A DNA stretch of 32,000 bases from Wallemia ichthyophaga EXF-994. Taxonomy: Eukaryota; Fungi; Basidiomycota. Location: positions 390,001-422,000 of the forward strand of contig NW_008806276.1 of assembly GCF_000400465.1 (NCBI RefSeq). Direction: 5' to 3'. Under the pieces are notes generated by a model. The model searched no databases, was not told the origin of the DNA, and saw only the letters and a list, made by a program, of their open reading frames with translations. The number at the start of each line of letters is the position of its first letter. The first letter of the stretch is position 1. Positions 1-32,000 of this stretch are shown here, in pieces. The translations under genes were made by a program, and so were the position numbers.

Positions 1-1
1 T

Positions 2-1054
2 GAATTCGTTGGTGATGGCGAGAAAAACGATGAGGACGATGAAGAGGAGGAATCAACACTGACTGATGCCCTCATCGCACAAATTGAGTTCGCAGATATT
101 GTCTACCTCAACAACGCATCAAAGATGTCAGAAGATGCTAAGATGCACGCTGAAGGCGTTGTTAAGTCGCTCAATCACCGCGCTACAGTTGTCCAAGTCG
201 ACAACGCAGCCGTAGACGCAAAGGATGTTATCCACAGTGGTTTGTTCAACCCAGAACAATCATTCAACCCACAGTGGTTGCAATCAGTGAAAAATCCAAA
301 CGGCGGTGACTCATACACTAACAAGAACGACATTGAGTCTTTCGTTTACAGACGCAAAGTGCCTTTCCACCCAGCTCGTCTCGCAAAGCTGTTCAAGGAG
401 TCATTCCACTTTATTCAACAATCAGATGCCCAAGACGCTCAAGAAGATGAGTGGGAAGATCAAGAAGAAGAGGTCGTTGAGGATAAAGGCAAGGGTAAGG
501 CTGCTGCTATTGAAGAAGACAAAGAGGAACCAGCACAAATGGATGAAATCACTACTGAGAATATAGTTGATGCCATCGACAGAAAGCAGAAGAGTGTATT
601 CGCTTCTCTCCTCAGAGCTAAGGGTAGCTTCTGGATTGCTTCAAGAGCAGCAGTCGGTGGTGCAATTCAAGCATCAGGACCTGTGTTGAGTGCTGCTTCT
701 GGCGAGATGTGGTACACCAAGATCCCAGAAGATGAAATTTCTCAAATCAGCCCAGATGAGCAGAAGTACATTAAGGATGTTGTGTTTGATGAGAAATTCG
801 GTGACAGACGTCAAGAAATCTACATTGTCGGTGGACCAAACTTTAACAGAAACGAGGTTGAGCAAGCACTCGACAGTGCCTTGTTGACTGATGATGAGTT
901 CAACACGTATAAATCCATCTACGATAAGCAGATGGGTGTGTTTGACAAAGATGAAGAGCTCTCCAAGGCGTTTGACGGTGACTCAGAGTTTGTTCAATGG
1001 GTCGACGATCTCATCATGGCACTCCTCGACCAAGAGGAGGAGGATGAGCAGTAA
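2..1054 (+). CDS. COG0523/CobW-family (YciC-like) G3E GTPase/metallochaperone, C-terminal part; 5' truncated by the window edge
   Basis: Frame open from nt 2: QIEFADIVYLNN, then CobW_C motifs SFVYRRKVPFHPARL, LLRAKGSFWIA, FGDRRQEIYIVG, LDSALLTDDE. Confidence 0.85.
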   Translation, partial: EFVGDGEKNDEDDEEEESTLTDALIAQIEFADIVYLNNASKMSEDAKMHAEGVVKSLNHRATVVQVDNAAVDAKDVIHSGLFNPEQSFNPQWLQSVKNPNGGDSYTNKNDIESFVYRRKVPFHPARLAKLFKESFHFIQQSDAQDAQEDEWEDQEEEVVEDKGKGKAAAIEEDKEEPAQMDEITTENIVDAIDRKQKSVFASLLRAKGSFWIASRAAVGGAIQASGPVLSAASGEMWYTKIPEDEISQISPDEQKYIKDVVFDEKFGDRRQEIYIVGGPNFNRNEVEQALDSALLTDDEFNTYKSIYDKQMGVFDKDEELSKAFDGDSEFVQWVDDLIMALLDQEEEDEQ

Positions 1055-1155
1055 TTTGCAAATATCTTATACCAAACGTATCAAAAGACACAGTAATTTA
1101 ACTTTTCAAATATAGATTCAAATTTACAATATACGTCATCAGTGTAATCTTTTGA

Positions 1156-1749
1156 TTACTTGGTTTGCTTCTCTAGTGCGCTTGTGCTCCTATCTGAGAA
1201 CTCTTTGTTCAATTTCAGAAACTGTTTGAAGCGTTCATCCGAGGCGTCAGCGAGTAGCTGGAAGAGGACAGTTTCTGAAGTTGATATTCTGCCGCCCGAC
1301 TGTCTGATTTGATCAAGTGCGGTGTCTTTATGAGTAGCGTGAGAGCTGGACACGCCATCAATGATCACGTGCACGTCAAAGCCCTTAGCTATAAGCTCGA
1401 GTGAAGTTTGGAGAATGCAGATATGAGTTTCTACACCGACCAAAACGACTGAACGGATTTTATTAGTCTTGAGGGCATACAAGACGTCATCATTTACCAT
1501 CGAGAATCTCGTCTTACTGATAGGATCTGTAGTGAGGAGATGACTGTTGCTGAAATCAATTTCACTAACTGTCTTCCCCAAAGATTGTGGATTCTGTTCA
1601 GAGATCAAGACTGGTACATTTAGAAGCTTTGAGAATTGGACCATTTTATTTGAAACATTAACAACATGATCAAAATCCTTAATCACTTTAGCGAATATTC
1701 CCTGTACATCACAAACGAATAGAGCAGTTTGATTTTGGTGTAAGGACAT
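1156..1749 (-). CDS. Isochorismatase-family (ISOC/YcaC-like) hydrolase, ~197 aa
   Basis: ALFVCDVQ, EQNPQSLGKTV, KTRFSM, GVETHICILQT motifs; start taken at the ATG at 1749 (MSLHQNQTALF). Confidence 0.85.
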   Translation of the reverse strand: MSLHQNQTALFVCDVQGIFAKVIKDFDHVVNVSNKMVQFSKLLNVPVLISEQNPQSLGKTVSEIDFSNSHLLTTDPISKTRFSMVNDDVLYALKTNKIRSVVLVGVETHICILQTSLELIAKGFDVHVIIDGVSSSHATHKDTALDQIRQSGGRISTSETVLFQLLADASDERFKQFLKLNKEFSDRSTSALEKQTK

Positions 1750-1876
1750 TAGTGGTCTTTGATAAGCTGTTGGTGGTTCAGGTTGGAGTGGATGATGTTG
1801 ATTGGATGGCTGATCAAGATGCCTTGAATCACCGATGATACAAAGTGTCATATGATAATAAATCCATCTTATATCT

Positions 1877-4800
1877 TTACAAAACACAAACCAAATCTAT
1901 CCCGTTCGATCTGCGTATCTGCATGATAGCAATGAGGCTGATGGCTGTGTAAGCGTCGTCTCTTTCAAATACTCACACCCACTCTTTGAGCATTTCCTCC
2001 AATATCACAACGTTGTCCAGTATATCGGAGAGCGTGATTGGCTTGACAGCAGCATCTTGCTCTCCCTTCTCATCGTCTTCAAGTATACTGTCTCCGACTC
2101 GCTGCACGCGCTCGACGACTTTCGGTATAATCAGACACTGTTCAGTCTGCTTGTAGTGGTCATAGAAAGGCGTCGCCGGTCCATCAAATGCGCTAACCTG
2201 TCTGTGTTTCTTATTATTCTTATAAGTATTCACATTCTGCTCTGTTTGTCCCTTTTTTCCAGTGAAAAGAGCAGCGAGTGATGTAGTCGCCGAGCGCGTC
2301 TTAGGCTGTCTGATAAACTGATCCGCCTTCGCAGTGAGATTGCTGATTCCCCAGCTATTGCCTCTCTCGACGCGTCTCTCGAACTCGGTATCAATCGAAT
2401 CCTGGTATCGTCTGTGTGATAATTTGTTTATTTCCCCATATGTCTTTTTGCGTTGCTGATTGAAGCGCTTGTTGTGCAGCTGCATCACCGCTTTACCGAC
2501 CCCTTCTTCAAATTGTCGTACGAGGTCGTTCCGCTGTGCGGGTTCGTCTTTGTCGAGCAATGTCAATGCATCTTGAAGATTCTCCTTAAAGAGCATTCCT
2601 TTCCGCCTCTCCCCCAAACTGTAGTCCAGGTCTTGCGAAGAAATATTGTTGCGCGCTTGCAGCCTGTAGTCTTCTATCTGATCGACGAGTTCGGTAAGCG
2701 TTTGGAGGATCATGGGTGGTGAGTTTGGTGTTTTCTCAACTGCGCTTTTGAGATCATCTGCATACGGATCGTCTTCATCTCTCCACCATTGCGTCATGAA
2801 GCCCTCCAACGAACGACGTGGATTCGATGCGAGCGCTGCCAACGTCCCCGAAAGCGCAATGTTGGTTTCTGGTGACTGCGTGAAAAAGTTGCGAAGGTTT
2901 TTCACTGTCAACTTGAGCAATCTGTCATTGGTGTCGAGCTTGTGTTGGAATTGCAATTCATCATCACGCACATCTCCCCTACTTCCTAGCTTGAATTGCG
3001 GGTGTGACATGATAAGAGCCTGTGCATCATCTAAATACCTCTCATAGCCAGAAGAGAGCATTTCTTTAGTGGTTTGTACATCAATCGACCCCACTAGCCC
3101 GAGATAGCTTGTCAACTCATCGTCATCCGCTTCAACATTGCGCATTGGCGGGGGTATAGGAAACACATTCTCGTTCTTGCTCTCGCTCTTACTCCCGCTC
3201 TCACCCTCACTCTCTTCTAGCTTGCGGTAATGGTCGTTGTCCTTCATGAGCATGTGTATCCTGTGGAAATAGGGGAATGCAGTGGCGTCTTTGTTGGGTA
3301 TAATGCTGACCATCTCCTTGAGACATACATCATCATATGCGTATATTAAGTAGCTGAACAGTTTCATTGCAGCTACGCCTGTTGCACTATTATTCGACTT
3401 GAGATTAATGCTGATGAGATCTTTCAACGTGAATCTTCCGTACGAAGAAACGTAATTGGTGTTTTTAAAATTTGCCGCGTTTTCATTTTGGAGGAGGACG
3501 AGAGCGGTGCTTCTACGTCTTTCATGTTTCTTTGGCTTGGTGTTGGTTTTATAGGAAGTGCTTTCGGTGCTGTTAGTGGGAGTATTTTCGGTGCTGCTGG
3601 TGGTATCATTGAGCATGCTGTCATCTTCTGCAAAGAGGTATTGCAGCAACGTATTAGCGAGTGGATCGCCGCTCTTCACACACTGTAGCATGACTTGGAG
3701 ATACGTTATTACAGCCACGGCCGAGTAGTCGATCGACGAGCACTCGAGTATGGAGGGGTAGAGAACATTAGTGAAAAAATTGACTCTGACAGCGCGCAAG
3801 ACATTCTCTGCAACAGCTCCACCATATTTGGTACCGCTCTTCAAACCACGTTTCGTGATATCTGCAGTGAATTCGAACACACTAATGAAGACTGACAACT
3901 GATTCTGGAAAGCAATGCTGGTGGAAAGCTCTACATTTTCTACCAAACCCGATCTGTTGGACAGGTGCACATGCGACCTGTCTTCATCTCTGGGATCCGT
4001 CGGTATCACAGCGAGATTGCTGGGTAGGATACCATATACAGCACCCAACCCAGCAGCTAGCACTTGAGCTAGATCACCATCGACTATGAATTCAGCTACG
4101 GCTGCTCGTATGTCTGTTGCTGCATCTTTGGTGATAGCATCTCCATCGTAGATGTCTTCCGAGGTGCTCACTTCGAAGAGAATCAAGATGGCAGCACGCG
4201 CCAAATCTCCCGTACGCCCCTCCCTGTGTACCCAGCGTAGGAGATAAGTGAAAATTAGGAATTCAGCTGCGTGTTTTGTTAGGGGTGAAACAAAACTATA
4301 TAGAAAAAGACGCACAGTCAGATTTCGTCGAGACAGCTCGCGATGTGATAGTATTGGTGGATGCGAGAGATTCAGGTCTATCGCTGTGTTCTGAGTCTGC
4401 TCTGCTCCTCGTTGGGTATCTAATCCACGACCTGTCCAAGAAGAAGATGTGAAGGAGTGAGGGAGATGACTTGATTTTGTTGCAAAGAATACAGAGAAGA
4501 TCAACCACTATAAATTGGTTAGCCTGGATTTGAACCGAGAGCCCTAGCTCACAATGTTCTTCATATTGAGATGGCTGAGAAGTACCAGCAGTGCTCGCGG
4601 CGCCCTTGAGCGTCGTTGAGCGTGGAGAAGGCAAGTCATCGCCGGTGCATATTTTGAGGAGGTGTACGAGTGGCTTGTGTACAGGAGCCTGTACGAAAAA
4701 GTGAGACTGCATAGTGACACAAAGGTTAGACACGGCCTTGAGAACTTCGGTTTTAATCCCAAGAGGTCTATCGGATGCAGATAAGAATACGAGCTTAGAT

Positions 4801-5217
4801 AATATATCTAAAAGCGCGGGTAAGTGGGGGATAGTTGTGCGTAGATGTTGATACATACCTTGTGACAGAAACCAGTCGAGAGCAGGAGGAGTTTCTTCAA
4901 TGTCTTCATAGCGACCACTTTCCAATACGAGAGTGTCTACAATTCTTGATAATCGCTTTGGTACGTCTGTAGCCTGTATACCACGCAGAAGCTGTCGTTC
5001 GTCTGGGGTTGTGAGGGTGTCCTGGGAATATCAGCTACATGTGGCTAAAATTGAGCTGCAAACCTTGACGATATTCCAGTTCGAATCTAAATCTGATAAT
5101 ACTTGTTGCTGTGTGCGGTCTGAGTGGGGACAGATAGTGGGATAAGCAGCCACCCACAACTGATCTACCAGCTCGTTCGCTACTCGGAATACTCAGCAGA
5201 TTCGTGAAAAATTCCAT
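1877..5217 (-). CDS. FAM160/FHIP (RAI16-like, FTS-Hook-interacting) protein, multi-exon
   Basis: Motifs DRPLGIKTEVL, VHKPLVHLL, FLIFTYLLRWVHREGRTGDLARAA, LDNVVILEEMLKDLIAIMQIRR. Inferred introns 5022-5063, 4808-4858, 4508-4552, 4267-4315, a 45-nt intron near 1934-1978, and one more near 5120-5170 (boundaries uncertain). Confidence 0.8.
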
Positions 5218-5250
5218 TGCGCTGTGATCGTCCCTCCGAGAGTAACGCTC

Positions 5251-6241
5251 ATGCCTTTCTCGCTTCATTCACATTCAGGCCAATTTTGTAGACATGCCAA
5301 AGGCAGCTTAGATGATATCGCACTCTCTGCGATTGATAAGCAGTTCTCTCTCTTTGGATTCTCGGAACATGCGCCACGATACAGACGCCAGGATCTTTAT
5401 CCCGAGGAGGTGGGTCCTCTGTACAGTCTAAATACCCAGTCTAACCTCTGCCCAGAGTGACATGAATCCTCAAGATACATCAACTGTCTTCTCCGAATAC
5501 GTAATTGAGGCACACAAATTAAAGAATGTCTATAAAACTCAAATTGAGCTACTCGTAGGGCTTGAGACTGACTACATCACAGACATCGACCTGGACAATA
5601 CACGTCTTCTCATTCACAACTACAGCGACTCAGACAATCCAATCGAGTACTTGGTCGGTTCAGTCCATCATGTCCTTGAAACTCCTATCGATTTTGACTC
5701 AGAAACATTCTACAAGGCCTTACAAAAGGCTGGATCGCGTCAGGCGTTGTATGTGGAGTACTACACGCGCCTACTCCATCTCGTCAAGACGCTCGAGCCA
5801 GAAGTTATCGGTCACATAGATCTCATACGTCTTTACGAGCCGCACATCAATCTATGTGAGTATGAAGAAGCTTGGAAGCTTATCGACGCGATTGTCAAAC
5901 ATGCAGCCCAATATGGTGGTCTTATTGAAATAAATGCTGCTGCTATCAGGAAGGGTTGGCCCACTCCCTACCCCGCCTCTGACATACTCTATCTCGTAAA
6001 AACTCACGGTGCCAGGTTGACGCTCTCAGATGATACGCACACGCCCGAGAATGTCGGTCTCAATTACTGGCGCGTATTTGAGTACCTCAAGTCGCACGAT
6101 ATAAGAGATCTCTACTACTTGCAAAGATGTGAAAAGAGTGCTCCTGGTGCTATGTCGTGCGGCAGGACTGTAGTGAAAAAGTATGATGGCGTTTGGTCAA
6201 AGGATAATTTTTGGAAAACGTGCAATCCAAGTTGGAGGTGA
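5251..6241 (+). CDS. HIS2: Histidinol-phosphatase, PHP family; join(5251..5409,5456..6241), 314 aa
   Basis: HSHSGQFCRHA, SEHAPRYR, LYPEE, YLVGSVHHV, GHIDLIR, EINAAAIRKG, LSDDTH; 46-nt GTGGGT..CTAAC..CAG intron. Confidence 0.92.
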
Positions 6242-6260
6242 TGTCAATTATGCATTCTAT

Positions 6261-6960
6261 CTATACCATACACGCCGATATCTTGCAAACTTGGTCTGCT
6301 GATGCGAGTGCGTTAGCAGTAACTGAGGTGTATGCGTTTACGCTGGCTTGAGTAGAAGAACAATCCTGGACAAGTAGCTTCTCTGTAGCCTTATCATCAG
6401 CCTCCTCAAGTGCATCTATGAGATCGTGCATGTGAACGCTCTGCAGCGCACACAAAATTGCATAAAAAGCGGCAGGCACGATTATTTGAAGTATGATCTC
6501 AATAATAGCACCGTTACTATAACATTTGCATACAGTAGTGATACAGACGGAATGAGAAAAGACACCTATTAAGACAGCTAACGGTGGGAATGATAAGAAA
6601 CGCCATAGGTGTTTAGTGTCGTCTGTCTTTTGTTTTTAGAAGGTCTTTGAGGACGGTAAACACTTATTTGTTCCAGGTAAATTTCGAAGTAACCGATCTC
6701 TGCACCAGACTGATTTGATGATAAATATGATAACGCAAACGCCCAAAACTCACATCGTAATCAAAGAAATTATTCTCTTTTGGATCGGAATAGGCCTTGT
6801 AGTTCCAAATTCTGTAAAGGGTATAGATAATGGCAATCAGAGTTCCGTAGTGAGTGACATTTTTCATTGATCCAGAATACAAAATTTTCTCACTAACCTC
6901 TGCGTCCTCGTTGGAGATCTATTCTGAGCCATTTGTAGTACTGCATCGGTGATTGTGGGG
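6261..6960 (-). pseudogene. Array copy A: degenerate paralog of unknown ~4-TM family
   Basis: Aligns to copy B (YSGSMKNVTHYGTLIAIIY; FYAILCALQSV; KISACMV*). Intron 6710-6753 at the same phase-0 position as in B. Frameshifts near 6885 and in the A5 run at 6633-6637. Possible internal ATG at 6867. Confidence 0.65.
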
Positions 6961-7269
6961 TTAAAGAGAGCTCAGAGCCACCGCGTCATAGTTTAGAAGC
7001 CGAAGAAGGAGTTCAATGTATGTGTGCCATATAAATGATGATTGTTCAATTTAAGAATATAAACAACGTGTATTATATCTATACCATACAACCAGATATT
7101 TTGCGAAGTGACTGAGCTGATGAGACAGGATTTGAGACGAGTGTGTTAGCAGTGGGTGGGGTGTAGCAATTTGAGCTGGGTTGAATGTCAAGAGGCTTCT
7201 CCGCGATCTTCTCGCTCAGACCTCCCTCAGCATCGTTAAAGGCTTTATCAGTAAGCTCTTGACAGCGTA
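6870..7269. repeat. Direct repeat copy 1 (400 bp, ~96% identical to 8912-9309)
   Basis: Manual alignment: 15 substitutions, 2 single-base indels; 7027-7204 identical to 9067-9244. Confidence 0.95.
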
Positions 7270-7747
7270 TTGATTGCAGCGCGGTGAGAAGTGAATAAAG
7301 TGGATAAAACAAAAGTGAATGAAGTATGATCTCAGTGAGAGCACCTTTACCGTCGTTTTTGAAGGTATAAGTGTTTAAACAGGCGTGTAGAAACACAGAT
7401 AACGAAATTAATTCCGATTCTCCTGCTCTTGGTGGATCCTTTAGAGAAAAGATGAGATAGCCTGACTTCTCAATTATACACGGTAAGTAAGCAAATGATA
7501 AGACAAACTAATTCGCTTCAGCTATTGTCTCTGGATTTACACACCAACTCACAGACAGTCCTAATTCAGGTTCAGAATAGAACAAACTGATCACTCTATG
7601 AAGGAAGTATGAAAGGGAAATTAGGCTCCCGCAGTACGTAACAGTATCTAATGATCCACTGTAAACTCGCCTCAATAGCCTCTGCGTCATAGTCACAGAC
7701 CTATTCTGAATCATGTGCATTACCTTATCGATGATGATGGTGGACAT
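7079..7747 (-). CDS. Array copy B: intact uncharacterised ~4-TM membrane protein, join(7079..7507,7553..7747), 207 aa
   Basis: 45-nt GTGAGT..GCTGAA..TAG intron joins two listed ORFs in frame with no stops; four hydrophobic segments, polar tail ending KISGCMV*. Confidence 0.75.
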
Positions 7748-7871
7748 GAAAGAGCACGAGCACCAGCTTCATAGTTTAGAAGTAAAGAAGACTCCAATGT
7801 ATGTTTGCCCTCTGATGGTTATTCTGTAGTCGCAACAAATAAACAACATACATTATGTCTATATATCATAT

Positions 7872-9000
7872 CTATACCATACAACCAGATATCTTGCCAA
7901 GTGATGGAGTTGATGAGATGGGGTTTGAAACGAGCGTGTTAGCAGTGACTGGGGTATCTGCATTTGAGTTGAATTGATTATTCTGATGACATGAGCAAGC
8001 TACGTTTTTCTTCTTTAACCTCCTCGGCCAAACTTGTCTTAGCTTTGCAGTGCTCGATTTCAATGAGCGCATCAAAGAGGTCTCGATGCTCCACGCTTTG
8101 AAGCGTGCGCAGAAGTGCATAAAAAGTGACGTGAGTATTTGAGTCGGCGTTTGTTTTAGTATGGGAAGCGCGTGTACTGTTTAAGTCAAAGTTTGCACGA
8201 GTACGCGAATAACGTTTGCTGTTTGAGTCTGCGTTTGGTTGAGCTTGACTGTTCAAAAGACATTTACAAGCAACGGGCTTCTCTGCAACCTTCTTGTTCG
8301 ACCTTTTATCTGTTCCATCCTCCTTTTCAATTAATTTTGATATGTGGAAATCGTGATAGTAGACGCTCTTCAGCGCACGCAGAGGCGCGTAAAGAGCACC
8401 AGGAACGATAAATTCTAATATGAGGGGTTCCCAAATCGAAAAATTTAGCCATCTCTTGCTTTGGAGAAAGAGAGCATAATCAATGACAGTCATCGAGATT
8501 TTTAACGTTACTAGTGTAGAGTAGGCAACGTAAAGTTCTGTGTAGCTATCATCCCATTGTGTGAGACTTAGAGAACTTGAGCAGTAGAGTTGATCGATCA
8601 AAATGGCAAGGTATGAGATGATAAGTTTGTTCTTATTCGTGTGAGATGATGCATTTAGCAATGAGAGAGACATAATTCACAGCACGAGTAGAGAACAATA
8701 CGTCCTCAAAATCATGACGAAATTGAGACAGTTTAGTTTTAAAATGAAGCTGTTGGAAAATGAGCTCAGCTATATTCTTTACAGTAATCCAAATAACAAA
8801 CACCCTGAACAAGCAGTATAATATGGCTGTTTCGATGGGCGATTAGGTATCATGAATTTTCCTCATTTGTCCTACCAAGTATGCTCCCGAAGTGGGTGAA
8901 ACTTTCTAGTAATCCAGAATACAGAATTTTTTCACTAACCTCTGCGTCCTCGTTGGAGATCTATTCTAAGCCATTTGCAGTACTACATCGGTGATTGTGG
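7872..9000 (-). pseudogene. Array copy C: longer paralog with duplicated C-terminal module; no evident in-frame start
   Basis: Introns 8827-8875 and 8632-8701 restore alignment to A/B (GSILAILYCLFRV; NKLIISYLAILIDQL). Frameshift in the A5 run at 8005-8009; CAG->TAG at ~8968; ends KISGCMV*. Confidence 0.6.
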
Positions 9001-9309
9001 GGTTAAGAGAGCTCAGAGCCACTGCGTCATAGTTTAGAAGCCGAAGAAGGGTTCAATGTATATGTACCATATAAATGATGATTGTTCAATTTAAGAATAT
9101 AAACAACGTGTATTATATCTATACCATACAACCAGATATTTTGCGAAGTGACTGAGCTGATGAGACAGGATTTGAGACGAGTGTGTTAGCAGTGGGTGGG
9201 GTGTAGCAATTTGAGCTGGGTTGAATGTCAAGAGGCTTCTCCGCAATCTTCTCACTCAGACCTCCCTCAGCATCGTTGAAGGCTTTATCAGCAAGCCCTT
9301 GGTAGCGTA
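8912..9309. repeat. Direct repeat copy 2
   Basis: Matches 6870-7269 at an offset of 2040-2042 nt. Confidence 0.95.
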
Positions 9310-9761
9310 GTGTTTTCAGAGCATGAGAAGCGAGTGTAGTGAATAAAATAAAACTGAAACAATTAAGATCTCAGTAAGAGCAAATTTCCCGTCATGTTTG
9401 CAGGTATAAGTGCTAACATAGGCGAGTACAAACACAAATAACAAAACCACTTTCGGTGCTGCTACTATCCGTAGCGTTGGAGAATGGGCGAGACAGTCTA
9501 AATGCTGATCAAAAAGCGGCAATTCAGCATACGCTAATAAAATATAATTCTTTTCAGTTTTCGTCTTTGGATTTACATGTCAACTCACTTTCGACAATGT
9601 TTCTGATAATCCTCAGCTGCAAACGAGTAAAAGGTAATTACTATATAAATGCAGTAAAATATTATAATTATGCTCCCACAGTGCGTGACAGTATCCAATG
9701 ATCTACAGTAACCTCTCCTCAATAGCCTCTGCAGTATCGTCGTAAATGACATTGAGTGCAT
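9119..9761 (-). pseudogene. Array copy D: pseudogenised paralog closest to copy B
   Basis: QRLLRRGYCRSLDTVTHCGSII and TYTCKHDGKFALTEIL align to B. Acceptor AG->AT at 9544-9545, exon-1 phase mismatch, 1-nt deletion near 9323; ends KISGCMV*. Confidence 0.7.
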
Positions 9762-9868
9762 AGTGGTGGCAGAGAATCGAGTTAGTAATAAATCATTACA
9801 GTGTAGACGTTAATAGTAATGTACATGAATAAATATCTTTAGTTGTTGCATGACTGGCACTTATTTCG

Positions 9869-10796
9869 TCATACAACATTATCGTGGTGGCGTTGGCGTT
9901 GCAGGTTCGATGAGGAAGCTGAACCAGAACCTGACAAATAAGGCTGATGACTGCGGTCCATGTCCATATCAACCTCCTGGAACTCCTTATCGTCGCGATA
10001 GTCTTCCTCTTTAGTTGCCGCTTCCTCGTAAGGTGGTGCTTCATCTTCTTTGAGATAAGGTGGTACGTCTGTATGTTGCGTTAGTATTGCATTCGTATAA
10101 AAACAATTACCCACAATCTGGCTCAATCGTGCTAGCTCCTGATGCACCCATGTATACGTTGGATGAGGGTGGGTATCTGGGATTGGGTTGAGCGGGTAAA
10201 CGTGAAGACTGGAGAAGAACGCTGTTGTTATCCTTTGGACGTGAGTAACCGTTCATTTCCAATTGTTTCTTGTATCTCCACCACAAAGCAATAAATATCG
10301 CAGCGAGGACGATAATAACGGCCATCCATACAGCATGAACCCATACGCCTCTCTTCCAGTCGCTATCACACCATTCGTTGACTTTCTGTTGATCTTCCTT
10401 TTCAGAGAGTGAGTTTCTACAATGCTGTATACTCTCCTCCTTCAATTTAACGTGGACCACGAGTGCGGCTATTTCGAGTGAGGATACTATTACTCCACCG
10501 CCAATTATCGACTTGGCGTAAAGTGATACCATCTTGGCGTGTTTCTTAATGGCTATCGCGATGCCGCCGATTTGAAATACACCGAGAGCGACGTAAATAG
10601 CGCCGAGAACAATATCAGCCTTCTTTAGCCCTGGCGCCGAGTCGGTGGAGTCCTTCAACAGAGATGCGCCTCTGACGACGCAGTAGATGAGTCCAACGAA
10701 GCTAACGAAAATGACGAGCGGGCGGAGTGAGTGGTTAAGCCCACCTTTCATTCTCTGCATTACGCTGTTGTAGCTCGGTGGCTGTGTGGAAGTCAT
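9869..10796 (-). CDS. Uncharacterised 4-TM (tetraspan-like topology) membrane protein, join(9869..10068,10115..10796), 293 aa
   Basis: Four hydrophobic helices, two Cys (HCRN, EWCD) in the TM3-TM4 loop, N-terminal PPSY, Pro/Tyr/acidic tail; 46-nt GTGGGT..CTAAC..CAG intron joins two ORFs in frame. Confidence 0.8.
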
Positions 10797-11109
10797 TAGA
10801 TTGTGATTTAGATGGTCGTACGAGATGAAGAGGGCGAATACCCAGTTTCTAATATTTCCCAAAGAGGAAAAATTCAATGTGCGTGATAAGTGGTGTGGTT
10901 ATTTGTATTCTAAGCGGCGTTGTATACTTTCGTACTGGCTACATGAGCATGTCTGTGCAAATGCAAATCACGCCCAACTCAGCGAGGACGGGGAAGAGCG
11001 GGAAGAACATGACTCACAAAGCCATTTCCATCCCTATCACTGCAAATATCTACAAATCAACCCGTTTTACGCCGCTATCTCTCTCCACGCCCCCTTATAG
11101 CTAACGTCC

Positions 11110-12572
11110 ATGTCCGCCGTTTCTGAATACATCGAACAACATCAACAAGAGTTCATTAGTCGCCTGCGCGAGGCTGTAGAGATCGCCTCTGTTTCTGGCG
11201 AGATTGAGCGTGCGTAGAGTGCCACGTACGAGCACGCTGATCTGACGCATGACCAGGCAGACCGCAAGTGATAAAGATGGGCCACTGGCTCAAAGCACAG
11301 CTGGAGGGGCTAGGCGGTCATGTGCGTATGATCGACATAGGCACGCAGCAGCTCGAAGGACACACTGTCGCACTCCCCCCGGTTATTCTCGCGCAAGTCG
11401 GCCGCGACGCGTCTAAGAAGACTATTACAATCTACGGCCATTACGACGTGCAGCCCGCAGAGCTCAGTGACGGCTGGCACTCAGACCCCTTCCAGCTGAC
11501 GGTCGAGGGTGACGTCATGAGAGGACGCGGGTCGACTGACGACAAGGGTCCCGTTGTGGGGTGGCTCAACACCCTCAGCGCTTACACTCACACTAACACT
11601 CCGCTTCCCGTTAACCTCAAATTCGTTTTCGAGGGTATGGAAGAGAGCGGCTCCGAGGGTCTCGATGAACTTGTCGTGAAGGAGAGCACCGGATTCTTGA
11701 AAGACACCGACGCTGTGTGTATTTCTGACAATTACTGGCTCACTAATCGCAAACCTGCTCTCACTTACGGGTTACGCGGTGTGAGCTACTTCGAAATCTG
11801 CGTTAAGGGACCAAGAGCAGACTTGCATTCGGGCGTGTTTGGTGGGACTGTGCACGAGCCAATGACTGATGTTGTCAAGCTGATGAGCACTCTCGTTGAC
11901 ACGGATGGGAAGATTACTATCCCTGGTCTCAACGAAATGGTCGAGCCACTCAGCAAGGAAGAGTTGAAGAGGTATGAGGATATGGATTTCGACGTGAAAG
12001 AATACCAAGATACTATTGCTGACCATCCAATCACCATCTCCGACGACAAGGCTAAGGTGCTCATGGGGAGAATGCGTTACCCATCGCTGTCGCTGCACGG
12101 TATTGAAGGTGCCTTTTCAGGTAGCGGCGCTAAAACAGTTATACCTTGTGGCGTCAAAGGGAAATTCTCAATTCGACTGGTACCCAATATGGACGTTGAC
12201 AAGGTTGAAAAGCTGGTACAGAAACATCTTCAAAGTGAACAGAAGAAATTGAACACACGCAACGTCGTTGAGGTGGTGCAGCTATCCGGTGGGCCGGCAT
12301 GGGTTGCGGATCCTAACCACTGGAACTTCCTCGCAGCTGCGAAGGCTATTAAGACGGTGTTCGGCGTGGAGCCAGATAGGACAAGGGAGGGTGGATCAAT
12401 TCCAGTCACACTCACATTCGACGAGAGCTTGAAGGTGAATGTTTGTTTATTGCCGATGGGCAGAGCGGACGATGGCGCACACTCCACCAACGAGAAACTG
12501 AACATAAGCAACTACATACAAGGGTCCAAAGTATTCGCAGAGTATTTGGAGAATATAGCAATGCATGATTGA
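11110..12572 (+). CDS. DUG1: Cys-Gly metallodipeptidase, M20A (CNDP2-like); join(11110..11209,11257..12572), 471 aa
   Basis: YGHYDVQPA, GRGSTDDKGP, FEGMEESGS, REGGSIP, DDGAHSTNEK. Confidence 0.93.
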
Positions 12573-12677
12573 GCCAAGATGCTCGTGATTAAGTGATTTA
12601 TACTATTGAACTGGACTATCCAGCGGAACTGGACTGTCGTGCTAAATGGGTGTATCCTATTATCACCAACTAGCCTG

Positions 12678-13358
12678 TTAAACCGGTCTATCCTGTTTCT
12701 GTGGTCTCTCACCAAAGAGGAGAGAACCAATTCGAACAATGTCTGAGTGATAGTCTATAGCTTGCATATAGTCACTGGACATGCCCATCGAGAGGAGCAG
12801 GTTGAGGCTGTACTTGTGGTTAAGCTGGTTGCGAGTTTGGAGGAGAGTGTTGAATTCGTTGTTCTCGGAGGTGTTAGACGTGGACTGTGAGTAGCTGCCT
12901 ATAGTCATGAGGCCAGCCAGGTTGAGGTGTCTAGATTGGCAGAGGAACTCCACCAATTCGTCTAGCTGCGTGGTGTTTGGGTATAGGCCACCTTTGTTAA
13001 GTTCTTTGGAAGTGTTGAGCTGGATAAAGATATCGATAGTCCTGTCAAGCAGCTGGTCCAGCTTCTTGGCGTGTGCTAAGCTGTCCAAGCTGTGGATCGA
13101 CTTGAGCTTCTCAATCGAAGCGAGCTGCTTGAGCTTGTTTGACTGCAGTTTACCGATAAAGTGCCAATTGATATCATGGTCTTTAAGCTGCGTATTCTTC
13201 TCCAGCAGCTCTTGAACGTAATTCTCTCCAAAGTCTCTATGTCCTTCCGCGTGAAGCTCTAGAATCTTTGAAGAAGGCTGATATTTACTAACTGCTAGTA
13301 TATTCGTAGTCGCGCTTTTACTTTTCACTTTCCTTTCAATTTCCTTTAAGATGCTCAT
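12678..13358 (-). CDS. PLPBP: PLP homeostasis protein (YggS/PROSC family), ~226 aa
   Basis: LAVSKY (PLP-binding Lys), FGENYVQEL, WHFIGKLQSNK, GLMTIG, LSMGMSSDY, VRIGSLLFGER. Confidence 0.92.
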   Translation of the reverse strand: MSILKEIERKVKSKSATTNILAVSKYQPSSKILELHAEGHRDFGENYVQELLEKNTQLKDHDINWHFIGKLQSNKLKQLASIEKLKSIHSLDSLAHAKKLDQLLDRTIDIFIQLNTSKELNKGGLYPNTTQLDELVEFLCQSRHLNLAGLMTIGSYSQSTSNTSENNEFNTLLQTRNQLNHKYSLNLLLSMGMSSDYMQAIDYHSDIVRIGSLLFGERPQKQDRPV

Positions 13359-13832
13359 CGTTTGAAGCAATCAACAATGATTCAGTATGTTTGTTGGTGT
13401 GCTTGCGTGATTGAGCATGGACTCAAATATAGCAAGCACTGCCAGGACTACCAGTACAGATAAAAACGTATGTTCTAAGCCTGAGCGCATTCTGTGTACG
13501 CGACTAGCCGCTTGACCAGGAACGATGGTAGCCGGGTTCGTGAAACACATCCAAGGCAAGGCGCGAGACACGTGCTCCTCGGATGCCGCTGCGGTATTTA
13601 AGCGGCCTACACTTACTTTCTTTGCGGTTCGCCGTATTGGGGGCCTTAGTAAGGCGGGTATAACCCTTTCCCTGTAAATAGTCTGCGCTACTCCCAGTAA
13701 GCCTTATCTCACTCATTCAACTCCCTGACCTTGAAGAAATACCTGAAGTCTCTTTGAGCGTTACTCCTAGACTTTCGCTCTCCTTCCCTCAGTTCGTTCT
13801 AACCTCAATCACCAAGACGAGCAAGTACGCAA

Positions 13833-16022
13833 ATGACGCTCGCAAGCCCATACCACTTGGCAATTCTATTATGGAGGCTTATTATCTTTGTGTTCTTTAG
13901 GGAGGGTGGGTGATATCCACGCTGTGTCCACGCTGTTCCCTAGCTCACTCCCCAAACAGTCAAATCCAGGGGACAGCGATATCTTCAGTCGCAGCCCAAA
14001 GGCACTCCCATCGTCTTCGTTGCTGCTCCGCACCACAATCAATTCCTAGACGCTCTACTCCTCTCCTCCGAAGTTCTCCGGGCTTCTAATCGCAAACTAT
14101 CCTTCCTCACAGCCGATAAATCAATGAACAGGTTTTTTATTGGTCATATGGCACGCGCAATGGAATCTATACCCGTCAAGCGTGCTGCAGACGCTGCGAA
14201 ACCCGGCGTTGGCACTATCTACATGACTCATTCCGCCCCCACAAACCACCTCTTCGGCATCGGCACTCAATTCACCCACCAAGTATCCCCCAAAATGTCC
14301 ATCGCCCTGTCTTCTTCCCTCGGTGGCGCTTCTGCCGAAGTGGTGGAGATTATCAACGACACCCACCTCATCTTGAAAAATGATCTCGGTAAACCACAAG
14401 CCATAAATGCTCTCAAAGCCGTGAACCCCGCCACCACCAGCCAGGCCATCAAGTACAAAGTCCTGCCCTTCATCAACCAAGAAGTCATGTACAAAGCTGT
14501 ATACGACAAGCTAAGAGATGGCGGCAGTATTGGGATTTTCCCAGAAGGCGGATCACATGATAGATCGGATCTATTACCCCTCAAGGCTGGCGTATCGGTG
14601 ATGGCTCTCGGCGCAATGGCTGCAAACCCAGATTTACAAGTAAAAATAGTACCAGTCGGGTTATCCTATTTTCACGCTCACAAGTTCAGATCGAGAGCTG
14701 TGATCGAGTTTGGTGATGCCCGTGCTGTCCCACGCGACCTCGTCGACCTCTTTACCCAGGGCGGAGCTGATAAGAGGGCAGCATGTGCCAGTCTCCTCGA
14801 TATTATCTACGACGGTCTTAAATCGGTTACTGTTCAAGCGCCTGACTATGAAACTCTGATGGTTATCCAGGCTGGAAGAAGATTGTTCAAGACCCCCGGA
14901 CACCACCTCACACTGGGGCAGGTTGTCGAGCTGAACAGGCGGCTGATAGCTGGCTACCTGTCTTACAAAGACGATGTGAAGATTATTGCCCTGCGAAACA
15001 AGATCCTTAAGTACAACAGGAGATTACAGGATCTGGGTATTCGAGACCATCAAGTCGAAGCAGCGACGCGCAAGAGCTGGAAGAGCGCAGGATTGCTGCT
15101 GTATAGAGTTTGGCTACTCTTGTTATGGGGTCTGCTCGCTTTCCCCGGTGCGATGCTCCATCTCCCCGTCTTCCTCACCGCTAAGTACATTAGCCACCGC
15201 AAAGCCAAAGAGGCACTCGCGAACTCGACAGTCAAAATAGAAGCACGCGATGTGATTGGAAGCTGGAAAGTACTAGTTTCTCTCGCACTGATACCCCTCC
15301 TCTATCTATATTACGTAGTGTTGACGACATACATTGCGACGAGATACGGCTCTCAGATTGGACTTAGCGAGTTTTATATCAGATGGTCACCACTCTTTGC
15401 CCTCCTCAGCCTACCCTACCTCGGCATCTCGGCGCTTAAATTCGGTGAAGGGGGTGTGGACATATACAAAAGCCTCAGACCGCTCTTCGTGAATCTGTTG
15501 CCGTGGAACGAAAAGGAGCTGTCCAAAATCAAGCGAATGAGACAAGATCTCGCTAATGAGCTGACAGATATCATAGAGGAATATGGTCCGAAACAAATGG
15601 AGGATTTCGAGAAAATAACTTCAGTTCCCCCTATACCAGCGCAAGCACACAGCCAACAGTCGTCATTCCAATGGCTCGATGAGATGCTGTTTGGATGGTC
15701 GACGACCAAGAGAGCGGATGGAGGTGGAATTGAATCGGAATCACAGTCGCGAGGTGTACAGGAAGATGCGGTTGTAGATCTAGATGCAGATTCGCGCTAT
15801 AGTATGCCAGGATCATTTAGCATGAGTGGTGCACAAGCATTGTCGAAAGAAGCACCTCTGACACCTGTACCGGATGTGCTCAACGATGGAGATTTCGATA
15901 AAGTTGTCTCTTTCCTCGATGCGCCTTCTCTTGTAAGAGAGAATGGTACTACTAGCGGCAGCAAGAGTAGGAGGAGCAGCAGCGACAGGAACAACAGGAA
16001 TCAGAAGAAGAAGGATGAGTAA
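13833..16022 (+). CDS. SCT1: Glycerol-3-phosphate/DHAP O-acyltransferase (SCT1/GPT2 type); join(13833..13905,13960..16022), 711 aa
   Basis: APHHNQFLD (HxxxxD), GIFPEGGSHDR, IVPVGLSYFHAHKFRSRAVIEFG, C-terminal TM segments; 54-nt intron. Confidence 0.9.
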
Positions 16023-16038
16023 GATGAGTGGTTCACAT

Positions 16039-16115
16039 ATTGGAATTGGAATTGAGCATTGAGTATTGATTATTGATTATTGATTATTGAGTAATGAGCA
16101 TTGAGCATTGAGCAT
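16039..16115. repeat. Degenerate 6-7 nt tandem repeat (ATTGGA x2, then ATTGA[G/T][C/T]-type x9)
   Basis: Read directly: attgga attgga attgagc attgagt attgatt attgatt attgatt attgagt aatgagc attgagc attgagc. Confidence 0.9.
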
Positions 16116-16229
16116 ATAGATGCGCGTTTTGAAATATACGTGTATTTAATTTATGAATATATATTATTTTATCTTTGTTTGCGCATGACGCAACGACATC
16201 GGTAACGCTGATAAGTATCTCCCGCCATC

Positions 16230-16985
16230 ATGCCGCTGAAATTGGCGCATCACAAGTAGGTTATTTGAAGACACTACACCAACGTCTTACCCTGCACAAG
16301 ATCATATCATCCGTACAACGCAGCCAACATCGAGCGAGTCCGACAGGATGAAGAGCAGGCACGACTATCTGAGCAGCTCGAGACGCAGGTGGGCCGGAGC
16401 GAAGAATCTAAACGCAAACTGGATATTCTGAGGGGGAGAAGCAAGAAGGGCGAGAAGGGCGAGAAGAGTGAGCAGCAGCAACACCCAAACTTCTGGCAGC
16501 ACCTCGAGCAGCCCCCTCAGTCTTCCAAACAGAGCAACGAAGCCACCGCTGCTATTAACACGGATATGCAAATGGTGCATCCCACTCCACGCTGGTACGA
16601 CGTAGATACTTCTGGAGATCCCTCCCAAGCTGCAGACGCTGCAGACGCAGAAGATGCGGCTGATAAGAGTGGCAGCGGCAGTAACAGCTTGAAAAGTAGA
16701 ATGAAACGGCAACGCGAAGAGTATGTAACTTATAGGCATAATTAAGTGGCTAATATACCCTCTCTTTACAGCCCTATGCACGACACTCTCATCAAGGATC
16801 GCGACGACCCCCTCAACGATATCCTTCAAGCGACTGCTGAGCTAGACAGCGCAAAACGGAATAAAGAAAGTACACGGAGTAGGCGCGATAAACACAGTAA
16901 GCACAGGAAGCGCGATAGTAGTTCATTGCACAAGAGTAAAGAGCGAGAACAATCGCATGCACGATCGCGGGCGCATAAAGTGTAG
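16230..16985 (+). CDS. Cir_N-domain protein (LENG1/CWC25-like, probably splicing-associated); join(16230..16255,16301..16720,16772..16985), 219 aa
   Basis: Spliced N-terminus MPLKLAHHKSYHPYNAANIERVRQDEEQA; later DDPL motif and R/S/K/H-rich tail. Confidence 0.75.
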
Positions 16986-17065
16986 TAAATTTGTATACGA
17001 AAATCTCATATAGCCACTAAATAAGCTAGCGTGTATCGGGTATTTTCATTTCATTCATGTATATG

Positions 17066-18267
17066 TTATATCCACACTAGGATACCCATCCACACCAGCT
17101 GGAGACACGCGACGATGAACAAGAACTGCAAACGACGTCTGCGTTCAGAAGAGCCCACGCTTATCGAGGTCGTTGCAGCAGCTGACGATGCGTCTGGCAA
17201 AACTACGTATTTGAGACTTCTAAGCTGAAGATGGGGTTAGTTGGGGACAAATTAGACAAACGACAGAAACATACCAAAAAGAATCCCTGTGCAGCGACGC
17301 AGTACACAAAAGAAGAATAATACACCAATCTCCAACGCGGGATAAAGATGGTGATGAAAAGTGGCGGAATGATACTGACGAACTTATAGCCGCAGTATGA
17401 AAACAACTCAACACTTCCACTGACACCAGAGCTCCAGCCGGATCCACCGCTGTTAGAGGTCTCTACGCCGAGTAAGTAGCAAATAAGCCTAATCAAGCAA
17501 AATTCCAAGGCAGCAACTGCGAAAGAAAGTGAAGCTCTGGCGCCCAAAACCTCTGGATGAAACTTATTTTGAATGCCTGCGTAAATGGCAGCGACGATAA
17601 TGTAAGTGAGGACAGACATTGTTGGTATGTATAGATCAGGACTGTTGATGTCTTGACGTGGAGAAAGATATCCAGCCGATACACTAAAGCCATCGTTTCC
17701 GATACTCTCATTACGCTGACGGAGCCATGGTTTATGTCGCCACGGGAAGTATATCAGACGGAGCTTGCTGATAACGTACGTGGTATTTACGTTAAACAAC
17801 GTCTTGACGATGGGAAGGGGAATATGACGTGCAATGTTTTTATCCACGTAGTCGTGTCCAGCCATGAAAGCTGATTTGCCGAATTGGAGACCCATTTGAG
17901 TTGTACCGTCGTTGAGATTGTTCCACGGGGTTTCCTGGGATTGTTGATGTGGCTGCATCGGTTGATAGGTGGTGTATGGCTGTTGTTGGGCGTATTGCGG
18001 CTGTTGTTGAGGATAAGCGTGCTGCTGGGGATATAACTGCTGCTGAGGATAAACCTGCTGCTGCTGCTGCTCAACGTAATTGGATGGATTGTATGGATTA
18101 TAAGGATCCTGCTCAAATGCGAATCCATTGGAATCCAAGCTTCCCCTTGAATCCTTATCCTTGGCTAGAGTATCCGGTGTGGGAGGTGGCTTGAATGGAT
18201 GCTGAGGAACTGGATGCTGGAGAGGCACTTGAGATCCAGATGCTGGAGCTGCTCCTGCCGCGTACAT
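17066..18267 (-). CDS. YIF1: ER-Golgi trafficking protein Yif1; join(17066..17224,17275..18267), ~383 aa
   Basis: FNVNTTYVISKLRLIYFPWRHK, DINSPDLYIPTM, YCGYKFV, FLLRSLKYVVLP, RRLQFLF; start codon uncertain. Confidence 0.9.
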
Positions 18268-18362
18268 AATCCACTTTTTATTTTCTTTGTTGTACAAAAT
18301 CAACAAGCTGGCTGCTAGCGTAGCCCAACGTCCACCTCGATTGAGAAAATCAAAATAAAAAC

Positions 18363-19448
18363 ATGTCTTTCTATCGCAGCTGCAGCGATAGCGAGGATGA
18401 AAATGAAGGTATACAAATATGTTGGCAGGCTTCTCAATCCAACTTATTACATCAATTGGCTGGTACGCAGATGAGTGGGTTTTTGCACCGTAGATTAAAA
18501 CGCGTATAGCTCACTTTACTATCAGCCAGGCTACCTCCGCCACCTCCCCTTCCACTCCCCGCTCCCTCACCCCAAATCGCCCAGCAGCCAGCGACGACGA
18601 GCCATTTGAATAGAAAATCACTCTCCTTCACTCGAAATAACAAATCAAGCCAGTTTAGACGCACACGTACGCGTAGAACGCGCTCTCAACTCGCCCAGCA
18701 ATCCTCAGCCTCTTTTGAGCCAACTGGAACTGACAAAGAGGATTCTGATAGTGAAACGACAGGAAAAAGCGTGAAGAAAGCGCGAATTGATAAACAGAAC
18801 ACTGAACTTGATATCCTTATTGAGAAAGTGTCAGCGAGGTTGCAACGCGAACGAAGCTCTACTTCCTCTTTACAGGATCACGGCGGGAGTGCAACGGCGA
18901 GCTGTAGCTATGTCAGTGAGAGTTTGGGACAGGTGCGGCAGCCAGAAGAGCAAGTACAGCAGCCACCACAGCAGCAGCAACCACAACAACCACAACAACC
19001 ACAACTAGCACCTGCACAGAAAACGATTATCAAACAGTCTCAGAATCAAAACATACCCGAAAACAAGAGCAACGTGAACAAGACCACGACTAAGAAACCT
19101 GCCATGCGCAAACCACCACCTCCACAAGGCCCTAATCAGCGCTTCAAACCACCGCAACGCGTCGCAAACACAAACACATCATTTCCACCTCAAGCCCAGC
19201 AGAGGCCTGATGGTGCTGCTGCAAATACTAATAACGTGAAAACCAAACCAACAGTCCTAGATGTGGATGTGGATCTACACATGTCTTCCGGATCAAAGTC
19301 ACAATCGCAGTCACAACGACAGCCTGTACAACCCTCACAACCCTTACAACCATCACAGCCCCCTAGCGTTACCTCTGACGGCGCGGACTACAGCTGTGAC
19401 GATTTTGATATGGATGTACTCGAACAAGTGTGCGCGCAATTCGACTGA
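18363..19448 (+). CDS. Hypothetical low-complexity (P/Q/S-rich) protein; join(18363..18474,18526..19448)
   Basis: 51-nt GTGGGT..CAG intron joins an ATG exon in frame to the 280-aa ORF; the 3' end may have an extra exon (CTGAC..TTGCAG at ~19445-19466). Confidence 0.6.
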
Positions 19449-19652
19449 CTTGCTTTTTCTTGCAGATCGTCATTACCGTTGTCATTGTAACGGAGGCGCC
19501 ATACGTTTACTCATGACGTTGACGCTGATCTGATTCACCTTTTGTTCGCATCTTAGTATCGTCATCGCCGGTTATCACCAGCCACCGCCAACCACCGCTG
19601 TAGCTAAAACAACTCCTATAAGCAATAATCAATGCATGTACAACCGTCTATT

Positions 19653-20765
19653 CTAATATTTCGGCAAATCTATTGTACCTCCTTTGGCACACCAATGGGA
19701 GAGCTCCGGCGTGACTTTTATCTGACAACCCAGTCTAGATTTTTGGTCATCATAGCCGACAGCATACTGGAGCATGTCATCTTCCTCATCCCTTACATCT
19801 GGCAGGAATGAAGCAGCTTCAGCGCTATCGCTTGAAGGGAAGTACATATGACAAGTAGCGCATTCGAGTTTACCATCGCATACGCCCTCTACGTTTCCCA
19901 AACCTTCTCTACGCCCGACGTTCATAAGGGACTCACCTAGCAGAGCATCAACATAGTGCACTGCACCGTCAGACTCTCTGAAACGTAAAGGGACGATATC
20001 GGATTCATTAGCGTTTAAAGCGTCCATTGCATCTTTGGTCTCCCCACAGCTGCTCTCCAGATCGAGACTGCGCGCGTTAGCCGCGTCAACCGCTTTAGCG
20101 GGATCGTAACCAAGTCGACCGCGCCAGTGAGGCCAATGAATTGCACCGGCAAGGATATTCGTGAGGAATTTACTGCTATCCCATGGACGAAGATTGCCGT
20201 ACCAGTCTCCTTGTGGGAACACGATAGCATTTGCTGCCCACTTGTGACCGCCAATGTGGGATATCTCATACAATTTCACTCGGTCTTCCAAACCACGTGC
20301 ATTGATCTCCGTTCGCAGGCTGTGGACTGTGGGCTCTCCGGCTTCTGCACACCTGCAATCGCGGTTTCCGTGTGTGCAAACATAGATGTGCACACAGTCG
20401 TTCTGACTAGATTGATTGATGCTGCTGAGTATTTGTGCGGTAGAATGCCCATCTACAGCCTCCATTGCTGGATATACTTGACAATCATTCTTATCTGATG
20501 CACTCGGATTGAATGCGAGACCGACGAGTACACCTGCATCGCTCAACTCCTTTTTAATCACCAGATCATCGTATTTCTCGCTGAGCCCATTCACCTTACT
20601 GGGCCATTCTCTCGGCGGTATTTGAGTGTGCACGATTACATGTCCTCGGTGCGCTGGACTGGAGCCTGCGAGTGGCGCGGCATCGAATGGTTCTGCTTGT
20701 AACTTAGTGCTCAGCAGTCGCCGGCTTGCCACCTGCACTTTCCGTATCCCTCTAATCCCGAGCAT
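19653..20765 (-). CDS. Mitochondrial Aim32/Apd1-like thioredoxin-like [2Fe-2S] protein fused to an adrenodoxin-type ferredoxin domain, 370 aa
   Basis: Basic amphipathic N-terminus; CTHGNRDCRC (CX8C) plus HIGGH (HX3H); then GVCDGKLECATCH...SRLGCQI. Confidence 0.85.
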   Translation of the reverse strand: MLGIRGIRKVQVASRRLLSTKLQAEPFDAAPLAGSSPAHRGHVIVHTQIPPREWPSKVNGLSEKYDDLVIKKELSDAGVLVGLAFNPSASDKNDCQVYPAMEAVDGHSTAQILSSINQSSQNDCVHIYVCTHGNRDCRCAEAGEPTVHSLRTEINARGLEDRVKLYEISHIGGHKWAANAIVFPQGDWYGNLRPWDSSKFLTNILAGAIHWPHWRGRLGYDPAKAVDAANARSLDLESSCGETKDAMDALNANESDIVPLRFRESDGAVHYVDALLGESLMNVGRREGLGNVEGVCDGKLECATCHMYFPSSDSAEAASFLPDVRDEEDDMLQYAVGYDDQKSRLGCQIKVTPELSHWCAKGGTIDLPKY

Positions 20766-20887
20766 TTTATTCGTTTGACAAACTGATTCCAACCAGTGTG
20801 AGTCGAGCAGTAGTGTGCCAAATGAAATAATTTGTATTTTTACAAATATATTATATCGTCTATAGTCTTTTCCTTAAGCGCCGCTTC

Positions 20888-23665
20888 TTATGCTCCTCCC
20901 TTCTTCTTCTGGCGCTCTTTTCTCTTACGGCCGATAACACTACCGACGTCTGACTTCCCGTTGTCATTTTCGGATTGAGTTTTTTTCTCCTGCTTGTTAT
21001 CCTTTTTGCCATCTTTATTAACTCCTTTCTTCTGTTTCTTCTGTGGCTTATCCTGCTCCTCCTGTTCCTGCTCTTCCTCTTCGCCGCTCACTTCTTCATC
21101 CATTTCTGCAGCCTTGAGTCATATTAGAAGCAGTCGACTTATCAATAAACACTCACTTTACGCTTCAGAGCTCTGTTGCGCATAACTTCTGCTTTATCAC
21201 TTCTCCTTTTAATAACCTGCGCATTCTCGATCGAAAATTCAATCATAAGTGTACCGCGGCTGTCTTTCAACTGGTCATTCTTCGCTTTTGTGAGGCGATC
21301 TTCGAGTTTCTTAAGCTTAGTACGTTCCTCGTCTTTCTTCTCGCCCTTCGCGGTCGTAATCGCCTCCTTGCATCTCTTCTCAGCCTGCTCCAGTTCATCA
21401 ACGAGCCACGCCTTCATCATATTGGTCACTTCACTGTTGTTGTTGGCATATCTCAACACCCTGAGTGCATTCTTGTGGTTGTTCATTTCGAGGAAACCAT
21501 ACCCTCTAGACTTTCCGAGTCCTGTCGATGTATCCACTCTGTCGGTCTGTCTGACAATCTTGGACTGGATAACAGCAGTCGGTCTACCCTTAAATGCCTT
21601 CTTTGGATCCTTGGAACCGTCAGATTCAGTGGTATCTTCTAGCTCTTCCCTGGATAATGCATCTCTTTCACCACGCGCTACTTCCGCTTCAAACTCTTTG
21701 ACGGCATGCAGTGCCAAGCGCTTTAAGACCTTGTCAGTCACATACAGCGGTATCTGTCTAATTGACAATCTAGTCTTTGAGATGTAGAGCGATGGATTGC
21801 TTTCGAGTAATTTGCGTCTAGTGTTAAATGATTTCATGCGTCTTTCCTGATCAGCCTCAGGCAGCGCCTGACCAGCTGGACTATTAGGGAAGATAACACC
21901 TTCTCTTATCAAATACACATTACGTTTGTCCTTTTTGTGTTTGACTTTCTCACCTTCCTCTTTCTTCTCTACAGCTTCGTCCCTAGATACAGCTTTGACC
22001 ACGTCGAGAACACGGCCCTGGAGTGTCAAGCTGTGCGCGCTCTTAGACGTAGGATCAGCTGTGAGGATGGACGATGTCTGGAATGGGTTTTGCTTCATGC
22101 TGTCCGTTCTGTTGGTACCTGTTGTCGCTCTGACTACGTCTGCTGTCTTTAAACATTCGTTTGCAGCTTTCATGTCCCAGAACGCAACAAAACCATTACC
22201 TCTTGAACGCTCAGTCTCATAGTCCATTGTTATTCTAGCGTATCTCAACTTTCCAAACCGTCTGAAAACCTCGTACAAGTCTTGTTGTGTGGCTTCGAAA
22301 GGAATATTACGGACAAAGAGTGTGAGTCCGTCCTGTAGAGGTGGAGCTTTGTCGCCATCTTCTTCCTCACTGTCGTCAGTCGCAGACTCATTTTCAATCT
22401 CTTCCATTATTTCGTCGTCGTCTACGTTATCGTTGTCTTGACTGTCTTGGTCATCTTGACTGCTTTGCTCATCTTCACTTTCACCCTCACTCTCGCTCTC
22501 ACTATTGTCTTTGCTATCATTATCATCGGCGTTGTCGTTATTGGATTCTTCGTCTGACCCTGCTGACTTGTTTGCATCTTGATCCATCTTGACATCCTCG
22601 TTGTTATCTTGATCGTTCTGTTCATGTTCCCACTTTTCTTTTGACAGCGCCCAGTCAACAGCAACAGGTCTGCTCTCGACATCCTTTGCGATTCTCTTTC
22701 TCTGCTTCTTTGTACCACCCGCAGCAGCAACATCAGCCTCTGAAGTGGCCAATTTCACAGATTTTCCATTCATTTTTTCAATAGCCTTCTGGGCGTCGTG
22801 ATGAAAAGTAAACCAAACAAAACCATAACCTTTATTGTGATCAGAACCATCCTTAGCTTTGATAGTAGGTAGGGTGATCATATGTATATCACCATAAGGT
22901 ATGAAAGTAGCTTTCAAGTCTTCCTGAGTAATGTTGAAGTTGAGATTACGGATGATCAGACGTGATCTGCGGCTGACTTTACCTTTACCGCTAATAGCAG
23001 TCTCAAGGCGCTTCAAGAGGACAGCTGAGATTGTCTTGCCTTTGAATATGTGCGCGTGAAGTTTAGACAATGCTGTGTTTGCACTTGAAGGTTTATCAAA
23101 CTTAACATGAGCGATATCATCGTCTTTCAGGTCAAGTGAGTCAATGTTACCAATTTTTCTAACCTTTTTGTAGATTTCCTTCTGAGAGATTCCTTTAGGG
23201 AGACCACTGAGTACGACAGTTCTAACTGCATCAGGGTCTTTAGAAGTTACAACTTTACGTGGTTGTGTAGCTTGTGGTTTATTGTACAGCTTAGCATCCA
23301 TTTCATTCTCTTTAGCTATTTCTTTACGCTCTTTTAACGTCGCTCTCTGCCTCGCCCATTCCACTCTACATTTCCTCTTATCTGATCCTTGTTGGATGAG
23401 CTTGTTGTTCATCTCACTCGACGCAGCAACAGCGTCCTCGCGCATAGCGTAGGTGACGTACCCAACGCCTTTGCTCTCCTTTGTATCATGATCGAGTACG
23501 ACGAACGCAGACTTGAGTGGACCAACATCAGAGAAGGCGGTGAGGAGGGATTCATTTGTCAGCGTGAATGGTAAATTGGAAACGAATAACGTTGAAGATC
23601 TGTGGCTGCCTAAGATTTATTTTAAAATTTAAACAATTATCTAACCCTTTAGATTCCGAAGACAT
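20888..23665 (-). CDS. NOP4: Nucleolar multi-RRM protein Nop4/RBM28; join(20888..21112,21157..23605,23646..23665), 897 aa
   Basis: RNP motifs LFVSNL/KGVGYV, LIIRNL/KGYGFV, LFVRNI/RGNGFV, LSIRQI/SRGYGFL; acidic linker; LMIEFSIENAQV. Confidence 0.9.
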
Positions 23666-23705
23666 GGCCGACCTGGTTTAAGATATTCTATCATTTAATA
23701 TTCTT

Positions 23706-26657
23706 CTACAGCAACGTGAAATTACTTAAATCCTCCGATGGCAAGAAATACGCTTCCGTGCCTGTGTTTGTTAATCCAAGATCCCCGAGGTTTGTCTCCT
23801 GGAGCCACAACGGCAACTCCGTTCCAATTCCCCCTCCTAATCCATTCTCCCCACTCACAAGTGTCGACTGCGAGTTTGGCGTCGACGTCGATGTCTCTAT
23901 ACCCAGCCCGTTGAGCATCACCGGCGACCATCCTTCTTGCTGTTGTTGTGTGCCTTCCATCAAGTTCCACGGTTGTTCCATATGGCCCGTATCGAGCATC
24001 ATCCCATTGCTCATTGGTATATTGTTGGTATTGCTATTGCCATTGTTATGTCCATTAAGATTTGCACCACCACTACCACCACCAATATCACCTCCACTGC
24101 CACTCATCCCTGTCCTTATTCCCACCCCTGCTGGTAAGCTACCTCCTCTACCTAGCTCCGATGGCGTTGCTTGTCGCATACTTCTGTTCAGCATCAGTCT
24201 GAGACTGCGCCCGTACCGACTGGCCGGGGCTATATAATGTAAGTATCACTCATAAAACATCCCTCGCACTCACTTCTAGACAACAACTCTGCCAATATCT
24301 CCACACGTTCCAGTATACTATCCAACTGCAAATCTTCAGGGAACAATTTGGCGAGACGGAGCAGGAATGATCCAGCAAATGCGGCACATACGTGAGTGTA
24401 ATGCACTGCGTATTTCAAATTATGCCCGTATTCTCCAGGTTTGATGCAAGCATCAAGGCAGTGTTGCGCTGCGCCCATCGCTCGGTGTGCTATCGATCGC
24501 TGCTCCATTGGCATAGTGACTATATCCGAAGGTCCTTTTATGCCCCGCAGTGCAACAGCGTGGTGGAACAGCTCAGCGTATTGACGTTGCACGTACAAAC
24601 TCTGTATGAAAAATTGTTGATCTGGGAATTTGTTTTCTGAATGATTAGATTGTTAGATTTAGCGGTGGTAGTTTGAAATACATTCTATTCACTCACGTAT
24701 GTGTTCCTTCCAATCGTTGAACCATCCGCTGTCACAAATCGTTAGTTACTTCTTGCTTCCTCGCATTGTACACCCACTCAAACTCTACAGTCGCCGATCT
24801 TAGCGTCGCAAAGGTATGCTCATCGACGCGTGCATCAAACGGCTGCAGCTCCGTGTGTACTTTTTCCCTAATCTGCAAGAGCTCCACTGTGCTCACAAGA
24901 CGAAAATCAGTCGGTGTAGCCAGTGGGTGGTCAAGTAATATTCGTGAATGGCTAAGTGTACCCCGATCATCTCTCAAAAAAGCTGTTCGACCAGTACCGA
25001 AGCTAAGCCTGTGCTGGAGTAAGTCGAAATTAGTAGGCGGCTGTAATTCTGCCTTACTGCTGCTCGTGTATATACAGACAGATCCATATCCTTACTGCAG
25101 CAACTATCTGCCGCTCATAATCATCCGCTGGTGAGTTTGTGCTTGGTGTTTTCTTCAAACGTCTAAGCAGCTTGGAGATTGCCTTATCTAGTCCAACCTC
25201 ATACGCTACTCTGACAGCATGTCCTCCAACTAGCCAAGAGTTGTCCTGAAATGCAGAAAACAAAAGCTGGTCATCTGTCAGTTTTGCAGTTGTCTATAAT
25301 ATACCACCCACCAATGCTTGCACAGCTTCCTTCCTCGTCATTTGCAAAAACATTGAGTTTTTCGCTATCTCCCTCGCCTCTCTTTGGCAATCGAGATAGA
25401 GTTGCGTAGGTGCGTTACCTCCATCCATCACTCTAGCCGCTACCATGCAAATAACAGTGACACAGAACGGTGACCTTTTGCGAAGCTCCTCGTAAGTGTC
25501 ATGTGTGGGATCAAATAAGGGCAAGAACTTGTGACATTCTTCGAAATATCTAAACAATGGTGAGTTGAAAAGGTGAAGCGAAAATTAGCAGTCTCACATC
25601 TTGAAAAGCTCTCTCGCGGTCTGATCTGAAACTACACCCTTAGTGACAACATCTGCGTAGGCATGTGGTGGGTCACATTTTTTTTTTCGCTTGTTGCGTC
25701 CAGTCGACAGTGGGTTATCAGCCATATCTTTCCGCTTTGAAGGTAGGAATGAGTCGGACGGTTGTGTGAATGAGTGATGCGGGAGTTTTGATTGTGGTTG
25801 ATCATCAGAAGCACTCGCATTAGCCCTAAGCAAGGCTTGTTCTTTAGCCTCTATAGCTTCTGTAGCGTGTCGTTCAGCAGCAGCATCAGCAAGCCCTCTA
25901 AGCACTTCTATGGGAGCAACCAGAGCTGAAGACGGGAGTTCTTCCTCATCGTCTGACGAAGCAGCCGATGTGACTGTAGAATGAAAGTACTGTCGCTTCG
26001 AATTTCTAGGCGATGCAAAGGCATGGAAGGGTCGTGAATGATGGGAAGATGGAAATGCGCCAGGAACTGGATGTGGGTGATGTTGTGATGAATCTAAAAA
26101 ATGTGTGCCTTGGGGAGTGTGTCTCATCCCCGTAGAATCCTCCACAGGGCGTTTCAGGGGGAATTGCTCAGCGGGAGCAGCCAGATGATGTAACTGTGGC
26201 TGAGAAGCTGAAGCTTGAGCAGATCCGAATGGGGAATTATCCAATGATTGTGGTTGTGCCTTGTTCGTAGACCGGAAAAAGCCGACGAGTTCGAACAAAT
26301 TAGAACTCATTGACGAAACTTGCATTTCAAGACTTCTTATGCGCTCCAGACCAGCTTCGCCGATAGCCGTTGAATCCCTCGCTGGCTTTTCGAAAGTACA
26401 CGGAATGTTAGCAGATTTACAGCGCACGCATGGCGGATCGTCTGCATTCTGACATCGCATTTTTTGCTTGCGGCATTGATCGCAGGCGCCTGAGATAAGG
26501 ACTTGTTAGGAGCTGTGTCACCCCACGCAGGACAGAATCAAGACTCACGGGAGACGCGCGTGACAACCTTCTTGATACCGTCGGCTGCGCTGTTGCCGTT
26601 GCCGGCGCTGACACTGCCGCTGCCGTCCTTCTTCGCCGTCTTCGGTCTCGCTGACAT
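23706..26657 (-). CDS. Zn(II)2Cys6 transcription factor, priB-like, multi-exon
   Basis: RACDQCRKQKMRCQNADDPPCVRCKSANIPC after removing intron 26490-26548; middle region YFEECHKFLPLFDPTHDTYEELRKRSPF after intron 25550-25597; further exons to 23706 not fully resolved. Confidence 0.85.
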
Positions 26658-26755
26658 TTGGTGGGGAGCGTTGGGGAGTTGCGGAGATAGCTCTTTCGCA
26701 AACGACGACGACGTACCTGAAAACGAATAAAAATAAAAATTGGAATCTAACGAAT

Positions 26756-28935
26756 ATGTCTATACCGTTCCCGACGCTCAATGAGACTGAGGCTGATTCG
26801 TTTACCGCTTTCTCCGCATCGACTTTGCCGGCAGCATCCGCTGAGCCACGTCGACCGCTCCGGAGCAAGAACAGACCAACGGCATTCTACGGCTCACCAA
26901 ATCCACGAGCACCCCCACAGCCATTCTCTAGATCTGCTGCTAAGAGAGAGTCTGTCATGGCATTGGGCTCAATCCAGCACCTACAGCATTTATACGCAAA
27001 GAATGGCCTGGCGAGCAAGGCAAGGCCTCACAATGTTACGCACGCCTCTGACGTAGTCCTCGCTCTCGGTCCCAGCGCTGCAGAAGAAGGCATGCTCGAG
27101 CCTCCACCGAGAGTGCAGCTCCCACCGTCACCTGATACGCCAATACTGGAAACTAGCAGCTGGAATAAGCCTCAGTCACCCGATGTCGCCCCTCAAACTG
27201 ATCCAGAGCTCCTCAAGCCAGCTGTCGAACGTGACATCACCCACATTAAGAAGCTTTGGAATTTAGAACCGAAAGAGTCACATCCGTCTGTGAATATACT
27301 CGAACTGCTGAAATCTACCATATCCACCATTCGCTCGGTTCAGCAGTACGCTATGGCTCTCCCATTTGACCACGTCTCTACGCCCACGACATCATCACAG
27401 GCAGCTATCGGACATAGAAGACTACCAACGCTTCGCTCTATCTCTTACAATATATCCACAGCTTCGCGTCAGTTCAGACCACCAAACCCACGTAAGACTC
27501 GTGCGTCACTAGGATCTACCACTCAGAACGACTTCCTTGACCCGCTTGCACTTGTCCGTAGCAGTGCTTTGGAGGTACTCTCCGCTCTGCAAGACATCGA
27601 AGAGCGCTGTCGCGTCGAAAACACCTCCACCTCCACCTTGACATCTCCCAACCACGTCAATGCTGACAACTTCATCCAGTCTATCAGCGATCAATCACAA
27701 CTCGAGACATTGGAAACTGCAGAATACCACCAAAATGAAAACTCATTTGCTCAGATACCTTTGATCGAACATCCTATAGCTGAGACGTCGTTGAAGACAG
27801 ATGCTACTGGTAATACCACTGGTGCGGCATCTATTGCCACGCATTACACTGGATCCGGCAAACCTGTTCCAGTGTGGCAAGACTACGAGTCTCCAGATAT
27901 CAACTCACTCACCAACGCCGAAGAGGCGGGAGACAGGCCAGCTCGCGAACGGTGGGAAGAGCGCTTACTCAACTCTAATGGATACATATACAAAGATGGT
28001 GTGAACATCAAGTTAGATTTCGACAAGGAGCGCAAAATTACAGCGAAATACGTCGCTTTGGTTGAGAAAATGTTCCTAGATACCGTCAAGGCTAAACCAA
28101 GACACTCGAGTCCAACTATTTTATCGTCACCTATAAAAACATCTGATAATCATCTTGGTGATGCATTACAGGATATGGCGATGTGTGATTACACCAATAT
28201 TAGCCAAGATGGCGGTGATGAGAGCCATCTACCCACCTGGGCGCAGAAGAAGCTATACCAGAGTGATCCATTAGGTGAGCCTTGTTTGTATAGCTTTGTA
28301 ATTCGCTGATGCGATACTAGGCCGCTTATACGCACTTCTCGTTTCCTTTTTGCCAGACAGTCTGAACCAGCTGTTGCCATCGCCTGTCAAAGACCCGGTA
28401 GCATTTATGGATAGACTGTCTGATGGACAGATGCTGTGCATTGTATTCAACAGTGTTCTTCGTAGGTCACGAAGACCTTGGGGATTCATACCACCACAGG
28501 ATATACACGACATAACAGGCCTCGAGAAGGAGGAGGGCGATGAGACTACGAAAACATCCAAATCTAAAACAAGTTGGACATTCCGTCGGACTGACAATTT
28601 GCGTATCTGGGCAGCGTGAGTTGAAATTCATTACCCAATTCATCACTCATACCACTTAAAGCGCCCTTAAATTAAGATATCTTATATCACTCTCGCCATC
28701 AATATTACCAACAATACCCCATATACTCACCAACAAACCGCCGTCGCTGGAGGAAGGCGACAAGGATAGCTCATCACCACTAATCGCATCGCTGTTGGGA
28801 TTGACAAGGTCATCCTTCAACGCTAAAGCTGTTGCTCAAAGATTTGAGGGTTGGGAAACCTCTCTCGGTTACGCAACTGGACGATACGTGGAAGCTGTTG
28901 TACATGAATATAGACTACAAGAGGGATTTAATTGA
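26756..28935 (+). CDS. Conserved-looking hypothetical protein with a calponin-homology-like C-terminal domain; join(26756..28274,28321..28615,28662..28935), 695 aa
   Basis: Two 46-nt introns give one continuous frame; LSDGQMLCIVFNSVLRRSRRPWGFI...WTFRRTDNLRIWAAALKLRY resembles Cdc24-type CH domains. Confidence 0.7.
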
Positions 28936-29040
28936 GTCATGCATCGCATCTTATATTTTATATAAAAAGAACCAATAAAGTAGATTGCATAATTCGAGAA
29001 ATACAAGACGAGAAAAGAGAAAAGTCTATACAGATGATGA

Positions 29041-32000
29041 TTAATTTTTACGCTCCTCAGGCACAAACTCCTTCCATGACTTAACTTCGGAAGGAATCTT
29101 ACCCTCTCTATAGCCCTCTAAACCGCCAACAGGCATCTTCTTTTCGAGAGCGTCGACGAAGAGCTCGGCAAGTTTAGCGTTGTTGAACAAAGGTAAACCG
29201 AAATCGACGCAGTTACGACGAGCTACGTAATCCTCATCGACTGTGTCTTTACCGCGAGACTTAGAGAGGTTAACGACGAACTGAATTTCGTGATCGTCGA
29301 ACACTTCACGTAATTTACGCTTATCTTTAGTAGGGAAGAAGATACGTTTTGTAGGTGAAAGACCTGATTGATTGAGATGAGTCTCAACGTCTGCATTAGA
29401 GCAGTACATTTTGAATCCTAGTTTTGTGAGTTTTTCAGAAACAGATTTGAGCTCTGGCTTGGCGATATCTCCACCGACCAGAACACCTTTGCCAGCTTTA
29501 GGAATGCGGAATCCATTAGTAGATGCCAACGAAGCCCAGTAAGCTTCGTGGATATCTTTACCAAATGAGGCTACTTCACCAGTAGATGCCATCTCGACGC
29601 CGAGATATGGATCAGCACCAGCCAATCTGGTCCAAGAGAATTGAGGTACCTTGATAGCAACGTAATCTCTCTTTTCAGCCATCAAATCGACTGGAGCTGG
29701 TACATTCTTACCAACAATTGCAGCAGTAGCGATATCGATAAAGTTAGTTCCAAGAACCTTACTAACGAATGGGAATGATCTTGATGCACGTAAGTTACAT
29801 TCGATAACCTTGAGTTCAGGCTGTGAGCCATTTTCGCCAGCCTTGCGAATGACTTGCATGTTGAATGGGCCAGAAATCCTAAATGCTTTGGCAACCTTCT
29901 GTGCAATCTCCTTGTAGCGTGGCATTTCAGTTTCTGGCAAAGAAAATGGTGGGAGAGCAAGAGTTGCATCACCAGAATGCACACCAGCGTTCTCAACGTG
30001 CTCAGATACAGCATGAACGAGCAATTCACCCTTGTGGGCAACAGCATCGACATCGATTTCTTGAGCACTATCAATAAATTGAGAAACAACAACAGGGTGG
30101 TCTGGTGATACATTTGCTGCTGCAGAAAGGTTGTGCTCGAGAGTTGTTTCATCATATACAACATTCATCGCTGCACCTGATAAAACGTACGATGGTCTAA
30201 TCAGCACTGGGTAACCAACCTTAGAGGCAAATGCCTTGGCGTCGTTAAGTGTAGCTGCCTCAACCCATGCTGGTTGGTCGACATTGATTGAATCCAAAAC
30301 ACTCGAGAATTTGTGACGATCCTCTGCCATATCAATGTCTTCTGGGGCAGTACCAAGGACGTTGACGCCTGATTGCTTAAGACGAAGAGCAATGTTTTGT
30401 GGGAGTTGACCACCGACAGATATGATGACACCCTCTGCCTTTTCGAGTTCGTAGATATCCATCACACGCTCCCATCCAAGTTCTTCAAAGTAGAGACGGT
30501 CAGCTTCGTCGAAGTCAGTAGAGACAGTTTCTGGGTTATACTGTGCAAAGTGTAAGAAAGGATAAAATAAAAACCAACACACTCACGTTAATCATGATGG
30601 TCTTCTTGTCCATACCGCGGACTGCACGAGCACAAGTAACAGCGCACCAATCGAACTCAACAGACGAGCCGATTCTGTAGACACCAGATCCAAGAACCAT
30701 AGTACCGTTGTCGTTGAACTCGAGATCGTGTGATTGGGCATTGTATGTCGTGTAGAGGTAGTTAGTGTGAGCAGGGAACTCAGCAGCCAGAGTATCGATT
30801 CTCTTGACGAATGGTGTGATTCCAAGATCTTTTCTGGTCTTTCTAACATCACCTTCGGTGGACTTGGTGAGAGAGGCAATCTGAGTGTCGGCGAAACCAG
30901 CTCTCTTTGATTGGTATAAAAGCTCCCTGTTAACAGCATCAAGTCCAGAAAGGGAAGAGAGATGCTTGTGGATTTGAACAATGTTGTCGAGCTTGTAGAG
31001 ATACCAGCGATCAATCTTGGTGAGATTATGGAGCATTTCGACTGTGTAACCCTTATTGATCATAGCGTGTGCAATAGCAAACAGTCTACGGTCATTAGGT
31101 TGGATGAGCTGAGCATCGAGATCTTCTGGTTGCCAATAAGCTTCGAATCCATGGTAATTTGGATCGACTTGACGAACAGCCTTTTGAAGAGATTCTTCGA
31201 ATGTACGACCGATAGCCATAACTTCACCAACTGATTTCATAGACGATCCAGTATCACGTTGGACATGTTGGAACTTGGCCAAATCCCACTTTGGAATTTT
31301 GGTAACGATGTAGTCAAGAGATGGCTCGAAACATGCAGTTGTCGTCTTAGTCACGGCGTTTGGAAGCTCAGGGAGAGTATGGCCGAGACCAATCTTTGCA
31401 GCCGTGTACGCGAGAGGGTAACCGGTAGCTTTTGAAGCGAGAGCGGATGAACGCGAGAGACGTGCATTCATTTCAATGACCATGTACTGCTTGCTGTGTG
31501 GATCAAGGGCGTATTGAACGTTACACTCACCAACGACACCGACGTGACGAACAATCTTCGCAGCAGCTGAACGGAGCATGTGATATTCAGCATCAGTGAG
31601 CGTTTGGGATGGAGCTACGACGATAGAGTCACCAGTGTGGACACCGAGTGGGTCAAAATTCTCCATATTGCAGCAAATGATGACATTGTCTGCCGCATCT
31701 CTCACTACTTCATACTCAACTTCTTTCCAACCCTTCAAAGACTTTTCGATAAGAACTTGAGGACTTAAGCTGAGAGATTTAGCTGAGAGATCGCGCAGTT
31801 CGTCTTCGTTGTTGGCGAAACCAGAACCAAGACCACCGAGGGAGAAGGCGGAACGGAGGATGACAGGGTAACCGATCTTCTGAGCGGCATCAAGGGCGGC
31901 AGGAACGGTACCGACAGCTGTAGATTGAGCAGCTGGAATGTCGATTTCATTTAAAGCCTGTACGAACAAGTCCCTGTCCTCGGAAACTTCCAAAGTTCTA
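29041..32000 (-). CDS. CPA2: Carbamoyl-phosphate synthase, arginine-specific large chain; 5' truncated; intron 30541-30586
   Basis: Two ATP-grasp domains ([58 protein letters not shown]), [11 protein letters not shown] splice join; ends after the MGS domain with no DHOase/ATCase. Confidence 0.93.

Follow-up and report, generated by a model that had tools for sequence, protein, structure and literature searches.

Results

A tandem array between HIS2 and a PPxY gene

The locus lies on scaffold KE007226.1 of Wallemia ichthyophaga EXF-994, to which the 32-kb window (the whole stretch of DNA analysed) is 100% identical; unit counts for W. ichthyophaga refer to this window. Between HIS2, which encodes a PHP-type histidinol phosphatase and forms the fixed downstream boundary of the array in all genomes examined, and a conserved gene for a four-transmembrane (4-TM) protein with PPxY motifs lie four head-to-tail minus-strand paralogues, copies A to D, with stops at 6261, 7079, 7872 and 9119 (Table 1). 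Four such units with these stops and a set of shared motifs had been read from the sequence in the original prediction, and self-BLAST and tblastn confirm them. With another species' orthologue as the query, tblastn matched each of the four units and gave no further hit in the window; self-BLAST aligned 6845-7685 with 8887-9732 (82% over 852 bp) and found 6889-7184, 7671-7977 and 8932-9224 to be mutually about 70% identical. The motifs QRL..YSG..VT(H/Y)xG, (F/L)YxxLxxL(Q/K)S and KIS(G/A)CMV* were all recovered. The common intron position that had been predicted is real as well, and corresponds to intron 3 of an ancestral three-intron gene. Because the heads of A and C and the bodies of B and D pair up, the array resembles a duplicated block of two genes on which gene conversion has been superimposed, rather than a plain four-fold repeat. 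Tandem Repeats Finder did not detect the array, since its units are too diverged, and an Rfam search of the window returned no RNA family.

Table 1. Genes, pseudogenes and conversion tracts at the locus (window coordinates).
Feature	Position	Strand	Remarks
HIS2 (PHP-type histidinol phosphatase)	5224..6241	+	convergent with the array
Copy A, pseudogene	6261..6932	-	frame breaks
Copy B, sole intact gene	7079..7747	-	open spliced frame
Copy C, pseudogene	7872..8974	-	stop and frameshifts; ancestral 4-exon layout
Copy D, pseudogene	9119..9761	-	phase mismatch and 1-nt deletion
4-TM PPxY gene	9869..10796	-	gene model and annotated 293-aa product at the same position
Conversion tract, B-tail / spacer / A-head	6870..7270		92-100% identical to 8910-9310; 7023-7197 100%
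Conversion tract, D-tail / spacer / C-head	8910..9310		partner of 6870..7270

One intact gene among three pseudogenes

Exon 1 of copy B runs from the orthologous start, ATG 7714, to 7553, with a further in-frame ATG upstream at 7747; it is followed by a 45-nt phase-0 intron (7552-7508, GTGAGT..TTAG) and by exon 2 (7507-7079). The product has 196 aa from 7714 and 207 aa from 7747, the latter reproducing the clean 207-aa protein expected from the spliced copy, and its C-terminus reads ...SLRKISGCMV*. An earlier model with an 84-nt intron and a product of 185 aa was dropped, as the 45-nt intron restores TM2 and matches the orthologues. Copy B is intact in a second strain lineage too, where it carries G70D, S75F and one synonymous change. 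The reference annotation leaves copy B uncalled and instead calls a 171-aa ORF inside copy C, covering 8493-7978 only.

The lesions noted earlier in copies A, C and D are real. Copy A opens with ATG 6932 and suffers a +2 nt frameshift within 6890-6872, after QRLVRK; its intron 3 occupies 6753-6710, and a second frame break follows between TM2 and TM3, so that the ancestral frame reaches a stop near 6578. The ORF of its tail (6479-6261) has remained open, with KISACMV* at the end. A 'rescued' form of copy A, using an internal ATG at 6867 and a 127-nt intron, was rejected: TM2 is lost, and the ancestral acceptor frame meets a stop. Copy C begins ATG GCT TAG, a stop at codon 3 (8974-8966), and has in common with copy A the +2 frameshift (8932-8914). 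Its intron 1 (8875-8827), exon 2 (8826-8798), intron 2 (8797-8750, with the donor decayed to GTTATT), exon 3 (8749-8681) and intron 3 (8680-8632) can all be placed. Part of the long ORF that follows (8673-7978) is duplicated internally, so that the FYAxLxxLQS motif occurs twice in it (8394-8365 and 8124-8095). A frameshift then comes before the tail, whose last residues are KISGCMV* (stop at 7872). In copy D (ATG 9761), the phases of exons 1 and 2 are mismatched across the intron at 9588-9534, and a 1-nt deletion near 9323 (within 9330-9310) separates TM4 from a tail identical to that of copy B.

These lesions are not sequencing errors, since identical frameshifts occur in independently assembled strains. 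The frameshift of copy A is found in strains L002 and L003, and copy A of L018 shows 0 differences over 818 bp; the lesions of copy D are common to seven other strain assemblies, and L009 and L018 have also lost its start (ATG->ACG, 9760). The view that the array holds a single intact copy is supported.

Gene conversion across the array

A tract of about 400 bp links B/A to D/C, whereas copies B and D are only 55-80% identical outside it. The tract boundary varies among strains, several of which carry the B variant at 9245, 9254 and 9278. Short-read strain assemblies break at the array because of this tract: contigs end within it at window positions 7001 and 7170, and seven strain contigs terminate at 9067-9173. 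Copies A, C and D still exchange sequence with copy B by gene conversion.

A Wallemia-restricted family in birth-and-death evolution

Five Wallemia-type genomes carry the family at a shared syntenic position, with one unit in three of them, four in W. ichthyophaga and five in W. mellicola. The single-copy syntenic orthologue of L001 encodes 226 aa and has three introns; that of W. hederae, also single-copy and missing from the annotation, encodes 232 aa and has the same three introns; and the single-copy orthologue on the distant contig L006 encodes 208 aa with the C-terminus GSCIV*. What looked like a further exon in L006 (ECYDNW...), similar to the neighbouring gene, is out of frame and was dismissed as a chance similarity. 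Both W. ichthyophaga lineages compared have four units. In W. mellicola, strains have five or four (eight loci compared for copy number; L020 lacks u3), and u2, u3 and u4 have lost the tail box through independent premature stops. The tail alone is lost, the bodies being open and correctly spliced, with no indels in 444 nt and a dN/dS of 0.35-0.5. Since these bodies were kept open, the membrane core may be functional in its own right, and copies without the tail may still work. Only one copy in each species examined, B in W. ichthyophaga and u1 in W. mellicola, keeps both termini in all strains seen.

The original description of an unrecognised 4-TM family holds: searches of Pfam and of PDB sequence profiles found no family relative, and searches of 5.8 billion and 1.84 billion proteins found no relative outside Wallemia. 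In an hmmscan of nine family members against Pfam-A, no DUP, WTF, Sur7/PalI, MARVEL or tetraspanin match was obtained at E<=1. Judged by these sequence searches, the family is a taxonomically restricted gene, confined to Wallemia and one Wallemia-like metagenome contig. The array itself displays the hallmarks of birth-and-death evolution, namely head-to-tail paralogues, pseudogenes beside an intact gene, copy-number differences and conversion mosaicism; the rapid divergence and turnover proposed at the outset are borne out by the range from single-copy genomes to the four units here and the five or four of W. mellicola.

Variation within species bears on a further proposal of the original prediction, that this is an allorecognition or non-self-sensing locus. 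On such a reading, variable extracellular loops would form a recognition surface under diversifying or balancing selection. The membrane core indeed diverges very fast between species, copy number varies within W. mellicola through the absence of u3 from one strain, W. mellicola haplotypes are 7.6-8% apart around u2 and 0.3-0.4% in the flanks, and W. ichthyophaga recombines (PMC6738226). However, in the one full-array comparison available for W. ichthyophaga (supplemented by partial contigs of further strains), the two lineages differ by 0.88% in copy B and 0% in copy A, against 0.2-0.75% in the flanks, and the excess variation between lineages (1.9-2.4%) sits in pseudogenes C and D. In the single W. 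mellicola haplotype pair compared in detail, u1 differs by 1.25% and u4 by 0.11%, and the divergent u2 haplotype is a frameshifted pseudogene. The single-copy state in three genomes and a paralogue-body dN/dS of 0.35-0.5, below 1, also speak against it, as does the Pfam search, in which HET, NACHT, STAND or other recognition domains were absent. With copy B about as invariant as its flanks, the proposal is unsupported. Invariance among strains, which the prediction had itself set against this function, does not hold for the array as a whole, in which pseudogenes C and D vary; allorecognition is weakened rather than disproved, and we consider it very unlikely.

The suggestion of stress adaptation fares no better. 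It would make the array a gene amplified for dosage under salt or low water activity, which suits a membrane protein encoded in an obligate halophile. Three of the four copies are dead, though, so no dosage is gained; the largest expansion is found in W. mellicola, which is not an extreme halophile, and the family is also present in non-halophilic Wallemia species. Furthermore, the 171-aa model of copy C and the neighbouring gene are both absent from the 639 genes responding to 10% versus 30% NaCl, a data set in which copy B has no gene model (PMC3849046 Table S6). We give this explanation little credence.

Analogy with the wtf spore killers of Schizosaccharomyces pombe could suggest a selfish poison-antidote (killer or meiotic drive) family, with a full-length antidote and N-terminally truncated poison isoforms. 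The wtf genes are likewise fast-evolving, genus-restricted, multi-exon and multi-TM, with many pseudogenes and gene conversion, and the Wallemia family resembles them in being a lineage-restricted, fast-evolving tandem family; copy A could in principle yield an N-terminally truncated product from ATG 6867, and a PY-motif protein adjoins the array. Unlike wtf, to which it has no homology (no WTF match in the Pfam search), the Wallemia locus is fixed and syntenic, it is single-copy in three genomes, and both termini are under strong purifying selection. Copy A has a second frameshift, and four copies are present in both W. ichthyophaga lineages compared. Drive therefore appears extremely improbable.

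Conserved termini on a divergent membrane core

Between species, identity is 64% in the N-terminal motif, 20-24% in the membrane core and 96-100% in the 24-residue tail, compared with 66-81% for the neighbouring gene. Across the 24 tail codons, copy B and the W. hederae orthologue show 15 synonymous differences and 1 non-synonymous difference. From such sequence comparisons, the basic N-terminal motif (T+xQRLVR+xYxGPLD) and the tail (consensus NTLVSxPISSAxSxRKISGC[M/I]V-COOH) are under strong purifying selection. The C-terminus is CMV in W. ichthyophaga copies A-D, L001, W. hederae and W. mellicola u1, and CIV in L006. A four-helix membrane topology is predicted from hydropathy and charge distribution, the distribution of K+R fitting cytosolic termini; AlphaFold2 pLDDT is low (41.5 with a 4-row and 43.3 with a 7-row alignment).

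The neighbouring PPxY gene

The gene upstream of the array (exon 1 10796-10115, intron 10114-10069, exon 2 10068-9869) encodes a 4-TM protein of 293 aa with PPSY, VPPY and APPY motifs. Matched by length, it probably corresponds to J056_003160 / EOR03703.1, the 293-aa EXF-994 protein on the scaffold, and it is 63-81% identical across the named Wallemia species. Its position raises the question of whether the array family arose from it as a highly diverged tandem duplicate in which the PY-motif tail was swapped for another cytosolic tail, the two acting in the same pathway, such as membrane-protein trafficking or as a ubiquitin-ligase adaptor. The family and this gene stand head-to-tail in five of five genomes, and QR(L/M), about 22 residues and then (I/F)YC at the start of TM1 occur in both. 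An hhalign comparison is colinear over the N-terminal motif and TM1-TM2 only, with a score of 34.1 (P=3e-4; probability 39%), whereas the best of 32 reversed or block-shuffled controls scored 20.7. That probability is nevertheless just 39%, and membrane helices yield spurious matches; all intron positions differ, the PPxY motif is absent from all nine array-family members, and the pathway of the neighbouring gene is deduced from its PY motifs only. We regard this origin as a tentative possibility, somewhat doubtful at present. It concerns origin and pathway, and is compatible with the explanation favoured below.

Discussion

We favour, as probable on balance, an explanation in which the array encodes a Wallemia-restricted four-helix membrane protein of 200-230 aa that evolves by birth-and-death and concerted evolution and acts through its conserved termini. 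The history of the locus is shown by the data: the ancestral state was one four-exon copy between the conserved 4-TM PPxY gene and HIS2, from which unequal crossing-over produced the four head-to-tail units of W. ichthyophaga. The intron-reduced copy B stayed full-length, while A, C and D decayed yet went on exchanging sequence with it. Both termini are predicted to be cytosolic, and the membrane core may be mainly a weakly constrained anchor. The protein would work through two cytosolic peptides, the basic N-terminal motif and, above all, the 24-residue tail. A partner may bind this tail, or its Cys at the third position from the end (a shortened 'CaX' prenylation box), adjoining an RKxS kinase-type site, may carry a lipid. 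Duplicates without the termini would be on their way out.

A lipidated or docked cytosolic tail is our best guess for the biochemical role of the family. In all complete copies the Cys stands at -3, and not at -4 as in a canonical CaaX box; the ends do conform to the shortened CaX form, a C-terminal Cys-aliphatic-X tripeptide. In reporter assays, both the yeast and the human FTase are reported to be able to farnesylate CaX tripeptides, native substrates not being established, and CMV and CIV are not among the CaX tripeptides given as tested in the available part of that report (PMC11152559). The Wallemia proteins resemble prenylation substrates of the CaaX/CaX type in their Cys and aliphatic end (CMV/CIV), their predicted cytosolic tail and a basic pair upstream. 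They differ from CaaX substrates in the Cys being third rather than fourth from the end and in being polytopic rather than soluble and GTPase-like, and their modification is putative; a polytopic membrane protein would be an unusual carrier, which argues against prenylation. It is a bolder and unlikely idea that these are the first natural polytopic proteins with a functional CaX prenylation box beside an RKxS phosphorylation site, in which the tail, once lipidated, would fold back onto the membrane and serve as a regulated switch, and duplicates would repeatedly escape by losing the box.

Several known families offer partial parallels. In Saccharomyces cerevisiae, the DUP240 and COS (DUP) families comprise small multi-pass membrane proteins, restricted to their lineage, that occur in tandem arrays, undergo duplication, gene conversion and pseudogenisation, and carry short conserved cytosolic motifs. 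The Wallemia family shares their fast tandem evolution and conserved short cytosolic motifs, but it has no Pfam DUP match and sits at a fixed interstitial site; most species have a single copy, and the Cys-aliphatic-Val end is conserved. Sur7/PalI, MARVEL (Nce102) and tetraspanin (Pls1) proteins are alike in small size and four predicted helices; their Pfam models, however, are unmatched at E<=1, and the Wallemia loops lack their conserved Cys patterns. The PY-motif adaptors of Nedd4/Rsp5 (LAPTM4/5 and Bsd2/NDFIP type, here the 293-aa neighbour) are likewise small, span the membrane about four times and carry functional short linear motifs in their cytosolic ends, and the array family adjoins such a gene and has a weak colinear profile similarity to it. 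In contrast to them, it lacks PPxY motifs; the similarity stays below threshold (39%), and the adaptor role of the neighbour itself is deduced from motifs only.

For a taxonomically restricted gene to duplicate and decay in place is nothing unusual among fungi; the family of proteins is an undescribed one, with no Pfam family, structure or literature. Its delineation corrects the reference annotation, in which copy B is uncalled, a fragment of pseudogene C is called and the W. hederae orthologue is missing, and it explains why assemblies of the W. ichthyophaga strains examined repeatedly break here. The locus also shows intron loss, gene conversion and pseudogenisation side by side, cleanly and in datable form, in a basidiomycete genome that ranks among the most compact. 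The nearly free core and the frozen 24-residue Cys-aliphatic-Val tail make the family a good candidate, either as a native substrate of 'CaX' lipidation or as the bearer of a new docking motif at the C-terminus.

A tandem array with one intact copy

The minus strand carries four head-to-tail units, A to D, with stops at 6261, 7079, 7872 and 9119. Window self-BLAST pairs 6845-7685 with 8887-9732 (82% over 852 bp) and links the three tail/spacer/head junctions to each other at ~70%. A related species' spliced orthologue, searched by tblastn against the 32 kb, matched all four units and nothing elsewhere. The four-unit array of the original prediction is borne out, and every shared motif that it listed was found. 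The EXF-994 scaffold KE007226.1 matches the window at 100% identity over 20.7 kb, with record positions equal to window positions + 390000.

Array, flanking genes and related loci (window coordinates for the first four rows, contig coordinates for the others)
Feature	Position	Strand	Description
RAI16-like/FHIP ORF	1973-4504		98-99% identity to Wallemia ichthyophaga proteins
HIS2 (PHP domain)	5224-6241	+	convergent with the array
Copy B	ATG 7714 (or ATG 7747) to stop 7079	-	sole intact copy
Neighbouring gene	10796-9869	-	293 aa; four helices; N-terminal PPSY, C-terminal VPPY and APPY
Wallemia contig L001 (Logan SRR25399871)			1 copy; 226 aa; three introns, 52-54 nt
W. hederae (L004)	7926-8776		1 copy; 232 aa; four exons, same three introns as L001
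L006 (more distant, AT-rich metagenome contig)			1 copy; 208 aa; ends GSCIV-stop
W. mellicola (L005)	3085-8944		five tandem units, four introns apiece

When started at the in-frame ATG 7747, copy B reproduces the 207-aa protein first described; ATG 7714 aligns with the orthologue starts and gives a product of 196 aa. Its phase-0 intron (7552-7508) is 45 nt long and is followed by exon 2 (7507-7079); introns in the window start with GTGAGT and measure ~45-60 nt. In copy A, a +2 nt frameshift follows QRLVRK (6890-6872) and, given the ancestral intron-3 acceptor (intron 6753-6710), a second frame break lies upstream of TM3. In copy C, codon 3 is TAG, the +2 frameshift is common to A, an internal partial duplication has produced two FYAxLxxLQS motifs, and a frameshift precedes the tail (the last 24 residues). 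The exon phases of copy D are mismatched across its intron (9588-9534), with a 1-nt deletion near 9323. The lesions claimed for A, C and D are not assembly errors: the frameshift of A is also found in two independently assembled strains and the lesions of D in seven other strain assemblies. A contig of GCA_004918895.1 spans the entire array, with the same four units and a total length within 3 bp.

The EXF-994 reference annotation calls only a 171-aa ORF within pseudogene C (7978-8493, minus strand) and leaves intact B (7079-7747, minus strand) uncalled. Strain annotations hold a 231-aa C ORF on ~2.1 kb contigs, or a C ORF fused with the neighbouring gene (638 aa). HIS2 shows an apparent short exon 1 (~5250-5420) and an intron ahead of a 259-aa ORF; its stop lies only ~20 bp from that of copy A, a spacing that forces the two convergent 3' ends to overlap.

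Orthologues and intron history

The slot between the conserved neighbouring gene and convergent HIS2 holds a family gene in every related genome reached. The W. hederae orthologue, whose tail is identical to that of copy B, is absent from the annotation of GCA_004918325.1. Ancestral introns 1-3 are kept in copy C (8632-8875), where the intron 2 donor has decayed to GTTATT. In A (6753-6932), B (7508-7720) and D (9534-9761), introns 1 and 2 have been precisely lost and intron 3 is the sole one remaining. It follows that the surviving gene, B, is derived by intron reduction; the copy of ancestral structure is dead. This pattern suggests one intron-loss event, possibly cDNA-mediated, preceding later duplications.

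Gene conversion and strain variation

A ~400-bp tract (7270-6870 versus 9310-8910) is 92-100% identical, including 175 bp of perfect identity (7023-7197 and 9063-9237). Outside it, B and D are only 55-80% identical; the tract marks a recent gene-conversion event. Its edge varies among strains, and the short-read W. ichthyophaga strain contigs retrieved stop inside it (at 7001, 7170 and 9067-9173), with the array-spanning contig as the sole exception. Between two W. ichthyophaga lineages, A differs by 0%, B by 0.88%, C by 1.9% and D by 2.4%, and the flanks by 0.2-0.75%; B has two amino-acid changes and is still intact, and the start codon of D is lost in the second lineage. The second FYALLRTLQS motif of C (8095-8135) has seven substitutions in 24 bp between two strains, a cluster that looks like a micro-conversion tract with another copy as donor.

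In W. mellicola, unit u3 is missing from strain GCA_004918795.1, and a pair of haplotypes is 7.6% apart at u2 and 8% apart in the spacer between u1 and u2, with flanks at 0.3-0.4%; the divergent u2 copy carries a frameshift and is a pseudogene. In the reference haplotype, u2-u4 retain exact exon lengths, splice sites and bodies that are still open (dN/dS 0.35-0.5), and each has an independent premature stop deleting only the conserved tail; u5 is dead. In each of the two species just a single unit (B or u1) has both conserved termini in every strain seen.

A conserved tail and its possible role

Between species, identity is 64% in the basic N-terminal motif, 20-24% in the four-helix core, ~30% in the acidic linker and 96-100% in the tail (75% to W. 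mellicola, ~50% to L006), compared with 66-81% for the neighbouring gene. The tail of B is separated from that of W. hederae by 15 synonymous changes and one non-synonymous change (pS 0.78, pN 0.02), so the constraint acts on the peptide and not on the DNA or the HIS2 3' end. Hydropathy and the K+R count of successive non-membrane segments (5, 2, 3, 0, 8) fit a predicted topology of four helices with both termini cytosolic.

The tail, NTLVSxPISSAxSxRKISGC[M/I]V-COOH, includes a kinase-type RKxS site, and its third residue from the end is an invariant Cys. Compared with a CaaX box, the Cys-aliphatic-Val end lacks one residue. The yeast and human farnesyltransferases are able to modify this type of end ("CaX") on a reporter, native substrates being, according to the authors, yet to be shown (PMC11152559). 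The tail may alternatively serve in docking or sorting. The simplest reading would be a membrane-anchored protein working via its cytosolic end-peptides.

The earlier functional speculation, spanning allorecognition, non-self sensing and stress adaptation, gained no support. W. ichthyophaga, a basidiomycete and obligate halophile, has a genome of 9.6 Mb (PMC3849046). A salt-stress role is unsupported, as the annotated C model and the neighbouring gene are absent from the 639 salt-responsive genes of a study that has no gene model for B, and the family's largest expansion is in a non-halophile. Allorecognition is unlikely: polymorphism in the functional copy is not out of the ordinary, and a recognition domain is absent. 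W. ichthyophaga does recombine (PMC6738226), so such a role is conceivable in principle.

Origin and novelty of the family

The neighbouring gene is 63-81% conserved among named Wallemia species and matches no Pfam family; its architecture is reminiscent of PY-motif Nedd4/Rsp5 adaptors of the LAPTM/Bsd2 type. Profile-profile comparison aligned its N-terminal motif and TM1-TM2 colinearly with the array family (score 34.1, P=3e-4, probability 39%), the maximum among 32 reversed or block-shuffled controls being 20.7. Descent of the array family from this gene is plausible, albeit less likely than not.

Copy B alone, searched against 5.8 billion proteins, gave the L001 orthologue as its single match. 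A profile of the window copies and that orthologue recovered nothing beyond itself among 1.84 billion representatives, and the matches of a genus-wide profile of nine sequences were confined to Logan fragments and to hypothetical proteins of W. mellicola. No PDB chain or Pfam family was matched, in keeping with the original note, which recognised no known domain; these searches revealed no relatives outside Wallemia. AlphaFold2 placed helices where expected, but at a pLDDT of only 41-43. The initial structural description was right, and the observation is here confirmed and extended. The array family is a new, genus-restricted membrane-protein family under ordinary birth-and-death evolution, and its one notable feature is that the CaX-ended tail is frozen although the core evolves fast.
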